DNA of 35,452 nt, taken from the IMG/VR virus record IMGVR_UViG_2563366975_000004. One strand, given 5' to 3'. Positions within the stretch are counted from its first letter, which is position 1. Every line of letters starts with the position of its first letter. The notes under the pieces were generated by a model. That model was not told where the DNA came from. It did no database searches and saw only the letters and a list, made by a program, of their open reading frames with translations. This stretch comes from a virus. Lineage: Duplodnaviria; Heunggongvirae; Uroviricota; Caudoviricetes. The position numbers were made by a program, and so were the translations under genes. Positions 1 to 35,452 of the stretch are shown here, piece after piece.

Positions 1-1131
1 TCAAATGACCAGTTTTTTCCATTCCTTACCGCGTGCGTCGTTGTAAATATCGGTCATTTTTTGATTCGAATGGCCTAGCAAAATTTTGGTATCAACCCCC
101 TGCTCTCTGAACAATCGCTCTGATAAAGATCTCTGCTCATGGAAAGAGGGTGGGGTGCCATTAGCACGCCAGTTGTAATCCACAGAATCCCGGGCTTTTT
201 TAAATGCAACGGTTAATGTTGCTGGCTTAACCATCCCGCCGCGCTTAGCTGTCCCTTTCGCGTGATGGTGGTGCAATAGCCACGGACTAAGAACGCAATC
301 GCGGCAGGATGACACTACATCATCCAGGGTGAGATTTAATTTATCGCAACGCAGAGCCAGAGGGATGGCAATCCGGGTTCCTGTTTTTTGCTGTTCGACA
401 TGAAGATAACCATCCCGGATATCCGAAAATTGCATTTTGCAAATATCTGAAAGGCGCTGGCCTGTCATCAGTGCCAGCAGCATACCGCGCTGTAAAAAGT
501 AACCATTCTTTTCCGCTGCGTTATAAATCATCATCCACTCATCAAAAGTCAGTCGCTGTCTTGATATCCGCACCTGCGGTTTTTTTGCCGATTCTGCAGG
601 GTTAAAGCCTGGCGGGACATCGCCCGTTTGCTGAGCTTCCCGGAAAACATCGATCAGTACTTTCCTGAAAATTTGTCCCATTCTGTTATGTCCTCTGGCC
701 TTGTACTCTTCCAGTACTGATACCACATCTTTTACGGTTATGGCATCTAACGGTCTGGTGCCAAAACGTTCATCAAATACCCTGAGAGGGGCCGCTTTCT
801 GTTTCAGCGTGTTGAGTTTGATCTCGCCGTTTTCATATCTTTCCTGTTGAATTTTTCTGTAATTATTCAGAAAAATGGTAACGGTTGATGAACCGCCGGT
901 ATCACTAATAATTTTCTCCTGCAGACTGAGCATTTGTTCCATTTGCTGCCGGGCAAGACGGCTGTTCGCTTCTGCTGCAATAGTTTCTGCCAGTTTCTGG
1001 TCAATACTGCCGAGACCGTGATTTTTGCCTGTTATGGGATGCCTGTAACGCCAGTAAACTTTGTTATTTCTTTTGTCAAAATACGGAGATAATCCCGGAA
1101 CATCGGTTTTATATTTTCGCGGGCGCGCCAT
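1..1131 (-). CDS. int: Phage integrase, tyrosine site-specific recombinase (376 aa)
   Basis: Complete ORF with stop at window position 1-3; C-terminal HxxR and LLGHSN...TDIY catalytic-tyrosine context typical of tyrosine recombinases; excisionase-like ORF overlaps its start. Confidence 0.85.
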   Translation of the reverse strand: MARPRKYKTDVPGLSPYFDKRNNKVYWRYRHPITGKNHGLGSIDQKLAETIAAEANSRLARQQMEQMLSLQEKIISDTGGSSTVTIFLNNYRKIQQERYENGEIKLNTLKQKAAPLRVFDERFGTRPLDAITVKDVVSVLEEYKARGHNRMGQIFRKVLIDVFREAQQTGDVPPGFNPAESAKKPQVRISRQRLTFDEWMMIYNAAEKNGYFLQRGMLLALMTGQRLSDICKMQFSDIRDGYLHVEQQKTGTRIAIPLALRCDKLNLTLDDVVSSCRDCVLSPWLLHHHHAKGTAKRGGMVKPATLTVAFKKARDSVDYNWRANGTPPSFHEQRSLSERLFREQGVDTKILLGHSNQKMTDIYNDARGKEWKKLVI

Positions 1132-1357
1132 CTTCCAGTATCCTCTTCAAAGCAGGGTGATCTGTGGCGATCACCTCCGGCTTGTTTACCATTCCGACAA
1201 AGCGAGCTTGCGGATCCACTCGCCAGCGTCTTCCAACTTTTTTGGGGAGAGGAAATATCATTCCGGCTTTAGCGTATTTACTTAACGTACTCGGAGTAGG
1301 GACCGGTTCACTGAATTCCTCTTTTGCCCACTCAGTGAGCAAAATAAGTCTTGCCAT
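1109..1357 (-). CDS. xis: Excisionase-like small DNA-binding protein (82 aa)
   Basis: Small basic ORF immediately upstream of and overlapping int by 23 nt on the same strand; position and size fit lambdoid Xis. Confidence 0.6.
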   Translation of the reverse strand: MARLILLTEWAKEEFSEPVPTPSTLSKYAKAGMIFPLPKKVGRRWRVDPQARFVGMVNKPEVIATDHPALKRILEDGAPAKI

Positions 1358-1421
1358 GAGCGTCGTTCGCTAATCATGGTCGCCGCCACTATAGCTGGTG
1401 GGCAACGACCGGGGTTGAACA

Positions 1422-3893
1422 TTAAAAATCAGCCTGATTTGGGATCAGTTTTTGCCAGATAGCTGAAACGTATTTTGCCTGGTAACGGGCGTCATCAAGT
1501 GCATTATGGCGCTCACCTTCGAATGGAATAGCCGTTCTGGCATCGAAGTCTATGGCTTTCCCCAGCTCAACGATTGTGCGTACATCGCGATCGTTGTAGT
1601 AACGCCACGGGCAGGGGATCCCCTGCCGTTCGTATGAACGGCGCAAAATCGTGTTGTCGAAGTTGGCTCCATTTCCCCAAACCTGAACAAAAAATTCACC
1701 GGAGTTTTCGTCGATAAATTCCCGCAATTGTAACAGTGCATCATCTAACGGGATTTCATCGGTCATAATGGCAGATTGCGCTTCGCGTGATTGCTTAAGC
1801 CACCATTTAATGGTGTCCCGATCAATGACTCCGCCAGCAGTTTCCAGATCGATAGTCTTACTAAATTCCGGTCCCATATCTCCGGTTTGCGGATCGAAAA
1901 ATATTGCACCTATTGAGATGATCGGGGCATCAGGATTTTTTCCCATGGTTTCAAGGTCGATCATTAGATGGTCACACGTCCTGCTGGTGGATGTGATAAC
2001 GTGATGACCGTTCACCGTAATTAAGGGATCTGCCGTCTCGCCAGTTTCACTATCGCTGGCGTGGTCCTGAGCGCTGCCAGCATTCTCCTTGTGTGGATGT
2101 TCAGCGCCTTCCATTTTCTCCGAATCGTCTTCCTGAACTTCAACCTGGTTCTTGTCATCGAATGTTTCCTGGTATGTTGCGTCGCCCATCACCGCACCAC
2201 ATTCAGGGCAGTTGCCGCCGCCGGTCTGACCGTAGGCGGTGCAGATTTTTTCCGCTTCCTGTTGCGCTACTGGCTCAGGTTGTTTCGTTTCTGGCTCGTT
2301 TTGTAACGCATTTGGGCTGTTTTGTTCCGCTTTCTGGTCGTTCTGTTCCGTTTCTTGCTGGTTCTGGTTCACAGAATCGCGGGTCTGGTTCCCCTTAACC
2401 CATTTCGGATCATTCGGGTCGCTAATCCCTTCAACAAATTCACCACGTGATACAGCAAGCAACTGATCGGCGTCAGGCTGGCTGATATTGGCTGCCTGCA
2501 TAATTTTGTTTACTTCGTCAGCGGTAACTTTTACTGACCCTGGTTGTGCGGTCGTGTCAGATGCACCAGTATTTTGTTGTGAACCTGAGTATGTACCGTT
2601 TTTGCGGGCGAAATATTCTTCTTTCGTGATTTCAGTAGCCCCAGCAGACAGCGCCTTATCCAGACCAGAAAGTTTGTTTGCGCGACCGTATTTTTCGCCA
2701 TCCTTGTCGGTGAAGAGGAAGTAGAACGGCCCCTCACGCTCTACAGATGGTTCGACTTCCACTTTGCATTCAGTTTTTTCGTTGCCCGGAATTGCCGTTT
2801 CCACTGCATCAGTTTCTGGTACTGGCGACGAGAGAGTATCAGTTGCGCTCTGATTTGTTCCTTCATCTTCAAACACGCCCTTTGTAGTCAGGTATTCAGT
2901 AATGTATTTGTTCAGTGCCACAGGGTCTTTGTGAATGTCGATCGGACGTTCACGGACAAGGCCAAAAATAGTCTGGCGGTCGTAGCGAAGGGCATCAGGC
3001 TGTTTGCGCATTGATGCCGAGATACGCTTCCAGTCTTCGCGGTCGTTGTCGATAACTTCATTTTTTGCCCAGCGATGGATGCTGCCGTCAATGTTTCCGG
3101 CATCCACATCACCAGGCCAGAGAGCGTAGGCCAGTTCGTCATCCAGTGTTTTCCATGTCTGCTTGTATTCGCGATGAATGGCAGCAATGACCGGGTTGAT
3201 TTTTCCTGTTGAATTTTCAGTGTGCTGTTGATTGGCTCTGGCGCGGGCGAGATCAACAACAGACGTGTATTTTCCGGCTTCCTTGCGTTCACCTTCGCGA
3301 CGTTTTTTCCAGATGCGCATCTCTGCCTGAATTTCGGGCCATTTGGCACCAGGCTTACATTTATGCTTAACCCACCCGATGGCATGCAGCTTAAGCTCCG
3401 GATACATGGCGTTAACTTCTGGCATTTTCATCAACGCTTCAACGATATGTCCGTCGAATGTTGCCATGTCTTCCTGCAACAGTTCCTGCGCGCTAATCAC
3501 CATATCAACGGTGATGTTTTCACATGTGTCGAACTTAACCATGACAGCGTTCTGTACTTCAGGGGCCAGCTTGTCAAAAGTGACGTTCATCGGATCTGAT
3601 TCAGTCTCAACCGGGACAAAGGAAGCAGACGCCTCATCCCAGCGGTTTTCCTGCATATATTCAGCATCCCAGGAATCTAGGGCAGGGCGGGGTATACCGG
3701 GTTTATCCTCGCAGACAAGAAATTTATAAGCGCAGTCCTGAGCAGCCGGATAATGTTCCAGGAATTGCCAGTGAAATTTTGCGCGGGCGCGACGTTCATC
3801 ACCGGCTTCAATGGCAGTGGCTACAGCGACGGCACCTTCTTCCTTTATTGCCTGTTCGTCCGGAATGGCGGCGCAAATAAAGACTTTACTCAT
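1422..3893 (-). CDS. Phage exonuclease with C-terminal DnaQ-like (DEDD) 3'-5' exonuclease domain (823 aa)
   Basis: Long ORF; C-terminus contains MIDLETMG...GNGANFD...HNALDDA motifs resembling DEDDh exonucleases; long acidic low-complexity linker; early-left position next to xis/int. Confidence 0.65.
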   Translation of the reverse strand: MSKVFICAAIPDEQAIKEEGAVAVATAIEAGDERRARAKFHWQFLEHYPAAQDCAYKFLVCEDKPGIPRPALDSWDAEYMQENRWDEASASFVPVETESDPMNVTFDKLAPEVQNAVMVKFDTCENITVDMVISAQELLQEDMATFDGHIVEALMKMPEVNAMYPELKLHAIGWVKHKCKPGAKWPEIQAEMRIWKKRREGERKEAGKYTSVVDLARARANQQHTENSTGKINPVIAAIHREYKQTWKTLDDELAYALWPGDVDAGNIDGSIHRWAKNEVIDNDREDWKRISASMRKQPDALRYDRQTIFGLVRERPIDIHKDPVALNKYITEYLTTKGVFEDEGTNQSATDTLSSPVPETDAVETAIPGNEKTECKVEVEPSVEREGPFYFLFTDKDGEKYGRANKLSGLDKALSAGATEITKEEYFARKNGTYSGSQQNTGASDTTAQPGSVKVTADEVNKIMQAANISQPDADQLLAVSRGEFVEGISDPNDPKWVKGNQTRDSVNQNQQETEQNDQKAEQNSPNALQNEPETKQPEPVAQQEAEKICTAYGQTGGGNCPECGAVMGDATYQETFDDKNQVEVQEDDSEKMEGAEHPHKENAGSAQDHASDSETGETADPLITVNGHHVITSTSRTCDHLMIDLETMGKNPDAPIISIGAIFFDPQTGDMGPEFSKTIDLETAGGVIDRDTIKWWLKQSREAQSAIMTDEIPLDDALLQLREFIDENSGEFFVQVWGNGANFDNTILRRSYERQGIPCPWRYYNDRDVRTIVELGKAIDFDARTAIPFEGERHNALDDARYQAKYVSAIWQKLIPNQADF

Positions 3894-3972
3894 TTTGTTT
3901 TACCTCATTACAGATTTAAGGGTGAACAAATCCCTGCCATTGCTGGCATATAAAAATGAAACTGGATATTAA

Positions 3973-4182
3973 TTACGGCGCTGTTTTTAATCCTGCCGGG
4001 ATTTCGTTATTGTCCATGTGAATAACTTTATCGACCGGATAACAGTTGCCGGGAATTTTCTGTTCCGCTGCGGCAGCCATGCATTCTTTCATTGAGTTGT
4101 ACATGCCGGTGATTGCATCAAGCGACTCACCAGTATTGAGATGTACAGTCAAAATGAGTACGAATAATGTGTTCATCGCCAC
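3973..4182 (-). CDS. Small membrane/secreted protein, YdfD-like by position (69 aa)
   Basis: N-terminal hydrophobic segment MAMNTLFVLILTVHL; lies immediately downstream of the dicB-like gene as ydfD does in Qin. Confidence 0.45.
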   Translation of the reverse strand: MAMNTLFVLILTVHLNTGESLDAITGMYNSMKECMAAAAEQKIPGNCYPVDKVIHMDNNEIPAGLKTAP

Positions 4183-4361
4183 TCTCCGAAAATACCGAGT
4201 TTAAGAAGGGCAATTCTGGAGAGTATGGAATTGTCATTCAGCAGGTAGGGTTCATATTTTCTCATATTGATTGCATCCTCGGTGAAATCCCTGTTACTGA
4301 GCAGAACACCAATATTAAAGCACCCGTCAGACGTATTAACGTTTGGTAGTGACGTTTCCAT
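4173..4361 (-). CDS. dicB: Cell-division inhibitor DicB-like protein (62 aa)
   Basis: 62-aa product with recalled DicB-like motifs (LPNVNTS.GCF.IGV..SN..FTEDAIN.RK); located downstream of a DicF sRNA in the same orientation. Confidence 0.7.
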   Translation of the reverse strand: METSLPNVNTSDGCFNIGVLLSNRDFTEDAINMRKYEPYLLNDNSILSRIALLKLGIFGEWR

Positions 4362-4371
4362 TATCGCGTCC

Positions 4372-4929
4372 TCAACAATGAATTTTTAGCAATTGCTCCA
4401 CAGTCATATTTTTAATTGCGCTCCGGTTTACAAGAGTCCATCCTTGTTTCTCCAGATAAAACCGGAAGGTATCCAGGGTGCAGACCATTGCGTCGTCAGG
4501 AACGGTTTCAGTGAATTTGATATTGCCGTGTTCGTCGAGACGGATAACCAGGGTGCGTCCGTCCCCGTGAATCATTTTGTCGGGAGACGGGGCGTTATTC
4601 TGGCGCAGTTCTGCTTCCATGCGGTCGAACTCAGCAATGTATGCCTCTTTAAATGCAGCGGCTTTTTTGCCAGTGAAGCCCATCACCAGGAAAACGAAGC
4701 CGTTTTTGGTGATTTGGTACATTGGGAGTTTGCGCCCGGTTGAGTCGGTGTATTCGCTTGACACAAAATTGTGCTCAGTGAATTTTGCTGAACAGTCCAG
4801 ATTGCGAATTTTATCCAACACTCGTTCGTGGCGTTTGCCAAAGAACTCGGCGATCGCAACAGACGTAGTGACAGCGCGACCATTTTCGATGGTTACGTCA
4901 GGGTGAGAAAGGGTAAGGATAGTAGCCAT
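4372..4929 (-). CDS. Phage regulatory protein Rha family (about 186 aa, start at internal ATG)
   Basis: Rha-domain motif VTTSVAIAEFFGKRHERVLDKIRNL near N-terminus; GGAGG 8 nt upstream of the ATG at 4929; the 284-aa track ORF extends upstream across an intrinsic terminator so I prefer the internal start. Confidence 0.6.
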   Translation of the reverse strand: MATILTLSHPDVTIENGRAVTTSVAIAEFFGKRHERVLDKIRNLDCSAKFTEHNFVSSEYTDSTGRKLPMYQITKNGFVFLVMGFTGKKAAAFKEAYIAEFDRMEAELRQNNAPSPDKMIHGDGRTLVIRLDEHGNIKFTETVPDDAMVCTLDTFRFYLEKQGWTLVNRSAIKNMTVEQLLKIHC

Positions 4930-5096
4930 GATGGCAGCCTCCGCGATGAATTTGATTAACTCACCACCGAGGTTTTCCACGACCATAAGGGTGGTGAGAC
5001 GTACAGGGGTGGAAATACCGGTCATCACGGAACCCGGCCAGCCTTGCGGCTGCCCTGCACGCCCCACCATAATGCGAATGTGGCTGTGCTTAACGC

Positions 5097-5121
5097 ATAA
5101 AAAAACCGCCTGAGCGCGGTT
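5097..5121 (-). terminator. Rho-independent terminator (minus strand)
   Basis: Inverted repeat aaccgc/gcggtt with 6-nt loop followed on the minus strand by a run of 7 T. Confidence 0.5.
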
Positions 5122-5414
5122 ATGCGCCGTGAATGATTTCGGGTTTCCACGCCCGGCACCCGTTTTATGAGGTGCAGGTGCACTATAATTCCACCCGTTC
5201 TGGTTTTCAATAGCTACATTCAACATTTTCTCTACCTTTCATCACCGAAGTGAACTTTGTTGATGCGGTGCCTGGTGCCTCCAGGTGACGTTAACCAGTT
5301 AACAATTAACGTCGGATACAGAGCATTCCCGTTACGCCCGTAAAAGACCGCTTGTTTTAACTGTTCCGCGTGCGCTGAGCCGCATTCACCGCATCACAAA
5401 ATTCACTTTAAAAA

Positions 5415-5467
5415 GGGCGGCAGAGCAGTCACGGAGTAGAACTGATACCGCCAAAAGTCACCAGAAA
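5415..5467 (-). ncRNA. dicF: DicF small RNA (53 nt)
   Basis: Minus-strand sequence TTTCTGGTGACTTTTGGCGGTATCAGTTCTACTCCGTGACTGCTCTGCCGCCC followed by TTTTT; matches my recollection of E. coli DicF apart from about 2 substitutions. Confidence 0.75.
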
Positions 5468-5802
5468 ATTGATAACAGAGGGCGTTGCAGCGGAGTTGTC
5501 ACTTAAGCGTATGGTCAACCTGACAACCCGGTGTCCTCAACGGGGGAAGGAATAACCCCGCCATACTTACCGCCGCGCCATTTCGCGGATTGCCACAACC
5601 GGAAGCGCACGGTCGACGAAAATTTAACGACAGGCTATCTATGAACCAGCTACCTCACCGAGCGCTTTCGCGTTATGGTCTGACTTTTCAGGGAAATATC
5701 CTTTCAGTAAACTGTCAGTGCCGGATGCTCACCCGTGTCCGGCGCACGCACTCCACCTCACCCGTGGAGAACTCCTTAATCACCAACCCTCAGGAGGGTG
5801 AA

Positions 5803-6078
5803 ATGTCGACTGAAAATGATGAAATCATTAACTCCCTGATACGCCAGATTAATAATTTTGATAAAGCATTGCAGCATGCTGCGGCGCGTAGTGATATAAC
5901 TCTTTTAGCAATTTCATTTCTTGCATCTGTTATGGATAAAAATGAAGTCGTACGACAGAGTCTTGTTGATTATATCGACTCGCTTCAACCCGGCACTTTC
6001 AATCATGAGAGCTTCAATCATGAGAAAGAGCATGTTAAGTCTGTAATTAATTCTCTTATTTTGAATCAAAAGAATTAA
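5803..6078 (+). CDS. Hypothetical protein (91 aa), opposite orientation to the surrounding operon
   Basis: Internal ATG preceded by AGGAGGGTG-aa RBS; AT-rich; contains a tandem 12-bp repeat encoding FNHESFNHE; the 162-aa track ORF upstream extension lacks an RBS. Confidence 0.5.
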   Translation: MSTENDEIINSLIRQINNFDKALQHAAARSDITLLAISFLASVMDKNEVVRQSLVDYIDSLQPGTFNHESFNHEKEHVKSVINSLILNQKN

Positions 6079-6376
6079 TGCTTTTTGTTGCAAAGTAATT
6101 TTCAAGGGGTTCTATTCGAATCCCTTTCTTTTTCATTAACAAGCCAAACCCCTTATCAATGATGTCCATTAGATCCAGGAAGTATTTTTCATGTAAATCC
6201 TGGTTATCAGAGAGCTGCTTCTCTTCGTACAGACCGATAAAGGCACGACGCACGTTACCGGATATAGTATCGATGGTTTCTTTTTCTACGGTACTCAGGT
6301 CAAGAGTCGCCAGTTGGGAACGAACTATATTCGCTGCCATTTCCTGGAATGGCATTGGTAAATCTTTAAATTCCAT
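6056..6376 (-). CDS. Hypothetical protein (106 aa)
   Basis: ORF with GAGG RBS 7 nt upstream of ATG; converges on and overlaps the 3' end of the 5803..6078 gene by 23 nt. Confidence 0.5.
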   Translation of the reverse strand: MEFKDLPMPFQEMAANIVRSQLATLDLSTVEKETIDTISGNVRRAFIGLYEEKQLSDNQDLHEKYFLDLMDIIDKGFGLLMKKKGIRIEPLENYFATKSINSFDSK

Positions 6377-6398
6377 TATTAGCCTCGTTGGTTAGCTA

Positions 6399-6617
6399 TT
6401 AACGTGGGTATGTAACCATTCTGGCAATGCTTAATGCCGCTGCTTTTTCCAGCCTGGTGATATCCTGCTCCAGAGCGGACAGATTTTCAGCCTGCTTAGT
6501 CCTGGCTTCATTGGCCCATTTCAGATCCTGCGCTGCATTAATTTTCTGGCGCATCCACTCATAAAGTTCATCATCGGTATAGTCTGGCGCGATGATGACG
6601 GGTTCTCGTTTCTGCAT
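6399..6617 (-). CDS. YdfC-like small coiled-coil protein (72 aa)
   Basis: 72 aa, same size and relative position as ydfC in the Qin dicB operon. Confidence 0.55.
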   Translation of the reverse strand: MQKREPVIIAPDYTDDELYEWMRQKINAAQDLKWANEARTKQAENLSALEQDITRLEKAAALSIARMVTYPR

Positions 6618-6646
6618 ACTGATTCCTCGCGGTGCTGTTTCGCTTA

Positions 6647-6775
6647 TCAGCCGTTAGATTTTGCCGAACTGGAAAGCACCTGTTTAAATTCGTTGAAGCT
6701 GTGAGCTTCTTCGCCTTCGGCAAGGCCTTCGAAGTATTCTTCGTAAGCCTTTTCCATGATTGTGTCAAAATCCAT
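6647..6775 (-). CDS. YdfB-like small protein (42 aa; not in ORF track)
   Basis: Hand translation MDFDTIMEKAYEEYFEGLAEGEEAHSFNEFKQVLSSSAKSNG with double stop; GGTGAG RBS; size and position match ydfB. Confidence 0.5.
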   Translation of the reverse strand: MDFDTIMEKAYEEYFEGLAEGEEAHSFNEFKQVLSSSAKSNG

Positions 6776-6776
6776 A

Positions 6777-6932
6777 TCACTCACCTGAGTTTCTTTCCAG
6801 CCAGCGACGGGCACCATTTTCGGTTTTAAACGTTTTGCTTTTGGTATACGTCATTGCGGTGAACGTACCGTCCTGGTTGGGGAACACGCCACATACCAGA
6901 GATTCGCTGTTGCCAAGATCGATAGTATCCAT
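6777..6932 (-). CDS. YdfA-like small protein (51 aa from internal ATG)
   Basis: MDTIDLGNSESLVCGVFPNQDGTFTAMTYTKSKTFKTENGARRWLERNSGE; GAGG 5 nt upstream of ATG; stop abuts ydfB-like start. Confidence 0.55.
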   Translation of the reverse strand: MDTIDLGNSESLVCGVFPNQDGTFTAMTYTKSKTFKTENGARRWLERNSGE

Positions 6933-7117
6933 GCTGACCTCATTTCCCCTTAACGCCGGGGTAGCGGAACTAAAAAACTGCTGCGCTGTTATATAAAGTG
7001 TTCCCGCCGTCATGTTCATACGCCTCGGGCTGGCTACTTAACCCCTGACCACTGCCGGGTAACTCGAAGTATTGCCTGGCGTTCTGTGGGGCGGGGTGGG
7101 TTGGTATGAAAAGAAGG

Positions 7118-7155
7118 ATACCCATAGGTATTTAAAAAGTAAATACCCATGGGTA
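7118..7155. promoter_or_regulatory. Left-operator-like palindromic sites (2 copies) beside the repressor gene
   Basis: ATACCCATAGGTAT and the perfect palindrome TACCCATGGGTA; share ACC-N-GGTA half-sites with the three sites between repressor and cro-like genes. Confidence 0.45.
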
Positions 7156-7197
7156 AATTTTTGCGGTGTCTTAACTGGTGACTAGTTGTTTGGTGAG

Positions 7198-7617
7198 CTA
7201 TGATGCGTTTTGTGCTTTCTTTTTACGGATTTCTTCGTAGATCATATTGTAATACTGTTTTTTCTCTTCAAGAGTTTTTAATAATTTATCCGCTTCACTT
7301 TCTGGCAGTTCGTCTAAGAGATCTAAAAAAATACGTTGTCGTGGCGTTAGAACCCTTGTTTCATAACTGGAGGCTGTGTTCGTTGATGATGAAACGATAC
7401 CATCCATCCATCCCCGGGGTAACCCAAAGGACTCTTCGATAATCTCCACCATATCATCAGCGATCCGTTTTTTTCCCTTTTTCCCCTCTGGGTACAACAT
7501 TCTTGATACATAAGAAGGCTCGCGCCCGATCTTTCTGGCCACGTTAACCGCTTTACCATCGCATTTCTCATCACGAATTTTGATGAGTTGCTGTCGTCTA
7601 AATTCATATTTGTCCAT
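7198..7617 (-). CDS. Prophage immunity repressor (CI/DicA functional analogue), HTH protein (139 aa)
   Basis: HTH-like segment GKAVNVARKIGREPSYVSRM; divergent from a Cro-like gene with repeated operator sites in the intergenic region. Confidence 0.7.
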   Translation of the reverse strand: MDKYEFRRQQLIKIRDEKCDGKAVNVARKIGREPSYVSRMLYPEGKKGKKRIADDMVEIIEESFGLPRGWMDGIVSSSTNTASSYETRVLTPRQRIFLDLLDELPESEADKLLKTLEEKKQYYNMIYEEIRKKKAQNAS

Positions 7618-7637
7618 AGGTAAATAATAGATGCGAT

Positions 7638-7689
7638 TACCGCAAGGTAAACAACCTGTGGGTATTGACTTTTGTTTACCTGTGGGTAT
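7638..7689. promoter_or_regulatory. Right-operator region: three sites with ACC-N4-GGTA(T) symmetry between repressor and cro-like gene
   Basis: TACCGCAAGGTA (7638..7649), ACCTGTGGGTAT (7654..7665), TACCTGTGGGTAT (7677..7689); followed by AAGGAG RBS and ATG at 7718. Confidence 0.55.
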
Positions 7690-7717
7690 TCTTTGCTGTG
7701 TTTACTAAGGAGTAGCT

Positions 7718-7999
7718 ATGGAAGAATTAAGAATATTTCTCAATTCTCTTTCGTCAGATGAACAGCGTATGTTTGCATGCGAGTGTGGTACCAGCATCGG
7801 TTATCTAAGAAAGGCATTGAGTAAAGGTCAAGTGTTAGGGGCATCGTTATGTGTCCTTATTGAGCGAGCCAGTAATGGTGAAGTTACACGTCAGCAACTA
7901 AGGCCTTTTGATTGGATGAATATTTGGCCCGAGCTGGAAGATACCAAAACGTTAACACAACCACTTTCTAGGAGCTTGATTCATGAAAATCAAGCATGA
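7718..7999 (+). CDS. Cro-like / YdaS-family HTH regulator (93 aa)
   Basis: First gene of rightward operon; HTH-like GTSIGYLRKALSKGQ; resembles YdaS-type Cro analogues of Rac-like prophages. Confidence 0.6.
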   Translation: MEELRIFLNSLSSDEQRMFACECGTSIGYLRKALSKGQVLGASLCVLIERASNGEVTRQQLRPFDWMNIWPELEDTKTLTQPLSRSLIHENQA

Positions 8000-8408
8000 A
8001 CACATCCGCATGGCGATGAATGTCTGGGCGCATCCGGACGGCGAAAAAGTGCCGGCTGCGAAAATTACCAAAGCGTATTTCGAGCTGGGAATGACGTTCC
8101 CGGAACTGTATGACGACAGCCATCCGGAAGCCCTGGCCCGTAATACCCAGAAAATTTTCCGTTGGCTGGATAAAGACACCCCTGATGCTGTTGAAAAAAT
8201 GCAGGCTCTGTTACCGGCGATCGAAAAGGCGATGCCGCCTTTGCTGGTGGCCCGTATGCGCAGCCACAGTTCTGAATATTACCGTGAGATCGTCGAACGG
8301 AGGGATCGGCTGGTGAAGGATGTCGATGATTTTGTTGCGTCAGCGGTTGTTTTGTATGACCAGATGAATCGCGGCGGCCCGGCAGGGAATGCTGTGGTGA
8401 TGCACTAA
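7983..8408 (+). CDS. YdaT-like protein (CII-position regulator), 141 aa
   Basis: Follows and overlaps the YdaS-like gene as ydaS-ydaT pairs do; size about 140 aa. Confidence 0.5.
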   Translation: MKIKHEHIRMAMNVWAHPDGEKVPAAKITKAYFELGMTFPELYDDSHPEALARNTQKIFRWLDKDTPDAVEKMQALLPAIEKAMPPLLVARMRSHSSEYYREIVERRDRLVKDVDDFVASAVVLYDQMNRGGPAGNAVVMH

Positions 8409-8415
8409 AAGCACG

Positions 8416-9393
8416 GTGTTCGGGGGTTTTATGAGCAGCAAGCTTCATGGTCTTGTCTGGGAAGGGTGCGCCTTCACCGGCATGATCTTATCCAGGGTGG
8501 CGGTTATGGCCCGTCTTGCAGACTACAGCAATGACGAGGGCGTGTCATGGCCTGCCATTGAAACTATCCGGCGTCAGATCGGTGCAAGAAGTGAATCCAC
8601 AGTGAAATCGGCTATTGCAGAACTGGCGAAAGAGGGCTGGCTGACGAAGGAAGAGCGTAAGGTCGGTGGGCGTAATGTAAGCAATATCTATCGGCTTAAT
8701 GTGGAAAAACTCGAAGCAGCTGCGGCGGCGGCGCGTGAGTCATATAAACCGAAAAGAAAAATTAGCCCGGCAAAAAATGACCCGTTAACAGTTGACCCGT
8801 CAAATATTGACCCCTCAACGGTTGACCCGTCAAATTTTGATGGATCAACTGTTGATAAAAAACTGCCGATTAGGGGGCCGATGATTGACCCCGATCCGTC
8901 AGTATTAAAACCTGATCCGTCAGATAAAAGATCTTCTTGTCCGGACGCTTCGCAACCGGACCCGCAGACGGCTGAACAGGATTTTTTAACCCGACACCCT
9001 GACGCGGTTGTGTTCAGTGCGAAAAAACGCCAGTGGGGAAGTCAGGAAGATTTGGTGTGCGCACAGTGGATCTGGGGACGAATCGTGAGTCTTTACGAGC
9101 AGGCGGCCAGCTATGATGGCGAGATCACTAGACCGAAAGAACCCAACTGGACAGCATGGGCCAATGACGTTCGCACAATGCGGATGCTGGATGGCAGAAC
9201 TCACAGACAAATTTGTGAAATGTTTGGGCGTCTCCAGCGGGATTCGTTCTGGGTAAAAAACATCATGAGTCCGGCAAAACTCCGGGAAAAATGGGATGAA
9301 CTGGTTATCCGCCTGGGGCGTTCGCCTGCGCAGCGTTGCGTGAATCACATTTCTGAACCGGACACTGAAATTCCGCCGGGCTTCAGGGGGTAA
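8416..9393 (+). CDS. Replication initiation protein (O-like) with N-terminal winged-helix domain (325 aa)
   Basis: Position after cro/cII analogues; N-terminal wHTH-like region; internal direct DNA repeats (iterons) encoding DPxTVDPSN repeats. Confidence 0.6.
   Translation: MFGGFMSSKLHGLVWEGCAFTGMILSRVAVMARLADYSNDEGVSWPAIETIRRQIGARSESTVKSAIAELAKEGWLTKEERKVGGRNVSNIYRLNVEKLEAAAAAARESYKPKRKISPAKNDPLTVDPSNIDPSTVDPSNFDGSTVDKKLPIRGPMIDPDPSVLKPDPSDKRSSCPDASQPDPQTAEQDFLTRHPDAVVFSAKKRQWGSQEDLVCAQWIWGRIVSLYEQAASYDGEITRPKEPNWTAWANDVRTMRMLDGRTHRQICEMFGRLQRDSFWVKNIMSPAKLREKWDELVIRLGRSPAQRCVNHISEPDTEIPPGFRG
8777..8852. repeat. Putative origin iterons: about 5 direct repeats of TGACCCGTCAA at roughly 15-bp periodicity
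   Basis: tgacccgtt / tgacccgtc / tgacccctc / tgacccgtc / tgatggatc at 8779, 8793, 8808, 8823, 8838, followed by A-rich tracts; inside the replication gene as in lambda O. Confidence 0.5.
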
Positions 9394-9433
9394 GTGTTAA
9401 TTTCTGGTCATGAGGTAATTTTCAGGAGGGCTT

Positions 9434-9856
9434 GTGGCAAAAGTTTTTACACAAGAAGAGCGGGAAAAAATTAAAGGGCTGATCGTGGAATTCGTACGCC
9501 TTAACGGACGAGGCACGATTCGGCAGTTATCGGATGAAATTGGTGTCAGTCATGCGTCTGTCGGTCGTTTATGCATGGAGCTGGCCGCCAGTGGTGATGT
9601 TTACAATTCCGGTTACGGAGTATTCCCGTCTGAGCAGGCGCGCAAGGACTGGCAAAACGCCCGCAAAAAACTCTCAAGGGCAAAGCTGAAGAAACCATCT
9701 GTGGTTGATCCGGACCTTATCTGGCTATTACCAGACGGCGAAATACGCCGCTACGACAGGCGTCAGAACATAATCTGTCGCGAGTGCCGGAAGAGCGAAG
9801 TTATGCAGCGCATATTGTCGTTTTATCAGGGTAATTTTCAGGAGGTAGCGCAGTGA
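9434..9856 (+). CDS. Hypothetical protein with HTH-like N-terminus (140 aa, GTG start)
   Basis: AGGAGGG RBS before GTG; segment IRQLSDEIGVSHASVGRL resembles an HTH. Confidence 0.45.
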   Translation: MAKVFTQEEREKIKGLIVEFVRLNGRGTIRQLSDEIGVSHASVGRLCMELAASGDVYNSGYGVFPSEQARKDWQNARKKLSRAKLKKPSVVDPDLIWLLPDGEIRRYDRRQNIICRECRKSEVMQRILSFYQGNFQEVAQ

Positions 9857-10347
9857 GTGCACCGGCAACCATTCTTGATATGTGCTGTGGCAGCCGCATG
9901 TTCTGGTTCGATAAGAATGACGACCGGGCGATATTTAGCGATATCAGAAAGGAAGAGCACACATTATGTGATGGACGAAGACTGATAATTAGCCCTGACC
10001 TGATAGCAGATTTTCGTGCATTACCATTTGCAGACGCATCGTTTCCGGTTGTTGTATTCGACCCTCCGCATCTTGAGCGTGTTGGTGATAACGCCTGGAT
10101 GGGAAAGAAATATGGACGGCTGAATAAAGATACCTGGCGTGATGATTTGCGGCAGGGATTTAAAGAAGCCTTTCGTGTGTTGCGGCCATACAGCGTTCTG
10201 ATTTTTAAATGGAATGAAACGCAAATACCTGTTCGCCAGATATTGGCACTGACCGACAGAAAGCCTGTTATCGGTCAACGAACAGGAAAGGGTGACAAGA
10301 CCCACTGGATTATTTTTATGAAGGAGGCGACCAGTGAGCAAGATTGA
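9853..10347 (+). CDS. Small phage DNA N6-adenine methyltransferase, Dam-like (164 aa)
   Basis: SAM-binding-like DMCCGS motif and catalytic-like VVFDPPH (DPPY-type) motif; size typical of small phage Dam proteins. Confidence 0.6.
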   Translation: MSAPATILDMCCGSRMFWFDKNDDRAIFSDIRKEEHTLCDGRRLIISPDLIADFRALPFADASFPVVVFDPPHLERVGDNAWMGKKYGRLNKDTWRDDLRQGFKEAFRVLRPYSVLIFKWNETQIPVRQILALTDRKPVIGQRTGKGDKTHWIIFMKEATSEQD

Positions 10348-10519
10348 CTATCAGGCACTGCGCGAGGCGGCGGAACAGGCAACGCAAGATGAATGGGTAG
10401 CATATATTTTGCCGGGTCATAACGGCATTTATCCTGCGCGCACGTCTGAGGGTAGGCATTGTGCGGATACTTTATTGACTGGCCTGGCGTCTGTCAGGGG
10501 CGGGAGAGCATCAACATGA
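10334..10519 (+). CDS. Ea22-like N-terminal module, short ORF (61 aa)
   Basis: Starts MSKIDYQALREAAEQA, the same N-terminal module as the Ea22-like gene at 10956; short, possibly a truncated mosaic remnant. Confidence 0.35.
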   Translation: MSKIDYQALREAAEQATQDEWVAYILPGHNGIYPARTSEGRHCADTLLTGLASVRGGRAST

Positions 10520-10959
10520 GCATCAGAACCTACGCAGTGAATTGCAATGACGCATGGCTAAACACCGAAGGTGATGACATCTCCGGCTCATACGTTAAGT
10601 ACAAAGACCATCAGGAAGTGGTTGCCGCTCTTGAGGCCAAGTGCGCGGCGCTGGCGGCGGAGAATGCGGTAATAAAGTCTGCAATTCCAGAACCACGGGA
10701 TATTGAGGACGACAATGACAATATGGATGACGTATCTCTTGCTGAAGATTTCGGGTTCAATCATGCAATAGAACTGATGAGGAGACGGATTCCTGAAACT
10801 CCGGCCACCGATGCTTTCCTGGCTGAAGTACGGGCGCAGGGCGTGGATACAGCTATCGAGCACCTGCATAAGAAGTTTAAAGGAACTGTGCTTGTTGGCG
10901 TCCCGGTAATGGCGTTGGAGTATTTAGCCGCAGAGCTTCGCAAAGGAGGCAACCAGTGA
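10516..10959 (+). CDS. Hypothetical protein (147 aa from internal ATG)
   Basis: ATG at 10516 overlaps preceding stop; acidic central region; stop overlaps start of next gene. Confidence 0.45.
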   Translation: MSIRTYAVNCNDAWLNTEGDDISGSYVKYKDHQEVVAALEAKCAALAAENAVIKSAIPEPRDIEDDNDNMDDVSLAEDFGFNHAIELMRRRIPETPATDAFLAEVRAQGVDTAIEHLHKKFKGTVLVGVPVMALEYLAAELRKGGNQ

Positions 10960-11705
10960 GCGAAATTAATTACCAGGCACTGCGTGAGGCAGCAGAACGT
11001 GCAATTCCAGCAATGGAACGCCTGTTAATGTTGCCAACTGATGATGATTTGTTAAGTGAACAGGAACTTAAAGATTACGGTGTGGATATTGATGCGCTCA
11101 ATGCCTTCAAATTTCTGACCGGACCAGAAACCGTGCTGGCACTACTGGATGAACGGGAAAGGAACCAGCAATACATCAAACGCCGCGACCAGGAGAACGA
11201 GGATATTGCGCTAACGGTAGGGAAGCTGAGAGTTGAGCTTGAGGAAGTAAAACAACACGCTGAAGAATTATCCGAAACCAAGGCTGTTCGTAACCAATGG
11301 CGGCCAGATATTTGCCCAATAACCGGACGTGCATTTTTCATGTGGATTGAGCATCCAACATTGGGGAATGTGCCGACATATGGTGGCCCATTAGATAGTT
11401 ACACCATTCCAACAAAGGACGGTGACGGTGAGTTTTCATGTGAGCGTTACGATCATGATTTTGGCGGTTGGGTAGAAAGCGAATGTCTTGGGTTATATCT
11501 GATTGATGATAGAGAACAATGCAGGGTCTACGAACTGGAGGAACGCGTTAAGGAACTGGATGCTCGGGAAATATCGCTCCCGGAACGTAGCAGCATGCTT
11601 CATCGAACAGATTTTCACGATGATTACCAAACGGTAATGGCATACAAAGTTTCTGAAGTCATCGCTGCAATCCGCGCCGCTGGCATTCGCATCAAAGGAG
11701 AGTGA
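10956..11705 (+). CDS. ead/Ea22-like protein (249 aa)
   Basis: N-terminal MSEINYQALREAAERA module and overall organisation recalled from Ea22-like prophage proteins. Confidence 0.6.
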   Translation: MSEINYQALREAAERAIPAMERLLMLPTDDDLLSEQELKDYGVDIDALNAFKFLTGPETVLALLDERERNQQYIKRRDQENEDIALTVGKLRVELEEVKQHAEELSETKAVRNQWRPDICPITGRAFFMWIEHPTLGNVPTYGGPLDSYTIPTKDGDGEFSCERYDHDFGGWVESECLGLYLIDDREQCRVYELEERVKELDAREISLPERSSMLHRTDFHDDYQTVMAYKVSEVIAAIRAAGIRIKGE

Positions 11706-11706
11706 T

Positions 11707-12222
11707 ATGGCGTTAACACACCGCGAACTCTGTCAGATTGCGTACAAGTTCCTTAAGCGCAACGGGTTCAAGGTTTGCTTTCATGACCGCTTTGTTGCTG
11801 TAACCAGTACCGGAGAACAGCCAGATGCTATGGGATTCAGAAATTCAGCATCATGCCTGATAGAGGCGAAGTGTTCTCGTGCTGACTTGTTGGCAGATAG
11901 AAAAAAGCGTTTCCGTAAAAATCCCTCACTTGGCATGGGCGACTGGCGATTCTTTATTAGTGAGCCGGAAATTATTTCAGTTGAGGATTTACCTCCCGGC
12001 TGGGGATTACTTCACGTTGTTAACGGAAGAGTACGGAAAGTACATGGATGGCCCAGGGGTAATTGCTGTTGGGGTAATCCTGACGATAAGCCATTTACTG
12101 GGAATAAGCAGGTTGAATGCGATTACATGTTATCTGCATTAAGGCGCATGGAGTTGAGAGGGCACCTTAATGAAATATATGACGGTGTGATTGTTAATAA
12201 GAAAGAAGGAAACGCGGCATGA
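11707..12222 (+). CDS. Hypothetical protein, possible PD-(D/E)xK nuclease fold (171 aa)
   Basis: D...IEAK-containing segment (DAMGF...CLIEAKCS) compatible with a PD-(D/E)xK core; weak assignment. Confidence 0.4.
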   Translation: MALTHRELCQIAYKFLKRNGFKVCFHDRFVAVTSTGEQPDAMGFRNSASCLIEAKCSRADLLADRKKRFRKNPSLGMGDWRFFISEPEIISVEDLPPGWGLLHVVNGRVRKVHGWPRGNCCWGNPDDKPFTGNKQVECDYMLSALRRMELRGHLNEIYDGVIVNKKEGNAA

Positions 12223-12626
12223 TCACTATTACCAAAGGGCGACTGCTGACAATCAAGCAGTGGCGCGAAACATACGGACCGGGTAGCAACGTTGTACTGC
12301 CAGCAGAAGAAGCGGAAGAACTGGCACGAATTGCACTGGTATCGCTGGAAGCAGAGCCGGTGGCAAAGATTATAGCTCATTACCCATTAGGAGTTGACGT
12401 AGGCAAACAAAAGTTCGTACAGGCCATTGGAGAGCTTCCTGACTTTGGCGGATATCTATTTGCCGCCCCTCCAGCGCCGATAGTGCCGGAAGAAGCAACT
12501 CCGGAAAACGTAGAAATGCTCTCTGGCTATGTTTCCACGTACAAATTAACCGATAGCGAGCGCGATATTGCTGCCGAAATATGGAACGCCTGCCGCGCCG
12601 CTATGCTTCATGGGAAAGGAGAGTGA
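12219..12626 (+). CDS. Hypothetical protein (135 aa)
   Basis: ORF translationally coupled to upstream gene; starts MITITKGR, a module repeated at 12902. Confidence 0.45.
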   Translation: MITITKGRLLTIKQWRETYGPGSNVVLPAEEAEELARIALVSLEAEPVAKIIAHYPLGVDVGKQKFVQAIGELPDFGGYLFAAPPAPIVPEEATPENVEMLSGYVSTYKLTDSERDIAAEIWNACRAAMLHGKGE

Positions 12627-12627
12627 T

Positions 12628-12891
12628 ATGGCAACTTTAACAAAAAAAGAACGGGCATGGTTGAACGAATTACAGGACGTTCTTGATCGCTGCCCATCAC
12701 CGAAAAAAATTGGTTTTTACACCATTGGCGATAAAAGCATTTACCTGTATGACCTGCGCCGCATGGATGAAATCATGGAGGCTCTTGATAATCGTTCGTC
12801 GATGGATTGGTGTGTTGCTGTTCATGATATGAATGCAGGGTTTGATGAAAAGATTTTGTTCCCCTCATCAGTTGAAAGCACTGCGGGTTAA
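12628..12891 (+). CDS. Hypothetical protein (87 aa)
   Basis: ATG preceded by AAGGAGAG RBS. Confidence 0.45.
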   Translation: MATLTKKERAWLNELQDVLDRCPSPKKIGFYTIGDKSIYLYDLRRMDEIMEALDNRSSMDWCVAVHDMNAGFDEKILFPSSVESTAG

Positions 12892-12901
12892 GGAGTAACA
12901 C

Positions 12902-13045
12902 ATGACCACTATTACCAAAGAACGTATTGAATTGTTCATTAAATTTTCAGGAGGCGGTACTGTGAGTGAAATTAGCTATCAGGCTTCAATTACCGCTGGC
13001 ATTCGCATCAAAGGAGAGGAGCATGGAAATAAAACCAGAGGATGA
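12902..13045 (+). pseudogene. Chimeric remnant ORF (47 aa) fusing MTTITK, SEISYQ and AGIRIKGE modules
   Basis: Contains gtgagtgaaattagctatcag (Ea22-type start) joined to gctggcattcgcatcaaaggagag, which also ends the Ea22-like gene near 11680; looks like a deletion/recombination scar. Confidence 0.35.
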
Positions 13046-13379
13046 GTTAAGCAATATCGTTTTATTTCCGGTAAAAGAGGATGACCCTCGTAATCAGGTT
13101 AATTTTCTTTATGAGCCATCGGAAAGACCATATTGTCATCACGCCTCTGTCCGGGTTGACGAAAAAGAGCGTCAGGTCCGCTGTAAAATCTGCGGTGCAG
13201 TTGTGGAACCATTTGACTGGATGCTCTCTGTGGCGAAAAGAGAAACCAGACTGGCAGATGATGTAAGGCTATTGCGCCAGGAGGAACAGGAAAGGCGAAA
13301 AAATATAGAAAAGCTAATTCAGATTGAGCGTAACGCGAAAGCGCGGATACGCAGGGCGACAAAATCCAGAACTGAATAA
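13023..13379 (+). CDS. Hypothetical protein with Cys/His cluster and basic coiled-coil C-terminus (118 aa)
   Basis: AAAGGAGAGGAG RBS; CHH...CKIC motif suggests a zinc ribbon. Confidence 0.45.
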   Translation: MEIKPEDELSNIVLFPVKEDDPRNQVNFLYEPSERPYCHHASVRVDEKERQVRCKICGAVVEPFDWMLSVAKRETRLADDVRLLRQEEQERRKNIEKLIQIERNAKARIRRATKSRTE

Positions 13380-13472
13380 TTAAATTTAGCTCTGTTAAAA
13401 ATTTAATCCTTAACCGGAGGGATTTCTGCACCCTCAGAACATCAGGAGGCCGCCCGAAAGGGCGGTAGTTAA

Positions 13473-13655
13473 ATGCGAAAGTTTAAAATAATTATTGAAA
13501 CGGGAATAGCCGGTGGAGATTTCGAGGATGAATTCGAAGTGGATGATGATGCGACGCCTGATGAAATACATGACGAAGCAAAAGATATTTTCTTTAACTA
13601 CTGCAATTACTCATATCACGAAATAAAAGACGAAGAGGAAGAGCAAAATGGCTGA
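13473..13655 (+). CDS. Small highly acidic protein (60 aa)
   Basis: D/E-rich sequence; AGGAGG then a GNRA-loop hairpin immediately before the ATG. Confidence 0.45.
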   Translation: MRKFKIIIETGIAGGDFEDEFEVDDDATPDEIHDEAKDIFFNYCNYSYHEIKDEEEEQNG

Positions 13656-13824
13656 TTTTGGTTCAACTAAATACAACGTCAGTTTTGAAGCATGGCATGA
13701 ACTGTTAATGGACTATGCAGAGTTACGTGGTGGCAGTGCTGCTGATGCTGAAGCATGGCGTGATGATTATGAAGCAGGAAAAACTCCGGTCGAAGCATAT
13801 TGTGATGAGTGGGGCGATGAATGA
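13648..13824 (+). CDS. Small acidic protein (58 aa; not in ORF track)
   Basis: Hand translation MADFGSTKYNVSFEAWHELLMDYAELRGGSAADAEAWRDDYEAGKTPVEAYCDEWGDE; overlaps neighbours at both ends. Confidence 0.4.
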   Translation: MADFGSTKYNVSFEAWHELLMDYAELRGGSAADAEAWRDDYEAGKTPVEAYCDEWGDE

Positions 13825-14137
13825 GCGAGGTTAATTATCAGGAAGGGCATGAAACGGCGGGGCAAGCAAAAACAGTGGCATGGCGATATCGCTACGTGAA
13901 AAAAAAGGCGTTACGGACTTTCAGGGGAAGTAGTGGTCTGGTGACTGGAAATATGTACCGAAAAAAGAGGATTGTAACGACAGGCCGAACTATGAAATTC
14001 AGGCCTTATTCACTGCCCCGCCAGTCCCGGTTACATCAGAAGAACTGGTTAAAGCTGTGCACTTTTATGAACAACTAAAACGCGAAAATCCACCAGCATC
14101 CGGAAACCTGATTACAGATTCCCAGATAAGGCAATGA
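13821..14137 (+). pseudogene. Degraded Ea22/DUF551-like gene with frame disruption
   Basis: Starts MSEVNYQ then becomes K/R-rich nonsense after an A8 homopolymer (about 13897..13904); a protein-like segment WSGDWKYVPKKEDCNDRPNYEIQALF... sits in another frame with no start. Confidence 0.35.
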
Positions 14138-14307
14138 GCTACCTGGCGCAGAACGGGCTGATAAGTATGGGGAATGTTTTACGATGAATATTTAGACTAA
14201 AGAGTTTGTAACGCTATGTAAGTGATTTTTTCTGGTTTAGATATTTATATGTCCGGCCAAATTGAGGTGTGTTTAAATGTAATTGCACATTGATTGTAGG
14301 AGGAATA

Positions 14308-14487
14308 ATGAAAAACGCATTGCAGTTTTTGTTTGTTGCGTTCTGGTTGTTCGTATCATGTATGCCCATCATCTTCACAGCAAGGTATATGGAAAAAGTT
14401 GATGTTTTGATATTAATATTTGGATATATAAATGCCCTTTTTTTAGGGGTGTTCATGGCGGTCATGTGCATTGAATACTGGCGGTAA
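14308..14487 (+). CDS. Small hydrophobic membrane protein (59 aa) in AT-rich island
   Basis: GGAGG 6 nt upstream of ATG; two predicted hydrophobic helices; AT-rich context just upstream of hok locus. Confidence 0.45.
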   Translation: MKNALQFLFVAFWLFVSCMPIIFTARYMEKVDVLILIFGYINALFLGVFMAVMCIEYWR

Positions 14488-14574
14488 ATACAGCGAACGC
14501 CATTGGTTTAGTTGGATATTTACTGTGCCGGACAAAAACGGTTTGCGGGGAAATCTTAGTTAAGTAGAATGACT

Positions 14575-14745
14575 GCGGGTGCTTGAGGCTATCTGTCTCA
14601 GGCATGAACACCAAAAGGCAGATAGAGAAAAGCCCCAGTTAACATTACGCGTCCTGCAAGACGCTTAACATTAATCTGAGGCCATATCTATGCGACACAT
14701 AGAGATTAGCCTCTTACGGACCGAAAGGTCAAGGAGAAGCAGGCT
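14575..14745 (+). promoter_or_regulatory. hok mRNA leader with mok-like upstream reading frame
   Basis: Leader segments gcttgaggctatctgtctcagg and tagcctcttacgg...caaggagaagcaggctATG resemble the recalled R1 hok/sok leader. Confidence 0.45.
14630..14700 (-). ncRNA. Expected Sok-like antisense RNA (position approximate)
   Basis: Inferred from hok/sok locus architecture only; antisense to the mok start region; no independent sequence signature identified. Confidence 0.25.
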
Positions 14746-14901
14746 ATGAAGCAGCAAAAGGCGATGTTAATCGCCCTGATCGTCATCTGTTTAACCGTCA
14801 TAGTGACGGCACTGGTAACGAGGAAAGACCTCTGCGAGGTACGAATCCGAACCGGCCAGACGGAGGTCGCTGTCTTCACAGCTTACGAACCTGAGGAGTA
14901 A
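14746..14901 (+). CDS. hok: Hok/Gef-family type I toxin (51 aa; not in ORF track)
   Basis: MKQQKAMLIALIVICLTVIVTALVTRKDLCEVRIRTGQTEVAVFTAYEPEE closely matches the Hok/Gef consensus as I recall it; AAGGAG RBS. Confidence 0.8.
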   Translation: MKQQKAMLIALIVICLTVIVTALVTRKDLCEVRIRTGQTEVAVFTAYEPEE

Positions 14902-14971
14902 GAGACCCGGCGGGGGAGAAATCCCTCGCCACCGCTGATGTGTCAGGCATCCTCAACGCACCCGCACTTAA

Positions 14972-15000
14972 CCCGCTTCGGCGGGTTTTGTTTTTTCTGG
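14972..15000 (+). terminator. Rho-independent terminator after hok
   Basis: aacccgc-ttcg-gcgggtt hairpin followed by ttgttttttct. Confidence 0.5.
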
Positions 15001-15068
15001 TCGTTCTGGTTTACAATCCATCCGTCAGCCTGAACAACTGGCACCTGCTGCGCCAGCAGAGAAAACAG

Positions 15069-15347
15069 ATGGCGCACGATACCAAATTTTACAATTCGGA
15101 TAACTCTGCCGCCCCTGCCAGCAGGCACGGGCGGCGTTCCCGCACTTTCAAATCTGACTGGTTCCAGCATCCCCCATGCACTGAAGAACAGGCCGAGTGG
15201 CTAATTCAGTGCTACCGCAGACACGGATACGAGATTAAGAAAGCCCTCAGCCTCGATTATCGTCACTGGATAATCTCCGTCAGGCTTCCTTACTCCGAAC
15301 GACCACCGCGTCCGTCCCGCACATTCCAGCAACGCATCTGGAGGTAA
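15069..15347 (+). CDS. Hypothetical protein (about 92 aa from internal ATG)
   Basis: Only the C-terminal part of track ORF 14940..15347 is plausible because its N-terminus runs through the hok terminator; weak RBS. Confidence 0.3.
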   Translation: MAHDTKFYNSDNSAAPASRHGRRSRTFKSDWFQHPPCTEEQAEWLIQCYRRHGYEIKKALSLDYRHWIISVRLPYSERPPRPSRTFQQRIWR

Positions 15348-15348
15348 C

Positions 15349-16404
15349 GTGCGGGTATTACTTCGACCTGTTCTGGTACCGGAACTCGGGCTGGTGATCG
15401 TTAAGCCGGGCCGTGAATCCATGCCGGTATTCCACAATACCCGGGTACTGGTGGAGCCGGAACCGAAAAGCATGCGTAATCTGCCGTCCGGGGTCGTTCC
15501 TGCCGTTCGCCAGCCGCTGGCGGAGGATAAATCATTACTGCCATTTTTCAGCGACGAACGAGTGATTCGTGCTGCTGGTGGCGCTGGCGCATTGTCTGAC
15601 TGGTTACTGCGCCATGTTAAATCCTGCCAGTGGCCACACGGTGATTATCACCACAGTGAAACCGTCATTCACCGTTATGGTACCGGCGCAATGGTGTTGT
15701 GCTGGCACTGCGACAACCAGCTGCGCGACCAGACATCCGAATCACTCGGGCAACTTGCTCACCAAAACCTGTCTGCATGGATGATTGACGTCATACGCCA
15801 TGCAATGAATGGCTCGCAGGAACGGGAATTATCGCTGGCTGAATTATCCTGGTGGGCGGTCCGCAATCAGGTGGCGGACGCGCTACCGGAAGCGGTATTA
15901 CGTCGTTCGCTGGGGTTGCGTGCGGAAAAAATCCGCTCAATGTACCGTGAAAGCGACATCGTACCGGGAGAGCAGACCGCCACCAGCATACTGAAGCAGC
16001 GCACAAAAAATCTTGCGCCGCTGCCTCACGCCCACCAGCAAAACCCGCCACAGGAAAAGACGGTGGTCAGCATTGCCGTTGATCCCGAGTCACCGGCTCA
16101 GTATCTCCAGCGCCAGAAATCACAACGGGAAGAGATGCCTGTATACACGCGCTGGGTAAAAACGCAGAAATGCATGACGTGTGGCAATCAGGCAGATGAT
16201 CCGCATCACATCATTGGTCATGGACTGGGAGGGATGGGAACAAAGGCTGATGATTTGTTTGTTATTCCGCTGTGCCGTAAATGCCATAGCGAACTACACG
16301 CCGGGGTAAAAGATTATGAAGAAAAACACGGCAGCCAGCTGTTGTTGCTGATTCGTTTTTTAATGCACGCGAGAAATTCGGGTGTTCTGAAGTGGAAAGC
16401 ATAA
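15349..16404 (+). CDS. DUF968-type prophage protein with C-terminal HNH-like Cys/His motif (351 aa)
   Basis: C-terminal CMTCGNQADDPHHIIGHG...CRKCHSELH resembles an HNH zinc-binding core; sits between hok and rusA as ydfU-like genes do. Confidence 0.55.
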   Translation: MRVLLRPVLVPELGLVIVKPGRESMPVFHNTRVLVEPEPKSMRNLPSGVVPAVRQPLAEDKSLLPFFSDERVIRAAGGAGALSDWLLRHVKSCQWPHGDYHHSETVIHRYGTGAMVLCWHCDNQLRDQTSESLGQLAHQNLSAWMIDVIRHAMNGSQERELSLAELSWWAVRNQVADALPEAVLRRSLGLRAEKIRSMYRESDIVPGEQTATSILKQRTKNLAPLPHAHQQNPPQEKTVVSIAVDPESPAQYLQRQKSQREEMPVYTRWVKTQKCMTCGNQADDPHHIIGHGLGGMGTKADDLFVIPLCRKCHSELHAGVKDYEEKHGSQLLLLIRFLMHARNSGVLKWKA

Positions 16405-16785
16405 ATGACTGAACGCATAGAATTTGTTTTGCCTTACCCGCCAACGGTGAACACTTACTGGCGTCGTCGTGGCAGCACATATTTTGTATCAAAAGCCGGG
16501 GAGCGTTATCGCCGGGCAGTGGCGCTTATTGTTCGCCAGCAGCGGCTGAAATTAAGCCTGTCCGGAAGGTTGGCAATAAAAATTATTGCAGAACCACCGG
16601 ATAAGCGCCGCCGTGACCTGGACAATATTCTGAAAGCGCCGCTGGATGCGCTGACGCATGCGGGGTTGCTAATGGACGATGAGCAGTTTGATGAAATCAA
16701 TATCGTTCGTGGTCAGCCAGTATCTGGTGGACGTCTGGGGGTGAAGATTTACCCCATAATGCATGAAGAGCAGGTCAAAAAATGA
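16405..16785 (+). CDS. rusA: Holliday-junction resolvase RusA (126 aa)
   Basis: N-terminal FVLPYPPTVNTYW and acidic catalytic region RRRDLDN...D typical of RusA. Confidence 0.85.
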   Translation: MTERIEFVLPYPPTVNTYWRRRGSTYFVSKAGERYRRAVALIVRQQRLKLSLSGRLAIKIIAEPPDKRRRDLDNILKAPLDALTHAGLLMDDEQFDEINIVRGQPVSGGRLGVKIYPIMHEEQVKK

Positions 16786-25621: not shown

Positions 25622-25966
25622 ATGACTCAAAACTATGAACTGATTGTGAAAGGGATCCGCAATTTTGAGAATAAAGTTACGGTAACTTTAGCGTTACGGG
25701 ACAAAAAACGCTTTGACGGTGAAATTTTTGACCTGGACATCTCGCTGGACCGTGTTGAAGGTGCCGCGCTGGAGTTTTATGAGGCAGCAGCCAGAAGGAG
25801 CATCAGACAGGTCTTCCTGGATGTTGCTGCCGGGTTATGTGAAGGGGATGAGCAGTCGCCGGAAAAGCGCCCCGTAATTTTAGAGGCGCAGGATGTGTTG
25901 ATAACCTACAGAGGAAAACTACCGGGAATAATTACTGGTTCTCTGAAGAGTCCGCCGAAATGGTAA
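25622..25966 (+). CDS. Hypothetical protein (114 aa) inserted between holin and endolysin
   Basis: GGGGAGAG RBS; no family recognised. Confidence 0.5.
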   Translation: MTQNYELIVKGIRNFENKVTVTLALRDKKRFDGEIFDLDISLDRVEGAALEFYEAAARRSIRQVFLDVAAGLCEGDEQSPEKRPVILEAQDVLITYRGKLPGIITGSLKSPPKW

Positions 25967-26204
25967 TTTTACCAGCATATTTTTCATCCAGTAATACAGC
26001 AAGCCGCCTGAAAGAGTCTTGTTGTTCCTGAGACCATTTGGGATTGCATGATTCAAACTGGATTGATGCCAGCGTTGATTGCATCTGTTCCCTTGGAATT
26101 GAGAATGCCAGATATGAGAAGGCGACGGTAAGGGTATTCACGTCTTCCCGAAGCCTGGAAATGCTGTCGAGCAACTCCTGTAGAGAAATGGTGTTATTGT
26201 CCAT
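25932..26204 (-). CDS. Hypothetical protein (90 aa), convergent with the preceding gene
   Basis: GAGGA 6 nt upstream of ATG on the minus strand; 3' ends of the two genes overlap by about 35 nt. Confidence 0.5.
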   Translation of the reverse strand: MDNNTISLQELLDSISRLREDVNTLTVAFSYLAFSIPREQMQSTLASIQFESCNPKWSQEQQDSFRRLAVLLDEKYAGKITISADSSENQ

Positions 26205-26309
26205 AAATAATCCTCATGATTGTATTGACCTGTTAGCAGCCTGAGGCAACAGGCTGGAACTGATAAACATATCCAGGGCTCAGAAACCGATAAATCCTGA
26301 TAAATATCC

Positions 26310-26843
26310 ATGAACGCAAAAATCAGATACGGCCTGTCGGCTGCCGTTCTGGCGCTGATTGCCGCTGGTGCGCCTGCGCCTGACATTCTCGACCAGTTTC
26401 TGGATGAAAAGGAAGGTAACCACACCACGGCATACCGTGATGGCGCGGGTATCTGGACCATCTGCCGCGGTGCCATCCTGGTGGATGGCAAACCTGTCGT
26501 TCCGGGCATGAAGTTGTCGAAGGAAAAATGCGACCGGGTTAACGCCATTGAGCGTGATAAGGCGCTGGCATGGGTGGAGAAAAACATCAGAGTGCCATTG
26601 AGTGAACCCCAGAAAGCGGGGATCGCGTCATTCTGTCCGTACAACATTGGCCCCGGTAAGTGTTTTCCGTCGACGTTTTATAAACGAATTAATGCAGGTG
26701 ATCGCAGGGGAGCGTGTGAGGCGATTCGCTGGTGGATTAAGGACGGTGGCAGGGACTGCCGTATTCGCTCAAATAACTGTTACGGTCAGGTATCCCGTCG
26801 TGACCAGGAGAGCGCGCTGGCGTGCTGGGGAATCGACAGATAA
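26310..26843 (+). CDS. Endolysin, lysozyme (GH24-like) with N-terminal signal-anchor-release-like segment (177 aa)
   Basis: N-terminal Gly/Ala-rich weakly hydrophobic segment GLSAAVLALIAAGAPA; catalytic E...D...T arrangement (DEKEGNHTTAYRDGAGIWTICRG). Confidence 0.85.
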   Translation: MNAKIRYGLSAAVLALIAAGAPAPDILDQFLDEKEGNHTTAYRDGAGIWTICRGAILVDGKPVVPGMKLSKEKCDRVNAIERDKALAWVEKNIRVPLSEPQKAGIASFCPYNIGPGKCFPSTFYKRINAGDRRGACEAIRWWIKDGGRDCRIRSNNCYGQVSRRDQESALACWGIDR

Positions 26844-26933
26844 GCAGAATATTTTGCTAATAAATGACGTTGGCCAAGGCGGACGGATAACACGAAATCC
26901 TGCGAACTGGCAAAATGTAAGTGAATAAAAGTA

Positions 26934-26972
26934 AAAACCCCGTTTGTTGGCAGCAAGCGGGGTTTTGTTTTT
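26934..26972. terminator. Hairpin with flanking A- and T-runs (possible bidirectional terminator)
   Basis: aaaaccccg ... cggggtttt stem with about 15-nt loop, T-run downstream and A-run upstream. Confidence 0.4.
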
Positions 26973-27037
26973 ATGGCAGTAAGCTATGGGAGGCTGCCTT
27001 GATTGATTTTAGCAAACTGATTAGGGAGTTGCGACTC

Positions 27038-27133
27038 ATGATTAGTCAATTACCAAACTGGAAATTTTTGCTGGTCTGGAGCATCCCTTTTTTATGGGTA
27101 GTATCCCAGTTAATTGTGGCAATTAAGGGGTAG
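27038..27133 (+). CDS. Micro-ORF 1, hydrophobic peptide (31 aa; not in ORF track)
   Basis: MISQLPNWKFLLVWSIPFLWVVSQLIVAIKG; GGGAG upstream. Confidence 0.3.
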   Translation: MISQLPNWKFLLVWSIPFLWVVSQLIVAIKG

Positions 27134-27135
27134 CT

Positions 27136-27267
27136 ATGTCAGACAAACTCATAACGCCGGCAAAGGTCCTGTGTGTGATTGTCGGTATTTCATTTTCACT
27201 AATGCTGGTTGCTCTTTTTCTGTCCCTCGCCTGGGTGATGTTGTCTTCGTCGGGGCTGCTGGGGTGA
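27136..27267 (+). CDS. Micro-ORF 2, hydrophobic peptide (43 aa; not in ORF track)
   Basis: MSDKLITPAKVLCVIVGISFSLMLVALFLSLAWVMLSSSGLLG; AAGGGG RBS 6 nt upstream. Confidence 0.35.
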   Translation: MSDKLITPAKVLCVIVGISFSLMLVALFLSLAWVMLSSSGLLG

Positions 27268-27386
27268 CAGTGACTGATGACATCAGCAGAGCGCTGGCTT
27301 TTGCTATTAAGTGGGTGGCTGTTGGTATTGCTGTGTCTCCGATGCTGTATGGGCTGGCAAAACTGGTCATTGCGCTGAAATCGTGA
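27264..27386 (+). CDS. Micro-ORF 3, hydrophobic peptide (about 40 aa, GTG start)
   Basis: VTVTDDISRALAFAIKWVAVGIAVSPMLYGLAKLVIALKS; start overlaps stop of micro-ORF 2 (GTGA); paralogous to micro-ORF 4. Confidence 0.3.
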   Translation: MTVTDDISRALAFAIKWVAVGIAVSPMLYGLAKLVIALKS

Positions 27387-27397
27387 ACTTTAAAAAG

Positions 27398-27484
27398 ATG
27401 AGTGCTGAACTTATTCGGGCAATGGCATTTGCCATTCGTATTGTGGCCATTGCTGTTCTGGTCTGGGCAATCCGTTGGTGGTGA
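27398..27484 (+). CDS. Micro-ORF 4, hydrophobic peptide (28 aa; not in ORF track)
   Basis: [28 protein letters not shown]; stop overlaps Rz start (TGATATG). Confidence 0.3.
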
Positions 27485-27485
27485 T

Positions 27486-27980
27486 ATGAACCGTGTTCTG
27501 TGTGTGGTGATTATTGTCCTGCTGGTAGCCTGTGGTGTGCTTAGTCTGGGGCTGAATCATTACCGCGATAACGCCATCACCTACAAAGCGCAGCGCGATA
27601 AAAAAGTCAGTGAGCTGAAACTGGCGAACGCGACAATTACTGATATGCAGATACGCCAGCGTGATGTCGCTGAACTTGATGCCAGATACTCGAGGGAATT
27701 AGCCGATGCGAGAGCTGAAAATGAAACTCTGCGTGCTGATGTTGCCGCTGGTCGTAAGCGCCTGCGGATCAACGCCACCTGCTCCGGTACCGTGCGTGAA
27801 GCCACCGGCACCTCCGGCGTGGATAATGCAACCGGCCCCCGACTGGCAGACACCGCTGAACGGGATTATTTCATCCTCAGAGAACGGTTGATGACAATGC
27901 AGAAGCAGCTGGAAGGGGCGCAGGAATATATCCGCACTCAGTGCACTAAGCTGGCTTTTTATTATCCGGAGGATACATGA
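27486..27980 (+). CDS. Rz-like i-spanin (164 aa from internal ATG)
   Basis: N-terminal TM segment then coiled-coil-rich periplasmic domain; contains embedded Rz1-like ORF in +1 frame. Confidence 0.7.
27706..27891 (+). CDS. Rz1-like o-spanin lipoprotein embedded in Rz
   Basis: Lipobox LVVSAC followed by proline-rich sequence; entirely within Rz in another frame. Confidence 0.65.
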
Positions 27981-28201
27981 AGAAATTACGGGTAACCGTA
28001 GAACCTTTTCAGGGAACAATTCCGTTCCGTATTTTGCAGCGTGGTCGTGTTCTTGTTGAAGGTTCGTTCAGTGGTAAATGTACGCAATTACACTCCCGGA
28101 CCTTTCAGGTGAATGCCACGAATGAAGAGCTAACCGTGGAGTGTACGATGAATGCCGCTAAATGCCGCATGGTATCCGCTGCATTACAACCAGTGTGTTG
28201 A
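27977..28201 (+). CDS. Hypothetical protein (74 aa)
   Basis: ATG overlaps Rz stop; no family recognised. Confidence 0.3.
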
Positions 28202-28399
28202 GCGACCTTATTATCCATGCGCGGTATTGTCGCCGTATTCCTGCATTAACAGAGACCGCAGCCCGACAGGGAGACTCCTCTGCGCGAGTGTGCGGGGATA
28301 ATCAAAAACGATACACACCGGGGTTTACCGCGTTAACGGAGCGCGGCGTTGTCCCCTCATAGTCGCCTGTCCGGTGCGATGGTGGAAGAAACCGAACGT

Positions 28400-28600
28400 T
28401 CATTTCTCGTTATTTGTCATGCTGGCCGGGCGCAGATGCGTTGCATCTGTTGCCAGCCTTCTCCTGCAGGCTTCAATAACCCACGCTGAAAAGTTACCGG
28501 ACCCTTTATGCTCAAGGGCGATGTTGATCTGTTCAATTATGTGATTGGGGAAACGGATATTGCGGGTTGTGGTTCTGCGGGTCCGGTTTTTCGATGACAT
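28400..28600 (-). CDS. Ribbon-helix-helix (CopG/Arc-like) DNA-binding protein (66 aa from internal ATG)
   Basis: AAGGA RBS 8 nt upstream of ATG at 28600; RHH-like segment NIRFPNHIIEQINIALEHKGSGNFSAWVIEACRRRL. Confidence 0.5.
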   Translation of the reverse strand: MSSKNRTRRTTTRNIRFPNHIIEQINIALEHKGSGNFSAWVIEACRRRLATDATHLRPASMTNNEK

Positions 28601-28641
28601 ATTTATTTCCTTTACTGATTGCCATATGACGGGGATTTTAC

Positions 28642-29007
28642 ATGGCTGAGCTTCGTACACTCCAGAGCAGAATCAAAACACTGAATACCCGACGGGTGAA
28701 TATTCTGAAGGGGGAGCAGCGTCGTGTCAGTGGCAGTGCACGTGTTTCCCTCAAGCGTCATATCTGGCTGAGGGACGCCGGGCAGTGCTGTATCTGTGGT
28801 CGTGTGGTTGACCTCTGTGACAGTGAACTCGATCACCGAATTGCACTTCAGTTCGGTGGTGGTAATGAGGAGACGAATCTTTGGACGCTCTGTGCCGAAT
28901 GCCATCGACAAAAGTCTGCTCGTGAAGCGGCGAGTGGTATGCCGGACCCGACGCTGCCGGAGGTGTCCGGAGGTAGTGGCAGAGAGGACGACATCATCGG
29001 ACTGTAA
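28642..29007 (+). CDS. HNH endonuclease (121 aa), terminase-associated
   Basis: CxxC...DH...N...CxxCH arrangement (CCICGRVVDLCDSELDHRIALQFGGGNEETNLWTLCAECH); immediately upstream of cos-like region and terminase genes. Confidence 0.8.
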   Translation: MAELRTLQSRIKTLNTRRVNILKGEQRRVSGSARVSLKRHIWLRDAGQCCICGRVVDLCDSELDHRIALQFGGGNEETNLWTLCAECHRQKSAREAASGMPDPTLPEVSGGSGREDDIIGL

Positions 29008-29094
29008 CCCAACCCGGGGGGGTATCATCCGGCGTAAAAAACGATCGCTTTGGACACCGCGCCCCCTCTCACGCAGAGAAAAAATTCCCGTTTC

Positions 29095-29225
29095 AGGGCA
29101 GTTAACATGTTAACTGGCTGCCCGGGCATTTTTGCGGTTTTTATCTTTATTATTCAGTTTGTTGTGCGGAAAAAATGTTAACAGGCTTTTTCAGCAAATG
29201 TTAACCAGGCAGCAGTTAACATTTG
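29095..29225. promoter_or_regulatory. Candidate cos region: 18-bp perfect palindrome plus three TGTTAAC repeats
   Basis: CAGTTAACATGTTAACTG at 29099..29116 (flanked by gggcag/ctgccc); TGTTAAC copies at 29176, 29199 and 29215; lies between HNH and small-terminase genes. Confidence 0.4.
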
Positions 29226-29296
29226 CGGCATGAGACGCCGGGAAAAATGGGCTGAACCATACCCGGCTGAGTGCGTTCTGGACCCGGGAGGAGGCT

Positions 29297-29860
29297 GTGC
29301 TGACAACGCAAAAACGAAAATTTGCGCTGGCGCTCATGTCCGGGAAAAACAAAACAGCGTCAGCCATTGCCGCCGGTTATTCGGCGAAGACCGCCAGGGT
29401 TAAAGGCTCGCAGCTGGCAAAAGATCCGGAGGTGCTTGCGTTTATAGCCCGTAAACAATGCGAGACGGTGGAGGTGGATGAGGTTCCTGTTTACCGGCAG
29501 AAAAAATCAGAGCAGGAGGATAAACCCCGTCGCCGTGAGGCGGCTGCAATACCACAGCCGGACGAAAACAATCCGGAGATGCCACCGTCCGCGGTGATGT
29601 CTCCTGGTATTGAATATATGGAGGATGGTCTTCCCGATCCGGTGAAAGCCATGGGGCGGATCCTGGTGGAAAACCTCTGCATTGATCCGAAACTGGCACT
29701 GGATGCGGCCTGGCGTCTGGCGCAGTTCACGCACCATAAAAAAGGGGATACCGGGAAAAAATCGGCAAAAGGTGATGCCGCGAAAAAAGCGGCTAACCGT
29801 TTTGCGGTGCCACCGCCACCCCGACTGGTGGTGAATAACGATAATGAGGGCAACGGATGA
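29297..29860 (+). CDS. Terminase small subunit (187 aa, GTG start)
   Basis: GGGAGGAGG RBS; N-terminal HTH-like region; immediately upstream of large terminase. Confidence 0.7.
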   Translation: MLTTQKRKFALALMSGKNKTASAIAAGYSAKTARVKGSQLAKDPEVLAFIARKQCETVEVDEVPVYRQKKSEQEDKPRRREAAAIPQPDENNPEMPPSAVMSPGIEYMEDGLPDPVKAMGRILVENLCIDPKLALDAAWRLAQFTHHKKGDTGKKSAKGDAAKKAANRFAVPPPPRLVVNNDNEGNG

Positions 29861-31518
29861 TACCTGTATGGAGCACAGCCTGCCCGGACTGGGCAGAGCG
29901 CCTGAAAAAGGGGCTGTCGATTATTCCGGATCCGATTTATCCGGACGAGGCCGCACATGCCCTGGCGATTTTTAAACAACTGCGGATTGTGGATGCACCT
30001 GGTAGCCCTACGTTCGGGGAGTCCTGTGCACCGTGGGTGTTTGACCTGGTGGCGGCCCTGTTTGGCTCCTACGATGCGCAGACCGGTGTACGCCATATCA
30101 AGGAAGTTTTTATCCTTATCCCCAAGAAAAACTCGAAGTCCACGCTGGCCGCGGGGATCATGATGACTGCACTGTTACTGAACTGGCGGCAGGCGGCGGG
30201 TTACACGATTCTGGCCCCGACTGTGGAGGTGGCGGCCAACGCCTTCAACCCTGCCCGGGATATGGTACGACGTGACGATGATCTGGATGATCTCTGCCAG
30301 GTACAGACCCATATCCGGACCATCACCCACCGGGTGACAGACACCACCCTGAAGGTGGTGGCAGCCGATCCGAATACGGTGTCCGGTATCAAGTCCGTGG
30401 GTACGCTGATTGATGAGTTGTGGCTGTTTGGCAAGCAGTGCAAGGCGGAGGACATGTTACGTGAAGCCATAGGCGGCCTTGCCTCCCGCCCGGAAGGGTT
30501 TGTGGTGTATACGACCACCCAGTCGAATGAACCGCCCGCCGGGGTGTTCAGACAGAAACTGCAGTACGCCCGGGATGTGCGCGACGGCAAAATTCATGAT
30601 CCGCACTTTCTGCCGGTGATATTTGAACACCCTCCTGAAATGGTGGAAAGCGGGGCTCACCTGCTGATGGAAAACCTCGCCATGGTCAATCCTAATCTCG
30701 GCTATTCAGTGGATGAGGCCTTTCTGTACCGGGAGTACCGTAAAGCCCGGGAAGCCGGTGAAGAGACATTCCGGGGGTTCATGTCAAAACACGCCAATGT
30801 GGAAATTGGTCTTGCCCTGCGCTCTGACCGCTGGGCGGGGGCTGATTTCTGGGAAGAGCAGGGCCGTTGTATCAGCCTGGACGATATCCTGCGTCGTGCT
30901 GATGTGGTGACGGTGGGGATTGACGGCGGAGGGCTGGATGATCTGCTGGGGATGTATGTGATTGGGCGTGACCGGGAGACCCGCGAATGGCTGGGCTGGG
31001 GCCATGCCTGGGCGCATGAAACCGCGGTGGTCCGACGGAAGAGCGAGGCGTCCCGGTTTCAGGATCTTGTTGCCTGTGGAGATATGACCATTGTCCGGCG
31101 TGTCGGGGATGACACGGCGGAAGTGGCGGAATATGTGCGTCGCATTCATGAGGCTGAGTTACTGGACCATATCGGTATTGACCCGTCAGGGGTGGGGCAG
31201 ATTCTGGATTCACTGGCGGAAGCCGGGATCCCCGACGGAATTGTGGTGGGGATAAGCCAGGGCTGGAAACTGGGCGGGGCCATTAAAACCACCGAGCGCA
31301 AACTGGCTGAAGGGGTGCTGGTGCATGGTGACCAGCCCCTGATGGCCTGGTGTGTCGGCAATGCCCGGGTGGAGCCTAAAGGTAACGCCATTCTTATCAC
31401 CAAACAGGCCAGTGGACGGGGAAAAATTGACCCGCTGATGGCGCTGTTCAATGCGGTCTCCCTGATGTCCCTTAACCCGGAACCGAAAAAGAAAGAATAT
31501 GCGGTTTTTTTCATATAA
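29857..31518 (+). CDS. Terminase large subunit (553 aa)
   Basis: Walker A-like ILIPKKNSKST and acidic nuclease-domain region; size and position typical of TerL. Confidence 0.85.
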   Translation: MIPVWSTACPDWAERLKKGLSIIPDPIYPDEAAHALAIFKQLRIVDAPGSPTFGESCAPWVFDLVAALFGSYDAQTGVRHIKEVFILIPKKNSKSTLAAGIMMTALLLNWRQAAGYTILAPTVEVAANAFNPARDMVRRDDDLDDLCQVQTHIRTITHRVTDTTLKVVAADPNTVSGIKSVGTLIDELWLFGKQCKAEDMLREAIGGLASRPEGFVVYTTTQSNEPPAGVFRQKLQYARDVRDGKIHDPHFLPVIFEHPPEMVESGAHLLMENLAMVNPNLGYSVDEAFLYREYRKAREAGEETFRGFMSKHANVEIGLALRSDRWAGADFWEEQGRCISLDDILRRADVVTVGIDGGGLDDLLGMYVIGRDRETREWLGWGHAWAHETAVVRRKSEASRFQDLVACGDMTIVRRVGDDTAEVAEYVRRIHEAELLDHIGIDPSGVGQILDSLAEAGIPDGIVVGISQGWKLGGAIKTTERKLAEGVLVHGDQPLMAWCVGNARVEPKGNAILITKQASGRGKIDPLMALFNAVSLMSLNPEPKKKEYAVFFI

Positions 31519-31543
31519 CCCTGTTCACACTGTAACCATCACG

Positions 31544-31568
31544 AACCGCTCCGGCGGTTTTTTTATTT
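31544..31568 (+). terminator. Hairpin plus T-run between terminase and capsid genes
   Basis: aaccgc-tccg-gcggtt followed by a run of T; directly upstream of the AGGAGG RBS of the next gene. Confidence 0.45.
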
Positions 31569-31581
31569 TCAGGAGGCTGAT

Positions 31582-33519
31582 GTGACTCTTAAACGGGCCT
31601 GTTCCCTGCTGACGGTGAAATCCTTCAGTGAGGATGAACGAGTGATCACCGGGATTGCGTCAACGCCTTCTCCGGATCGGGATGGTGACATCCTGGAGCC
31701 GGAGGGCGCGGAGTTTGGCAGTGCGATCCCGTTTCTCTGGCAGCATGACCATTCCCGCCCGGTGGGGCAGTGTACGGTGCGCCGGGTCAGCGAAGGGCTG
31801 GAAATCACGGCAACACTGGTGAAGCCCGTACCGGATATGCCGTCGCAACTGGCTGCCCGGCTGGATGAGGTCTGGGCGGCCATTAAGACCGGGCTGGTCA
31901 GGGGGCTGTCCGTGGGCTTCCGTCCCCATGAATACACCTTTCTGGACGGAGGCGGACTGCATTTTCTGCGCTGGGAACTGATGGAGGTGTCTGCCGTCAC
32001 CGTGCCCGCGAATGCGGAATGCACCATCCGGACCATTAAATCTTACGACCGCCCGTTTTCTGCCGCGTCCGGCAACCGGAAACCGGTGGTGAAAATCGCA
32101 TCTTCTGCCGGCGCTGCGGCACAGTCAACAACCGTTTTTCATAAGGAAAAGACCATAATGAATATTGGCGAACAGATTAAAAGTTTTGAAAACAAGCGTG
32201 CAGCGCTGGCAGCCTCCCTTGAGGAGGTCATGACCAAAGCCGCAGAGGAAGGGCGCACGCTGGATGTGGAGGAGGAAGAGCATTACGACAACACCGCAGC
32301 GGAAATCCGTCAGGTGGATGCGCACCTGAAGCGCCTGCGTGAACTGGAAGCCGGTAAGGCCGCCACGGCGCAGCCGGTGAAACAGGCCGGTAACGGGAAT
32401 GTGGCCGCGGTGGCTTCTGCGCCGGTGATCCGTGTGGAGCAGAAACTGGATAAGGGGATTGGCTTCGCCCGCTTTGCCAAATCGCTGGCTGCGGCTAAAG
32501 GCGTCCGATCTGAAGCCCTGGAAGTGGCCCGTCGTCAGTATCCGGATGACAGTCGTCTGCATCATGTCCTGAAATCGGCAGTGGGCGCGGGGACCACCAC
32601 GGATCCGCAGTGGGCAGGCAGCCTGTCTGAATATCAGGAATACGCACAGGACTTTATTGATTACCTGCGTCCGCAGACCATTATCGGGCGATTTGGTCAG
32701 GGCGGGATCCCTGCACTTCGTCAGGTGCCGTTCAATATCCGTGTGCACGCCCAGGTGTCCGGCGGTGCTGCCGGCTGGGTGGGTGAGGGTAAGGCAAAAC
32801 CCCTGACGAAGTTTGATTTTGAATCCATCACCTTCAGTCATGCGAAGGTGTCGGCCATTGCGGTACTGACGGAAGAATTGATCCGTTTTTCCAGTCCGGC
32901 TGCTGATGCACTGGTCCGTAATGCGCTGGCGGAAGCGGTGGTGGCGCGTCTGGATACAGACTTTGTGGACCCGAAAAAAGCCGCAGTGGCAGATGTCTCC
33001 CCGGCGTCCATCACCCATGATGTGAAGGGCACGGCATCAACCGGTAACCCGGATGCGGATGCAGAGGCTGCGTTTGGACAGTTTGTGGCAGCAAACCTGC
33101 AGCCCACCGGTGCGGTCTGGCTGATGTCCAGCACCAATGCCCTGGCACTGTCCATGCGTAAAAATGCGCTGGGTCAGAAGGAATACCCGGACATGACCCT
33201 GCTGGGTGGCTCCTTCCAGGGGCTGCCGGTGATTGTCTCCCAGTACGTGGGTGACCAGCTGGTGCTGGTGAATGCCCCGGATATTTATCTGGCGGATGAC
33301 GGCGGCGTGGCAGTGGATATGTCCCGCGAGGCATCACTGGAAATGCAGTCTGAGCCGGGCGGCGACAGTACCACGCCGTCCCCGGTGGAGCTGGTTTCCA
33401 TGTTCCAGACAGGCAGCGTGGCCATCCGTGCGGAGCGCTGGATCAACTGGCGTCGTCGCCGTACCGCGGCGGTGGCGGTGATCACCGGAGTGAACTACGG
33501 CAGTGCGTCCGGCGGCTGA
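31582..33519 (+). CDS. Prohead protease - scaffold - major capsid protein fusion, HK97-like (645 aa)
   Basis: N-terminal HK97-protease-like motif (GIAS...DRDGDILEPEGAEFG...PFLWQHD...PVG), central coiled-coil linker, C-terminal HK97-fold capsid-like region. Confidence 0.7.
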   Translation: MTLKRACSLLTVKSFSEDERVITGIASTPSPDRDGDILEPEGAEFGSAIPFLWQHDHSRPVGQCTVRRVSEGLEITATLVKPVPDMPSQLAARLDEVWAAIKTGLVRGLSVGFRPHEYTFLDGGGLHFLRWELMEVSAVTVPANAECTIRTIKSYDRPFSAASGNRKPVVKIASSAGAAAQSTTVFHKEKTIMNIGEQIKSFENKRAALAASLEEVMTKAAEEGRTLDVEEEEHYDNTAAEIRQVDAHLKRLRELEAGKAATAQPVKQAGNGNVAAVASAPVIRVEQKLDKGIGFARFAKSLAAAKGVRSEALEVARRQYPDDSRLHHVLKSAVGAGTTTDPQWAGSLSEYQEYAQDFIDYLRPQTIIGRFGQGGIPALRQVPFNIRVHAQVSGGAAGWVGEGKAKPLTKFDFESITFSHAKVSAIAVLTEELIRFSSPAADALVRNALAEAVVARLDTDFVDPKKAAVADVSPASITHDVKGTASTGNPDADAEAAFGQFVAANLQPTGAVWLMSSTNALALSMRKNALGQKEYPDMTLLGGSFQGLPVIVSQYVGDQLVLVNAPDIYLADDGGVAVDMSREASLEMQSEPGGDSTTPSPVELVSMFQTGSVAIRAERWINWRRRRTAAVAVITGVNYGSASGG

Positions 33520-33563
33520 GTCTGATAAGGAGGACGGGAGGCGTGCGCCTCCCGTAACAGGTT

Positions 33564-33785
33564 ATGGCAAAGATCCGATATCTGCAGGGCACGCATGATG
33601 CCCGGGCCGGGGATATCCGTGATGTGGCACAGCCGTGTGCGGAGGTGCTGGTTCGCCTGGGAAAGGCGGAGTACATCACGGTGCGACGTCCGGCAGGTCA
33701 GAAAAAGAAACGTGATGCGGAGCATGGCGAATGTGGAACCTTTTACGGCGAACCCGAAAAAACCAGAAATCAGGACGTGACGTAA
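33564..33785 (+). CDS. Hypothetical small protein (73 aa)
   Basis: ORF between capsid and portal genes; overlaps portal start in another frame; weak. Confidence 0.3.
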   Translation: MAKIRYLQGTHDARAGDIRDVAQPCAEVLVRLGKAEYITVRRPAGQKKKRDAEHGECGTFYGEPEKTRNQDVT

Positions 33786-35452
33786 GAGAGGCGGGCTGGA
33801 CCAGCCTGTTTCAGGCGGTGGCTGAGCCCTTTTCCGGCGCCTGGCAGCAGGGCGTGAAAGCCGATCCTGAAGCCGTCCTCTCCTTTCATGCGGTGTTTGC
33901 ATGTATTTCGCTGATATCCCAGGATATCGCCAAAATGCGGCTGCGTCTTATGCAGACGGATGCGCATGGGATACGCAGGGAAACGCGCCGGGGGGATATT
34001 GCCCGCCTCTGTCGTCGTCCCAACGCCCAGCAGAACCGCATCCAGTTTTTTGAACTGTGGCTGAACGCCAAACTGCGTCACGGCAATACGGTGGTGCTGA
34101 AAATCCGTAATGCCCGGGGGCAGATCAAAGAACTGCGTATTCTGGACTGGAGCCGGGTTGAACCTCTGGTGGCGGATGACGGCGAGGTGTTCTACCGCAT
34201 CACGCCGGACCGGAACTGCGGGATCACGGAGGCGGTGACGGTGCCTGCCCGGGAAGTGATCCACGACCGGTTTAACTGTTTTTTTCATCCGCTTATAGGA
34301 TTGCCGCCGGTGTATGCCGCCGGGCTGGCGGCCACGCAGGGGCATCATATTCAGGAAAATTCGACGTCTTTTTTCAGAAATGGTGGCAGGCCGTCCGGGG
34401 TGATTGAGATCCCCGGCAGTATTACGGAAGAAAATGCGAAAAAACTGAAGAGCAACTGGGACAGCGGGTATACAGGCGAAAATGCGGGGAAAACGGCCAT
34501 TCTGAGCAACGGGGCAAAATACAACCCCACGACGTTTTCACCTGTGGATGCGCAGACGGTGGAACAACTGAAGATGACCGCTGAAATTGTCTGTTCGGTG
34601 TTCCGTGTCCCGGCCTACAAGATTGGCGTGGGACAACCGCCTTCCAGTGACAACGTGGAGGCGCTGGAGCAGCAGTATTATTCCCAGTGCCTGCAGACGC
34701 TGATTGAGTCCATTGAACTGTTACTGGATGAGGCGCTGGAAACGGGGGAAAACGAGAGTACAGAATTTGATGTCACCACGCTGCTGAGAATGGACAGTGA
34801 GCGGCGCATGAAAACGCTGGGGGATGCGGTGAAAAATACGCTTCTCACGCCCAATGAGGCCCGTAAACGGGAGAACCTGCCGCCCCTGGCCGGCGGTGAT
34901 GCACTGTATCTTCAGCAGCAGAACTACAGTCTGGAGGCGCTGTCCCGTCGTGATGCCCGTGAGGATCCGTTCTCGTCTGCCGGGAAAACAGTTTCATCAC
35001 AGCTGCCTGACGGCGCATCTGACGGTAATAAGGCAATCAGTGAAACAGAGCATGATGCGGTGAAAGCGATGTTCAGGGGGGATACTGAGAAAATGACGGA
35101 ACGGGAACTGTCCATTATTCGTGCACTGGGAGAAGAATTCTCCACAGTGCTGGCGGATTTACAGCGCACATTTGAGGGGAAGATGGCCTCGCAGGCACAA
35201 GCGTTTGAAGAGAAACTGACTTCCCTGTCGGCGGTATTACAGAAGCATGTGACGGTGGATGAGGTGCGTCCGGTTCTGCAGGCGATGGTGGATGACGCTG
35301 TGGGGGCCATTCCGGTACCGCGTGATGGTCGTGATTATGATCCGGATGTACTGCAGCAGGCGGTGAATGATGCGGTCGCAAATATTCCGCAGCCGGCGGA
35401 CGGTAAAAGTCTCACCCCGGATGATGTGCGTCCGATGCTTGAACAGATGGTG
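33731..35452 (+). CDS. Portal protein, HK97-family (partial; continues beyond window end)
   Basis: Open frame by hand translation from ATG near 33731 to the window edge with no stop; contains portal-like block FFRNGGRPSGVIEIPG...NWDSGYTGENAGKTAILSNGAKY...EIVCSVFRVPAYKIGV; absent from ORF track because unterminated. Confidence 0.7.
   Translation, partial: MWNLLRRTRKNQKSGRDVREAGWTSLFQAVAEPFSGAWQQGVKADPEAVLSFHAVFACISLISQDIAKMRLRLMQTDAHGIRRETRRGDIARLCRRPNAQQNRIQFFELWLNAKLRHGNTVVLKIRNARGQIKELRILDWSRVEPLVADDGEVFYRITPDRNCGITEAVTVPAREVIHDRFNCFFHPLIGLPPVYAAGLAATQGHHIQENSTSFFRNGGRPSGVIEIPGSITEENAKKLKSNWDSGYTGENAGKTAILSNGAKYNPTTFSPVDAQTVEQLKMTAEIVCSVFRVPAYKIGVGQPPSSDNVEALEQQYYSQCLQTLIESIELLLDEALETGENESTEFDVTTLLRMDSERRMKTLGDAVKNTLLTPNEARKRENLPPLAGGDALYLQQQNYSLEALSRRDAREDPFSSAGKTVSSQLPDGASDGNKAISETEHDAVKAMFRGDTEKMTERELSIIRALGEEFSTVLADLQRTFEGKMASQAQAFEEKLTSLSAVLQKHVTVDEVRPVLQAMVDDAVGAIPVPRDGRDYDPDVLQQAVNDAVANIPQPADGKSLTPDDVRPMLEQMV

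Follow-up and report, generated by a model that had tools for sequence, protein, structure and literature searches.

What does a prophage operon represent that resembles the dicBF operon of K-12 Qin and yet carries an Rha-family gene between dicF and dicB? In order to answer this question, we analysed a stretch of 35,452 nucleotides of viral DNA (Caudoviricetes; IMG/VR record IMGVR_UViG_2563366975_000004; hereafter the window), in which the operon occupies positions 3973-6932 on the minus strand, as do all of its features described below except one opposite-strand ORF. The gene order ydfA (51 aa)-ydfB (42 aa)-ydfC (72 aa)-dicF-dicB (62 aa)-ydfD-like was collinear with K-12 Qin at 96% (over ydfABC), 93% (over the dicF region), and 84% nucleotide identity, and exactly two insertions interrupted it. 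Insert 1 (5789-6378, 590 bp) lies between ydfC and dicF and is absent from Qin, and insert 2 (4387-5250, 864 bp) lies between dicF and dicB and carries the Rha gene. In full, the order reads ydfA-ydfB-ydfC-(hypothetical gene and opposite-strand orphan ORF)-dicF-(isrK-C4-rha)-dicB-ydfD-like. The locus is an ordinary copy of the known E. coli division-blocking prophage operon, which encodes DicF RNA and DicB protein, and overall it is a mosaic built from known parts. We consider it highly probable that the region belongs to a lambdoid prophage inserted next to ompW, in which it forms the early-left dicBF operon, and that insert 2 is an isrK-C4-rha module of the Gifsy-1/P1/P4 type.

The first gene of the operon (6777-6932) encodes a 51-aa DUF1391 protein (PF07151, 96.2 bits) identical to K-12 YdfA at 49 of 51 positions. 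It is followed by a ydfB-like gene (6647-6775; 42 aa, 39/42 identical to K-12 YdfB; phrog_2061) and by ydfC (6399-6617; 72 aa, 69/72 identical to K-12 YdfC; phrog_1744), for which RefSeq uses the same name. These identities bear out the first-pass annotation of this DNA, which had recognised three YdfA/B/C-like genes of these sizes. It had also claimed that three small genes were missed by the ORF list. The ORF list does enclose YdfB in an ORF of 56 aa and YdfA in one of 80 aa, but both are already present in RefSeq, where in identical genomes the 51-aa YdfA CDS is annotated and the 42-aa YdfB is a hypothetical protein, and a third missed protein gene could not be identified. The claim reflects nothing more than the mechanical way in which the ORF list was made. 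At the other end of the operon, the ydfD-like gene (3973-4176; DUF1482, 67 aa; PF07358, 69.8 bits; 42/63 residues identical to K-12 YdfD) overlaps dicB by 4 bases, as it does in K-12, where YdfD is annotated as 'lysis protein'. All ORFs of the operon were intact, with Shine-Dalgarno sequences and K-12-like gene overlaps. The dicF-dicB spacer (5256-5403) was 93% identical to the K-12 spacer, and both showed the same weak similarity to the STnc100 sRNA (RF02076; 35.6 bits here, below the gathering score of 47).

No DicA orthologue was found upstream of ydfA, where a 139-aa repressor (7198-7617) shared only 24 of 139 residues with DicA and scored 24.5 bits against NF007257 (cut-off 101). Since this repressor has no relationship to DicA, the operon is of the dicBF type but its immunity region is not that of Qin, so that the earlier label 'Qin-type module' holds for the operon order and fails for the immunity region. 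The locus is like Qin in gene order, gene sizes, overlaps, and the dicF terminator. In contrast, it differs from Qin in its two insertions, its site (ompW), a more complete prophage, and the lower identity of DicB (58%) and YdfD (about 65%).

The dicB-family gene (4173-4361; 62 aa) is a divergent allele, found in about 24 of 120 dicF loci and 36/62 identical to K-12 DicB. Its earlier designation as DicB-like agrees with a clear match to PF05358 (111.7 bits, cut-off 27) and a narrow pass of NF049927 (103.4 bits, cut-off 100). Because identity to the characterised protein is 58%, the MinC and ManYZ activities of this DicB are assumed here; inhibition of the ManYZ phage receptor by DicB is reported in PMC6832061. 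The dicF gene (5415-5467) matched RF00039 over its full length (match 1-52; 71.5 bits, gathering score 48), at the expected genomic position and with flanks nearly identical to those in K-12 (93%). About two substitutions from K-12 had been estimated before; we found exactly two among 53 nucleotides, G12U and U29C. Both lie outside the terminator stem, and the terminator is intact, with the hairpin GGCGGUA...UGCCGCC followed by UUUUU (MFE -15.3 kcal/mol, against -15.9 kcal/mol in K-12). The putative DicF is thus neither substantially divergent nor without its terminator, either of which had been named as speaking against it.

We then turn to insert 2. The Rha-family gene noted earlier between dicF and dicB was recovered with PF09669 and TIGR02681 and is absent from K-12. 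Insert 2 as a whole is a complete IsrK/C4 antisense-RNA cassette, consisting of a promoter-like site, isrK and its terminator, a C4-type RNA, and rha, and cassettes of this type are already known as Gifsy-1 isrK-anrP, P1 c4-ant, and P4 cI. The promoter-like site TTGAAA-17-TATAGT (5182-5210) was the best within 3900-7800, with 10 of 12 sigma-70 positions matching as a consensus match only. It stops 7 nt short of isrK, a position from which transcription would begin at the first isrK base, and alignment showed an equivalent geometry, TTGATT-17-TACACT, in mEp460, ST64B, and Stx phages. The isrK-like sRNA (5099-5175) scored 67.7 bits with RF01394 (gathering score 50), and the terminator scan located an intrinsic terminator at 5104-5121 with a U-run; a weak match to RF03163 (c4-a1b1) was also seen at 5136-5188. 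Next comes the C4-type antisense RNA (4987-5074), which matched RF01695 (clan CL00128) over its full length at 81.9 bits (gathering score 45), and whose MFE fold reproduced the family structure, in which a long closing stem encloses two hairpins. The first-pass annotation had overlooked isrK and the C4 RNA upstream of Rha, as well as the insertion between ydfC and dicF.

The specificity boxes of C4, CCGUGAUGA (5022-5030) and UUUCCAC (5009-5015), have two sets of predicted partners. Upstream, they are complementary to the isrK boxes UCAUUCACGG (5127-5136) and GUGGAAA (5144-5150). Downstream, they are complementary to a target read from the sequence at 4938-4980, made up of GUGGAAA (4974-4980) and UCAUCGCGGAGG (4938-4949), and the latter box includes the Rha Shine-Dalgarno sequence GGAGG. 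At this locus, the cognate duplex of C4 with the downstream target was predicted at -29.5 kcal/mol. In 8 homologues the C4 boxes co-varied with both the IsrK boxes and the Rha Shine-Dalgarno boxes. The cognate upstream duplex was the best one in all eight (means of -33.6 kcal/mol for cognate and -17.5 kcal/mol for non-cognate pairs), and the cognate downstream duplex in five of the eight (-31.5 and -18.3 kcal/mol, respectively). The 3' motif CACCACC of C4 was invariant across the homologue alignment.

The same isrK-C4-Rha order, with the same Rha N-terminal domain and 67-77% nucleotide identity, was found in mEp460, ST64B, Stx1a/Stx2a phages, and PhiR49_2. There, however, the rightward early operon houses the cassette, with cII-like genes on one side and replication genes on the other, whereas here the leftward operon carries it, flanked by dicF and dicB, and the C-terminal part of Rha and the specificity boxes differ. 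The cassette is found alongside several repressor types. It also resembles P1/P7 immI (c4-icd-ant) and P4 (seqA-cI RNA-seqC), where a C4/CI-type RNA is likewise embedded in the transcript it controls, has two short boxes with one upstream and one downstream target, the latter taking in the first gene's ribosome-binding site, and differs among relatives in boxes that co-vary with their targets. The P1/P7 c4 mechanism was reportedly described by Citron and Schuster in 1990 and by Biere and colleagues in 1992. In contrast to P1/P7 and P4, which control Icd/Ant or P4 replication genes, the controlled gene here encodes an Rha-family protein in a lambdoid prophage. A further relative is the isrK-orf45-anrP locus of Salmonella Gifsy-1, for which homology to P4 seqA/CI has been stated (Hershko-Shalev et al. 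2016, PMC4825925). The likeness comprises a promoter leading to an IsrK sRNA whose intrinsic terminator is leaky, a structured RNA stretch in which a leader AUG lies some 106-107 nt from the start, an antirepressor-like gene after it, and complementarity of IsrK to the downstream leader (PMC4825925). In Gifsy-1, however, the leader is a separate 45-codon ORF and the cassette adjoins a Q-like antiterminator, whereas here the leader continues in frame into Rha and the cassette lies inside the dicBF operon.

On the basis of these relationships, a working order of events can be proposed. As the regulation and processing of dicBF have been described in K-12 (PMC10448788; PMC5069750), the short 139-aa repressor, although unrelated to DicA, would keep the operon promoter off by analogy with the K-12 operon. 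Its relief would yield a polycistronic RNA, from which RNase III and RNase E would excise DicF, with the 3' end of DicF set by its own terminator. DicF would then, together with Hfq (a dependence inferred from K-12 and Salmonella), block translation of ftsZ and further mRNAs. Read-through would supply DicB, which as in K-12 would block division through MinC and inhibit the ManYZ phage receptor, together with the YdfD-like lysis protein. Within the cassette, C4 may mask the Rha ribosome-binding site and so keep the antirepressor-like Rha off, and IsrK, bearing the same target boxes, may counteract C4. In the Gifsy-1 model, IsrK is an activator that acts on mRNA structure, rather than C4 being a repressor (PMC4825925). 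What points to an antirepressor role of Rha is the PHROG annotations and the Gifsy-1 AnrP precedent, and we keep this role as putative. Because dicB starts 10 nt past the rha stop codon, the cassette probably places a second terminator upstream of dicB, and likewise a second promoter, one that is RNA-gated.

The same DNA could be read in another way, as encoding a single 284-aa 'Ash-Rha' protein from an ATG at 5226, with the isrK and C4 matches being coincidental similarity. The RefSeq call for Rha indeed covers 4372-5226 and spans isrK and C4, the ORF is uninterrupted, PF10554 (Phage_ASH) scores 60.8 bits on aa 14-109, the stretch that coincides with isrK and C4, phrog_995 spans the entire 284-aa ORF, and in mEp460, ST64B, and Stx phages the corresponding open frame extends even further. 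Against this, both RNA models score well over their gathering thresholds, and the promoter-like site and the intrinsic terminator with its U-run fall within the supposed CDS. Substitutions by codon position were 190/146/394 in the Rha N-terminal domain and 236/251/261 when pooled upstream of the ATG at 4929, so that the third-position excess of the Rha domain is missing upstream, where variation is instead concentrated in short boxes that co-vary as RNA partners. In P88, insertions of 10 nt and 2 nt break the frame but the RNA elements persist, and in Gifsy-1 the equivalent stretch was shown experimentally to comprise an sRNA and a leader of 45 codons (PMC4825925). We therefore regard the single long protein as very improbable. 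From the codon-position pattern, the real start of Rha is at 4929, giving a protein of 185 aa (4372-4929) in which the Rha domain occupies aa 10-111 (TIGR02681, 108.7 bits, cut-off 45.95; PF09669, 106.5 bits, cut-off 29.9), and the two hidden RNA genes isrK and C4 overlap the over-long Rha annotation. A leader AUG at 5068-5070 inside C4 is in frame with Rha, and since this frame is also open in the lambdoid homologues, a longer Rha isoform is possible. The Ash domain was also considered as a translated protein, and was rejected on account of flat codon-position substitutions and of the promoter-like site and terminator within it.

Two further doubts concern function. It had been suggested that the DicF substitutions could alter target specificity, and in its strong form this would make the U12/C29 allele a functionally distinct DicF with a shifted target range. 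Experiments have mapped xylR pairing to the 5' end of DicF, and ftsZ and pykA pair with its 3' part (PMC5069750). When the substitutions were placed on these seed regions, as had been recommended, G12U fell inside the former, where it breaks the centre of the 13-bp duplex between DicF 5-17 and xylR +8 to +20 (-20.3 to -14.5 kcal/mol in silico, or about 6 kcal/mol weaker), and U29C adjoined the ACUCC anti-Shine-Dalgarno sequence used on ftsZ. In addition, C29 is rare, occurring in 2 of 120 sampled dicF loci. However, the duplex of the DicF 3' part with the ftsZ ribosome-binding site (K-12 ftsZ, -29 to +1) lost only about 1.3 kcal/mol (-27.9 to -26.6 kcal/mol), and for the predicted manX and pykA pairings the change stayed below 1 kcal/mol. 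Natural variation among G, A, and U at position 12 (in the survey of 120 loci) speaks against strong constraint and against a special new function. No new target emerged, and all these energies come from simple models without Hfq or intramolecular structure. A functionally distinct DicF is accordingly unlikely in our view; G12U is the sole substitution predicted to matter, and for xylR pairing only, which leaves altered specificity weakly supported. In 90 E. coli chromosome or plasmid records, the best dicF match was the identical U12/C29 allele. The other doubt is that the module might be inert cargo of a decaying prophage, recognisable yet neither expressed nor selected now. The prophage in the window is interrupted by an IS21-family element and may be defective, the nearest genome shows an IS at another position, and the hypothetical gene of insert 1 is truncated. 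But every ORF of the operon, with its Shine-Dalgarno sequence and overlaps, as well as the RNA structures and co-varying boxes, is intact, hundreds of genomes keep the arrangement (roughly 5-7% of the complete genomes of E. coli), and cryptic Qin itself expresses dicBF (PMC10448788). Inert cargo thus appears improbable.

Insert 1 contains two genes of its own. The hypothetical gene at 6056-6376 encodes 106 aa matching positions 1-106 of the 124 in phrog_6937, and belongs to an Escherichia/Salmonella prophage family with a usual length of 124 aa, its 3' end being shortened here. It is absent from K-12, and none of its 234 homologues carries a name. The part of the insert at 6060-6378 recurs in 17 of 120 IMG/VR dicF loci, and further loci share the 5' half only. 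On the plus strand, a 91-aa orphan ORF (5803-6078) is preceded by the Shine-Dalgarno sequence GGAGGG (5793-5798) and accompanied by a terminator-like hairpin at 6104-6126. It had no match in Pfam, PHROGs, NCBIfam, or PADLOC, and was present in only 3 of 120 dicF loci. It has only 15 homologues, every named one of which is from E. coli, and in a copy of 91% identity (L027) the frame is intact.

The dicBF operon of this prophage occupies the minus strand at 3973-6932, in the order ydfA, ydfB, ydfC, a first insertion, dicF, a second insertion, dicB and a ydfD-like gene. Using Rfam, Pfam/NCBIfam and K-12 alignments, we found there every feature that the first-pass annotation had listed. YdfA (6777-6932, minus strand, 51 aa), YdfB (6647-6775, minus, 42 aa) and YdfC (6399-6617, minus, 72 aa) were identical to their K-12 counterparts at 49/51, 39/42 and 69/72 positions, DicB (4173-4361, minus, 62 aa) at 36/62, exceeding the Pfam and NCBIfam cut-offs, and the YdfD-like protein (DUF1482; 3973-4176, minus, 67 aa) at 42/63. 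The dicBF module is real and was correctly recognised, and it adds one more mosaic to a known type. Small genes had been described at first as missed, but this was an artefact that the first-stage ORF track produced rather than a discovery, because several complete E. coli chromosomes are 100% identical to the 3973-6932 stretch and in them RefSeq annotates the 51-, 42- and 72-aa genes together with dicB and one gene called 'Rha family'. None of dicF, isrK and C4 is annotated by RefSeq in these prophages, and PADLOC returned no match for any protein of the operon region. DicB occurs as two main alleles, about 58-64% identical to each other; among 120 dicF loci sampled from IMG/VR, about 74 were K-12-like and about 24 window-like. 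DicB has been characterised for the K-12 allele only.

The prophage is lambdoid and integrated beside ompW. The window begins at its integrase and continues with a YdaS/YdaT-type early region, hok/sok, a Q-like antiterminator, tRNAs, lysis genes and head genes. Upstream of ydfA, a gene at 7198-7617 encodes a 139-aa repressor that is identical to DicA at only 24/139 positions and scored 24.5 bits with the DicA model against a cut-off of 101, which excluded DicA. Hence the operon is of dicBF type, but the immunity region is not that of Qin. Between the repressor gene and ydfA, in a part without K-12 counterpart, lies a palindrome with 16 paired positions (7119-7155; TACCCATGGGTATTTAC ... AAATACCTATGGGTA), a candidate operator of the operon promoter.

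DicF matched its Rfam model at 5415-5466 on the minus strand (71.5 bits against a gathering score of 48), the K-12-equivalent 53-nt gene being 5415-5467. It had been estimated at about two substitutions from K-12; alignment with MG1655 dicF plus 35 nt of flank per side revealed exactly two, G12U and U29C, and a single further difference in each flank. Both substitutions fall outside the terminator stem, and the hairpin and U-run are retained (-15.3 against -15.9 kcal/mol in K-12). A degenerate DicF copy was rejected on the Rfam score, the K-12 alignment and the terminator fold. At positions 12/29, the 120 IMG/VR loci carried G/U, the K-12 allele, in 99 cases, A/U in 14, U/U in 5 and U/C, as here, in 2. 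DicF was present in 4028/5426 complete E. coli genomes, and the exact window allele was the best match in 90 records.

Altered target specificity had been proposed for these substitutions, and the proposal was weakly supported. We calculated segment-wise duplexes, full-length RNAduplex having been dropped as its duplexes were unrealistically long. For xylR, the predicted energy changed from -20.3 kcal/mol with the K-12 allele to -14.5 with the window allele, as G12U interrupts a 13-bp pairing of the 5' region. In contrast, U29C cost only 1.3 kcal/mol with ftsZ (-27.9 to -26.6), and manX (-33.9 and -34.0) and pykA (-26.4 and -25.5) were essentially unchanged; in addition, position 12 is naturally variable. 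Because the duplexes shift notably for xylR alone, a plausible reading of these calculated energies is that the window allele would exert weaker control of xylR, at a naturally variable position, with no wider change of specificity.

BLAST against K-12 gave three collinear blocks, 6971-6379 at 96%, 5788-5251 at 93% and 4386-3401 at 84%, which are split in the window by two insertions whose junctions are contiguous in K-12. Insert 1 (5789-6378) is itself mosaic. Its 106-aa minus-strand ORF (6056-6376) belongs to a family of unnamed Escherichia/Salmonella prophage proteins, normally 124 aa long, and recurs beside ydfC at other dicF loci. A 271-bp piece carries an orphan 91-aa ORF (5803-6078, plus strand) with a strong SD and a terminator-like hairpin at 6104-6126; the piece was found at 3/120 sampled loci, and the ORF is intact in a 91%-identical copy. 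Lying on the strand opposite to the operon and overlapping the truncated 106-aa gene at its 3' end, this ORF could be a moron expressed in the lysogen, or could drive convergent transcription into the operon. Neither ORF matched a named family in Pfam or NCBIfam, all PHROGs matches of the 106-aa ORF were unnamed, and database searches with both returned unnamed Escherichia/Salmonella proteins only.

Insert 2 (4387-5250), bounded by AAAGTTCA and AAAATTCA, carries the Rha gene and is a probable RNA-controlled antirepressor cassette. On its minus strand we identified isrK (5099-5175; Rfam 67.7 bits against 50) and, directly upstream of the Rha domain, a C4 antisense RNA (4987-5074; 81.9 bits against 45). 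The best sigma-70-like site in 3900-7800, TTGAAA-17-TATAGT (5210-5182), stops 7 nt upstream of the isrK start, and isrK is closed by an intrinsic terminator at 5121-5104. The C4 boxes, CCGUGAUGA and UUUCCAC, are complementary to GUGGAAA...UCAUUCACGG within IsrK and also to GUGGAAA...UCAUCGCGGAGG, which immediately precedes rha and whose second box takes in the SD. Box sequences differ among eight homologues but change together. Since MAFFT displaces the short C4-target boxes by 3 nt in some alignment rows, we used a matrix of cognate and non-cognate energies (segment-wise duplexes, eight homologues) instead of a column-based pair count. The cognate C4 duplex was the most stable in 8/8 cases at the upstream target (mean -33.6 against -17.5 kcal/mol for non-cognate pairs), and in 5/8 at the downstream target (-31.5 against -18.3).

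This layout is that of c4-icd-ant in P1/P7 and seqA-cI-seqC in P4. The same architecture is found in isrK-orf45-anrP of Salmonella Gifsy-1, whose authors point out the relationship to P4 (PMC4825925). There, orf45 starts at +107; its counterpart in the window is an invariant AUG at 5068-5070, at a distance of 106 nt from the start of isrK. Unlike that of the window, the homologous cassettes of other phages lie in the rightward early operon, and its position here is accordingly a product of lambdoid mosaicism.

The RefSeq Rha CDS (4372-5226, 284 aa) spans the promoter-like site, isrK, its terminator and C4, and is extended by 99 codons. In an alignment with the cassettes of mEp460, ST64B, one Stx1a phage and one Stx2a phage, the stretch before ATG 4929 had substitutions that were even over the three codon positions (isrK 44/51/42, C4 67/59/70, linker 49/51/51; pooled 236/251/261), whereas from ATG 4929 on they numbered 190/146/394. 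This ATG stands 8 nt after GGAGG. As the third-position excess begins there, we place the start of the Rha gene under protein-coding selection at 4929, which gives 185 aa. Because AUG 5068-5070 shares the reading frame of Rha, a 232-aa isoform may also be made. The Pfam 'Ash' match (aa 14-109 of the 284-aa ORF) falls exactly on the RNA stretch and appears to be translated RNA. Within 4930-5226 (minus strand), Phage_ASH (PF10554) matches solely the translated isrK and C4 stretch, which lacks codon-position bias. The family itself, and the N-terminal extensions of many phage 'Rha' or 'antirepressor' annotations, may be largely translated RNA; long extended annotations include the 383-aa ORFs of mEp460 and ST64B.

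The anatomy and the covariation are observations, from which we infer how the operon would work. By analogy with K-12, a short repressor would hold it silent (PMC10448788, PMC5069750); upon derepression, RNase III and RNase E would free DicF from a polycistronic RNA, DicF would repress ftsZ and other targets, and read-through would yield DicB and the lysis protein. From a promoter of its own, the cassette would supply IsrK and C4, with C4 masking the ribosome-binding site of Rha and IsrK counteracting C4. Whether the cassette also rewires the operon is doubtful. On this rather unlikely joint reading, it would place a second, RNA-switched promoter in front of dicB and the ydfD-like lysis gene, whose expression might then no longer depend on the prophage repressor and DicF, with Rha as an antirepressor. 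Production of Rha would require derepression or an excess of IsrK over C4, and Rha would either lock the operon on by positive feedback or turn on other resident prophages with short, non-cleavable repressors. Rewiring is compatible with the gene arrangement, because a gap of 10 nt separates the rha stop codon, which overlaps the dicB SD, from the start of dicB, and a terminator scan predicted no terminator there. The antirepressor role is likewise compatible: an antirepressor is known to control DicA (PMC10448788), and the resident repressor resembles DicA in being short. A fixed pairing of Rha with one repressor found no support: in the small IMG/VR sample, the repressors that accompany the cassette include DicA-like ones as well as others, and the 139-aa type also occurs without the cassette, which counts against a dedicated partnership.

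Among 5426 complete E. coli genomes, the Rha-dicB junction was found in 266 and the dicF-isrK junction in 387, so that about 5-7% carry the composite; the full 2960-bp region was found in 44. All of its parts belong to described families; we found no description in the literature of the composite of dicB, dicF, Rha, antirepressor and C4. In carrier strains, two terminators and the putatively RNA-controlled cassette precede dicB, and results on dicBF regulation in K-12 therefore need not transfer directly. Understanding of the action of DicF, DicB and C4-type RNAs is unchanged, and the findings are of practical use chiefly for annotation, namely for the corrected Rha start and 'Ash' assignment.

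Several further elements were observed in the window. The dicF-dicB spacer (5256-5403, minus strand) gave a sub-threshold STnc100 match (35.6 bits against a gathering score of 47) containing the motif CACCUGGAGGCACCAGGCACC, and the K-12 Qin spacer (2933-3142 of the K-12 locus, L001) likewise remained below it at 34.4 bits. Two full-length STnc100 sRNA copies (19700-19893 and 20169-20357, plus strand; 138 and 132.5 bits) lie directly downstream of two tRNA genes (19277-19349 and 19360-19433), in the stretch that separates the Q-like antiterminator from the lysis genes. A hok/sok-type toxin-antitoxin RNA was found at 14577-14748 (plus strand; sok 106.7 bits), where RefSeq annotates hokD in a near-identical genome. 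Finally, an IS21-family element (ISEc10-like, 2411 bp; 21596-24006) lies inside a SASA-family esterase gene, and in strain Ecol_316, whose prophage is near-identical in other respects, the same IS splits the portal gene instead, in the opposite orientation, so that the window must derive from another strain.

Follow-up and report, generated by a model that had tools for sequence, protein, structure and literature searches.

A hairpin followed by seven U residues, on the minus strand of a Caudoviricetes virus (IMG/VR record IMGVR_UViG_2563366975_000004), is the predicted Rho-independent terminator of an IsrK-family small RNA. The window is here the whole stretch of 35,452 nucleotides, and it is highly probable in our judgment that this terminator marks the end of IsrK as the first element of an IsrK-C4-leader-rha RNA switch, of which we infer the expression, processing and repression. 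The same high probability is given to the whole explanation, in which the cassette would be a self-contained RNA switch that sits as an insertion in a Qin-like prophage, with dicF on one side and dicB on the other. By its sequence the module is best placed as a further member of the IsrK/C4 switches already known in P1/P7, P4 and Gifsy-1, and the layout of immI of P1 (a1b1-c4-a2b2), of the P4 immunity region (SeqA-CI-SeqC) and of isrK-orf45-anrP of Gifsy-1 matches the cassette. The features are given below by position in the window.

5415..5466, minus strand: DicF sRNA, upstream of the cassette (Rfam RF00039, 71.5 bits against a gathering threshold of 48)
4388..5260, minus strand: 873-bp cassette of promoter, IsrK, C4, leader and rha, from global alignment with NC_000913
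5182..5210, minus strand: predicted sigma70-type promoter of IsrK (TTGAAA, 17 nt, TATAGT; 10/12), inside the annotated ORF
5099..5175, minus strand: IsrK-family sRNA, equivalent to P1 a1b1 and P4 SeqA (Rfam RF01394, 67.7 bits)
5144..5150, minus strand: GUGGAAA site of IsrK within the hairpin-2 loop (P1 a1), mimicking the leader site that adjoins C4, with predicted pairing to the C4 3' single strand
5127..5137, minus strand: IsrK site AUCAUUCACGG (P1 b1), a mimic of the Shine-Dalgarno (SD) site, with predicted pairing to the C4 hairpin-2 loop
5099..5121, minus strand: IsrK terminator, the one named in the preliminary description (stem 5121..5104 and U7 5105..5099)
4987..5074, minus strand: C4-family antisense RNA (P1/P7 c4, P4 CI, Salmonella STnc1160; Rfam RF01695, 81.9 bits)
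5068..5070, minus strand: conserved AUG in the C4 5' end (AUUAUGG), in frame with rha and 47 codons upstream, equal to the orf45 start in Gifsy-1
5022..5033, minus strand: C4 hairpin-2 loop GUUCCGUGAUGA, specificity segment 1 (P1 b'), from fold, duplex prediction and covariation
5009..5016, minus strand: C4 3' single strand AUUUCCAC, specificity segment 2 (P1 a'), from fold, duplex prediction and covariation
4974..4980, minus strand: leader site GUGGAAA (P1 a2), 6 nt after C4, from duplex prediction
4939..4949, minus strand: leader site UCAUCGCGGAG (P1 b2), covering the rha SD GGAGG (4942..4938)
4372..4929, minus strand: rha, Rha-family regulator or antirepressor-like gene, 185 aa (PF09669, TIGR02681, coding signature)
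4173..4361, minus strand: dicB, cell-division inhibitor (PF05358, 111.7 bits; also in the RefSeq annotation of E. coli 042, whose locus is identical)

The terminator lies on the minus strand inside ORF 4372..5226 and has a stem of 6 bp around the loop GCUCAG (AACCGC-GCUCAG-GCGGUU), with the first two U of the U7 tract shared with the stem. By single-sequence folding against shuffles the hairpin is weak (-9.2 kcal/mol, z = -1.0), and IsrK folded as a single sequence is not exceptional either (z about -1). The consensus scan of 5 kb returned 9 terminator-like sites against 5.4 +/- 2.2 in shuffles, which is not above chance, and the count of promoter-like sites in the 5-kb scan was also not above shuffles. 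Since the single-sequence statistics of the hairpin were not exceptional, homology and covariation were used as evidence, and the reality of the hairpin rests on homology and not on simple scan criteria. It is the 3' hairpin of a full-length match to the Rfam isrK model (positions 1-77 of 77, gathering threshold 50, E 1e-12). A 3' U tract after a hairpin of 5-6 bp (-8 to -11.5 kcal/mol) is kept in all 16 homologous modules examined, where three different stem sequence classes occur and the tract is U6-7 up to the end of the match in 14 and U6 followed by C in 2. In the alignment counts of this helix four sequences seemed unpaired and no compensatory pairs were found, because MAFFT had set the alternative stems (GACGC/GCGUC, CACGC/GCGUG) out of register; each of these terminators forms a hairpin when folded per sequence. 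The minus-strand intrinsic terminator that the preliminary description had placed inside the called ORF is therefore borne out by sequence, by isrK homology and by 16/16 modules. A plus-strand or bidirectional terminator was also considered and rejected, as the plus-strand A-run precedes the hairpin and a T-run is absent after it.

IsrK is 77 nt long and is laid out as two 5' hairpins, a linker and the terminator; the homology to diverged phages by BLAST starts at about 5175, and a weak c4-a1b1 match (RF03163, 25.7 bits) overlaps it at 5188..5136. The predicted promoter, about 60 nt upstream of the terminator, was the best promoter-like site of the 5-kb scan. In 18/18 loci with a homologous element, isrK starts exactly 6 nt after the end of a -35/-10 pair (8-11 of 12), and these loci include P1, where the pair coincides with the annotated promoter (P1c4, P51b), and Gifsy-1 (PisrK). 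IsrK is thus predicted to have its own sigma70-type promoter inside the called ORF. On sequence evidence it carries this promoter upstream and a Rho-independent terminator at its 3' end, and its middle part is complementary to the downstream RNA before an antirepressor-type gene.

C4 was missed in the preliminary description. It starts 24 nt downstream of IsrK and lies between the terminator and the rha start, where it is predicted to contact the GGAGG ribosome-binding site (RBS). The match to RF01695 is full-length (gathering threshold 45), the fold (MFE -47.3 kcal/mol, z = -4.4) is the family consensus with its tRNA-like long stem and two internal hairpins, compensatory changes are found in 12/27 internal pairs, and the sequence also shows the acceptor-like stem and the 3' ACCACC motif. 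Its segments are complementary to an upstream and a downstream pair of sites, with the downstream pair covering the RBS. The leader between C4 and rha has 57 nt and runs straight into rha; its site UCAUCGCGGAG and the C4 loop form a predicted 11-bp duplex (-20.4 kcal/mol) within which the GGAGG SD is included.

Covariation was counted across 22 homologous modules. Of the pairs between C4 and IsrK, 13/16 change on both sides; 95.5% of cells are paired, a share that drops to 31-50% with the partners slid, and the covariation score was reached by 0/500 shuffles. The IsrK site GUGGAAA changes together with C4 on both sides in 6/7 pairs (98% of cells paired), the IsrK site AUCAUUCACGG with the C4 loop in 7/9 (93%), and the C4 loop with the SD site in 8/11 (91%). 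For the C4 tail and the leader site a 3-column gap shifts the register between types, so a duplex-energy matrix was used instead of alignment counts, and the cognate C4 partner of the leader GUGGAAA site was best in 16/17 types. Mean duplex energies are -27 and -26 kcal/mol for cognate partners and -15 and -16 for non-cognate ones, with the cognate duplex best in 15/16 and 14/16 rows. In the window itself the duplex of C4 and IsrK has -28.6 kcal/mol, the single-sequence shuffle is marginal for the C4 core with IsrK (44/1000) and better for the leader (3/1000), and the SD-site mimic of IsrK pairs by 6 bp and 3 bp across a 1-nt bulge, which is poorer than in other modules. All three sets of segments (C4, IsrK and leader) co-vary from phage to phage, and the variation is confined to six blocks which co-vary as RNA duplexes. 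Among 52 otherwise near-identical cassettes, 13 different C4 loop sequences and 7 variants of the C4 3' single strand are present.

The gene behind this leader belongs to the Rha family by PF09669 (106.5 bits against 29.9) and TIGR02681 (108.7 bits against 45.95). The domain covers aa 120-204 of the long ORF in Pfam and aa 10-111 of the short one in TIGR02681, which means that it begins 10-20 residues after ATG 4929. dicB begins 10 nt after the rha stop, has its own SD and is likely the co-regulated downstream gene. The gene order of the window is that of the K-12 Qin dicB operon (dicA, ydfABC, dicF, dicB, ydfD). Window positions 5651..5261 and 4387..4219 align to K-12, with 97-99% identity in the surroundings of dicF, 93-99% on the dicF side of the cassette and 62-75% across dicB and beyond, whereas 5260..4388 has no K-12 counterpart. 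In K-12 Qin, which lacks the cassette, dicB follows directly after dicF; in the window it stands behind the putatively RNA-gated rha.

The closest published system is Gifsy-1 of Salmonella, the only one for which a stable Hfq-associated IsrK of about 77 nt is known to activate downstream translation in trans (PMC4825925). There IsrK ends at a Rho-independent terminator, read-through gives an untranslated isrK-orf45-anrP mRNA, orf45 translation is coupled to anrP, and the translation of anrP rises more than 100-fold when IsrK is given in trans (PMC4825925). Pairing of the middle part of IsrK with an orf45 stretch of about 30 nt is supported by the compensatory mutations G28A/C162U and G31A/C159U, and STnc1160 is a processed stable RNA from the orf45 region (PMC4825925). 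By homology with the modules analyzed the pairing stretch would be placed in the C4 region. The locus isrK-orf45(STnc1160)-anrP has the same order as the window (promoter, IsrK with Rho-independent terminator, about 24 nt, C4-like RNA, leader with two sites, antirepressor-type gene). RF01394 and RF01695 match both loci, the C4-like RNA starts AAUUAUGG in both, and in both the IsrK middle part is complementary to downstream RNA. The differences are that the AnrP N-terminus is unrelated to Rha, with only a weak C-terminal match (E 0.001), that the orf45 stop overlaps the anrP AUG whereas the equivalent frame here runs into rha, that Gifsy-1 has the locus after Q and the window has it between dicF and dicB in the early-left operon, and that the specificity segments are not the same. 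The covariation gives evidence that a processed C4-like RNA contacts the antirepressor SD, a pairing which is absent from the published Gifsy-1 model.

In immI of P1/P7 (P51 promoters, a1 b1, c4, a2 b2, icd, ant1/2) the C4-family RNA of P1 scores 68.8 bits, the promoter stands at the same distance, and the downstream site falls on the RBS of the first gene, with an antirepressor gene after it. P1 a1b1 is matched by RF03163, and by isrK below threshold over its full length including hairpin and U run; P1 is thus strong in c4-a1b1 and weak in isrK, and in the window it is the reverse. The specificity segments of P1/P7 also differ from those of the window, and it is such differing segments that underlie P1/P7 heteroimmunity. 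No icd-like ORF of the P1 type was found between leader and antirepressor-type gene when the extension and rha were searched with NF033153, to which the P4 ORF matches. The window also seems to be without a C1 operator. In P4 (PLE, SeqA, CI RNA, SeqC), SeqA is matched by isrK with 60.8 bits and CI by C4 with 74.9 bits, the distance from SeqA to CI is about 107 nt where the window has 24 nt, an Icd-like gene lies downstream, and the documented outcome is premature transcription termination of the replication operon.

The proposed working of the switch is modeled on P1/P7 c4, P4 CI and Gifsy-1 IsrK. The 77-nt IsrK would be the product of most transcripts, which stop at the terminator. Those that read through, along with any arriving from dicF, would carry C4, which by analogy RNase P would excise; C4 would then pair with the leader and block rha translation, and Rho-dependent polarity onto dicB would probably follow. 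IsrK would bind the same C4 segments, free or within the long RNA, so that the RBS region is freed and rha (and dicB) is turned on. As most transcripts would stop and the rest carry C4 and the message, the strength of the terminator would set the ratio of IsrK, the activator, to repressor and message. The conditional expression of rha-dicB claimed in the preliminary description is supported to this extent, that it very likely depends on this region. Several points count against the model: the poorer pairing of the SD-site mimic and the marginal shuffle result in the window, the own SD of dicB, and the lack in the window of an icd-like ORF, through which coupling runs in P1 and P4. In Gifsy-1, moreover, constitutive STnc1160 strengthened IsrK toxicity (PMC4825925), a poor fit to a simple picture in which C4 represses and IsrK acts as its sponge.

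For Gifsy-1, Hershko-Shalev et al. (2016, PMC4825925) prefer an explanation by an upstream ORF together with alternative structures in cis. Carried over to the window, ribosome loading at AUG 5070..5068 would be decisive and free C4 would have little part; IsrK would open a cis structure, and ribosomes would cross C4 and leader into rha, giving a 232-aa isoform or an unfolded RBS. This is possible, even if we doubt it. In Gifsy-1, orf45 is translated when IsrK is supplied, and mutation of the first AUG or an early stop lowers anrP activation (PMC4825925); here the AUG sits within the invariant AUUAUGG, and in 46/52 close relatives the extension is open past it, with the AUG kept 46-47 codons before the rha ATG. 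Against this, an SD is absent before the AUG in the window, in one module (L011) the ORF from the AUG ends after 8 codons and in another (L012) it is interrupted, and amino-acid constraint is absent. Also the strongest co-varying duplex, the C4 loop with the rha SD, is not needed by such a coupling, and P1 and P4 have a trans-acting processed C4/CI RNA. The 47 codons between this AUG and ATG 4929 may sometimes be translated, without amino-acid constraint on the product.

A mechanism of the P4 type, in which pairing of C4 to nascent RNA, at its IsrK-like (SeqA) and leader (SeqC) sites, leads to premature termination in place of a translation block, is rated unlikely; C4 would then set the efficiency of the terminator. 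It draws on the matching of P4 SeqA and CI by the same isrK and C4 models, on the identity of P4 and the window from the leader through SD and start codon (GGAGGCTGCCATCATGGCTAC), and on the same possibility having been raised for STnc1160 (PMC4825925). The downstream site, however, falls precisely on the SD in most modules, and in L011 on the start codon, which points to translational control like that of P1, and a terminator-like hairpin looked for by scan between leader and rha was not found. The two mechanisms are not mutually exclusive, and P1 combines a translation block with Rho-dependent termination.

The preliminary description had seen the terminator as a probable attenuator of read-through from dicF into rha-dicB. 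Under this explanation attenuation of transcription from the dicF operon promoter would be its main role, without a separate sRNA function. It is true that the terminator is in the path of any transcript from dicF (5466..5415), that its weak hairpin makes partial read-through plausible, and that read-through of the equivalent terminator in Gifsy-1 makes the downstream mRNA. An attenuator would, however, need neither its own promoter, conserved upstream of the terminator in all 18 loci, nor joint mobility, nor target mimics. Promoter, sRNA and terminator move as one in cro-cII-O-P phages, nin regions, P2-like phages, P4 and P1, which are without dicF, the sRNA body has co-varying target mimics, and K-12 Qin has dicF-dicB without the terminator element. 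We hold this explanation to be quite improbable: the terminator ends a separate IsrK-family sRNA with its own predicted promoter, and this part of the earlier account was not supported.

The remaining question is the ORF which overlaps these RNAs. It is present as called, with 284 aa, and RefSeq annotates the protein (WP_000935597.1); ATG 4929 is in frame within it, with GGAGG 8 nt upstream. In the 99-codon extension before this ATG the changes fall on the codon positions as 48/51/55 and syn/nonsyn is 22/58, whereas in rha from ATG 4929 the values are 88/58/201 and 160/74. The extension is cut short in 5/52 close relatives, in two of them (L027 and L053) by single-base insertions that leave the RNA features untouched; module L012 has stops in all three frames, and in four others (L011, L013-L015) it closes ahead of the downstream gene. 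The tests of codon position and of syn/nonsyn changes, and the broken frames, agree with the earlier reading that the first 99 codons are non-protein sequence, and its placing of the true start at ATG 4929 behind GGAGG holds as well; the coding pattern appears only from there. The stretch 5226..4930 has no coding signature, and its codons are predicted to be RNA genes and not protein. The Pfam family PF10554 (Phage_ASH) matches aa 14-109 of the long ORF (60.8 bits against a gathering threshold of 26), a match which coincides with the isrK, C4 and leader RNAs here and with the CI RNA in P4, where the obsolete 'cI' ORF is the same phantom translation. The stretch is not under amino-acid constraint, as judged by its flat codon positions and frame-breaking insertions, and 'Ash' appears to be a translation of these RNAs.

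That 'Ash' is a genuine N-terminal domain fused to Rha, with the RNA motifs merely overlapping, is extremely improbable: besides the Pfam match and the RefSeq entry, it has in its favor the same relative frame being open through IsrK and C4 in 11/15 modules first examined, the -99 ATG being kept in most close relatives and PHROG families including the extension, but the third-position excess is missing, the frame is broken in the modules named above, the variation is that of the six RNA blocks, promoter and terminator sit inside, the same 'domain' precedes unrelated proteins, in P4 it lies over the CI RNA, whose precursor is untranslated, and no NCBIfam model or solved structure matching the extension was found. 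The 383-aa 'antirepressor' ORFs of cro-cII phages were considered as carriers of a real N-terminal domain and rejected, for their changes peak at codon position 2 (40/70/45) and the frame is not coding.

For annotation this means that in WP_000935597.1 and in many phage calls of 'antirepressor', 'Rha' and 'ash family' about 100 or more of the N-terminal codons are phantoms, that an RNA module in translation appears to be what PF10554 and several PHROG profiles describe, and that the true features (two sRNA genes, promoter, terminator) are left unannotated. The data also join three literatures which are still separate in reviews, those of Salmonella IsrK, P1/P7 c4 and P4 SeqA/CI. To our knowledge all work on DicB and DicF was done in K-12; in strains with the cassette dicB is behind a predicted IsrK/C4-controlled rha, unlike in K-12, and its regulation may differ. 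DicB also gives cells protection from some phages.

Loop and tail, of which at least 13 and 7 types are present, assort independently of each other among cassettes that are nearly the same elsewhere. We tentatively suggest, as an idea with the odds against it, that the C4 segments and their IsrK and leader mimics form a combinatorial address code, with co-resident prophages selected for orthogonal channels or for eavesdropping. If so, the IsrK of one prophage would unlock the antirepressor, and here also DicB, of another with the same code, and in the many strains with the cassette an RNA switch that does not depend on DicA repression would gate DicB. The isrK and C4 pair was present in 14/14 fetched phage loci, which span four genomic contexts, and always before an antirepressor-type gene (Rha, Ant or AnrP-like); it is also present in P4, P1 and Gifsy-1. 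Among complete E. coli genomes 44% have the module, in up to 9 copies (median 2).

The terminator that the preliminary description placed inside the long ORF is present in the sequence and, judged by the Rfam match in which it lies, it is the 3′ hairpin of IsrK. IsrK is one of the three Rfam families found above gathering score in the dicF-rha stretch (DicF, isrK and C4, all on the minus strand). The features of the locus are listed below.

Features of the dicF-rha-dicB stretch (all on the minus strand)
5466..5415, minus: DicF sRNA, above the Rfam gathering score
5226..4372, minus: long open ORF of 284 aa (ORF scan)
5210..5182, minus: promoter-like site TTGAAA-17-TATAGT, the best of the region, ending 6 nt 5′ of the IsrK start
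5175..5099, minus: isrK (Rfam, 67.7 bits against gathering 50)
5121..5104, minus: stem of hairpin AACCGC-GCUCAG-GCGGUU, then seven U to 5099 (sequence)
5074..4987, minus: C4 antisense RNA (Rfam, 81.9 bits against gathering 45)
5033..5022, minus: exposed hairpin-2 loop of C4, GUUCCGUGAUGA
5016..5009, minus: exposed 3′ single strand of C4, AUUUCCAC
4942..4938, minus: GGAGG, 5′ of the in-frame ATG 4929 (sequence)
4361..4173, minus: dicB, 3′ of rha
Beyond dicB: DUF1482 gene (ydfD-like), then an exonuclease gene

Since the Rfam matches and the promoter site fall there, the 99 codons upstream of ATG 4929 (the extension) are occupied, in this order, by a putative promoter, the sRNA gene ending in its terminator, another RNA gene and then a leader of 57 nt that holds the rha RBS. 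The model for 'c4-a1b1, targets of C4' gave a sub-threshold match over the 5′ half of IsrK. The Rha domain occupies aa 120-204 of the long ORF according to Pfam and aa 10-111 of the short form according to TIGR02681, and RefSeq names the 284-aa ORF 'Rha family phage regulatory protein'. Over this locus the window shares 100% identity with prophages of many strains, E. coli 042 among them. An 873-bp segment (5260..4388) holding promoter, IsrK, C4 and rha is absent between dicF and dicB of K-12 Qin. On its right it extends 50 nt beyond the −35, on its left it stops 26 nt short of the dicB start, and in comparison with K-12 Qin it behaves as a discrete cassette. Between DicF and this cassette there is an STnc100-like element (5256..5403, minus), matched in part (model positions 22-154) and below threshold (35.6 bits, gathering score 47); this stretch is also found between dicF and dicB in K-12 Qin.

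The coding test was performed on 80 viral contigs with Rha relatives (79-100% identity), which gave 52 distinct sequences. In the extension (5226..4930) changes at codon positions 1/2/3 were 48/51/55 and single-nucleotide codon variants were 22 synonymous and 58 nonsynonymous; for rha from ATG 4929 the values were 88/58/201 and 160/74. The in-frame extension is truncated in 5/52 relatives, in two of them by an insertion of one base, which falls in the U-run in one case and in the C4 tail in the other and leaves the RNA features intact. In one further homologous module (L012) none of the three frames is free of stops, and in four others the open frame stops short of the downstream gene. Judged by this codon-position and synonymous pattern together with the frame breaks upstream, the coding signal starts at ATG 4929, so that both the false N-terminus and the true start behind GGAGG, as proposed earlier, are borne out.

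The frequent openness of the extension frame likely has two reasons. The conserved RNA parts happen to be stop-free there, and in Gifsy-1 a leader ORF, orf45, which begins at the AUUAUGG motif (invariant, at the 5′ end of C4), is translated and coupled to the antirepressor gene anrP (PMC4825925). The AUG of this motif in the window (5070..5068) is in frame with rha, so the last 47 codons before the rha ATG may occasionally be translated. ORFs of 383-386 aa called 'antirepressor' or 'transcriptional regulator' in Stx2a_1447, ST64B and cdtI (L002 844..1995, L003 847..2004, L007 841..1989) begin about 120 codons upstream of IsrK and run through the whole module; in their upstream part substitutions are highest at codon position 2 (40/70/45), and a real, unannotated gene in another frame is probably located there.

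The same RNA stretch was traced in protein family databases. The Pfam family PF10554, 'Ash', has one match at aa 14-109 of the long ORF (window 5187..4900, minus) and another at aa 22-85 of the obsolete 'cI' ORF of P4 (L016 8330..8521, minus), an ORF that overlies CI RNA and leader as far as the point where the Icd-like gene starts. The PF10554 stretch, the proteins that RefSeq calls 'ash family protein' and roughly positions 1-100 of PHROG 995/821/6928/3960 correspond to the IsrK, C4 and leader RNAs and, because of the flat codon-position pattern, the 'Ash' family appears to be this RNA module conceptually translated. The P4 epsilon family is PF25738, distinct from PF10554, and one study took PF10554 as its epsilon profile.

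The hairpin by itself is statistically unremarkable, with a fold of −9.2 kcal/mol (z = −1) and 9 terminator-like sites in the scan where shuffles gave 5.4 ± 2.2. The IsrK homologues (16/16) retain a hairpin of 5-6 bp that folds at −8 to −11.5 kcal/mol and is followed by a U tract, with three different stem sequences, the tract being U6-7 reaching the match end in 14/16 and U6 followed by C in 2/16.

The C4 fold is the family structure (−47.3 kcal/mol, z = −4.4). Its loop is predicted to form an 11-bp duplex with UCAUCGCGGAG (4949..4939), SD included, and its tail is complementary to GUGGAAA at 4980..4974, directly 3′ of C4; in the P1 annotation the letter 'a' denotes the site adjoining c4 and 'b' the RBS site. 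The element predicted to contact GGAGG is the C4 RNA, overlooked previously. GUGGAAA (5150..5144) and AUCAUUCACGG (5137..5127) of IsrK are predicted to pair with both exposed C4 segments. Covariation was analyzed in a nearly gap-free alignment of 22 modules, where the C4-IsrK helix had both sides changed in 13/16 pairs with 95.5% of cells paired, against 31-50% with partners slid 1-3 columns, and a covariation score of 0.79 against at most 0.15 in controls (0/500 shuffles as high). For the C4 loop and SD site both sides were changed in 8/11 pairs, with 90.9% of cells paired. In a 16 × 16 duplex-energy matrix the cognate partner was the best one in 15/16 rows for IsrK and in 14/16 for the leader, mean energies being −27 and −26 kcal/mol for cognate and −15 and −16 for non-cognate partners. 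Variation within the 52 near-identical Rha cassettes (L017-L096) is confined to six short blocks, with 13 types of C4 loop and 7 of the tail; 17 combinations of the two occur, and each has its match in both IsrK and leader. Differences of this sort in specificity are the basis of P1/P7 heteroimmunity. The leader GGUGGUGAG (4960..4968, minus) has the sequence of the 5′ strand of C4 over again and is complementary to its 3′ strand CUCACCACC (4990..4998, minus), both sides being nearly invariant; in read-through RNA that is still unprocessed the two could pair instead, which may be the switch between structures A and B reported for Gifsy-1.

The isrK-C4 module was found in 188 records by BLAST against phage genomes, and homology with diverged phages begins at ~5175, where IsrK itself starts (+1), instead of at ATG 5226. 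In all 14 diverse loci fetched for comparison the isrK-C4 spacing is 24-35 nt and the gene 3′ of the pair is of antirepressor type (Rha, Ant/KilAC or AnrP-like). The pair lies in the cII-O interval of Stx and ST64B-type phages, in nin regions, in P2-like phages and in a P22-like Uetakevirus. Its annotation varies: the stretch is left blank, called a 37-aa 'ash family protein' or joined to the antirepressor as an N-terminal extension. The isrK and C4 models also match P4 (SeqA and CI RNA), Gifsy-1 and P1, in which c4 is matched together with the a1b1 element, the latter over the full length of isrK but below threshold. A −35/−10 pair ends exactly 6 nt 5′ of the isrK start in 18/18 loci, and in P1 it is the annotated promoter P1c4 (P51b). 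The module is present in 2361/5426 complete E. coli genomes (44%; median 2, maximum 9 copies). The P1 record (L099) annotates a 'dicF-like region' near tRNA genes (28792..28893), so DicF-like and C4/a1b1 elements co-occur in P1 too, though far apart.

The cassette has the same design as P1 immI, P4 immunity and Gifsy-1 isrK, but its regulated gene is a Rha-family protein, the window has no icd-like ORF, its leader frame is fused to rha, and it is placed in the dicB operon of a Qin-like prophage. IsrK and c4 are still separate, unrelated entries in the searchable literature, where no paper linking IsrK to the dicF-dicB operon was found. From the window evidence and the published systems taken together, the most likely mechanism is that the internal promoter would drive IsrK and the majority of transcripts would stop at its weak terminator. 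C4, carried on the read-through RNA and on RNA from dicF, would be freed by RNase P and occlude the rha RBS, with likely Rho polarity on the tightly following dicB; IsrK would compete for the same C4 segments and turn expression on. The sequence comparison shows the layout of the module, its homology, the complementary segments, their covariation and the lack of a coding signature; promoter activity, the 3′ end, processing, the direction of regulation and polarity on dicB are inferred. The earlier interpretation, that the terminator probably attenuates read-through from dicF into rha-dicB and makes dicB expression conditional, is partly supported: the terminator and conditional dicB expression stand, and the terminator is not primarily an attenuator of dicF read-through, as it belongs to a separate promoter-sRNA unit also present without dicF.

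In Salmonella, constitutive STnc1160, the C4-type RNA of Gifsy-1, enhanced IsrK toxicity (PMC4825925), which does not fit the simplest sponge picture; the authors attribute activation to cis alternative structures and orf45 translation. Their compensatory mutants (IsrK G28/G31 with 162/159) indicate that the middle part of IsrK pairs with a ~30-nt orf45 stretch (PMC4825925). By homology with the modules compared here, this stretch would fall in the C4 region.

Other RNA genes of the window are on the plus strand. Two tRNA genes (19277..19349, 19360..19433) are followed 3′ by two full STnc100 sRNA copies (19700..19893, 138 bits; 20169..20357, 132.5 bits). A sok antitoxin RNA match (14577..14748; Rfam RF01794, 106.7 bits) implies a hok/sok-type toxin-antitoxin locus in the prophage.

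Follow-up and report, generated by a model that had tools for sequence, protein, structure and literature searches.

A candidate accessory gene in a polymorphic antisense slot of the early-left operon of a DicF/DicB-type Escherichia coli prophage

The window, by which we mean the whole stretch of 35,452 nucleotides analysed here (IMG/VR virus record IMGVR_UViG_2563366975_000004), contains a lambdoid E. coli prophage of the DicF/DicB type. Prophages of this type are present in most E. coli and the products of their operon are toxic to the host; 4,606 of 5,426 complete E. coli genomes match the DicF/DicB region of the window. Between ydfC and dicF, a plus-strand gene encoding a protein of 91 aa runs against the operon. 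On balance, we favour the explanation that this is an accessory gene located in a polymorphic slot, nested antisense in the early-left operon that is transcribed from dicBp, and expressed reciprocally to this operon. The gene is of a known kind, an antisense accessory gene of a prophage, and does not represent a new kind of system. By itself the window has modest significance: it adds one more uncharacterised prophage accessory gene and an ordinary operon gene that was shortened by a cassette junction. The more interesting by-product is the slot with its fixed initiation platform, a defined and highly polymorphic antisense position within the operon.

Organization of the ydfC-dicF region

Positions 5300-7100 of the window match six complete E. 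coli chromosomes (Ecol_316 and five others) with 100% identity. The early-left operon and its repressor gene were assigned as follows.

7198-7617, minus strand: gene for a DicA/CI-like repressor
6777-7019, minus strand: ydfA (DUF1391)
6647-6817, minus strand: ydfB
6399-6617, minus strand: ydfC, the next gene upstream of the 106-aa gene (PGAP annotation, phrog_1744)
6056-6376, minus strand: 106-aa gene of the early-left operon, ATG start, MEFKDLP family (PGAP WP_001586951.1, hypothetical protein)
5467-5788, minus strand: leader of the DicF precursor, conserved in 163 loci; the opposite strand serves as 5' platform for the plus-strand gene
5415-5466, minus strand: DicF sRNA (Rfam RF00039, 71.5 bits; gathering score 48)
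4372-5226, minus strand: Rha/Ash-type gene
4173-4361, minus strand: dicB

Further minus-strand elements of the region are isrK- and C4-like RNAs, a DUF1482 gene and an exonuclease gene. In the Qin prophage of K-12, ydfABC-dicF-dicB form one transcript that starts at dicBp. DicF and DicB are both toxic and are produced solely via read-through from dicBp (PMC10448788).

The 91-aa gene lies on the opposite strand between the minus-strand genes ydfA-ydfB-ydfC-106-aa gene and dicF-dicB, which is the geometry of a noncontiguous operon. The initial annotation had placed a 91-aa plus-strand ORF and a 106-aa minus-strand ORF between ydfC and DicF, converging with a 23-nt overlap, and these coordinates were confirmed. 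The features of the plus strand and of the insert are given below.

5789-6378: 590-bp module that includes both CDSs; missing, with a clean junction, in K-12 Qin and in phage Tritos (BLAST, alignments)
5789-5802, plus strand: Shine-Dalgarno (SD) block CTCAGGAGGGTGAA, common to five unrelated cargo ORFs and not found in Qin or Tritos (alignments)
5803-6078, plus strand: 91-aa cargo gene of type T3, ATG start (ORF list; PGAP WP_000102678.1, hypothetical protein)
5998-6025, plus strand: direct repeat with a period of 15 nt, TTCAATCATGAGA twice, encoding FNHES-FNHE
6056-6078: 23-nt overlap of the 3' ends of both genes

The plus gene had also been described as AT-rich with a strong ribosome binding site, and both properties are evident. 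The GC content over 5775-6149 is 0.31-0.39 compared with about 0.50 in the flanks, and the composition differs from that of the neighbouring phage genes. An AGGAGG motif is located at 5792-5797, 5 nt upstream of the ATG.

The module is present or absent at a single site

That the two ORFs had been inserted at the junction of ydfC and the dicF leader was borne out by comparison with Qin and Tritos. In both, exactly positions 5789-6378 are missing and ydfC is joined straight to the DicF leader. In this comparison one module boundary is 14 nt upstream of the plus-strand ATG and the other 2 nt upstream of the minus-strand ATG, so the two CDSs behave as one module. Presence or absence among close (pro)phages at one site marks an accessory gene, and the 91-aa gene is missing from Qin, from Tritos and from a further group of prophages (class c), which carry a 124-aa form of the minus gene and no cargo.

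The two genes differ in their distribution. About 198 of the 5,426 complete E. coli genomes contain all 590 bp, including the 91-aa gene, and about 1,357 contain the minus-strand gene, usually without the 91-aa gene. Most of the other minus-gene matches span just 6060-6376 and represent the 124-aa protein. These minus-gene-only matches may have another cargo on the plus strand (type T4 in locus L004) or none (locus L005). A set of 89 newly fetched loci, anchored in the leader, comprised about 45 that resemble Qin and Tritos in having no module and about 20 with the 124-aa gene and no cargo.

A polymorphic slot downstream of a fixed initiation platform

The leader upstream of the 91-aa gene, including CTCAGGAGGGTGAAATG, is nucleotide-identical in prophages that carry a different plus-strand ORF. 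IMG/VR was scanned with CCAACCCTCAGGAGGGTGA, which gave at least 120 loci. Among the loci listed, five types of small ORF follow the same SD.

T1: cargo of 77 aa (phrog_10348); minus gene of 135 aa; 3' overlap of 23 nt
T2: cargo of 92 aa (phrog_18692); minus gene of 133 aa; 3' overlap of 41 nt
T3 (window): cargo of 91 aa; minus gene of 106 or 109 aa; 3' overlap of 23 or 32 nt
T4: cargo of 73 aa (phrog_7249); minus gene of 124 aa; 3' overlap of 11 nt
T5: cargo of 63 aa (phrog_2605); minus gene of 201 aa; 3' overlap of 23 nt

In the 5,426 complete genomes, T1 is present in 650, T3 in about 198, T2 in 127 and T4 in 88. All five cargos are AT-rich with a GC content of 0.35-0.43, the T3 CDS having 0.35. 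A scan anchored farther back in the leader revealed a second SD allele (SD-B), AATGGAGGATAAAATG. It is followed by other cargos, namely a 69-aa ORF, zinc-ribbon-like ORFs of 80 and 61 aa, a 64-aa ORF and a 94-aa ORF. In complete loci these converge on MEFK(D/E)LP genes (212, 186, 129 and 112 aa) with other C-termini. The exception is the 94-aa cargo (L268), which reaches the Pfam cut-off for GhoS (21.2 bits, cut-off 21) and has just a degenerate minus-gene remnant beside it. A 148-aa protein with two transmembrane segments and weak similarity to SLATT is encoded elsewhere in the same leader in E. coli 1303, likewise on the plus strand.

The cargo moves largely alone. Residues 1-104 of the minus protein are the same in loci that carry T3, in loci that carry the unrelated T4 and in cargo-free loci, and residues 1-125 are common to the minus proteins of T1 and T5 loci. 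Between two alleles the T3 CDS is 83.8% identical, whereas leader and minus gene are 96% identical. These comparisons indicate that the plus gene is an independently exchanged unit in a swap-in slot with at least 10 alternative ORFs. The suggestion that the plus gene runs against the operon and was acquired independently thus stands.

Proposed mechanism and precedents

In the explanation that we favour, the slot would be held by two anchors. On the left this would be the antisense strand of the DicF leader, which ends in the fixed SD and ATG, and on the right the N-terminal ~55 aa of the co-oriented operon gene of the MEFKDLP family. Recombination from anchor to anchor would swap the cargo CDS together with a variable 3' stretch of the minus gene. 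Since such an event also replaces the 3' end of the minus gene, it would account for the truncation to 106 aa and for the overlapping 3' ends. In the lysogen, where the repressor keeps the operon off, the cargo would be transcribed from its own promoter within the leader. After induction, convergent early-left transcription would silence it. Such an arrangement would make the locus a noncontiguous operon in which either the cargo or the operon is expressed, as with sieB (lambda, Rac) or ith/tha (80alpha). By analogy, our best guess for the cargo is a function in the lysogenic phase, for example to exclude other phages or to neutralise a product of the prophage. As a side effect, leaky read-through into dicF and dicB might be damped.

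We favour a lysogeny-phase accessory gene because sieB, antisense accessory loci and 80alpha provide precedents in position and orientation. In the Rac-like phage vB_EcoS-666R9, sieB is located on the plus strand at the equivalent place between repressor and kil, and shares 4 nt with a ydaF-like gene of the minus strand. There is no sequence relation to SieB (no match in Pfam, PHROGs, NCBIfam or PADLOC), and the 91-aa protein is less than half as long as the 203-aa SieB ORF of a comparison locus (L091). A position antisense to lytic operons is characteristic of moron and accessory loci, which are typically expressed in the lysogen (PMC7067206). In the S. aureus phage 80alpha, ith/tha is an overlapping antisense gene against an operon, and the two are expressed in a mutually exclusive manner (PMC11087260). 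The likeness consists in a small gene that lies within a phage operon on the other strand and overlaps an operon gene; in the window the overlap shown is that of the two CDSs. The proteins are unrelated to those of the window. Polarity here would be reversed, because the operon of 80alpha is lysogenic (cI) and its antisense gene acts in the lytic phase.

The morons of lambdoid prophages and the hotspots of P2 and P4 (PMC9122126) resemble the present case in presence or absence, AT-richness, a fixed site between conserved genes and many different cargos. The alternative cargos here include the SLATT-like protein with two transmembrane segments and the GhoS-like protein. Unlike the hotspots, the slot described here accepts single tiny ORFs (61-94 aa) that share one initiation platform to the nucleotide, and it lies inside the leader of an sRNA precursor. 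The cargos of the slot form a list of small, apparently selected genes, which are candidates for exclusion, for neutralisation of prophage toxins or for control of DicF and DicB.

The 106-aa gene is a shortened member of a common operon gene family

The 106-aa gene has the same orientation as the operon and starts 22 nt past the stop codon of ydfC. Its product matches phrog_6937 with E = 1.2e-68 over residues 1-106 of the 124-position profile. The N-terminal ~55-66 aa are common to phrog_1363, phrog_2151 and phrog_9419. The MEFKDLP/phrog_6937 family has 234 homologues, mostly of 124 aa, and 124-aa versions are present in loci L004-L006. The window protein equals the 124-aa family over residues 1-104 and then ends early, with a loss of about 18 codons (alignment A4). 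In sister alleles the minus gene encodes 109 aa and the 3' overlap measures 32 nt, because the base change that causes Ile88Val in the plus protein turns the minus stop codon into Gln.

These alignments indicate that the 106-aa form is an allele of the common 124-aa gene whose 3' end was cut off at the cassette junction, and that the 3' end of the minus gene was remodelled upon arrival of the plus gene. The 23-nt overlap is most simply explained as a by-product of this junction. Since the minus gene is common without the 91-aa gene and its 106-aa form is the 124-aa family with an early end, it is an ordinary member of the operon. The initial annotation had regarded both genes as a moron pair. 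This description fits the plus gene as an exchanged accessory unit. It does not fit the minus gene, which is a common, co-oriented phrog_6937 gene and in the window is not a moron partner of the plus gene.

Linkage of cargo and minus gene

A different explanation takes the two genes as a coupled pair. The MEFKDLP protein would be an effector or toxin of the early lytic phase, and the small convergent protein, produced in the lysogen and turned off at induction, would act as the cognate inhibitor or immunity factor. Models would be Ith/Tha of phage 80alpha, where an antisense inhibitor gene has a precedent (PMC11087260), and the immunity genes on the opposite strand of pore-forming colicins. 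The linkage within the slot is in agreement with this explanation. In all complete loci each cargo type is combined with one C-terminal variant of the minus protein, as listed above for T1-T5 and likewise for the SD-B cargos. Cargo was absent from all of the ~45 loci without a MEFKDLP gene, and in the sampled loci it was always found beside a MEFKDLP gene or its remnant, except for a few where no minus gene could be called. The behaviour of both CDSs as one module relative to Qin and Tritos, and the alternative 94-aa cargo at the Pfam cut-off for the antitoxin GhoS, point in the same direction.

Several observations argue against coupling. Residues 1-104 of the minus protein also occur with T4 or cargo-free, as in the ~20 of 89 newly fetched loci that lack cargo; most E. 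coli genomes with the minus gene are without the T3 cargo; and the minus proteins of T1 and T5 are alike over residues 1-125. The co-varying part is mainly a short, poorly conserved tail with an AF2 pLDDT below 50, as a recombination junction would leave. Because recombination has only two conserved anchors to use, a 1:1 linkage of cargo and minus gene is expected without any interaction. When co-variation of the cargo with an effector domain was considered strictly, the 1:1 relation held for whole cassettes only. Moreover, neither protein of the window resembles a known toxin or antitoxin. We therefore judge a coupled pair to be rather unlikely.

In pore-forming colicin operons and polymorphic toxin-immunity loci, a constant N-terminus is combined with a variable C-terminus, and a small convergent downstream gene varies along with it. 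In the slot, by contrast, mostly the tail co-varies, the middle domain is found beside either of two unrelated cargos and also in cargo-free loci, and there is no homology to toxins or immunity proteins. An extended form of the coupled pair would make the MEFKDLP gene and its convergent neighbour an undescribed polymorphic conflict module, with a constant N-terminus, variable effectors, at least 10 inhibitors or exclusion factors and a convergent switch between dicBp and a promoter in the DicF leader. This form we consider unlikely.

Candidate expression signals on the plus strand

Two signals on the plus strand would fit an independent transcript of the cargo.

5685-5713, plus strand: candidate sigma-70 promoter of the plus gene, TTTTCA, 17-nt spacer, TAAACT (own PWM scan)
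6104-6136, plus strand: terminator-like hairpin with a T-run, 26 nt past the stop codon of the 91-aa gene and inside the 106-aa CDS; stem of -11.6 kcal/mol

The candidate promoter received a PWM score of 9.5, the top score in 5250-5830. It is weak, matching 8 of 12 consensus positions, and sites scoring 8 or more are found about 1.5 times per kb on one strand. A consensus promoter scan did not list it. Conservation adds nothing in its favour, because the leader is conserved over its whole length in every DicF prophage, even in those without cargo. In the per-column analysis of leader conservation the promoter hexamers could accordingly not be distinguished from the rest of the leader.

The hairpin at 6104-6136 would give a plus-strand transcript of about 400 nt. 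We considered it as a cargo-specific terminator and rejected this, as in T4 the hairpin is also part of the minus-gene coding sequence and it is missing downstream of T1, T2 and T5. It may be fortuitous or co-opted. For the minus strand, no intrinsic terminator was predicted inside the insert, so read-through to dicF stays possible. The 116-nt 5' region of the plus strand folds at -39.5 kcal/mol (z = -3.6) and pairs in part with the SD. According to this model, a stable 5' structure may mask part of the SD of the plus gene.

These signals also bear on a further explanation, in which antisense transcription itself is the key feature. A plus-strand transcript of the leader would collide or pair with the dicBp RNA and limit leaky DicF and DicB, and the ORFs would ride along. 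Antisense interference with read-through into dicF/dicB, as suggested in the initial annotation, would be plausible. Consistent with this, all DicF prophages, cargo-free ones among them, conserve the leader and the candidate promoter, read-through from dicBp is the sole source of the toxic DicF and DicB (PMC10448788), and about 400 nt of the operon RNA would be complementary to the plus transcript. Control by convergent promoters and by antisense RNAs is well established in temperate phages (PMC7067206; PMC11087260). Against it stand the purifying selection on the plus frame at the protein level (see below) and the finding that unrelated cargos all retain a strong SD and an intact ORF. In the K-12 operon no further promoter was detected, antisense promoters lying outside that examination. 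Our literature searches turned up no work on antisense transcripts between ydfC and dicF. Taken together, we hold a primary role of the antisense RNA to be improbable, and keep to a lysogeny-phase accessory gene as the preferred explanation.

Selection on the 91-aa reading frame

The coding capacity of the plus strand was analyzed using a second T3 allele lineage (L008, L010), which has 76-79% amino acid identity to the 91-aa protein of the window. Compared with the L008 allele, 43 of 276 nt are changed, yet this results in 19 amino acid changes. The dN/dS value in the annotated plus frame is 0.30, the lowest among the six frames. As a control, the same substitutions were redistributed at random in 20,000 permutations, and 19 or fewer amino acid changes were obtained in 0.02% of them (p = 0.0002). 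The open frame alone is uninformative in this test, as it was kept in 31% of the trials. Indels between copies of the plus gene measure 3, 15 or 27 nt and are all multiples of three.

Of the full-length plus-gene copies in the fetched loci, 48 of 48 are intact. In certain lineages the plus gene is interrupted by IS1 (P0013; H69, H82), and it is therefore dispensable. Overall, the substitution pattern argues that the 91-aa ORF is a genuine protein-coding gene under purifying selection, and the clear selection at the protein level suggests that the protein itself matters.

We also considered ORFs of 145 or 162 aa with an N-terminal extension as the true product. They were rejected, since in T1, with one base fewer, and in T5, with four more, the frame of the leader relative to the ATG differs, and PGAP takes the ATG proximal to the SD. 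The 145-aa form of the protein found in databases is probably the result of a wrong start call.

Homology searches and protein properties

Searches of both window proteins against Pfam, NCBIfam and PADLOC gave nothing significant, and against PDB sequences the best E-value was no better than 0.3; there is no homology to toxin or antitoxin domains in these four collections. Homology searches of both proteins, as had been proposed initially, led to phrog_6937 for the 106-aa protein and to a remote relative, T2/phrog_18692, for the 91-aa protein, but to a function for neither. Literature searches gave no mention of the accessions of the two proteins. T1-T5, the cargos of the first SD allele (SD-A), likewise had no match to known families, as judged from Pfam searches with all five and a PADLOC search with T3.

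The 91-aa protein is acidic and predicted to be helical. Inspection by eye showed a hydrophobic stretch of 13 residues and no membrane span. Its AF2 model has a pLDDT of 64, too poor for a structure search. The AF2 model of the 106-aa protein (pLDDT 71) was compared by Foldseek with BFVD and PDB, which returned nothing except a 52-aa protein of phage phi191 that is homologous to the N-terminal domain of the query.

Three comparisons link T3 with T2. BLASTP aligned the two proteins with 28% identity over 86 aa (E = 9e-6), hmmscan gave a weak match of T3 to phrog_18692 (E = 0.022, residues 9-88), and an exhaustive HMMER search with T3 found the 92-aa T2-like protein P0139 at E = 1.1e-4. The match is weak but consistent, and T3 appears to be a remote homologue of T2/phrog_18692. 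No homology was detectable between T3 (91 aa) and T4 (73 aa). The T3 family itself is tiny. It comprises 15 clusters among 5.8 billion proteins, and among 1.84 billion representatives the exhaustive HMMER search gave 9 hits, which are its own family, the T2-like protein and two long repeat proteins. The latter were judged to be spurious; one of them, P0137, was inspected. The exhaustive profile search found no family members outside the slot, and no relatives were found in 185,579 species-representative genomes.

This narrow distribution, together with the low-confidence structure model and the frequency with which random substitution leaves the frame open, would suit a chance open frame antisense to non-coding operon RNA, which we nevertheless dismiss as very improbable in view of the permutation result, the lowest dN/dS in the plus frame, the ideal SD, the exclusively in-frame indels, the remote T2/phrog_18692 homologue in the same slot and the annotation of the ORF as a gene by PGAP.

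The repeat within the plus gene had been described as a tandem 12-bp repeat encoding FNHESFNHE. The encoded FNHES-FNHE was confirmed; the strict 12-bp tandem was not, as the repeat consists of two identical 13-nt copies (5998-6010 and 6013-6025) with a 15-nt period. TRF did not score the repeat. Among the alleles the copies are always in frame, with one copy in P0004 and P0005, two in most and three in L019.

Insertion site of the module and its platform

Where related prophages lack the module, the empty junction just past the ydfC stop codon makes up a short inverted repeat, ACCAAC ... GTTGGT.

Tritos (L002), ~2970-3000: empty-junction inverted repeat
K-12 Qin (L310), ~2040-2075: empty-junction inverted repeat

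The module is positioned between the two arms of this repeat. In some lineages the 91-aa gene or the adjoining minus-strand gene is broken by IS1. This was seen in two E. coli chromosomes (H69 and H82) and in the protein entry P0013 (58 member sequences), the C-terminal end of which we take to be translated IS1 end sequence.

The plus-strand frame of the 91-aa gene is also open 5' of the SD-proximal ATG (window 5590-5802 and 5642-5802, plus strand), and N-terminally extended forms of 105-145 aa are annotated in many database entries, e.g. P0002 (481 member sequences). The extension probably reflects a misplaced start codon in the annotation, since this leader lies in different frames with respect to the T1 and T5 cargos.

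The leader/SD platform has a second allele, AATGGAGGATAAAATG, which bears additional plus-strand cargos (IMG/VR loci L213, L216, L218, L233, L268 and L282). They lie within the first ~350 nt past the anchor GTAAACTGTCAGTGCCGGAT. Two of the cargos are zinc-ribbon-like proteins, and one of 94 aa makes the Pfam cut-off for GhoS, a type V antitoxin. In the complete loci of this allele the cargos converge on MEFK(D/E)LP genes of 112-212 aa with differing C-termini; the GhoS-like cargo adjoins merely a degenerate minus-gene remnant.

A different insertion in the DicF leader was observed in E. coli 1303. The gene enters elsewhere than the cargo slot, between window ~5616 and 5733, and its product gave a weak PADLOC match to RTasSLATT (E = 0.002).

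L006 (E. coli 1303), 918-1364, plus: 148-aa protein, two predicted TM helices, phrog_6315

Region between DicF and dicB

In the window, a regulator gene preceded by two RNAs lies between DicF and dicB. In Tritos and K-12 Qin, DicF is followed directly by dicB.

4372-5226, minus: Rha/Ash-type regulator gene
4987-5074, minus: C4-antisense-like RNA (81.9 bits)
5099-5175, minus: isrK-like RNA (67.7 bits)

This arrangement resembles the antirepressor modules P1 c4/ant and Gifsy-1 IsrK/AnrP. AR_0372 retains a partial dicB pseudogene upstream of this Rha gene, pointing to insertion into dicB or beside it.

Other elements of the window

7119-7155, minus: long hairpin (16 pairs) then T-run, between the repressor gene and ydfA
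14577-14748, plus: sok antitoxin RNA match (106.7 bits)
19277-19433, 19700-19893 and 20169-20357, plus: two tRNA genes, then two tandem STnc100 sRNA copies (138 and 132.5 bits)

Because this hairpin heads the early-left operon, it may be a terminator or a regulatory element immediately downstream of the promoter equivalent to dicBp. The sok match indicates a hok/sok-type module within the prophage, as with hokD in Qin. The tRNA genes and STnc100 copies are presumably the prophage's late-region cluster of tRNAs and sRNAs.

Follow-up and report, generated by a model that had tools for sequence, protein, structure and literature searches.

Five ACC-N4-GGTA dyads are present in the immunity region of the window (the whole 35,452-nt stretch of viral DNA analysed here), and with a probability of close to nine in ten they serve as operators in the bistable, lambda-type switch of an E. 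coli prophage that resembles Qin and is integrated next to ompW. All five palindromes picked out in an earlier, sequence-only reading of this DNA were recovered, and the interval 7118-7689 brackets all of them: three lie between the repressor and cro-like genes, and two beyond the 3′ end of the repressor gene, including the perfect palindrome TACCCATGGGTA. The common half-sites claimed for both clusters were likewise found, as every site is an ACC-N4-GGTA dyad. The TACC-N4-GGTA operator code has apparently not been described previously, with literature searches for the motif returning no operator description and only papillomavirus E2, LysR or incidental mentions.

Probable operator sites and interlocked predicted promoters

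The features of the region, with coordinates in the window, are:

~7109-7970, no strand: immunity cassette of OL, repressor gene, OR and cro, with flanks common to prophages and phages of other immunity types
7115-7143, minus strand: predicted PL-like promoter (dicBp equivalent), -35 TTTACT at 7143-7138, 17-nt spacer, -10 TATCCT at 7120-7115, start near 7108
7119-7130: putative operator OL1, TACCCATAGGTA, lying between the two hexamers of the leftward PL-like promoter, its GGTA half overlapping the -10
7144-7155: putative operator OL2, TACCCATGGGTA, a perfect 12-bp palindrome adjoining the PL-like -35 on its upstream side
7198-7617, minus strand: repressor gene, 139 aa, with predicted N-terminal HTH domain (aa 1-75), disordered linker (aa 77-87) and DicA-like helical C-terminal domain (aa ~89-138)
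7624-7651, minus strand: predicted PRM-like promoter, -35 TTTACC at 7651-7646 (in OR3 and its flank), 16-nt spacer, -10 TATTAT at 7629-7624
7638-7649: putative operator OR3, TACCGCAAGGTA, centre at -26.5 from the repressor ATG, overlapping the PRM -35 and spacer
7653-7664: putative operator OR2, AACCTGTGGGTA, centre at -41.5 from the repressor ATG, adjoining the PR -35 and, on its other side, the PRM -35
7665-7692, plus strand: predicted PR, -35 TTGACT at 7665-7670, 16-nt spacer, -10 TATTCT at 7687-7692, start near 7699
7677-7688: putative operator OR1, TACCTGTGGGTA, within the PR spacer and overlapping the PR -10
7718-7999, plus strand: cro-like gene, 93 aa, YdaS-like, phrog_35, co-inherited with the repressor DNA-binding domain
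7976-7993, no strand: YdaT operator match TTGATTCATGAAAATCAA, exact TTGATT-N6-AATCAA, at the cro/ydaT junction just outside the immunity cassette
7983-8408, plus strand: YdaT-family (CII-equivalent) gene, 141 aa (PF06254; 40.9 bits, cutoff 21)

The exact TACC-N4-GGTA sequence occurs five times in the 35.4-kb window, where 0.27 copies are expected and none of 100 shuffles reached five, and four of the five copies fall within 570 bp in the interval 7118-7689. The looser ACC-N4-GGTA gives 12 strand-matches in the window (expected: 2.8), nine of them in this interval. The fifth exact copy (TACCAAACGGTA; 11625-11636) is isolated inside a coding region and was treated as a chance occurrence. A further candidate, overlapping the repressor start codon (TGTCCATAGGTA; 7611-7622), was not counted as a fourth OR site, having a degenerate left half and no counterpart in the related loci.

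The repressor and cro-like genes are divergent and separated by a 100-bp gap, a layout shared by 34 related loci, and all three OR sites are situated in this gap with spacings of 15 bp (OR3-OR2) and 24 bp (OR2-OR1), the centre of OR1 being at about -65.5 from the repressor start. The OR2-OR3 distance corresponds to approximately 1.5 helical turns, and lambda-style pairwise cooperativity is not simply to be assumed. OL1 and OL2, both to the left of the repressor 3′ end, are 25 bp apart, centre to centre. The centre of OR3 lacks the pyrimidine-purine alternation present at the other sites.

A promoter scan of 6900-7800 called exactly two sigma-70-like promoters, PR and the PRM-like promoter (9/12 to consensus), both of which are interlocked with the sites. 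A Shine-Dalgarno sequence, AAGGAG (7707-7712), precedes the cro-like ATG, and the related loci show hardly any variation in the PR -35, which reads TCAATACC on the repressor strand. The predicted PRM start coincides with the A of the repressor ATG (7617), and the related loci display a conserved TAnAAT 6-7 nt before this ATG and no Shine-Dalgarno sequence; judging from the sequence, the repressor mRNA is probably leaderless. The PL-like promoter was read from the sequence at 8/12 to the sigma-70 consensus, which is below the threshold of the scanner, and was not called by it. Its arrangement (GGTATTGAC...TACC-N4-GGTAtAnT) is, furthermore, conserved among the related loci, and the PL region repeats the design of PR (GGGTATTTACT...TACCTATGGGTATCCT in the former, GGGTATTGACT...TACCTGTGGGTATTCT in the latter). 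This predicted promoter would drive the DUF1391/ydfA-like, ydfC, DicF and dicB genes.

Conservation across related immunity regions

Comparisons were made across 45 loci encoding a relative of the repressor N-terminal domain, namely those of coliphages mEp043 and CharmingMan, the window itself, and 42 genomic loci from Enterobacterales, Aeromonas, Neisseria, Burkholderiales, Nitrosomonadales and Xanthomonadales. The motif is found at offsets of -72/-47/-32 from the repressor ATG across the related loci and at -70/-46/-31 in the window, with TACC and GGTA invariant in 36-39 loci per site and the central N4 and spacers varying. Within the 2.7 kb of OR windows there are 87 matches to ACC-N4-GGT (31.7 per kb), whereas the 226 kb of flanking sequence contains 0.16 per kb, an enrichment of approximately 200-fold across the 45 loci. 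That the motif should be conserved in homologous immunity regions had been put forward as a check on the operator claim, and this is strongly borne out. Pairs of OL sites 25-26 bp apart follow the repressor gene in 31/45 loci, at 44-1838 bp from its stop codon, and in all 31 pairs the two sites flank a -35 and the second one coincides with a -10, the placement of OL1 relative to the promoter hexamers being the same in each.

These data bear on the possibility that the palindromes are chance or compositional products, or belong to an unrelated system such as restriction-modification with no part in prophage regulation. Dyads specified at six bases occur at ~0.16-0.24 per kb by chance, and a single isolated copy is situated in a coding region at 11625. 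However, a cluster of four exact 12-mers in 570 bp, when only 0.27 would be expected in the entire window, and the 200-fold enrichment at fixed offsets across three proteobacterial classes effectively refute this explanation.

The left pair (7119-7155) requires separate consideration, as it could function mainly as an intrinsic terminator of the repressor transcript rather than as an operator. On the minus strand it forms a terminator-like site, with a 16-pair stem (7155-7119) followed by TCCTTCTTTT, 43 nt past the stop codon of the repressor gene, and the minimum free energy of the 111-nt region (-23.4 kcal/mol; z = -5.1) is dominated by this hairpin. Such a hairpin, however, arises automatically whenever a palindrome is present in two neighbouring copies, each being the inverted repeat of the other. 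In addition, the stem contains only five G-C pairs and is followed by an interrupted T run. The 31 related pairs, at their various distances from the stop codon, are always positioned around a -35/-10 and usually lack a T run, and in mEp043 a GC-rich terminator exists separately, upstream of OL. As the left pair carries the same motif as OR and is wrapped around a promoter in the relatives, a terminator-only role is unlikely and is not favoured over that of an operator. The OL sites may nevertheless have a secondary terminator role in this prophage, because a 16-bp RNA hairpin and a T-rich run are present on the repressor strand.

The sites are part of a block that is exchanged as a unit. Phage matches cover only positions 7002-7108 and 7971-8404 of the window, and alignment with Tritos and Qin places the boundaries at ~7108 and 7971, with the block between them swapped between otherwise near-identical prophages. 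The cassette is present in 824/5426 complete E. coli genomes (15%), including the pandemic ST131 lineage.

The repressor and the protein that reads the motif

The repressor gene is labelled 'hypothetical protein' in RefSeq. Its product has no HTH match in Pfam at E < 0.01, and comparisons against Pfam, NCBIfam and PDB sequences returned no HTH family match and only a partial match to the DicA C-terminus. A fold comparison was therefore needed, and membership of the Xre/Cro-C1 type is assigned at the fold level only. The AlphaFold model (pLDDT 87) contains a helix-turn-helix at residues 23-40, and its C-terminus is a helical hairpin. The blocks of the N-terminal domain exceed a pLDDT of 90, with helices at residues 3-18, 23-30, 34-40 and 54-63. 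Foldseek matched this model with SPC32H Rep, C.Esp1396I-type controller proteins, HigA and lambda repressor; for C.Esp1396I, C.BclI, NHTF and lambda repressor (1lli) the probabilities were 0.92-1.0 and the rmsd 2.1-3.7 Å over 66-73 residues. The modelled N-terminal domain thus resembles an Xre/Cro-C1-type HTH domain with a lambda repressor-like fold.

The remainder of the protein is of a different type. The DicA family model NF007257 matches aa 86-136 only (Bitscore: 24.5; cutoff: 101), and BLASTP aligns the repressor with DicA over the C-terminal 46 aa only (33% identity; e-value: 2e-7), while the S24 peptidase domain (PF00717) was sought in the repressor with Pfam and gave no match. PF00717 is present in many homologues that have the same DNA-binding domain. 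As a chimera, the repressor combines an HTH domain of the cI type with a C-terminus that resembles DicA and contains no S24 peptidase, and with C-terminal similarity only and differing operators it is not a full-length member of the NF007257 DicA family. The cro-like protein matches the Pfam YdaS family (PF15943; Bitscore: 25.8; e-value: 9e-6) below the gathering score of 30, as well as phrog_35, annotated 'transcriptional repressor' (4.8e-23).

Repressors that share only the C-terminal domain have the same layout and other palindromes. The Tritos CI is 39.5% identical over aa 21-139 and differs in its HTH residues, and the Tritos palindrome at both OR and OL is G(T/A)AC-N5-GTAC, while that of DicA in Qin is TTGTTAG...CTAACAA. 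Similarly, in two Advenella homologues the recognition helix SYVSRM is replaced by ASISHM or ATISHL, and the palindrome differs. The proposal that the sites define the immunity specificity of this prophage is upheld by these comparisons: the motif conservation, the OL pairs, the differing palindromes of the C-terminal-only relatives and the boundaries of a cassette consisting of OL, repressor, OR and cro all suggest that the OR/OL operators would determine it.

The dyads might instead be read only by the YdaS-like Cro protein, with the 139-aa protein binding elsewhere or not binding DNA. The motif is accompanied by a Cro homologue in 35 loci, 34 of them independent (one, L001, being the same prophage), and as Cro is co-inherited in most loci the comparative data do not fully separate repressor from Cro, nor their site preferences. 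In five Klebsiella loci and in Izhakiella and Orbus, however, the repressor domain and the sites, including the OL pairs, are retained where no Cro homologue is present, which argues that the motif follows the repressor domain. The fixed distance of the sites is, moreover, that to the repressor ATG, an altered palindrome accompanies an altered recognition helix in the repressor, and the HTH fold of the repressor is confidently predicted. A Cro-only reading is accordingly very unlikely. To our knowledge, repressor and Cro share their operators in every lambdoid switch that has been studied. Shared operators have also been described for a YdaS-type switch (PMC8630535).

Proposed switch logic, related systems and implications

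The claim that the region follows lambda OR/OL logic stands in its outline and differs in its details. As in lambda, the repressor and cro genes are divergent and ~100 bp apart, three dyads are interleaved with PR and PRM, the leftward early promoter just past the repressor gene bears a second cluster, and the whole forms an exchangeable cassette. The centres of OR1 and OR2 are at approximately -65.5 and -41.5 from the repressor start, against about -66 and -42 in lambda, and both systems share a weak PRM -35 and a leaderless repressor mRNA, predicted in the present case. Unlike lambda, the dyad spans 12-14 bp rather than 17 bp, OL comprises two sites rather than three, OR2 and OR3 are 15 bp rather than 23 bp apart, and OL and OR are separated by ~0.5 kb rather than 2.4 kb. 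The repressor also lacks a RecA-cleavable S24 autocleavage domain, Cro is YdaS-like, YdaT takes the place of CII, and no N gene is found beside PL in this prophage.

From this arrangement we infer a scheme of binding, occupancy order, PRM activation, leaderless transcription and induction. Repressor dimers would bind the TACC/GGTA half-sites through the Xre/Cro-C1-type HTH domain, with EPSYVSRML as the proposed recognition helix. Occupation of OR1 and OR2 would block the PR -35 and -10 and silence the cro-like, ydaT-like and replication genes, and occupation of OL1 and OL2 would block the leftward promoter and silence the ydfA/ydfC/DicF/dicB operon. Lambda CI activates PRM from the OR2-equivalent position; OR2, ~41.5 bp upstream of the repressor start and adjoining the weak PRM -35, would be in the position for such activation. 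Since OR3 contains the PRM -35, its occupation would turn off the repressor gene, either at high repressor levels or upon binding of the Cro-like protein. The repressor transcript would begin at its own ATG.

Because a DicA-like C-terminal domain replaces the S24 autoprotease, derepression probably proceeds via an antirepressor or stochastic switching and not by RecA-stimulated cleavage. In this respect the repressor resembles Gifsy GfoR/GftR and the repressors of the SPC32H Rep-Ant and DicA-Rem pairs, which are short, consist of an HTH and a helical oligomerisation domain and lack S24. Its best structural match is SPC32H Rep in the Rep-Ant complex (5d50; Foldseek e-value: 8e-4), although their sequence similarity is low (16-23%). 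Unlike in these antirepressor-inactivated systems, only a candidate route can be proposed here, and the antirepressor remains a conjecture. The same prophage does contain a Rha/Ant-like gene, with isrK and C4 RNAs ahead of it; the Rha-family ORF spans 4372-4929. The 92-aa ORF at the position of rem in Qin (15069-15347) shows no similarity to Rem and no Pfam match. The window contains no exact LexA box (CTGT-N8-ACAG), and with one mismatch allowed 18 matches occur where 11.2 are expected, a count reached in 3/100 shuffles; this near-chance result gives no reason to suppose that the window encodes an SOS-controlled antirepressor.

The prophage shares with K-12 Qin the gene order cro-like, repressor, ydfA (DUF1391), ydfC, DicF RNA and dicB, the homologous C-terminus of a short repressor without an Ala-Gly cleavage site, and the placement of operators at the dicBp-equivalent promoter as well as the divergent one. 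In Qin, where dicBp controls ydfABC-dicF-dicB, DicA represses dicCp and dicBp through operators and the antirepressor Rem relieves this repression (PMC10448788). The N-terminal DNA-binding domain of DicA is, however, unrelated in sequence and is paired with the TTGTTAG...CTAACAA operators, Cro is DicC in Qin and YdaS-like here, and no Rem homologue occurs at the equivalent position.

Among sequenced phages, the closest relatives of the DNA-binding domain are those of mEp043 and CharmingMan (65% identity over aa 1-86), in which TACC-N4-GGTA is found at -71/-46/-31 and the two OL sites are separated by 25 bp. The Cro of mEp043 is likewise homologous (73% identity), and mEp043 and this prophage probably have the same immunity specificity. 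The mEp043 cI protein, on the other hand, comprises 228 aa with an S24 peptidase domain and is thus presumably SOS-cleavable, and mEp043 carries cII of the lambda type as well as an N gene, the latter located after OL. No publication on the mEp043 operators was found.

A YdaS-like Cro and a YdaT CII-equivalent are further shared with the PaaR2/YdaS/YdaT and RacR/YdaS/YdaT modules of the cryptic E. coli O157:H7 prophage CP-933P and of Rac, respectively, as is the exact YdaT operator TTGATT-N6-AATCAA (PMC9986795) at the ydaS/ydaT junction, its published location. For CP-933P PaaR2/YdaS, a repressor gene that is leaderless and operators at both OR and OL are reported (PMC8630535). The CP-933P operators were rejected as a match, as their 18-bp palindrome has the half-site consensus GTTTAGTAA and not TACC-N4-GGTA; the repressor family also differs, and no paaA2-parE2 toxin-antitoxin genes are located behind the repressor in this prophage.

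On sequence grounds, a function and a DNA code may thus be assigned to a gene labelled hypothetical in the 824 E. coli genomes. The switch would control the toxic dicF/dicB cell-division inhibitors, and the promoter and operator coordinates therefore matter. The repressor domain, Cro and operators form an immunity group that travels together across at least three gammaproteobacterial and three betaproteobacterial orders. As its DNA-binding module occurs on a cleavable or a non-cleavable C-terminus, the group also constitutes a natural experiment in which the induction pathway is swapped without a change of immunity specificity. The region represents a clean instance of the lambdoid paradigm and does not overturn current understanding.

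As a tentative extension, which we regard as possible and less probable than not, TACC-N4-GGTA and SYVSRM could mark one immunity group in the prophages of Gamma- and Betaproteobacteria within which C-terminal 'sensor' domains (S24, DicA-like and others) are interchangeable. If so, an uncleavable DicA-type repressor would provide SOS-proof superimmunity against all S24-type phages of the group, such as mEp043, and co-resident inducible prophages of the same group could stay silent during DNA damage. The domesticated repressor would then represent a broad anti-phage and anti-induction factor.

Probable operator sites on both sides of the repressor gene

A pattern scan of the window identified exact TACC-N4-GGTA sequences at 7119, 7144, 7638 and 7677, while the site at 7653 reads AACC-TGTG-GGTA. 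All of the dyads which the sequence-only reading had placed on both sides of the repressor gene could be located, with a spacing of 25 bp in the left pair and of 15 and 24 bp among the right-hand three. Exact 12-mers occur five times in the whole window against 0.27 expected, with at least five found in 0/100 shuffles, and four of the five lie within the 570 bp of the proposed operator region. The fifth copy, TACCAAACGGTA (11625-11636), stands isolated in an ead/Ea22-like gene region and is probably a chance occurrence.

Features of the immunity region and adjoining operon
5415-5466, minus strand: DicF sRNA gene (71.5 bits), upstream of dicB, inside the operon predicted to be under OL/PL control
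7119-7130 and 7144-7155: proposed operators OL1 and OL2
7143-7115, minus strand: predicted PL (TTTACT, 17 nt, TATCCT), closely repeating the PR module
7198-7617, minus strand: repressor ORF, 139 aa, divergent from the 93-aa ORF
7651-7624, minus strand: predicted PRM (TTTACC, 16 nt, TATTAT), -35 within OR3
7638-7649, 7653-7664 and 7677-7688: proposed operators OR3, OR2 and OR1
7665-7692: predicted PR (TTGACT, 16 nt, TATTCT), -35 adjoined by OR2, OR1 over spacer and -10
7718-7999, plus strand: YdaS-like/Cro-like ORF, 93 aa (PF15943 below threshold; phrog_35 at 4.8e-23)
7983-8408: YdaT-family CII-equivalent ORF, 141 aa, following the 93-aa ORF

Conservation in related immunity regions

The comparison comprised an alignment of 13 N-terminal domains (A1) and 45 loci, namely 42 genomic loci encoding relatives of the repressor (from Edwardsiella, Klebsiella, Pantoea, Yersinia, Aeromonas, Neisseria, Paraburkholderia, Ferrovum, Xanthomonas and other genera), phages mEp043 and CharmingMan, and the window; homologous Cro proteins occur in 34 loci. 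The 100 nt 5′ of the repressor ATG give a gapless alignment and share the plan TTACC-N4-GGTAA, N9, TCAATACC-N4-GGTTATTTACC-N4-GGTAA, N10, TAnAAT, N6-7, ATG, with ACC-N4-GGT starting at -72/-47/-32 relative to this ATG in most loci and at -70/-46/-31 in the window. TACC and GGTA show no variation (36-39 loci per site), while the central four bases vary, with pyrimidine-purine alternation at OR1 and OR2 and a looser pattern at OR3. The OR window contains 31.7 motifs per kb and the flanks (226 kb) 0.16 per kb. The expected conservation of the half-sites was thus borne out at fixed positions.

A second pair of sites, 25-26 bp apart, is located 3′ of the repressor gene or operon in 31/45 loci, 44 to 1838 bp from the stop codon. 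A -35 hexamer (GGTATTGAC) always adjoins its first site, and the -10 always lies over the second. On the repressor's strand, the RNA of the OL pair forms a 16-bp hairpin with a T-rich tail, and the pair could as such help to terminate PRM transcripts. Such a hairpin is, however, an automatic by-product of two neighbouring palindromes, and neither the tail nor the stop-codon distance is conserved among loci. Together with the interlocking of the OR sites with PR and PRM, the promoter hexamers of the second pair uphold the earlier proposal of an OR/OL logic as in lambda, and the assignment of the dyads as a real operator set is well supported. In the mEp043 locus (3553-3578), TTACC-N14-GGTAA, with identical half-sites one helical turn wider, lies ~40 bp upstream of the OL pair and may represent a third, split OL site; it has no counterpart in the window.

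The Klebsiella, Izhakiella and Orbus loci keep the sites without a Cro homologue, which disfavours a scenario where only Cro reads them. Five Klebsiella loci (L006, L009, L010, L012 and L013; ~2400-2500) encode S24-type homologues of 233 aa, with neither a Cro homologue nor an obvious divergent gene, and retain OR1, the downstream pair and at least part of OR3, while OR2 is replaced by TTTGCTATATTTT. These may be another kind of element with the same repressor and operator.

The repressor and its specificity

The 139-aa repressor has no Pfam match and is labelled 'hypothetical protein' in RefSeq. In its N-terminal 75-86 residues it matches the N-terminal part of cI, the repressor of lambdoid phage mEp043, at 65% identity; its last 50 residues are homologous to the DicA C-terminus. 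The AlphaFold model (pLDDT 87) contains a helix-turn-helix (23-40), a disordered linker (77-87) and a helical hairpin (92-138), and Foldseek groups the N-terminal domain with Xre/Cro-C1-type HTH proteins, the top match being the non-cleavable repressor of Salmonella phage SPC32H. Hundreds of database proteins carry this domain, combined with an S24 (LexA-like) peptidase domain, a DicA-like tail or some other C-terminus.

Judged by sequence comparison, the motif is tied to the DNA-binding domain. The CI of phage Tritos, which has the C-terminal domain in common with the window repressor (39.5% identity over aa 21-139), differs in its HTH residues; its palindrome is G(T/A)AC-N5-GTAC at OR as well as OL, while that of Qin DicA is TTGTTAG/CTAACAA. 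In the two most divergent homologues, from Advenella (L042 and L046), the recognition helix reads PASISHM or PATISHL instead of PSYVSRM, and along with it the palindrome upstream differs (ATACCGC-N8-GCGGTAT or a related form), which from the aligned residues and sites reads as a natural specificity switch inside the family. This tracking of the domain by the motif disfavours pure chance as the origin of the palindromes. By both DNA-binding domain and operator, the repressor falls outside the DicA and PaaR2 families, the nearest relative of the system being the uncharacterised mEp043 immunity region. No description of the operator motif or the DNA-binding domain was found in the open-access literature.

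Phages and prophages near-identical on both flanks differ from the window exactly between ~7108 and ~7971, so that OL, repressor, OR and cro make up an exchangeable cassette, which is present in 824/5426 complete E. coli genomes. Just beyond its right edge, TTGATTCATGAAAATCAA (7976-7993) exactly matches the footprinted YdaT operator of CP-933P, TTGATT-N6-AATCAA (PMC9986795), and shares its position at the end of the cro-like gene, overlapping the ydaT ATG.

Proposed regulatory circuit, probable induction route and prophage setting

Repressor dimers on OR1+OR2 and OL1+OL2 would keep both early operons, rightward and leftward, switched off. From OR2, whose centre lies at -41.5, PRM could be activated. 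Negative autoregulation would act through OR3, the likely target of Cro; OR3 is probably the weakest site, since its centre lacks pyrimidine-purine alternation. The PRM -10 ends 6 nt from the repressor ATG, a spacing kept across the family, and no Shine-Dalgarno sequence precedes this ATG, which points to a leaderless mRNA. The lambda cI mRNA is leaderless. This has also been reported for paaR2 (PMC8630535).

The window shares 100% identity with E. coli chromosomes such as that of strain Ecol_316, and 99.5% with ST131 strains EC958 and JJ1886; the prophage is integrated beside ompW. Left of the repressor are DUF1391 (ydfA-like), ydfC, DicF RNA and dicB, in the same order as downstream of dicA in Qin (K-12), including the placement of DicF relative to dicB. 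Two tRNA genes, two STnc100 sRNA copies and the sok antisense RNA of hokD are also present in the prophage (19277-19433, 19700-19893, 20169-20357, 14577-14748).

The antirepressor Rem counteracts DicA, which switches stochastically and independently of RecA (PMC10448788). As the window repressor lacks an S24 domain and is DicA-like, induction is by analogy probably antirepressor-based. One candidate antirepressor is the Rha/Ant-like gene at 4372-4929, with isrK and C4 RNAs ahead of it. Rfam places C4 antisense RNA (4987-5074) and isrK (5099-5175) within the 5′ part of the annotated 284-aa 'Rha family' ORF (4372-5226, minus strand), of which the true start is probably 4929 (185 aa). The 185-aa product has a Phage_pRha domain and anti-repressor PHROG matches, and the arrangement is similar to that of the antirepressor modules of P1 (immI) and Gifsy-1 (isrK-anrP). 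A second candidate is the 92-aa ORF (15069-15347, plus strand; phrog_1212) between hokD and a DUF968/ydfU-like gene, the position of rem in Qin; it matches no Pfam family, and similarity to Rem is not detectable.

In its working the system is like lambda OR/OL, and still closer to Qin DicA/DicC-dicBp and CP-933P PaaR2/YdaS/YdaT. The phylogenetic footprint of the operator set is notably broad, and the exchange of domains that separates cleavable from non-cleavable repressors in this family is instructive.

Follow-up and report, generated by a model that had tools for sequence, protein, structure and literature searches.

A candidate replication origin inside the linker-coding part of the initiator gene of a lambdoid prophage

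The window, by which we mean the whole 35,452-nucleotide stretch of Caudoviricetes DNA that was analysed, contains a cI-like gene (7198–7617, minus strand), a cro-like gene (7718–7999), a cII-like gene (7983–8408) and a replication initiator gene (8431–9393, plus strand), in that order. The reading frame of the initiator is already open at a GTG at 8416; the RefSeq start, the ATG at 8431, gives a protein of 320 residues. RefSeq labels it no further than 'helix-turn-helix domain-containing protein'. The protein matches the PHROG family phrog_391, 'replication initiation O-like', over its full length (E=4e-115); in the profile search the match covers residues 6–325 of the 325-residue open reading frame, with the same domain order. 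Together with a Pfam HTH_36 match and the position after cI-, cro- and cII-like genes, this bears out the initial annotation, which had called the gene a replication initiator. A pR-like promoter for the cro/cII/initiator operon lies at 7665–7692 (plus strand), about 1.1 kb upstream of the repeats described below and ahead of the cro-like gene start at 7718; it is a consensus match only (TTGACT-16-TATTCT, 9/12). The initiator gene is followed by a DUF977 gene (9434–9856) and then by a methyltransferase gene. The protein has 914 homologues, among them gp41 of phage SfIV at 63% identity, and relatives occur across Enterobacterales.

In the AlphaFold model the initiator comprises two confidently folded domains joined by a disordered linker. 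The N-terminal domain (residues 1–105; 8431–8745) is a winged-helix DNA-binding domain of four helices, a beta hairpin and a fifth helix (pLDDT 70–87), with HTH_36 at residues 30–76, and is the presumed reader of the repeats. Foldseek comparison of this domain with the PDB gave weak matches only, all to winged-helix regulators of the MarR, PadR and ArsR types (best E=4e-3), and no initiator-specific fold. At E≤0.01 the Pfam scan of the initiator returned HTH_36 and a weak DnaD_N match and nothing else, so neither Phage_rep_O (the lambda O family) in the N-terminal domain nor a Rep_3/RepE-type family was matched; for the latter, Foldseek likewise gave generic winged-helix regulators at E>1e-3. 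The analogy to lambda is therefore one of architecture and not of close homology, and the 'O-like' label of phrog_391 describes function and architecture. The linker is predicted at residues 107–172 (pLDDT<50). The C-terminal helical domain (residues 178–297; 8962–9321; pLDDT 76–92) matches PHROGs named 'DnaD-like helicase loader' and 'replisome organizer' and no Pfam family, and it presumably recruits host replication proteins.

A repeat array lies within the linker-coding part of this gene. Five 12-bp units with the consensus TTGACCCGTCAA, a TTGA-N4-TCAA palindrome, occupy positions 8777–8848: a weak unit 1 (ATGACCCGTTAA, 8777–8788), unit 2 (TTGACCCGTCAA, 8792–8803), unit 3 (TTGACCCCTCAA, 8807–8818) and unit 4 (TTGACCCGTCAA, 8822–8833), all on the plus strand, and unit 5 (TTGATGGATCAA, 8837–8848), which contains a GATC and has its core inverted, the minus strand reading TTGATCCATCAA. 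A degenerate A-run unit (TTGATAAAAAAC, 8852–8863, plus strand) follows in the register of the array as unit 6, and an A-run unit stands at this position in every relative compared. Units 2–5 together make up an imperfect inverted repeat of 33 nt with its centre at 8820. The five repeats reported in the initial annotation are thus real; their spacing, which had been described as roughly 15 bp, is in fact exactly 15 bp. Tandem Repeats Finder reported the segment 8757–8855 with periods of 15 (5 copies) and 30 (2.5–3 copies, 80–84% matches). Seven sites with at most two mismatches to TTGACCCGTCAA occur in the window, namely the five of the array and single sites at 10409 and 31178, and there is no second motif cluster. 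When 300 windows matched in dinucleotide content were simulated, none had more than two sites in any 75-bp span, and a Poisson estimate for four more sites within 75 bp of a given one is ∼1e-11. The array and its flanking motifs are in frame, and the array encodes the peptide NDPLT VDPSN IDPST VDPSN FDGST VDKKL, in agreement with the repeated peptide noted earlier; this product falls entirely within the predicted disordered linker between the N- and C-terminal domains.

Several further elements flank the array. On the left is an A-rich tract (8745–8776) with a GC content of 0.34, compared with 0.52 for the gene. On the right is a proximal element (TTAGGGGGCCGATGATTGACCCC, 8870–8892), a decayed version of the palindrome that relatives (L006–L010) have at this position, GGGGTCAA-TGG-TTGACCCC. 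It runs into the first of two GATCCGTCAG repeats (8893–8902, plus strand), a half-iteron with a Dam site that is conserved across genera. Next comes an AT-rich stretch (8903–8938; GC 0.31), the candidate unwinding region, which holds the second GATCCGTCAG repeat (8914–8923) and ATAAAAGATCT. The further degenerate copies that had been described downstream of the repeats are present, as TTGACCCC-GATCCGTCAG at 8885–8902 and CTGATCCGTCAG at 8912–8923. GATC sites at 8843, 8893, 8914 and 8930 make this the densest 100 bp for that tetranucleotide in the window. GC content falls to 0.31–0.34 at 8745–8776, 8834–8869 and 8903–8938, against 0.52 gene-wide, and the three 30-bp stretches with the lowest duplex stability in the gene, including 8736–8765 and 8903–8932, all lie in the origin segment. 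The tracts are only moderately AT-rich over ∼35 bp and less extreme than described for lambda. The right edge is formed by an inverted repeat, GTCCGG-N11-CCGGAC (8939–8961), which in relative L011 is replaced by GTCAGGC-N6-GCCTGAC at the same position; loop lengths vary between relatives, and the element is therefore reported as an observation only. DnaA boxes (TTWTNCACA) are not enriched, with 3 in the window against 3.2 expected and the nearest at 8700 and 9445, and no role is claimed for them. By eye, GATCTTTTATCTG on the minus strand (8921–8933) resembles the oriC 13-mer consensus.

The same layout is found in relatives from Shigella, Klebsiella, Citrobacter, Erwinia, Mixta and Edwardsiella. 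The order of array, A-run, proximal palindrome, AT-rich box with GATCC repeats and inverted repeat recurs in SfIV, phiNP, Klebsiella phage 1 LV-2017 and further prophages, among them those of Erwinia, Mixta and Edwardsiella. Across the family the number of units ranges from about 2 to 12 in steps of 15 bp (five residues); E. coli alleles of 320, 315, 310 and 305 residues occur, with exact 15-bp deletions among them. Of 5,426 complete E. coli genomes, 1,542 (∼28%) carry the N-terminal half and the repeats, mostly at ≥99% identity, and a scan of viral contigs returned almost exclusively near-identical E. coli copies, which are informative on polymorphism and not on divergence. A plasmid collection contains a 15,977-bp circular record that has this initiator and origin and lacks any typed replicon. 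It comes from a single-cell sample and contains frameshifts; it may represent a plasmid of the lambda-dv type or an artefact of assembly and was not counted as evidence.

Comparison of these sequences points to the DNA of the array, rather than the peptide, as the target of selection. Units are found in either orientation, as TTGACCCC and TTGAGGGG, and the encoded peptide changes from DPS or DPP to EGS or EGL, so that the peptide differs while the DNA motif is kept. Where the amino acid is the same, codon identity is 0.74 for the array and 0.86 for the GATC box, compared with 0.53–0.55 in the folded domains; over codons 142–172, which span the A-run unit, the proximal element and the GATC box, it is 0.85–0.86, against about 0.5 for the folded domains. 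Amino-acid identity is, conversely, lower in the origin than in the folded domains. In the non-redundant set this synonymous conservation has a column-wise Mann–Whitney p of 4e-7. TCA accounts for 54 of the 88 serine codons in the origin but for 19 of 182 elsewhere. The peptide that follows the array (DPSV..DPSDK) is conserved as well, so part of the conservation could be at the protein level.

Repeat sequence also co-varies with the N-terminal domain and independently of the C-terminal domain, in a small sample of four specificity classes. HannyBb has a different N-terminal domain and a C-terminal domain that is 86% identical, and carries five copies of GGTCAAAATG at ∼23-bp spacing in the same place; similarity to HannyBb and to mEp460, phages whose N-terminal domain differs from the one found here, starts near 8926, close to the inverted repeat at the right edge. 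A class with 50–60% identical N-terminal domains has the iteron CCTCCAGAATCTGGAGG, and both of its GATCC repeats are changed to GATCCACAAG.

From these comparisons we conclude that 8745–8961 very probably serves this lambdoid prophage as its vegetative replication origin, located in the part of the prophage's own initiator gene that codes for the linker. The initial annotation had proposed a candidate origin placed as lambda ori is within gene O, and the linker position, the orientation flips, the synonymous conservation, the unit-step copy number and the linkage of the repeats to the N-terminal domain all lend support to that proposal. The low duplex stability of the segment and the potential of the array to form a long hairpin or cruciform (z=−3.7), as reported for lambda iterons (PMC7466680), also favour it. 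Points on the other side are the moderate AT-richness of the tracts, an N-terminal domain outside the lambda O family, the point changes and array losses among E. coli alleles, the absence from the phage collection of an isolated phage of exactly this type, and the conserved peptide after the array. Binding of the initiator to the units and firing of the origin are inferred from sequence. We propose that derepression of the pR-like promoter would lead to synthesis of the initiator, dimers of whose N-terminal domain would fill the palindromic units and half-sites to build an O-some-like nucleoprotein complex of the kind formed in lambda. On supercoiled DNA this complex would strain and open the adjoining AT- and GATC-rich stretch (∼8903–8938), and the C-terminal domain and tail, tethered by a disordered linker of ∼65 residues for which the origin itself codes, would then bring in the host helicase.

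A purely protein-level explanation, in which the array is low-complexity sequence, prone to slippage, that codes for a disordered pentapeptide-repeat linker and has no function as DNA, the origin being elsewhere or absent, is unlikely. The dyad symmetry in each unit, unit flips that alter the peptide and keep the DNA palindrome, excess synonymous conservation where amino-acid identity is lowest, the predominance of TCA, a serine codon seldom used elsewhere in these genes, and repeats that change together with the DNA-binding domain all speak against it, whereas the predicted disorder of the encoded linker and a copy number that varies as slippage predicts are what it would lead one to expect. 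It would also accommodate two features of the E. coli alleles, namely point changes within the units of close copies (for example TTGACCCC to TTGCCCCC) and the complete absence of the array from some alleles, from which it follows that many copies may be decaying prophages. The segment might instead act as RNA, either as a structured mRNA element or as a small RNA. The array strand does fold better than shuffled sequence (z=−3.7). Such folding is, however, a trivial result of palindromic units, flips of single units are easier to reconcile with a site in double-stranded DNA than with a conserved RNA helix, and no Rfam family was found in 7000–10500, so this explanation was set aside as extremely improbable.

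It is also conceivable, but very unlikely, that the array is a true site for the initiator or another phage protein with a control role, such as autoregulation, titration of the initiator, or handcuffing and incompatibility, and that opening and helicase loading take place elsewhere. Arrays of iteron plasmids are known to double as copy-number control elements (PMC4980987), and the extra iterons of Stx phages are bound only weakly (PMC7466680). Against this, the least stable DNA of the gene directly flanks the array, the conserved AT- and GATC-rich box and the inverted repeat follow it to complete a lambda-type layout, and the 35-kb window offers no second motif cluster. The downstream gene, moreover, varies in relatives (DUF977, YfdN-like or methyltransferase), so that the array has no consistent link to any other protein.

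How a helicase would be loaded at the proposed origin is a separate matter. No P-, DnaC- or DnaB-type gene lies directly downstream of the initiator, and the host loader is therefore probably used; there is likewise no loader gene beside the initiator in SfIV, phiNP, 689R6 or HannyBb. The C-terminal tail of the initiator (AQRCVNHISEPDTEIPPGFRG, 9328–9390, plus strand) matches the C-terminus of host DnaT (NCBIfam DnaT positions 159–179 of 179), with 16 of 21 residues identical to DnaT in PDB chains 2ru8_A and 9zbt_D. The last 13 residues are SEPDTEIPPGFRG, with the DnaT-like pattern SEPDxxIPPGFRG. A tentative and rather doubtful extension is that origins of this family fire without a phage loader, the DnaT-like tail replacing DnaT and capturing host DnaB–DnaC or PriA, such that the restart machinery would start replication at a defined phage origin. 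One sister prophage has a DnaC-like gene directly after the same initiator, as in the host dnaT–dnaC operon, which fits a role as a DnaT substitute, as does the AT- and GATC-rich box, which is kept across iteron specificities and could be a common loading site. The passages searched in the preprimosome cryo-EM paper and in the restart review name no partner for the DnaT tail.

The arrangement is an ordinary lambda-like one, in-gene iterons being already known in lambda, P22 and phage L, and is described here for an unannotated family; the understanding of how such origins work is unchanged. It does provide a rule for annotating the replication modules of a large prophage family, in which repeat sequence would predict replication specificity and incompatibility types, and it defines a small fragment that lends itself to testing as a replicon of the lambda-dv kind. 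The arrangement also illustrates clearly how a DNA element can overlap a coding sequence, the 15-bp unit being equal to five codons so that gain, loss and inversion of units leave the reading frame intact. A full-text literature search found general precedent (PMC8022706, PMC7466680, PMC6022878) and nothing on the repeats of this family or on SfIV-type phage iterons. No origin feature is recorded for this gene or in the records of the SfIV group.

No isolated phage with this exact N-terminal domain and iteron type is present in the phage collection, and the nearest isolated phages, such as SfIV, match the region in part at 71–75% DNA identity. SfIV and SfII (Shigella), phiNP (Citrobacter), Klebsiella phage 1 LV-2017 and vB_EcoM-689R6 (E. 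coli) have a homologous N-terminal domain and units of the form YTGAY-NN-RTCAA with the same 15-bp period and codon frame, and share the A-run, the GATCCGTCAG repeats and GTCCGG..CCGGAC with this prophage. They differ in having the spacer AAAAT, where alternating AAATAT and AACGGT are found here, in their proximal palindrome (CCGTCAGAATCTGGCGG) and, in some members, in their C-terminal domain (Phg_2220_C in phiNP).

Among characterized systems the closest in layout is lambda, where ori is in the middle of gene O and a flexible linker joins the two O domains (PMC7466680, PMC6022878). Lambda and the Stx-phage variants 933W and P27 share with this prophage a mid-gene origin downstream of pR, cro and cII. 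As here, lambda has an array of imperfect inverted repeats followed by an AT-rich stretch, and an initiator in which a flexible linker connects a DNA-binding domain at the N-terminus to a recruiting domain at the C-terminus, and in lambda and Stx relatives iteron number likewise varies and alters protein length (PMC7466680, PMC6022878). The differences are a 12-bp unit with a 15-bp period instead of the 18–19-bp iterons of lambda, at about 20 bp each; five to six units (2–12 in the family) in mixed orientation; an HTH_36 N-terminal domain outside the lambda O family, with no P gene downstream; and a shorter, less extreme AT-rich stretch that holds GATC sites and half-iterons. Iterons inside the initiator gene, different in each case, are also present in lambda, P22 and phage L, and gene 18 of phage L contains six imprecise copies of an 11-bp repeat, TGTCCAACGGA, as its inferred origin (PMC8022706). 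That origin was deduced by the same reasoning as is used here, and gene 18 of P22 and phage L resembles the present gene in that distantly related initiators carry their own repeat family within the coding region; the repeat sequence is different, however, and a DnaB-type helicase, gp12, stands beside the initiator, where this prophage has neither helicase nor loader. Iteron plasmids (F RepE, pPS10 RepA, R6K pi, P1 RepA/oriR) have iterons of ∼19–22 bp in non-coding DNA beside the rep gene, in contrast to the 12-bp units found here within the gene itself; P1 oriR has GATC sites in its unwinding region. These plasmids resemble the present system in combining a winged-helix initiator with tandem sites next to an AT-rich unwinding element, and they need host DnaB and DnaC (PMC4980987).

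Within the gene for the 320-residue O-like replication initiator (8431–9393, plus strand; reading frame open from a GTG at 8416), 12-bp units are spaced at exactly 15 bp in an array at 8777–8863. The initial annotation had described five direct repeats here, and these were borne out as ATGACCCGTTAA at 8777, TTGACCCGTCAA at 8792 and again at 8822, TTGACCCCTCAA at 8807, and TTGATGGATCAA at 8837, the last with an inverted core that matches on the opposite strand. A sixth unit, TTGATAAAAAAC at 8852, is A-rich and degenerate but in register. Every unit has the palindromic form TTGA-N4-TCAA. The spacers between units are AACNGT and AAATWT by turns, resulting in a 30-bp super-period that gives the best score in Tandem Repeats Finder. 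Outside the array, only two sites in 35 kb lie within two mismatches of the iteron consensus (TTGACCCGTCAG at 31178–31189, plus strand, and ATGACCCGGCAA at 10409–10420, minus strand), which is the number expected by chance, and none of the simulated windows contained more than two consensus sites within 75 bp. As single-stranded DNA the array could form a long hairpin (z = −3.7).

The array is preceded by an A-rich tract (8745–8776, GC 0.34) and followed by a proximal element (8870–8892), two GATCCGTCAG repeats (8893–8902 and 8914–8923) separated by an AT-rich spacer, ATAAAAGATCT, which ends at 8934, and an inverted repeat, GTCCGG-N11-CCGGAC (8939–8961), at the junction of the origin and C-domain modules. 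No other 100 bp of the window has as many GATC sites as this region, with four (8843, 8893, 8914 and 8930), but several places have just one fewer. Within the gene, duplex stability is lowest in three 30-bp stretches, 8736–8765, 8833–8862 and 8903–8932.

A scan of one genome per species yielded ten loci, from Erwinia (four species), Mixta, Edwardsiella (two), Citrobacter braakii and two metagenome-assembled genomes (a Symbiopectobacterium and an unclassified proteobacterium), and the phage collection contributed SfIV, SfII, phiNP, vB_EcoM-689R6, a Klebsiella phage and HannyBb. Wherever the N-domain is homologous, the elements share one order and the same codon frame (xTT GAC CCN TCA Axx): first the array with its 15-bp period, then an A-run unit and a proximal palindrome (GGGGTCAA-TGG-TTGACCCC for the window's class and CCGTCAGAATCTGGCGG for the SfIV class), after which come two or three GATCCRTCAG repeats ∼18–24 bp apart in AT-rich DNA and an inverted repeat. 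Across the family the unit conserves YTGAY-NN-RTCAA, with a variable centre. When positions were compared in loci L003–L013, the place of the inverted repeat was occupied by GTCAGGC-N6-GCCTGAC in L011 and by TCGTCA-N8-TGACGA in L013, differences that may be compensatory changes. Since palindromic half-sites recur every 7–8 bp, the true binding-site register is ambiguous between the dyads TTGAC-NN-GTCAA and GTCAA-NNN-TTGAC; in the relatives the latter is favoured by the extended proximal palindrome GGGGTCAA-TGG-TTGACCCC.

The window, HannyBb and phage mEp460 share a C-domain (86% nucleotide identity from near 8926), and the N-terminal halves of HannyBb and mEp460 are unrelated to that of the window. 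At the equivalent position HannyBb has five GGTCAAAATG repeats ∼23 bp apart, and the AT-rich stretch beyond them also differs. Three loci with N-domains 50–60% identical (L013–L015) have palindromes of the CCTCCAGAATCTGGAGG type, and in L014 and L015 both GATCC repeats are replaced by GATCCACAAG. One and the same N-domain and origin module occurs in combination with at least three C-domain types: that of the window, Phg_2220_C, and a third in L014 and L015. Iteron specificity thus appears to travel with the N-domain of the initiator. This mixing of N- and C-domains is the known modular pattern of lambdoid replication regions, in which iteron specificity resides in the N-terminal part of the initiator (lambda, P22 and L; PMC8022706).

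The initiator is labelled in RefSeq simply as 'helix-turn-helix domain-containing protein'; it is matched along its entire length by PHROG 391 'replication initiation O-like' (E 4e-115), and at the N-terminus by Pfam HTH_36. An AlphaFold model built on 50 homologues predicts a winged-helix N-domain (residues 1–105, pLDDT 70–87), a disordered stretch (107–172, pLDDT <50), a helical C-domain (178–297, pLDDT 76–92) and a disordered tail. The repeats and AT-rich region (8749–8946) encode the predicted disordered stretch, so that the DNA element overlaps the protein segment under the least structural constraint. Foldseek searches with the model gave weak matches only; the hits are generic winged-helix regulators (MarR, PadR and ArsR, for example), a type of protein that usually binds palindromes as a dimer. 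Lambda O is described as having a flexible linker between its DNA-binding domain and the domain that binds P, with the origin situated in the middle of the gene (PMC6022878, PMC7466680).

Comparison of the homologous genes indicates that selection acts on the DNA of the origin and not on the peptide alone. Units occur in both orientations, TTGACCCC and TTGAGGGG, and a flip changes DPS/DPP to EGS/EGL but keeps the palindrome. At least one flipped unit is present in eight of ten loci of the window's and SfIV classes laid out in register, and the window also has one. Among aligned positions with an identical amino acid, the share that also has an identical codon is 0.74 in the array and 0.86 in the A-run plus GATC box, compared with 0.545 in the N-domain and 0.526 in the C-domain, although amino-acid identity is lower in the origin (0.56–0.58) than in these domains (0.67–0.75). 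A column-wise Mann-Whitney test of origin versus domains with six non-redundant sequences gave p = 4e-7; by part, the array alone was weak (p = 0.04) and the GATC box strong (p = 1e-7). TCA accounts for 54 of 88 serine codons in the origin and 19 of 182 in the rest of the same genes, a descriptive figure only, because units of a repeat array do not count as independent observations.

Units are gained or lost whole, and their number ranges from about 2 to 12 across the family. E. coli alleles of 320, 315, 310 and 305 residues occur, exact 15-bp deletions are seen, and one allele has a 21-bp deletion between its two GATCCGTCAG repeats. In some alleles (proteins P0103–P0105 and P0021; loci L082, L084, L089 and L094) the array is mostly or wholly missing or carries such exact 15-bp or 21-bp inter-repeat deletions, and close E. 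coli copies show point changes within units. These changes fit repeat-repeat recombination and the decay of defective prophages.

The 35-kb window comes from a lambdoid E. coli prophage, of which it spans the left and central portions. Integrase and exonuclease genes (minus strand) come first, followed by an immunity region with cI-like (7198–7617, minus strand), cro/YdaS-like (7718–7999) and cII/YdaT-like (7983–8408) genes, the initiator gene, DUF977 and methyltransferase genes, nin-type genes, the Q antiterminator, and the lysis, terminase and portal genes. The first 545 nt of the initiator reading frame (8416–8960) were found in 1,542 of 5,426 complete E. coli genomes, at ≥99% identity in 1,371 of them. 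Two further repeats were observed in the window. A 21-bp tandem repeat (2280–2363, four copies, consensus TTGTTCCGCTTTCTGGCTCGTT, 71% matches) lies inside the 823-residue exonuclease gene (1422–3893, minus strand). A 27-bp direct repeat (29740–29793, two copies, AAAAGGGGATACCGCGAAAAAAGCGGC, 85% matches) lies at the end of a 187-residue reading frame (29297–29860), just upstream of a 553-residue frame at 29857 taken as the large terminase from position alone, and may belong to a packaging site.

Helicase loading is the least ordinary aspect of this origin system. No P-, DnaC- or DnaB-like gene directly follows the initiator in the window, SfIV, phiNP, 689R6 or HannyBb; in the window (9394–10347), DUF977 and methyltransferase genes come next. 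The last 21 residues of the initiator (9328–9390), AQRCVNHISEPDTEIPPGFRG, are identical at 16 of 21 positions to the C-terminus of E. coli DnaT (PDB 2ru8_A, 9zbt_D) and match positions 159–179 of the NCBIfam DnaT model, which is probably why several phage records use the label 'primosomal protein I'. The ending GF[RK]G is found in 50 of 108 full-length homologues, and WNxxEGWE[DN][TV]L is the ending in other homologues with the same C-domain; with two tail types on one C-domain, the tails look like short, interchangeable motifs that would serve to recruit host factors. In a sister element, L096 (NZ_CP148542.1, 1660–4620), the same initiator is directly followed by a DnaC/IstB-like ATP-binding protein and then by DUF1627 and DUF977, a gene order like that of the host dnaT-dnaC operon. 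Recruitment of DnaB-DnaC is thought to be due to DnaT (PMC5778457, PMC13377028), and in searched passages of a preprimosome cryo-EM paper and a restart review no binding partner is named for the DnaT tail. A possible role of the DnaT-like tail in helicase loading is a lead rather than a finding.

NZ_CP148542.1 itself is a circular record of 15,977 bp deposited as a plasmid. It comprises only the immunity-to-lysis segment of such a prophage, carries an initiator and origin 98.4% identical to those of the window, and lacks a typed plasmid replicon. Its ydaT-like and initiator genes are frameshifted, and it derives from a single-cell sample. Either a natural lambda-dv-like replicon or an artefact of assembly could account for this record.

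A lambda-type origin within the initiator gene (8745–8961) is the best-supported reading of these elements, as the initial annotation had suggested. We propose that dimers of the winged-helix domain would fill the palindromic units and half-sites, that the resulting complex would strain and then open the adjacent AT-rich, GATC-rich DNA, and that the linker-tethered C-domain would bring the host helicase, allowing the origin to fire. Inferring an origin from short repeats in an O-like gene is standard in lambdoid genome papers. For example, the origin of phage L was inferred from six 11-bp repeats in gene 18 (PMC8022706). Our literature search found no description of the window's repeat family, and origin annotation is absent from the RefSeq record of the window's gene and from the SfIV, phiNP, 689R6 and HannyBb records. 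An origin inside an initiator gene will not surprise a specialist, but the finding is useful for annotation and is a tidy example of overlapping DNA and protein constraints. Compared with lambda, all testable defining features of an in-gene origin are present in the window; however, unlike lambda O, its initiator falls outside the Pfam family of lambda O and lacks a P partner. By analogy, we regard it as a separate HTH_36 lineage with a lambda O-like way of working.

Follow-up and report, generated by a model that had tools for sequence, protein, structure and literature searches.

The region analysed here, within a window of 35,452 nt, is an unremarkable part of an E. coli lambda-like prophage whose small accessory genes are shuffled between phages at short shared junctions, and it contains two dead genes and a small scar. 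Positions 10334-14187 very probably constitute an accessory-gene cassette array of a Rac/Qin-type lambdoid prophage, produced by reassortment at conserved junctions with random damage superimposed. Gene reassortment at conserved boundary sequences is a phenomenon already known. The array lies in the early-right operon between a DUF977 gene and hokD/Q, with replication and DUF977 genes on one side and hokD, DUF968, RusA, and Q on the other; Pfam searches confirmed Q, the integrase, and Rha in the window. Its small genes are arranged head to tail with two kinds of short conserved junction between them, a 5' start module and a 3' linker module (Table 1). An independent E. coli record, Ecol_316, with PGAP annotation of the neighbours, is 100% identical to window positions 9140-15500 (6.3 kb). 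The sequence features listed in an initial annotation of this region were all present, with coordinates exact or at most 3 nt off.

Table 1 Features of the accessory-gene array and its left flank (window positions)
Feature	Position	Strand	Basis
DUF977 3' end, left copy of 27-nt direct repeat	9833..9859	+	Repeat search, 81% to 12942-12968
5' junction/start module, copy 1	10321..10382	+	Repeat search, 22-mer pattern; Shine-Dalgarno AAGGAGG, GTGA stop/start overlap, MSKIDYQALREAAEQA
Ea22-like gene 1, frameshifted pseudogene	10334..10959	+	Pfam profile split, DNA alignment to intact homologues
5' junction/start module, copy 2	10943..11004	+	Repeat search, 22-mer pattern; ..LRKGGNQ-stop / GTGAGCGAAATTAATTACCAGGCACTGCG
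Ea22-like gene 2, intact, 249 aa	10956..11705	+	PF13935, 102.7 bits
3' junction module, copy 1	11677..11712	+	Repeat search; ..AGIRIKGE-stop, AAGGAG inside K-G-E codons, TGAT, ATG of next gene
Cassette gene, 171 aa (MALTHRELCQIAYK..)	11707..12222	+	phrog_9263/631
Chimeric gene	12219..12626	+	phrog_60, 660, and 5117 matches
3' junction module, copy 2	12615..12631	+	Repeat and pattern searches; AAAGGAGAGTGATATGG
Cassette gene, 87 aa (MATLTKKERAWLNE..)	12628..12891	+	phrog_1714
MTTITK-gene stub, first 14 codons of MTTITKERIELFIK.. gene	12902..12943	+	100% match to L006 type, ending at 12943
Illegitimate recombination joint	12942..12943	.	Parental arrangements share only the dinucleotide AA
Remnant, last 24 nt of second DUF977 allele (..NFQEAVL-stop), GTGA overlap	12942..12965	+	Identical to end of intact DUF977 gene of L003
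Ea22 stub, start module (MSEISYQA) fused to Ea22 3' end (12993-13018)	12962..13022	+	Repeat and pattern searches
Zinc-ribbon-like gene, 118 aa	13023..13379	+	phrog_1621
DUF7167 gene (13473-13655) and 58-aa gene (13648-13824), mutually overlapping	13473..13824	+	Pfam, PGAP
5' start module, copy 3, weak (68%)	13808..13869	+	Only MSEVNYQ common with Ea22
phrog_660-type pseudogene, intact form 171 aa	13821..14187	+	PHROG match, alignment to intact genes, PGAP
A8 run, +2 relative to in-frame A6 of intact genes	13899..13906	+	Alignment to intact genes
TAG stop in ancestral frame; CCG or CAG in intact genes	13931..13933	+	Alignment

The 5' module has the consensus ..(L/I)RKGGNQ-stop overlapping GTGAGC-xxx-ATT.A.TA.CAGGCACTGCG and encodes MSxIxYQALRE. 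The degenerate 22-mer RTGAGYRARRTTRRYTAYCAGG matched the window exactly four times (10334, 10956, 12962, and 13821) with none expected from 100 shuffles, a test that is partly circular because the pattern was built from the same four copies. An independent repeat search returned a 62-nt family at 10321, 10943, and 13808 (82% and 68% identity) and a 23-nt family with four copies; the MS(K/E)(I/V)(D/N)YQ start module proposed at four sites in the initial annotation was thus recovered by pattern and repeat searches alike. Viral contigs have 109 sites with the copy-2 junction, preceded by several different genes and followed by at least 13 different protein bodies. Eight PHROG families are alike only over their first 16-43 residues (mostly 22-30).

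The 3' module reads ..GIRIKGE-stop TGAT ATGG in consensus. The Ea22 3' end CCGCTGGCATTCGCATCAAAGGAGAG is present as two exact 26-nt copies (11677-11702 and 12993-13018), the second being the duplicate previously placed at about 12990, and the shorter linker AAAGGAGAG-N4-ATGG is also found at 12615. In IMG/VR viral contigs this family has 99 sites, where 12 upstream and 10 downstream gene classes meet in 33 combinations; the 171-aa gene is a common downstream partner. Among 3374 locus pairs in which both flanks differ, the exact match at the linker has a median length of 24 nt (range 12-46). Short shared sequence between differing flanks is therefore found at the 3' linker and flanking genes in many combinations at both modules, though the viral loci were picked by the presence of junction motifs and many contigs are related, so that the combination tables show junction sharing rather than an unbiased rate and the counts are not independent events. 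In both modules the Shine-Dalgarno sequence of the next gene lies within the K-G-G or K-G-E codons of the gene before it, with stop and start overlapping or nearly touching, a geometry which suggests that the junctions are conserved for translational coupling.

Breakpoints were mapped as megablast HSP ends. There were 460 at 116 positions, 39% of them at most 25 nt from the start or stop of an ORF (20% of the sequence), which is only about a twofold enrichment at ORF boundaries in non-independent loci chosen for motif content; clusters are distinct at the modules, and several others are intragenic. Other large clusters lie at 11124-11260, at 12350-12365, and at the scar joints. Within Ea22-like gene 2, clusters at 11124-11159 and 11228-11260 delimit an exchangeable coiled-coil segment (about 11124-11260). 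The gene at 12219 starts with an MITITK.. N-terminal module that runs to SLEAEPVA (12342-12365) and continues into a different C-terminal body with a ..HGKGE-stop end; phage matches stop at 12353-12364, inside the 12350-12365 cluster, and PGAP annotates 12219-12353 as an incomplete CDS. Four chimeric proteins (P0069, P0074, P0087, and P0051) have N-terminal modules swapped at SLEAEPVA. The conserved coiled-coil segment and the SLEAEPVA linker would play the same exchange role within genes as the junctions do between them.

From these comparisons, reassortment at the junctions appears well established. The conserved junctions would act as identity patches of 12-46 nt at which co-resident phages swap the genes on either side, by recombination that is homologous or homeologous and presumably depends on a recombinase; none of the ORFs tested in this window was recognised as a single-strand-annealing recombinase. 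Within this genome the junction copies are only 63-82% identical, the exact 26-nt copy excepted, and so give no evidence of recent exchange.

It is unlikely that illegitimate recombination at random made all the joints here and that selection then kept those with intact genes (the Hendrix model), the motifs being conserved for expression only. Such an origin fits the one joint for which both parents were identified (12942/12943), a 2-nt microhomology inside coding sequence, and the approximately 60% of HSP ends that lie away from ORF boundaries. However, loci differing on both sides share exact patches right at the linker, breakpoint clusters coincide with those patches, and phage recombinases use such short or diverged homology, lambda Red recombining sequences with a divergence of 22% (PMC2327257). 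That one Ea22-like gene was duplicated in tandem and diverged inside the prophage lineage, the similarity of the junctions being residual homology, is quite improbable: in other phages the same junctions join unrelated genes in their 33 combinations, what lies between the modules is unrelated (phrog_9263, 1714, 1621, and 660), and the parental arrangements of the scar exist as separate genomes. These observations outweigh the match of three adjacent ORFs to Pfam Ead_Ea22 and the tendency of the start-module copies to differ at third codon positions, as in diverging paralogues. It is a speculative and rather improbable idea that the junction modules, beyond being passively conserved as ribosome-binding and overlap signals, are kept as dedicated cassette-exchange sites, loosely similar to integron attC, and used by a phage annealing recombinase. 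On this view the Ea22-type array would serve as a purpose-built library for fast reshuffling, stocked with genes for host interaction or anti-defence, and the C-terminal R/KGE of Ea22 would be a signal at the DNA or RNA level instead of a protein motif.

Alongside reassortment at the junctions, the array bears a recombination scar. The sequence CATGA(T/C)CACTATTACCAAAG occurs at 12218 and 12901 with 19 of 20 positions identical, in agreement with the proposal that an MTTITK module here is related to the start of the 12219 gene. The gene behind the stub at 12902 is intact, with 53 aa, in locus L006. The left parent of the scar matches 12860-12943 and the right parent 12942-13060, and the two are separate genomes; 73 of 5426 complete genomes have the composite arrangement. 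Since the parents have only 2 nt in common and the position is inside two coding sequences, the left joint at 12942/12943 is illegitimate and not mediated by a linker. This single event fused 14 MTTITK codons to a foreign DUF977 tail that already bore an old Ea22 start/end stub, leaving a chimeric junk ORF of 47 codons. The stub provides the Shine-Dalgarno sequence for the next gene, and in about 40% of the 2224 E. coli records that match (18 of 45 rows, sampled evenly) stub and zinc-ribbon gene directly follow an intact DUF977 gene. Locus L007 has an intact Ea22-like gene that matches from 12994. Being old and widespread, the stub is no evidence of recent activity in this genome. The earlier reading of the region as a record of active modular recombination at short conserved linkers consequently holds for its mosaic nature and, by combination tables and breakpoints, for the junctions as probable reassortment sites between phages, and fails for the left joint of the scar and for the stub. 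The resident DUF977 3' end (AATTTTCAGGAGG..GTGAGTG) overlaps the GTG start of the following gene and forms, with the copy at 12942, a pair of 27-nt direct repeats (9833 and 12942) that flank a 3.1-kb cassette block, a fifth repeat absent from the initial annotation. Locus L003 aligns to both DUF977-end copies.

In the first Ea22-like gene the reading frame is split over two ORFs, 10334-10519 and 10516-10959, which match consecutive parts of Pfam Ead_Ea22 (PF13935, gathering score 27 bits): 54 bits over profile positions 1-45 and 39.4 bits over positions 48-138. Its difference from the intact 228-aa form, found in loci L099, L201, and L214, is a TG to TGTG duplication (10460-10463) that had previously gone unnoticed. 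The break by this duplication would be random damage over the mosaic, and the split form is also present in contigs L100 and L130.

The last gene (13821) was previously labelled DUF551-like and the last Ea22-type gene, and neither identity could be upheld. Its repaired 104-aa translation had no Pfam match at E<=10, neither to DUF551 (PF04448) nor to PF13935, while its phrog_660 HMM match has E = 5.5e-28 (residues 2-99, profile positions 34-124 of 193). PF04448 was found only in P0010 among the 120 homologues listed, as an extra C-terminal domain which the 13821 gene does not have, and only the 7-residue MSEVNYQ start and the upstream junction resemble Ea22. Together with the DUF7167 and 58-aa genes the pseudogene moves as one block. 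Disruption of the frame at A8 was correctly noted, and the lesions further include CCG>TAG, a 90-bp deletion at about 14087-14096, and a deletion of about 60 bp after 14103, the ancestral stop being at 14185-14187, past the end coordinate given earlier. PGAP calls the gene "frameshifted; internal stop". The gene was probably killed by the TAG stop, the two deletions, and A6>A8 slippage. Some genomes (P0001, P0002, and P0004) carry these two C-terminal deletions in a 104-aa ORF that is intact, so the deletions may be an allele rather than lethal lesions.

The A8 run is the longest A-run in 10334-14137 and had been considered a sequencing error or a phase-variable switch. The exact 71-mer with A8 and TAG is present in about 336-339 complete E. 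coli genomes, so A8 is not a sequencing error. It is scarcely credible that errors of sequencing or assembly in this record account for A8 and the other disrupted frames, since the 6.3-kb identity to an independent record and the split first Ea22 gene of other contigs also speak against it; homopolymers are prone to error, and the rare A7, A9, and A5 alleles of other assemblies could partly be errors. Hardly any weight can be given either to a contingency switch or a programmed -1 frameshift site that toggles the gene. The tract does vary, from A5 to A9 among complete E. coli genomes, with TAG-flanked alleles A6 in about 461-475, A7 in about 58-61, A8 as above, and A9 in one. The frame before A8 is that of 13821 and the homologous continuation is in the -1/+2 frame, so that a -1 shift at the dnaX-type heptamer A_AAA_AAG, present in the zero frame (GTG AAA AAA AAG), re-enters the ancestral frame. 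However, that frame meets TAG after 9 codons without a meaningful product, and the out-of-frame ORF (13821-14078) has 85 aa. No tract length restores the gene because TAG follows 8 codons downstream in the A6, A7, A8, and A9 alleles, and the in-frame product is 37-38 aa at any length. Relative to the intact gene the copy is also short of 90 bp and about 60 bp, the PGAP call is independent, and A6 and A8 are not mixed, hundreds of genomes being fixed for the one and hundreds for the other. We therefore rejected A8 as a switch for a full-length protein. The run is most likely a neutral slippage allele that became fixed in a gene already dead.

Two established ways in which lambdoid phages become mosaic are exchange at short conserved boundary sequences and illegitimate recombination (PMC3029335 and PMC2327257, each citing Clark et al. 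2001). The boundary sequences, as related there from HK620 (Clark et al. 2001) and from Susskind and Botstein (1978), likewise lie at gene junctions and are common to unrelated, reassorting flanks, whereas the modules of this array lie among the accessory genes that follow the replication genes in Rac/Qin-type prophages and reach into coding sequence (N-terminal MSxIxYQALRE; C-terminal GIRIKGE and RKGGNQ). The illegitimate "novel joints" of Hendrix et al. (1999) and Juhala et al. (2000), as cited in PMC2327257 and PMC3029335, fit 12942/12943 with its homology of at most 2 nt and apply to that joint only, the others coinciding with conserved patches. Like lambda Ea22 (PF13935; Dydecka et al. 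2020, PMC7093339), the Ea22 genes of the array combine a conserved N-terminal part with a coiled coil, a divergent C-terminal domain, and the R/KGE end, but they lie to the right of the replication genes and not in the exo-xis region, and one is frameshifted. The R/KGE motif was called "of unknown significance" (PMC7093339); in this array it coincides with the ribosome-binding site of the downstream gene. A Qin-type prophage copy in other E. coli (for example O157:H16 98-3133 and a strain labelled DH5alpha) has the same pseudogene, with the TAG stop, the 90-bp deletion, and the call "frameshifted; internal stop", but differs from the one in the window by A6 and by 57 bp that are missing from the window.

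The initial annotation had claimed repeated gene-start and gene-end modules, and all of these were recovered by repeat search and by pattern searches of the 35-kb window. The repeat search gave a 62-nt family at 10321, 10943 and 13808 (82% and 68% identity), a 23-nt family at 10334, 10956, 12962 and 13821, a 43-nt family at 11677, 12598 and 12993, with the first 26 nt identical between the copies at 11677 and 12993, and a 20-nt pair at 12218 and 12901 (19/20 matches). One repeat had gone unmentioned: the DUF977 gene's 3' end (9833-9859) occurs again at 12942-12968. The pattern searches returned the same module copies and no further ones, against 0 in 100 shuffles, a control that is partly circular as the patterns were built from the copies themselves. 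A whole-window scan at gathering thresholds placed no Rfam family within 10334-14137, and the repeats are therefore not a known RNA element.

At the repeated gene-start junction (the 5' module), AAA GGA GGC AAC CAG TGA is overlapped by GTG AGC, encoding ..KGGNQ* and then MSxIxYQALRE. The junction at Ea22 gene ends (the 3' module or linker) reads ATC AAA GGA GAG TGA T ATG G and encodes ..IKGE* and then M. In both, a canonical AAGGAG(G) lies within the final codons of the upstream gene, 6 nt ahead of the next start, and the stop and start codons overlap or almost touch. We infer that the modules would serve as translational-coupling signals. Promoter-like and terminator-like sites showed no excess in the region, with a scan count below that of shuffled sequence, which fits a single unbroken operon and shows no more than that. 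A terminal K/RGE motif in Ea22 proteins was described by Dydecka et al. (PMC7093339). In this array, the K/RGE codons coincide with the ribosome-binding site of the next gene, which offers a simple explanation for the motif: its codons double as the Shine-Dalgarno sequence of the gene that follows.

An exact-pattern IMG/VR scan for the 3' linker (ATCAAAGGAGAG-N4-ATGG) gave at least 120 contigs, in which 99 sites of the ..I(R/G/H)IKGE family joined 12 upstream end classes to 10 downstream start classes in 33 combinations. The gene end ..SIINSIATGIRIKGE* was found before four downstream gene classes, two of which are MATLTK alleles. Where two loci differ on both sides, the exact sequence they have in common, centred on the linker, has a median length of 24 nt (range 12-46). 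A similar scan for the 5' module gave 109 usable sites; the proteins following it have at least 13 unrelated bodies beyond residue 16, and several different genes, DUF977 among them, precede it. The 61-aa N-terminal ORF of the window matched eight PHROG families over its first 16-43 residues only (mostly 22-30).

Breakpoints were mapped with window 9400-14700 as megablast query against all 221 comparison loci, counting ends inside 10300-14200. The 460 HSP ends fell at 116 positions, and 39% were no more than 25 nt from the start or stop of an ORF; such positions make up 20% of the sequence. The comparison loci were picked for containing the motifs, and a good many of them are related, so that the figures from the linker and module scans and from this mapping describe shared junctions with swapped partners and not an unbiased rate. 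The main clusters are at 10319-10333, 10921-10944, 11667-11712, 12218-12240, 12610-12624 and 13465-13485. Two intragenic clusters (11124-11159 and 11228-11260) are the edges of a common coiled-coil segment, and a third (12350-12365) is an SLEAEPVA motif. Database proteins related to the last gene include chimeras swapped exactly at SLEAEPVA, with the N-terminus of the window's second Ea22-like gene (P0069), of MTTITK (P0074) or of others (P0087, P0051); beyond the swap point all of them carry the last gene's WRYRY core. The central idea of the initial reading, exchange of modules at short conserved junctions, is supported.

The scar at 12902-13022 consists of an MTTITK-gene stub, a DUF977 remnant and an Ea22 stub. 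Window 12860-13060 was searched against 5426 complete E. coli genomes, of which only 73 contain the entire composite. Of the 2224 records with a match, about 40% (18 of 45 rows taken at even intervals) matched 12942-13060 alone, with this piece directly 3' of an intact DUF977 gene, as in locus L003. A second group matched 12860-12943 alone and ran on into a real 53-aa gene, MTTITKERIELFIKNPLENG.. (L006). As the two parental arrangements overlap by only 2 nt (AA), 12942/12943 is an illegitimate recombination joint inside two coding sequences, and the proposed recombination at linkers is not supported for this left joint. The event joined 14 codons of the MTTITK gene to the final 24 nt of a DUF977 allele of foreign origin.

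Right of the joint, the Ea22 stub comprises MSEISYQA and a 26-nt Ea22 3' end. The stub is older than the joint. The gene after it varies between phages: a Zn-ribbon gene follows it in the window and in L003, and a DUF551 gene in O157:H7 EC4115 (L008), where the switch comes right after AAAGGAGA. Locus L007 has an intact Ea22-like gene and then the same Zn-ribbon gene, its match beginning at 12994. With L003 as the reference, block 9860-12941 (3.1 kb) has the appearance of an insertion, with a DUF977 end on either side. The ORF of 47 codons at 12902-13045 is a chimera of three gene remnants, a by-product of the joints and probably not a real gene; annotators should treat it as a recombination scar. 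The ORF has protein-family entries of its own despite this origin: it is phrog_19884, and PGAP, NCBI's annotation of the matching E. coli record Ecol_316, lists it as hypothetical protein WP_000207966.1.

The last gene (13821-14187) had been labelled DUF551-like and of Ea22 type. The Pfam scan rejected both memberships, as the repaired translation matched neither Ead_Ea22 nor DUF551, nor any other Pfam family; it matched phrog_660 instead (E = 5.5e-28). Homologues occur in forms of 104, 119, 129 and 171 aa, and 1 of the 120 listed has an added DUF551 domain. Lesions were called against the intact 171-aa gene in L223, reached via the related protein P0018, and are listed in the table. The original C-terminus ..PDKAMSYLAQNGLISMGNVLR* is readable in another frame up to 14185-14187. 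Other strains have a Qin-type copy in which the tract is A6, unlike the window's; the TAG and the 90-bp deletion are common to both. In P0001, P0002 and P0004, encoded by some genomes, both C-terminal deletions are present and the 104-aa ORF is intact, so these deletions alone may be tolerated. The TAG and A8 together are what kills the window's copy. Independent decay is a recurring event in this gene family.

The reported frame disruption at A8 is present, with the reading frame switching at the tract, and had been ascribed either to sequencing error or to a phase-variable switch. Exact TAG-flanked alleles in complete genomes number about 461-475 for A6, 58-61 for A7, 336-339 for A8 and 1 for A9, given as ranges because, with such short queries, a few of the alignments in the band of at least 99% identity are partial (for A9, 14 records in the band and 1 full-length exact match). 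With such counts, A8 is a common fixed allele and an error in the record is rejected; the tract does slip over evolutionary time. The zero-frame heptamer A_AAA_AAG would permit -1 slippage into the old frame, which ends after 9 codons. Every allele has the TAG 8 codons downstream of the tract, so the gene stays broken whatever the tract length, and neither a phase switch nor a programmed frameshift is tenable. Annotators should record 13821-14187 as a pseudogene with several lesions, which resequencing of the A-run would not rescue.

Two relatives of 13821-14137 (P0003 and P0060) keep A8 and regain frame by a later small indel, passing the TAG position in another frame as 105-aa ORFs. These second indels could be compensatory mutations or assembly errors. 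In E. coli ATCC 25922 (L005, 2944-3333), the 129-aa "intact" homologue is itself truncated, having lost 1 nt compared with the 171-aa form.

The first Ea22-like gene (10334-10959) is a frameshifted pseudogene. The Ead_Ea22 profile is divided between 10334-10519 (N-terminal part, 1-45) and 10516-10959 (C-terminal part, 48-138). Three viral contigs (L099, L201, L214) carry an uninterrupted 228-aa form, and the sole difference at the break is CATTGCGG in these contigs versus CATTGTGCGG in the window, with a TG duplication (TG>TGTG) at 10460-10463. PGAP/RefSeq annotates the halves separately as "ead/Ea22-like family" (WP_001300192.1 and WP_001586955.1); they should be recorded as one frameshifted gene in two halves, not two genes. 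PGAP also marks 11707-11885 as "frameshifted" in the identical Ecol_316 record. Despite this mark, the 171-aa ORF 11707-12222 is uninterrupted and matches phrog_9263 along its entire length.

The Ecol_316 chromosome (NZ_CP018957.1) matches window 9140-15500 at 100% identity, ungapped. NCBI annotation of that record and Pfam scans of the window place the region within a lambdoid prophage, and the gene order from integrase through Q identifies it as the accessory-gene array of the early-right operon. A Rha/Ash-type gene (4372-5226) adjoins the C4/isrK/DicF hits. The IS21-family element sits in the late region, an insertion which suggests that the prophage may be defective. Neither Red-beta nor RecT was found among the ten large ORFs examined for an annealing recombinase, which gave integrase, a 3'-5' exonuclease-domain protein, Rha/Ash, Q, methylase and IS21 genes; smaller early-left ORFs were covered in part.

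Prophage features of the window and lesions of the 13821-14187 gene
Feature	Position	Strand	Basis or remark
Integrase	1-1131	-	Annotation/Pfam
C4 antisense RNA	4987-5074	-	Rfam
isrK	5099-5175	-	Rfam
DicF	5415-5466	-	Rfam
Repressor region			After DicF/C4/isrK RNAs, before replication-initiator-like gene
HTH replication-initiator-like gene	8416-9393		
DUF977 gene	9434-9856		
Small SAM-methyltransferase gene	9853-10347		Directly before the region under study
Lesion, A6>A8	13899-13906		Alignment with L223
Lesion, CCG>TAG	13931-13933		Alignment with L223
Lesion, 90-bp in-frame deletion between AATCCACCAG repeats	near 14087-14096		Compared with L223
Lesion, ~60-bp frame-shifting deletion	after 14103		Compared with L223
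hok/sok type I toxin-antitoxin	14577-14901		Directly downstream of 13821-14187 pseudogene
sok RNA	14577-14748		Rfam, 106.7 bits
hokD-like ORF	14746-14901		
DUF968 gene, RusA gene			Between hok/sok and Q
Antiterminator Q	16782-17603		
Two tRNA genes	19277-19349, 19360-19433		Downstream of Q and DNA methylase gene
sRNA STnc100, two tandem copies	19700-19893, 20169-20357		After the tRNA genes
IS21-family element	21661-23912	-	IstB-like ATPase 21661-22416, transposase 22413-23912

Beyond annotation, the significance of the region is small. It is a clean, well-documented case with both accepted routes to mosaicism, boundary exchange and an illegitimate joint, side by side. Exchange at conserved boundaries in lambdoid phages has already been recognised beside illegitimate recombination (PMC3029335; PMC2327257), and passages in both papers cite Clark et al. 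2001 for the boundary-sequence mechanism. Recombination by lambda Red works between sequences with 22% divergence (PMC2327257). Modular exchange at conserved junctions thus matches an established model and is not new, and nothing in the region departs from known lambdoid prophage biology.

Follow-up and report, generated by a model that had tools for sequence, protein, structure and literature searches.

Two small, adjacent and strongly acidic reading frames in a lambdoid prophage raise the question of what such a pair of genes does for the element that carries it, and how the pair is expressed. The genes are situated in a stretch of virus DNA of 35,452 nucleotides (IMG/VR record IMGVR_UViG_2563366975_000004; hereafter, the window), which represents a lambdoid prophage located beside ompW, 100% identical to the prophage integrated in E. 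coli Ecol_316. The gene order of the Ecol_316 prophage begins with a regulator, a YdaT-like gene, an HTH replication gene, DUF977 and a small orphan methyltransferase, continues with three Ea22-like genes, several short or degraded ORFs, the genes of the two acidic proteins (protein 1 and protein 2) and a degraded Ea22-like gene, and ends with hokD, DUF968, RusA and the Q antiterminator. The block encoding proteins 1 and 2 belongs here to the rightward operon, 3' of the replication genes and 5' of hokD/DUF968/rusA/Q, in a nin-like position, whereas the same pair in the Stx phage ArgO145 is placed in the leftward exo-xis region; the pair therefore behaves as a mobile cassette. Neither a promoter nor a terminator was predicted around the pair, and the region 13404..13824 would represent a promoter-less two-gene accessory cassette of lambdoid prophages, composed of a structured leader and the genes of proteins 1 and 2 and probably transcribed within a phage early or delayed-early operon.

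The initial annotation had assigned the pair to an early accessory block containing a Dam-like methylase and Ea22-like genes. The annotation of the neighbours bears out the Ea22-like genes and the accessory stretch to which they belong, but the slot occupied here is the nin-like one of the rightward operon and not the leftward early region. The methylase, a protein of 164 amino acids (aa) (9853..10347), matches the PADLOC type II and orphan MTase models, and a Pfam search matched no family; it is an orphan DNA methyltransferase, and its 'Dam-like' character was not established. The Ea22-like gene downstream of the pair (13821..14137, + strand) is degraded ('frameshifted; internal stop' in the PGAP annotation) and its start overlaps the stop codon of protein 2 in the motif ATGA (13821..13824), while its counterpart in ArgO145 is an intact 636-nt ead/Ea22-like gene. 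Several genes upstream of the pair are also degraded in this prophage.

As to the two D/E-rich products themselves, reported at 13473..13655 and 13648..13824 with an overlapping junction, both the coordinates and the composition proved to be correct. Protein 1 (60 aa) contains 20 D/E and 5 K/R residues (net charge -15, pI 4.05), and protein 2 (58 aa) contains 15 D/E and 4 K/R residues (net charge -11, pI 4.06). Sorted by negative charge per residue, the 249 ORFs of 45 aa or more in the window have protein 1 at the top and protein 2 in second place. The genes are real and conserved, and acidity is a trait of both families; the exact sequence of each protein is found on at least 1,000 contigs, under the public names 'hypothetical' or 'prophage protein'. 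The two families are unrelated and independent of each other; both persist at 35–50% identity, with conserved cores, in distant phages and plasmids, and lytic phages carry both of them too. According to the predicted structures, both products would be compact little proteins whose exposed faces are acidic throughout.

Protein 1 (13473..13655, + strand) bears the PGAP name 'DUF7167 family protein'. Its similarity to the Pfam family DUF7167 (PF23768) is clear, with a score of 55.1 bits against a cut-off of 24.4 and with residues 2–53 covering profile positions 1–60 of 60; it also matches phrog_1997 (E = 9e-31), and its start codon is confirmed by the family-wide conserved N-terminus MRKF. The AF2 model (pLDDT 90.2, 50-sequence alignment) contains a β-hairpin (strands 2–8 and 17–23) and a helix (29–43), followed by an extended segment with alternating hydrophobic residues and then by an acidic tail predicted with low confidence. 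In 50 diverse DUF7167 members, the mean net charge per residue is -0.205 (range -0.305 to -0.13). The conserved acidic columns (9, 19, 22, 24–26, 29–31, 33–34, 38, 50, 53 and 56–57) and the conserved hydrophobic columns constitute separate sets, which fits an acidic exposed face formed on the sheet and the helix. The acidity of the tail may partly be a by-product of another signal, since its EEEE stretch is encoded by GAA-GAG-GAA-GAG, and these codons contain the Shine-Dalgarno (SD) motif GAGGA of the next gene.

An exhaustive HMMER search grouped DUF7167 into 99 clusters at 50% identity, nearly all of them composed of stand-alone proteins of 50–60 aa; two clusters represent tandem duplications, a feature that hints at a dimer. 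The genomic contexts of the family are diverse. In P22/lambda-like prophages, a divergent member belongs to the pL operon, which runs N, (Ral), Phage_P22_Y8K6, DUF7167, cIII, Kil and recombination genes, and another member (locus L105) lies 3' of GamL-RecT-Gp157. In Klebsiella Guernseyvirinae, the DUF7167 gene overlaps the start of a DUF2800/PD-(D/E)XK exonuclease gene, followed by the genes of a Gp2.5-like SSB and DNA polymerase, and in Enterococcus Herelleviridae it comes after a DUF3850/ASCH gene.

Protein 2 (13648..13824, + strand) belongs to the phrog_519 family (E = 2e-22, profile positions 76–137 of 143), and no Pfam or NCBIfam family was matched. Its start codon is confirmed by the family-wide conserved N-terminus MADF. 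The AF2 model (pLDDT 89.1, 70-sequence alignment) predicts an extended N-terminus and a three-helix bundle (13–27, 34–42 and 47–55), and the conserved core is mostly aromatic or hydrophobic (F13, W16, L20, A24, W37, Y41 and A50), with the addition of G44. The mean net charge per residue in 70 relatives is -0.167, and here, too, the acidic columns that are conserved fall outside the hydrophobic core. Every phrog_519 relative tested matches only the C-terminal half of the profile (positions ~72–143), and protein 2 can thus be regarded as a stand-alone domain. The suggestion that the N-terminal half of the profile represents a fusion partner, such as DUF1187/RcbA, was rejected, as no member matches those columns and DUF1187 corresponds to phrog_5753.

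In Alux-21, the protein 2 gene lies beside ParB-like and ATPase genes. Relatives of protein 2 also occur where protein 1 is absent: about 190 Ackermannviridae encode one immediately 3' of the major capsid gene, and some Autographiviridae phages have one as well, placed in phiKDA1 between the genes of the DNA polymerase and the exonuclease. In P2-like prophages, the relative is located directly 3' of gpA and overlaps it, at the edge of a variable region before the portal gene; in phage P2 itself, this slot after gpA is occupied by an unrelated DUF3850 gene, so that identity of protein 2 with P2 Orf91, which is that DUF3850 protein, is ruled out. Relatives were also detected on 561 plasmids, 516 of them conjugative. 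On IncI2 plasmids (e.g., pHNSHP45, NZ_KP347127.1, which we take to be the original mcr-1 plasmid), the gene follows DUF1187 (annotated as rcbA in one record) in an operon consisting of a CaiF/GrlA-type regulator, DUF1187, protein 2, SPFH, NfeD and T4SS genes, next to repA; an interpretation of this position as the plasmid leading region was not supported, because the gene heads a transfer-gene operon adjoining repA. In phages EP_H11 and IME392, a protein 2 domain constitutes the C-terminus of a NADAR protein. NADAR enzymes reverse the DNA ADP-ribosylation performed by DarT, and their use by phages in counter-defence has been described (PMC11257639, PMC11543638). The two phages are 95% identical and about 640 other NADAR-bearing phage records have no full-length protein 2 fusion; being restricted to one lineage, the fusion, at first taken for a strong clue, was downgraded to a weak hint at counter-defence.

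In E. coli chromosomes, the two proteins are effectively always found together, protein 1 in 2,178 places (1,871 of the 5,426 complete genomes) and protein 2 in 2,182 (1,884 of 5,426); in the viral contigs sampled, an intact protein 2 gene follows protein 1 in 78 of 80. The pair is present, then, in about a third of complete E. coli genomes, and hundreds of conjugative plasmids carry a relative of protein 2. The genes overlap by eight nucleotides, ATGGCTGA (13648..13655, + strand), with the TGA of protein 1 out of frame within the first codons of protein 2. This junction, which is predicted to be a site of translational coupling, recurs behind DUF1187 on IncI2 plasmids and, on a Klebsiella plasmid, behind a 140-aa gene. 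The SD of protein 2, GAGGA (13635..13639, + strand), is positioned inside the GAA-GAG-GAA-GAG codons of protein 1, 8 nt 5' of the ATG, and translation of protein 2 would be coupled to that of protein 1 via this overlap and the GAGGA within the tail codons.

Translation of protein 1 appears to be initiated in a less ordinary way. Its Shine-Dalgarno sequence, AGGAGG (13444..13449, + strand), lies 23 nt 5' of the ATG, and no ATG, GTG or TTG codon occurs within 14 nt after it, at a normal distance. Between the SD and the ATG there is a hairpin, GCCGCCC-GAAA-GGGCGGU (hairpin 2; 13449..13466, + strand), with a predicted energy of -15.5 kcal/mol (z = -3.0), which leaves an effective spacer of 7 nt. 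Farther upstream, hairpin 1 (13417..13435, + strand) is formed by GAGGG (13417–13421) pairing with CCCUC (13431–13435) across a 9-nt loop; it is predicted in both the MFE and centroid folds, and its 5' arm is SD-like and its 3' arm anti-SD-like. Protein 1 would thus be translated from a split ribosome-binding site, where a stable hairpin brings an SD 23 nt away in the sequence to an effective distance of about 7 nt. Such sites have been described for genes 38 and 25 of phage T4, where hairpins cut the spacing from 22 to 5 nt and from 27 to 11 nt, respectively, mutations destabilising the hairpins lower initiation, and the arrangement is confined to close relatives (PMC3014915); by analogy, the leader hairpin fits this 'split Shine-Dalgarno' type.

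The conservation of the leader was assessed among related loci. The window has 19 perfect GC-rich hairpins, with nested ones counted, against 7.5 +/- 2.9 in random sequence, so that rarity is no argument here and the functional case for the leader rests on its conservation. Two diverged loci (L115 and L116) contain the same arrangement around hairpin 2, with a spacer of 6–7 nt and the SD in the form of AGGGGG and AGGAGG, respectively, and in the same two loci the stem of hairpin 1 is conserved while its loop is variable. Both leader stems are intact in the variants where protein 1 is 74–80% identical, with differences in the loops and in the sequence of the 6–7-nt spacer. The stem of hairpin 2 is preserved in three leader variants, found in about three upstream contexts, and three substitutions in it are all C-to-T changes that retain G-U pairing; in near-identical loci, one variant in the 3' arm of hairpin 1 breaks a pair (three loci) and another retains G-U (two loci). 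More distant protein 1 homologs do not have the leader and possess an ordinary SD 5–8 nt upstream, inside the preceding gene. The proposal of the initial annotation, that an AGGAGG and a GNRA-loop hairpin set the distance between the SD and the ATG, finds support in the conservation of the stem and the T4 precedent, but not as far as the GNRA loop is concerned, because the loop varies (GAAA here, GTCA in L116 and GGCA in one locus).

Another explanation of the leader is that the hairpin does not bridge a ribosome-binding site and is an element of mRNA stabilisation or processing, a repressive structure hiding a weak proximal SD, or a recombination boundary acting at the DNA level. This appears somewhat unlikely, though a suitable motif, GGGCGG, is present 7 nt 5' of the protein 1 ATG within the 3' arm of hairpin 2, mosaic breakpoints are located at or inside the element, and compensatory double changes were not seen among the loci and variants compared. 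In addition, the SD of protein 1 is missing in 3 of 80 loci, which have other upstream context; there, AGGAGG and part of the 5' arm have been replaced and the protein 1 gene is retained. What speaks for the split site instead is that, wherever a variant has the leader, its stem directly adjoins AGGAGG or AGGGGG, and that the spacer after the stem stays at 6–7 nt while its sequence changes, as would be expected of a split ribosome-binding site (PMC3014915). The hairpin was also considered as a terminator, as part of a promoter and as an Rfam RNA, and these roles were rejected, as neither a terminator nor a promoter was predicted and no Rfam family was matched.

What the two proteins do was approached through searches for characterised relatives. 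Neither protein shows a likeness in sequence or fold to Ocr, ArdA, Gam, gp5.9 or any other solved protein: PDB sequence and profile searches with both proteins returned only spurious low-complexity matches, a Foldseek search of protein 2 against the PDB gave a best E of 3.7, and neither the Pfam families of Ocr and ArdA nor any PADLOC defence model was matched by protein 1 or 2. The literature search found no paper naming DUF7167 or the protein accessions and no source assigning a function to either family, and neither peptide is present in the supplements of two accessory-gene screens; a mention of 'gp142' as a virion protein was discarded, since it follows the numbering of another phage. BLASTP revealed no homology of either protein to lambda Orf55, Orf60a, Orf61, Orf63, Ea8.5 or Ea22, and identity with lambda orf60a, orf61 or orf63 was dismissed, the best E being 0.086 over 9 residues. 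The comparison of the predicted structures with the PDB also served to look for a fold with a clear unrelated function, which would have spoken against the anti-defence idea, and found none.

The analysis documents the genes, their predicted folds, the conservation of charge, the distribution and the linkage. From the conserved extreme acidity on compact folds, the small size and the probable dimerisation, as well as from the position close to ral, cIII, kil, gam and recombination genes and the spread among unrelated mobile elements, we infer the inhibitor mechanism and every candidate target with it. Spread of this kind is typical of counter-defence and takeover genes. Acting stoichiometrically, each protein would bind and block a basic surface, probably one that binds nucleic acid, on a host protein. 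The target might be a restriction enzyme, a nuclease such as RecBCD or some other part of a defence system, and its inhibition would shield the DNA of the phage or plasmid early after entry into the cell or after induction. Restriction enzymes and nucleases of the RecBCD type are the obvious candidates by analogy with gp5.9, Gam, Ocr and ArdA, and the labels 'DNA mimic' and 'anti-restriction' are guesses as to where the pair belongs among acidic decoy inhibitors in general. As for the DNA-mimic or anti-defence role initially proposed, the conserved acidity, the compact folds and the accessory or early positions in unrelated mobile elements speak in its favour, but no relationship to Ocr or ArdA by sequence or fold was found, and the description of the pair as candidates for accessory host interference is partly supported.

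Taken together, the best explanation, which we hold tentatively, is that of a promoter-less cassette with a split ribosome-binding site and a coupled protein 2, whose products inhibit DNA-handling or defence proteins of the host by acting as stoichiometric decoys. Several observations argue against the inhibitor part of it. No similarity to any characterised inhibitor by sequence or fold and no literature on function were found, and both peptides are missing from the two screen supplements. The contexts are heterogeneous, including the head of the IncI2 transfer operon and the position after the major capsid gene in Ackermannviridae; the NADAR fusion is confined to two phages; the presence of GamL in L105 weakens the role of protein 1 as a Gam equivalent; and four acidic residues of protein 1 are encoded by the SD of the next gene. 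A farther-reaching version appears rather doubtful, in which the cassette contains two new acidic decoy inhibitor folds disabling a host nuclease or defence system (e.g., RecBCD or a type I restriction enzyme), maybe jointly, and protein 2 is a portable module common to lambdoid, P2-like, Ackermannviridae and Autographiviridae phages and conjugative plasmids, recombining at its own start codon via ATGGCTGA. Joint action of the two proteins may be considered because they are always paired in E. coli chromosomes.

The proteins might instead serve the replication or recombination of the element's own DNA, as a cofactor, chaperone, regulator of a nickase or exonuclease, or acidic adaptor resembling an SSB tail, without inhibiting the host. 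Several neighbourhoods are suggestive in this respect: in P2-like prophages, translation of protein 2 is coupled to that of gpA, the replication initiator, and elsewhere its gene lies between DNA polymerase and exonuclease genes in phiKDA1 and beside ParB-like and ATPase genes in Alux-21, and adjoins DUF1187/RcbA on IncI2 plasmids, and protein 1 overlaps the PD-(D/E)XK exonuclease gene in Guernseyvirinae and is found near RecT modules elsewhere. The adjacent replication and recombination genes belong, however, to unrelated families in each element, which argues against a single cognate partner; the lambdoid pair of E. coli stands among Ea22-like accessory genes and not beside replication enzymes; and the unrelated DUF3850 gene after gpA in P2 marks a variable accessory slot. 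An own-replication role is thus considered unlikely. Less probable still is a role for the lysogen or carrier cell, such as superinfection exclusion, modulation of prophage induction or of the lysis-lysogeny decision, or an antitoxin-like activity. The pair is very common in prophages, and in ArgO145 it resides in the exo-xis region, the genes of which affect lysogenisation and induction in lambda and Stx phages (PMC3824215, PMC8614690). Two automated annotations label protein 2 relatives as 'antitoxin', and yet a search for evidence of a type II antitoxin revealed neither an antitoxin Pfam or NCBIfam match for protein 2 nor a constant toxin partner, the neighbours being different in every context; no toxin-like gene adjoins the pair, and the gene downstream varies with the context. 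The absence of homology to lambda orf55, orf60a, orf61, orf63, ea8.5 and ea22 points in the same direction, as does the occurrence of both families in lytic phages and the lack of a PADLOC defence model match, and, with no promoter of its own predicted, expression of the pair in a repressed prophage is doubtful.

Finally, the reading frames could be hitch-hikers with no present function, retained by linkage in a mosaic module. The degradation of the downstream Ea22-like gene and of several upstream genes in this prophage is compatible with this, as is the count of 12 non-synonymous against 8 synonymous variant codons in close relatives of protein 2; the corresponding count for protein 1 is biased, since the loci were chosen for an identical protein. 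Against it stand the persistence of both families at 35–50% identity with conserved cores in distant phages and plasmids, the confident predicted folds, and reading frames intact in 78 of the 80 loci sampled, which make a lack of function very improbable. If the proteins are inhibitors of host nucleases or defence, as we tentatively favour, two very common families would gain a role in the establishment of phages and resistance plasmids in new hosts, and new minimal folds would be added to the acidic inhibitor proteins. At present, their value is that of a well-characterised candidate pair for anti-defence screening, not of a discovery: both genes belong to catalogued families, and the hairpin adds one more instance to an arrangement already described.

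Among known systems, T7 gp5.9 and lambda Gam are small RecBCD inhibitors that mimic DNA. Protein 1 resembles them in being small, acidic (as gp5.9 is), probably dimeric and encoded in an early region, and the DUF7167 gene of Klebsiella Guernseyvirinae shares their position just 5' of a recombination exonuclease; protein 1 has no sequence or fold similarity to any solved structure, however, and one DUF7167 locus (L105) already contains GamL. Ocr (T7 gp0.3) and ArdA have in common with the pair a very high density of negative charge, carriage by phages and conjugative plasmids, and early expression, and the high, conserved negative charge that characterises them is found in both protein 1 and protein 2. 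Ocr and ArdA form elongated dimers of larger size; the proteins described here have no Pfam, PDB sequence or fold match to them, and the protein 2 homolog on IncI2 plasmids is located outside the classical leading region. The orphan NADAR anti-DarT enzymes of phages are linked to protein 2 through the C-terminal domain of the EP_H11 and IME392 proteins; protein 2 itself contains no NADAR domain, and the fusion occurs in a single lineage. The exo-xis proteins of lambda (Orf60a, Orf61, Orf63, Orf55 and Ea8.5) are comparable in size, in the region occupied in ArgO145, in the Ea22-like neighbours and in their non-essential accessory status (PMC8614690), and differ in not being homologous (DUF1317 and DUF1382 vs DUF7167).

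The closest parallel to the leader is found in the T4 genes 38 and 25. In both cases the SD is too far from the start codon (23 nt here vs 22 and 27 nt) and a hairpin would restore a workable spacing (7 nt vs 5 and 11 nt), and in both cases close relatives share the arrangement and distant ones do not. The differences are that the element described here is of unrelated sequence, belongs to a lambdoid prophage and is predicted from its sequence, and that it is accompanied by a second conserved hairpin upstream with SD-like and anti-SD-like arms. If it does act as a split ribosome-binding site, the leader would represent a further natural hairpin-bridged site outside the T-even phages.

The opening codons of protein 2, the 58-aa acidic protein, contain an out-of-frame TGA (ATG-GCT-GA), and the same junction is found at 13648-13655 in the window, at 18712-18719 in the IncI2 plasmid pHNSHP45 (L014) and at 5001-5008 in L017. 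Because of this TGA, an upstream gene read in that frame ends in '...G*' and overlaps protein 2 by 8 nt; this ending is common to protein 1 (the 60-aa DUF7167 protein), the IncI2 DUF1187 protein and a 140-aa Klebsiella plasmid gene. The start of protein 2 has the look of a portable junction for translational coupling, one where recombination of the module takes place. On IncI2 plasmids this operon (16746-19426 in pHNSHP45) encodes a CaiF/GrlA-family regulator, a DUF1187 (rcbA-like) protein, the protein 2 homolog, an SPFH protein and an NfeD protein; it adjoins repA and precedes the T4SS genes, and no published work on the five-gene module was found.

The leader of protein 1 contains a second conserved hairpin (13417-13435), with an SD-like 5' arm (GGAGGG) and an anti-SD-like 3' arm (CCCTC); in the relatives with variant leaders, L115 and L116, the stem is kept and the loop is variable. 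An alternative pairing, of the CCCTC arm with the true SD (13444-13449), is conceivable and would hint at a translational switch. Further upstream, an AT-rich inverted repeat, TTAAATTT...AAATTTAA (13380-13406), directly follows the stop codon of the preceding zinc-ribbon gene. Neither L115 nor L116 conserves this repeat, and in both the conserved leader starts near AATCCTTAAC (about 13404). Further perfect GC-rich hairpins occur elsewhere in the window, including one resembling the leader hairpin at 17686 (CCCGCC, 4-nt loop) and two copies of a AGCCCCTC-type hairpin about 460 nt apart (19865-19890 and 20328-20353).

The gene immediately 5' of the pair (12966-13379, PGAP start at 13023; phrog_1621) encodes a product that has a basic C-terminus and weakly matches a TFIIB-type zinc ribbon. 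The Ea22-like gene 3' of protein 2 (13821-14137) is degraded, being flagged by PGAP as frameshifted with an internal stop; its counterpart in the Stx phage ArgO145 is intact (636 nt). Another frameshifted gene (11707-11885) and a partial one (12219-12353) are marked in the PGAP annotation, so the accessory block is decaying around an acidic pair that is itself intact. The 164-aa methyltransferase (9853-10347) has no Pfam hit but strongly matches orphan MTase models of PADLOC as well as its MTase_II model (E = 2.6e-73). A second, larger N6_N4 DNA methylase is encoded at 18178-19227, and after it come the genes for tRNA-Ile and tRNA-Arg (about 19277-19436).

In P2-like phages (prophages L106-L113 and phage P2, L114), the gene in the slot right after gpA is a member of the protein 2 family in some and of the DUF3850/ASCH type in others, the latter being Orf91 in phage P2 itself, and in Enterococcus Herelleviridae a DUF3850 gene lies immediately 5' of a DUF7167 gene. 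Small genes of the protein 2, DUF3850 and DUF7167 families recur together in differing combinations (L106-L114, L005).

What the first reader, a model, noticed from the sequence alone, without database searches (positions are those of the whole stretch)
14180..15000. hok-type type I toxin locus with an additional small membrane-protein gene in an adjacent AT-rich island
A 51-aa Hok/Gef-family toxin gene (14746..14901) with an R1-like leader and downstream terminator is preceded by an AT-rich block carrying a 59-aa two-helix membrane protein gene (14308..14487) with a strong GGAGG RBS. The upstream protein matches no toxin family I can recall, so this may be a second membrane toxin or an unrelated moron that has landed next to hok. 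The expected Sok antisense RNA is not annotated with certainty.
Basis: partly seen in the sequence, partly recalled or inferred. Interest (0 to 1): 0.55.

Follow-up and report, generated by a model that had tools for sequence, protein, structure and literature searches.

The report
Intact hokD locus plus small membrane gene
A lambdoid E. coli prophage carries a complete, ordinary hok/sok toxin–antitoxin locus (the undamaged form of K-12's truncated hokD) and, just upstream, a real but uncharacterised and largely unannotated gene for a 59-residue two-helix membrane protein whose function is still unknown.

Summary
14746..14901 encodes HokD, and every hok/sok regulatory element is present and can be placed: the hok promoter, tac, the Sok RNA gene and its promoter, a mok-like leader ORF, fbi and the terminator. 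This is the intact ancestor of K-12 hokD (relF), which lost its leader through an insertion at the start codon. It is already known and routinely annotated.

The 59-aa ORF (14308..14487, "X") is a genuine gene. A 41%-identical paralog of the same length sits at the ttcA–uspF (Rac attachment) site. The two align without indels, dN/dS is about 0.19, and the other five frames are closed in the paralog. X is predicted to be a two-helix membrane hairpin. It matches no Pfam, PHROG, NCBIfam, PADLOC or PDB family. The family appears confined to E. coli/Shigella: X occurs in 1570 and the paralog in 1045 of 5426 complete genomes.

Both copies sit immediately upstream of a hok locus, which in the paralog is only a remnant. 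Most phage hok loci lack X, so it is a separate AT-rich module. I found no promoter, terminator or conserved antisense promoter for X, so nothing supports a second type I toxin. It is most likely an accessory inner-membrane protein read from the early-right operon. Interest is modest.

The parts
14138..14530 (+). AT-rich module (GC about 0.35-0.41) holding gene X and its flanks. The right boundary is where phage hok loci that lack X start to match (14530-14558).
14298..14303 (+). Shine-Dalgarno AGGAGG of gene X, 4 nt before the ATG. Position 14301 is polymorphic (A/G).
14308..14487 (+). Gene X: a 59-aa two-helix inner-membrane protein of an uncharacterised E. coli/Shigella family. Conserved motifs are W13, S17-C18-x-P-I-I-x-T24, F38-G-x-x-N-A-L44, V48-F49 and I55-E-x-W-R59.
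14543..14570 (+). hok promoter: TTGCGG (14543-48), 16-nt spacer, TAGAAT (14565-70). The -10 hexamer is invariant in the aligned hok loci.
14577..14997 (+). Full-length hok mRNA. The 5' end is inferred from position 1 of the Rfam model and from my recollection of the R1 hok mRNA 5' end. The 3' end is at the terminator.
14577..14588 (+). tac element (GGGTGCTTGAGG). It pairs with fbi in the minimum-free-energy fold.
14628..14696 (-). Sok antisense RNA homolog (about 69 nt). It was mapped by alignment to the annotated sokW of phage 933W. It has a long hairpin followed by CUUUUCUCU, and it covers the SD and AUG of the mok-like ORF.
14703..14732 (-). Sok promoter: TTGACC (14732-14727), 18-nt spacer, TAATCT (14708-14703).
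   Evidence: sequence read
14690..14749 (+). mok-like leader ORF: 19 codons (MRHIEISLLRTERSRRSRL) with SD GAGG at 14678-81. Its UGA stop overlaps the hok AUG (AUGA).
14746..14901 (+). hokD CDS, 51 aa. Its SD is AAGGAG at 14731-36.
14951..14963 (+). fbi element (CCTCAACGCACCC), complementary to tac.
14970..14997 (+). Intrinsic terminator of hok mRNA: a 7-bp GC-rich stem followed by a T run.

Best explanation
The region holds two independent modules inside the early-right (cro-to-Q) gene array of a complete lambdoid prophage integrated beside potC.

(1) A complete hokD/sokD type I toxin-antitoxin locus that works like R1 hok/sok and 933W hokW/sokW. A stable hok mRNA is closed by 5'-tac/3'-fbi pairing. 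Hok translation is coupled to a short upstream mok-like ORF. The Sok antisense RNA covers that ORF's ribosome-binding site. This is the undisrupted form of the locus that K-12 retains only as the leaderless relF/hokD.

(2) An AT-rich accessory module encoding X, a 59-aa protein that inserts into the inner membrane as a two-helix hairpin. X has a good SD but no recognisable promoter or terminator of its own. It is therefore most likely transcribed with the early-right operon on prophage induction, and possibly at a low level in the lysogen.

What is shown: X is a real gene, it is hydrophobic, it was conserved over the long term, and it is separable from hok. What is inferred: that X acts at the membrane as a phage accessory factor, for example in superinfection exclusion or by modulating a host membrane protein or the envelope. 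I do not think it is a second antisense-controlled toxin. Its constant position next to hok is best explained by tight physical linkage (90 bp) inherited from a common prophage ancestor.
For: hok locus:
- Pfam HOK_GEF hit and PGAP hokD annotation in genomes identical to the window.
- Rfam leader match at 106.7 bits.
- tac-fbi pairing in the MFE fold, z = -8.3.
- Sok mapped onto the annotated sokW, with a hairpin at z = -5.7.
- The hok and Sok promoters are the top PWM hits in their regions.
- hokW/sokW has been shown experimentally to be a type I TA that aids phage release (PMC8621323).
- K-12 relF is co-transcribed with relBE (PMC3598666), and MG1655 matches only window 14732..14995.

X is a real gene:
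- Paralog P0071/P0065 is 41% identical and also 59 aa.
- The codon alignment has no indel, pN 0.33 against pS 0.72 (dN/dS about 0.19), and differences by codon position of 25/16/31. Only this frame is open in the paralog.
- 110 of 111 X copies and 22 of 22 paralog copies are intact.
- Within the ORF 5 of 180 positions vary, against 8 of 128 upstream and 4 of 89 in the spacer, leaving out the divergent copy L009; I counted these by hand from the variable-site list.

Membrane hairpin.

Separate module.

Context: a continuous same-strand array from the cro-like gene to Q.

No own promoter, terminator or conserved antisense promoter.
Against: - There is no expression or phenotype data for X. I found no literature and no Ribo-seq hit.
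- Within-subfamily polymorphism is 13 nonsynonymous to 1 synonymous. Recent purifying selection is therefore not visible, and the gene could be drifting.
- One diverged copy (L009) is frameshifted although hok is intact.
- X is found only next to a hok leader or a hok remnant (87 of 87 loci). A functional tie to hok is therefore not excluded.
- AT-rich DNA can hide weak or non-consensus promoters that the scans miss.
Confidence: 0.6

Rival explanations
1. X is a second, independent type I (or GhoT-like) membrane toxin, so the region is a tandem two-toxin cassette. A small RNA antisense to X's mRNA, not yet seen, would keep it silent.
For: X has the right size and architecture: 59 aa, very hydrophobic, and two TM helices like GhoT/OrtT. 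It has a strong SD and sits in a prophage next to another membrane toxin. It stays intact at the ttcA site although hok there is destroyed.
Against: X matches no toxin family in Pfam (GhoT/OrtT is, to my knowledge, one of its families), NCBIfam or PADLOC at E <= 0.1. It has no promoter or terminator of its own. The best minus-strand promoter-like sites lie at different ORF positions in the two paralogs, so no antisense gene is conserved. The 5' region has no unusually stable structure (z = -0.6 and -0.4). Rfam finds nothing in 14000-14576 even at E <= 1.
Confidence: 0.15
2. X is functionally tied to hok. It could be a membrane partner that modulates Hok (immunity or enhancer). Alternatively, read-through from the X transcript could produce 5'-extended hok mRNAs that escape tac-fbi closure and so trigger Hok during induction.
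For: In every locus examined X is contiguous with the hok leader (87 of 87). The diverged paralog is also followed by a hok remnant. There is no terminator between X and the hok promoter. When an IS-containing segment split the locus in K-12-like Qin prophages, X stayed with the leader and Sok half. HokW production rises on prophage induction (PMC8621323).
Against: Most hok loci of this same type lack X: 77 of 79 phage records, and roughly 3400 E. coli genomes match hok but not X (4938 against 1570). X persists intact where hok is deleted, and hok persists where X is frameshifted (L009). A 90-bp distance is enough to explain the co-inheritance.
Confidence: 0.12
3. X is a decaying or non-functional ORF, a relic of a once-useful gene, and the AT-rich block today is functionless spacer or H-NS-bound DNA.
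For: Polymorphism is 13 nonsynonymous to 1 synonymous, indistinguishable from neutrality. PGAP does not call the gene in RefSeq genomes. The copy in L009 is frameshifted. X has no promoter of its own.
Against: Over the long term dN/dS is about 0.19 with no indel across 59 codons, while both flanks need gaps to align. 132 of 133 surveyed copies are intact. The replacements are conservative (V/A, V/I, I/M, M/I). Within the ORF 5 of 180 positions vary, against 8 of 128 upstream and 4 of 89 in the spacer, leaving out the divergent copy L009; I counted these by hand from the variable-site list. The SD and ATG are kept.
Confidence: 0.13

Closest known systems
hokD (relF) of E. coli K-12 Qin prophage, and hokW/sokW of Stx phages 933W/Sp5
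   Same: The Hok protein carries the same accession (WP_000813254.1) as hokD of a K-12-like Qin prophage, and MG1655 hokD is 98.9% identical in DNA over the matching stretch. The leader, Sok and 3' elements align base for base with 933W hokW/sokW (about 91% identity). The prophage setting is also the same.
   Different: K-12 hokD has lost everything upstream of its SD: an insertion of IS-flxA-ydfV-relBE sits at the start codon. Here the locus is whole. The mok-like ORF is a 19-codon ORF ending in AUGA. In 933W it is instead an in-frame 70-aa Mok, and in phage Rac and L009 a frame-shifted overlapping ORF.
hok/sok (parB) of plasmid R1
   Same: The mRNA architecture is the same: tac/fbi closure, mok-coupled translation, Sok targeting the mok TIR, and a Sok promoter inside the leader. 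The R1 details come from my own knowledge of the Gerdes-lab model.
   Different: This locus sits in a chromosomal prophage, the Hok sequence belongs to the Gef/RelF branch, and the mok frame and length differ. Post-segregational killing was not tested.
GhoT/OrtT small two-TM membrane toxins (type V TA)
   Same: X has a similar size (57 against 59 aa) and a predicted two-helix membrane hairpin. The comparison of architecture rests on my own knowledge; the X model is.
   Different: No sequence similarity was detectable (no Pfam hit at E <= 0.1). There is no GhoS-like partner gene, and toxicity of X is unknown.
Small phage inner-membrane accessory proteins (superinfection-exclusion proteins such as T4 Imm or HK97 gp15; class II holins)
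   Same: X is likewise a small helical membrane protein encoded among early or accessory genes of a temperate phage, in an AT-rich moron-like block.
   Different: X has no PHROG, Pfam or BFVD structural match. It is not in the lysis cassette, and no exclusion phenotype is known.

Membership tests
Hok/Gef toxin family (PF01848), for ORF 14746..14901 | Sequence matches the family HMM above the curated threshold | tested here: met
   82.9 bits against a cut-off of 22, E = 1.2e-23. PGAP names the identical protein HokD.
hok/sok type I TA locus | Conserved hok mRNA leader structure | tested here: met
   RF01794 matches at 106.7 bits against a gathering score of 59, covering model positions 1-157.
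hok/sok type I TA locus | 5' tac / 3' fbi long-range pairing plus a 3' terminator | tested here: met
   In the MFE fold of 14577-14996, nt 1-12 pair with 14951-63 (z = -8.3). The terminator is at 14970-87.
hok/sok type I TA locus | Sok antisense RNA gene with its own promoter and terminator, overlapping the mok TIR | tested here: met
   Alignment to annotated sokW places Sok at 14628-14696 on the minus strand. Its hairpin plus U tract folds at z = -5.7. The promoter is TTGACC-18-TAATCT. Transcription itself was not shown.
hok/sok type I TA locus | An upstream mok reading frame translationally coupled to hok | tested here: met
   A 19-codon ORF at 14690..14749 has an SD, and its UGA stop overlaps the hok AUG. 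Its form differs from R1 and 933W mok.
hok/sok type I TA locus | Hok toxicity and neutralisation by Sok | not testable with these tools
   Shown only for the homologous hokW/sokW (PMC8621323).
Type I toxin (generic), for gene X 14308..14487 | Small hydrophobic membrane peptide | tested here: met
   59 aa, GRAVY 1.31, two hydrophobic segments, and a helical hairpin model.
Type I toxin (generic), for gene X | A cis- or nearby-encoded antisense RNA with its own promoter and terminator | tested here: inconclusive
   No consensus promoter or terminator on either strand. The best PWM sites on the minus strand are not conserved between paralogs. Rfam finds nothing. No RNA data are available.
Type I toxin (generic), for gene X | Membership of a described toxin family (Hok, Ldr, Ibs, TisB, ShoB, ZorO, DinQ, and others) | tested here: not met
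   No hit in Pfam, NCBIfam or PADLOC at E <= 0.1. That these libraries hold models of the toxin families named is my own knowledge, not checked here.
GhoT/OrtT | Match to the GhoT/OrtT family profile; adjacent ghoS-type antitoxin | tested here: not met
   No Pfam hit. The neighbours are a frameshifted phage ORF and hok.
Phage holin / superinfection-exclusion families | Match to a PHROG or Pfam holin or Sie family, or a structural match | tested here: not met
   No PHROG hit. BFVD Foldseek gives no match better than E = 1.8. No PDB sequence hit.

The most novel reading that the evidence does not exclude
X and its paralog define a hok-associated small membrane protein family. In this reading, X either modulates Hok at the membrane or, through read-through transcription from the early-right operon, switches hok from its Sok-silenced state to expression during prophage induction. 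That would make this a three-component hok system. Alternatively, X would be an unrecognised two-TM membrane toxin forming a tandem toxin cassette.
Probability: 0.2. Interest if true: 0.65.

Novelty: new member of a known kind. Interest (0 to 1): 0.33.

Why it matters
The hok part matters only as tidy bookkeeping. It shows what the K-12 relF/hokD locus looked like before an insertion cut off its leader and Sok gene, and it places Sok, mok, tac and fbi for this common prophage allele.

Gene X matters a little more. It is a conserved small membrane protein present in about 29% of complete E. coli genomes, and its paralog is present in about 19%. These include O104:H4 and ST131 lineages. RefSeq annotation largely omits it and no family database contains it. 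If it proves to be toxic, to exclude phages or to modulate Hok, it would add a component to a classic model system. If not, it is one more prophage moron of unknown role.

Tried and rejected
- Family searches for X in Pfam, PHROGs, NCBIfam and PADLOC gave no hits. PDB sequence search gave none. BFVD fold search gave only non-specific helical hairpins at E >= 1.8.
- Remote homology searches found only the two E. coli/Shigella subfamilies. These were an exhaustive phmmer over 1.84 billion representatives, a profile search, and genome, viral and metagenome locus scans. The remaining hits were fragments or spurious TM matches.
- The minus-strand 85-aa ORF (14214..14471), which one phage record annotates in this region, is rejected. 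Its frame is full of stops in the paralog.
- The GTG-start 72-aa version of X is rejected. The extension is closed by stops in the paralog, and the SD serves the ATG.
- I looked for K-12 names or Ribo-seq evidence. MG1655 lacks X entirely. The peptide strings are absent from the searchable literature and from the supplements of the O157 Sakai small-gene study. The 2026 Hok survey preprint showed no upstream partner gene in the passages I retrieved.
- Searches for a promoter, terminator or antisense promoter for X found nothing convincing or conserved.
- A sensitive Rfam scan of 14000-15100 found only the hok leader, plus sub-threshold noise such as an isrK-like 27-bit hit over the hok 3' UTR.
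- A repeat search found no flanking repeats around the island.
- A comparison of X with the window's class II holin failed because my coordinates, transferred from another strain, were wrong. I dropped it.

Full report
**Setting**

The window is a complete lambdoid prophage integrated beside potC. It runs from int-xis-exo-dicB through a cI/cro-like switch, replication genes, a nin-like region, DUF968, rusA, Q, tRNAs, the lysis genes, terminase, head and tail. The 851 bases around the finding are 100% identical to prophages in E. coli O104:H4 and other human isolates. All genes from the cro-like gene to Q lie on the + strand, and the finding sits inside this early-right array.

**The hok locus**

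ORF 14746..14901 encodes a 51-aa protein that matches Pfam HOK_GEF (82.9 bits, E = 1.2e-23). It is the protein PGAP calls HokD (WP_000813254.1). Rfam RF01794 matches 14577..14748 over its full length at 106.7 bits, against a gathering score of 59. This match is on the + strand and ends at the hok AUG, so the model labelled 'sok' in fact describes the hok leader in the sense orientation.

The regulatory elements can each be placed:
- **Fold and terminator.** Folding 14577..14996 gives a highly stable structure (-169 kcal/mol, z = -8.3). The first 12 nt (tac, GGGUGCUUGAGG) pair with 14951-14963 (fbi, CCUCAACGCACCC) just before the terminator hairpin at 14970-14987.
- **Sok.** Aligning the locus with phage 933W, where sokW, mokW and hokW are annotated, puts Sok at about 14628..14696 on the minus strand. 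That stretch folds into a long hairpin followed by CUUUUCUCU (z = -5.7).
- **Promoters.** A position-weight scan recovers TTGACC-18-TAATCT (14732→14703, minus strand) as the best promoter-like site for Sok. It recovers TTGCGG-16-TAGAAT (14543-14570) as the best for hok. The hok -10 hexamer is invariant across the aligned hok loci.
- **mok-like ORF.** Sok covers the SD (GAGG, 14678-81) and the AUG (14690) of a 19-codon leader ORF whose UGA overlaps the hok AUG (AUGA). Other alleles of this ORF are in frame with hok, as in 933W MokW (70 aa), or in the third frame, as in phage Rac, L009 and R1. All three frames therefore occur. This fits a role for mok as a ribosome track rather than as a protein.

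Function was not tested here. [quoted passage not shown]

**Relation to K-12**

MG1655 matches only window 14732..14995, that is the hok SD, CDS and 3' UTR. In K-12-like Qin prophages (CP026085, phage PhiR42_1 and many IMG/VR contigs), the island plus the whole hok leader, up to and including ...GGAGAAGCAGGCTAT, is followed by an ISNCY element, ydfW, flxA, ydfV and relBE. The same 15 nt then recur immediately before the hokD ATG. The window therefore shows the ancestral, uninterrupted hokD locus. K-12 relF/hokD lost its leader and Sok through an insertion at the start codon and is now read from the relBE promoter (PMC3598666).

**Gene X (14308..14487)**

PGAP leaves X unannotated in the RefSeq genomes I inspected. 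GenBank holds it only as 'hypothetical' or 'putative membrane protein'.

Distribution is as follows:
- The island is in 1570 of 5426 complete E. coli genomes at 95-100% identity.
- In 1069 of them the full island-hok arrangement is contiguous.
- An exhaustive phmmer search of 1.84 billion representatives found, besides near-identical copies and fragments, one diverged relative, P0065/P0071. It is 41% identical and also exactly 59 aa.
- That paralog lies in 1045 of 5426 genomes, between ttcA with an integrase remnant and uspF. This is the Rac attachment site, and the paralog is unannotated there too.
- Profile and locus searches in proteins, genomes, IMG/VR and metagenomes added no third subfamily and no host outside E. 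coli/Shigella.

*Is X a gene?* The two paralogs are 59% identical in DNA and align from ATG to TAA without a gap, whereas both flanks need gaps. Differences by codon position are 25/16/31, pN is 0.33 against pS 0.72, and dN/dS is about 0.19 with dS saturated. In the paralog all five other frames are closed, including the minus-strand 85-aa ORF that one phage record annotates in this region. Of the copies surveyed, 110 of 111 X and 22 of 22 paralog copies are intact. This is good evidence for a protein-coding gene that was under purifying selection over the long term.

Recent constraint is not visible, however. Polymorphisms within the subfamilies are 13 nonsynonymous (all conservative) to 1 synonymous, which is about the neutral expectation. 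One diverged copy (L009) is frameshifted next to an intact hok.

*What is X?* It has two hydrophobic segments (GRAVY 1.31). The AF2 model is a helical hairpin, H2-26 and H31-58, at pLDDT 72. Residues conserved between the paralogs include W13, S17-C18-x-P-I-I-x-T24, F38-G-x-x-N42-A-L, V48-F49 and the C-terminal I-E-x-W-R. Polar residues inside the helices suggest helix packing or oligomerisation, but this is inference. X has no hit in Pfam, PHROGs, NCBIfam, PADLOC or PDB, and no meaningful fold match.

**Relation of X to hok**

- In all 87 loci where the comparison was possible, X is contiguous with the hok leader.
- The paralog is followed, after about 45 homologous bases, by the 3' half of a hok gene. 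This remnant is about 80% identical to hok from codon ~23 onwards, and the leader and 5' half are deleted. The X-then-hok order therefore predates the split of two quite divergent prophage lineages.
- Conversely, 77 of 79 phage records with this hok type lack X, with homology starting at 14530-14558. Roughly 3400 E. coli genomes have the hok sequence without the island.
- X survives where hok is destroyed, and hok survives where X is frameshifted.

The simplest reading is two separable modules held together by a 90-bp distance. A functional tie remains possible but is not indicated.

**Is X a second type I toxin?**

Its architecture is compatible, but nothing else points that way:
- There is no consensus promoter or terminator on either strand around X.
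- The 5' and 3' regions show no unusually stable structure (z between -0.4 and -1.2).
- The best minus-strand promoter-like sites fall at different ORF positions in the two paralogs.
- Rfam finds nothing in the X region, even at E <= 1.

With no terminator before the hok promoter, X is most simply read as part of the early-right transcript. Any such transcript would continue into hok, which is the basis of the more speculative read-through idea.

**Verdict**

The hok locus is a known, complete hokD/sokD system, and Sok is now placed. X is a real, conserved small membrane-protein gene of an undescribed, narrowly distributed family, and it is largely unannotated. Its function is unknown. My best estimate is a prophage accessory inner-membrane protein (about 0.6). 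The alternatives are a second toxin (0.15), a hok modulator (0.12) and a decaying relic (0.13). Overall interest is modest.

Noticed in passing
window 14577..14748 (+): The Rfam family RF01794, named 'sok antitoxin (CssrC)', matches the strand that encodes hok, and the match ends at the hok AUG. The model therefore describes the hok mRNA leader rather than the antisense Sok RNA. Annotation pipelines that use it will put 'sok' on the wrong strand.
   Followed up: partly
L004 (CP026085) 4553-4568 and 7842-7857; MG1655 L006 4025-4289: In K-12-like Qin prophages a 3.3-kb segment (ISNCY, ydfW, flxA, ydfV, relBE) is inserted exactly at the hok start codon. The 15-nt GGAGAAGCAGGCTAT appears at both junctions. 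The orphaned leader plus Sok gene remains upstream next to gene X. MG1655 has additionally deleted that part.
   Followed up: yes
window 14690..14749 and homologous loci (L097, L098, L009, IMG/VR loci): The mok-like leader ORF exists in three allelic frames relative to hok. Here it is 19 codons ending in AUGA. In 933W-like alleles it is an in-frame 70-aa fusion. In Rac/L009/R1-like alleles it is a frame-shifted overlapping ORF of about 68 aa. The frames are switched by 1- and 2-nt indels at 14693/4 and 14729.
   Followed up: partly
L091 5000-7200 (ttcA-uspF interval, about 1045 E. coli genomes): A decayed prophage or island remnant sits at the Rac attachment site. It holds an integrase fragment, an intact X paralog, the 3' half of a hok gene and frameshifted ABC-3 permease fragments. 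PGAP annotates nothing there in the 801 bases around the paralog that I searched (L091 5700-6500).
   Followed up: partly
window 4987..5466 (-): A cluster of prophage sRNA genes lies in the immunity-left region: C4 antisense RNA (4987-5074), isrK (5099-5175) and DicF (5415-5466).
   Followed up: no
window 19277..20357 (+): Downstream of Q there are two tRNA genes (19277-19349, 19360-19433). They are followed by two tandem copies of the STnc100 sRNA family (19700-19893 and 20169-20357; 138 and 132 bits).
   Followed up: no
window ~6557..7038 (-), from L143 28415-28896: A RelB/RelE-family type II toxin-antitoxin pair sits next to the prophage repressor-like gene. This prophage therefore carries both a type I and a type II TA system, but not fused into one operon as in K-12 relBEF.
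   Followed up: no
window 13821..14137 (+): The ORF just upstream of the island is annotated by PGAP as frameshifted with an internal stop in genomes identical to the window. Its 3' end is still recognisable upstream of the X paralog at the ttcA site.
   Followed up: partly
window 14214..14471 (-) and ~14940-15120 (-): At least one database record annotates an ORF on the strand opposite to X: a minus-strand hypothetical protein in phage PhiR42_1. Two other phage records list a product called 'hornerin' somewhere under the 851-base match; I did not check its position or strand. Other records annotate a 60-aa ORF opposite the hok 3' UTR (WP_001112736.1). The ORF opposite X is not conserved in the paralog and is probably spurious.
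   Followed up: partly
window 14884..14887 (TACG in hok codon Tyr47): The hok CDS contains the UACG context at its C-terminal tyrosine codon. The Hok survey preprint (10.1101/2025.08.07.668861) says that in hokC/D/E this codon is subject to TadA A-to-I recoding to Cys.
   Followed up: no
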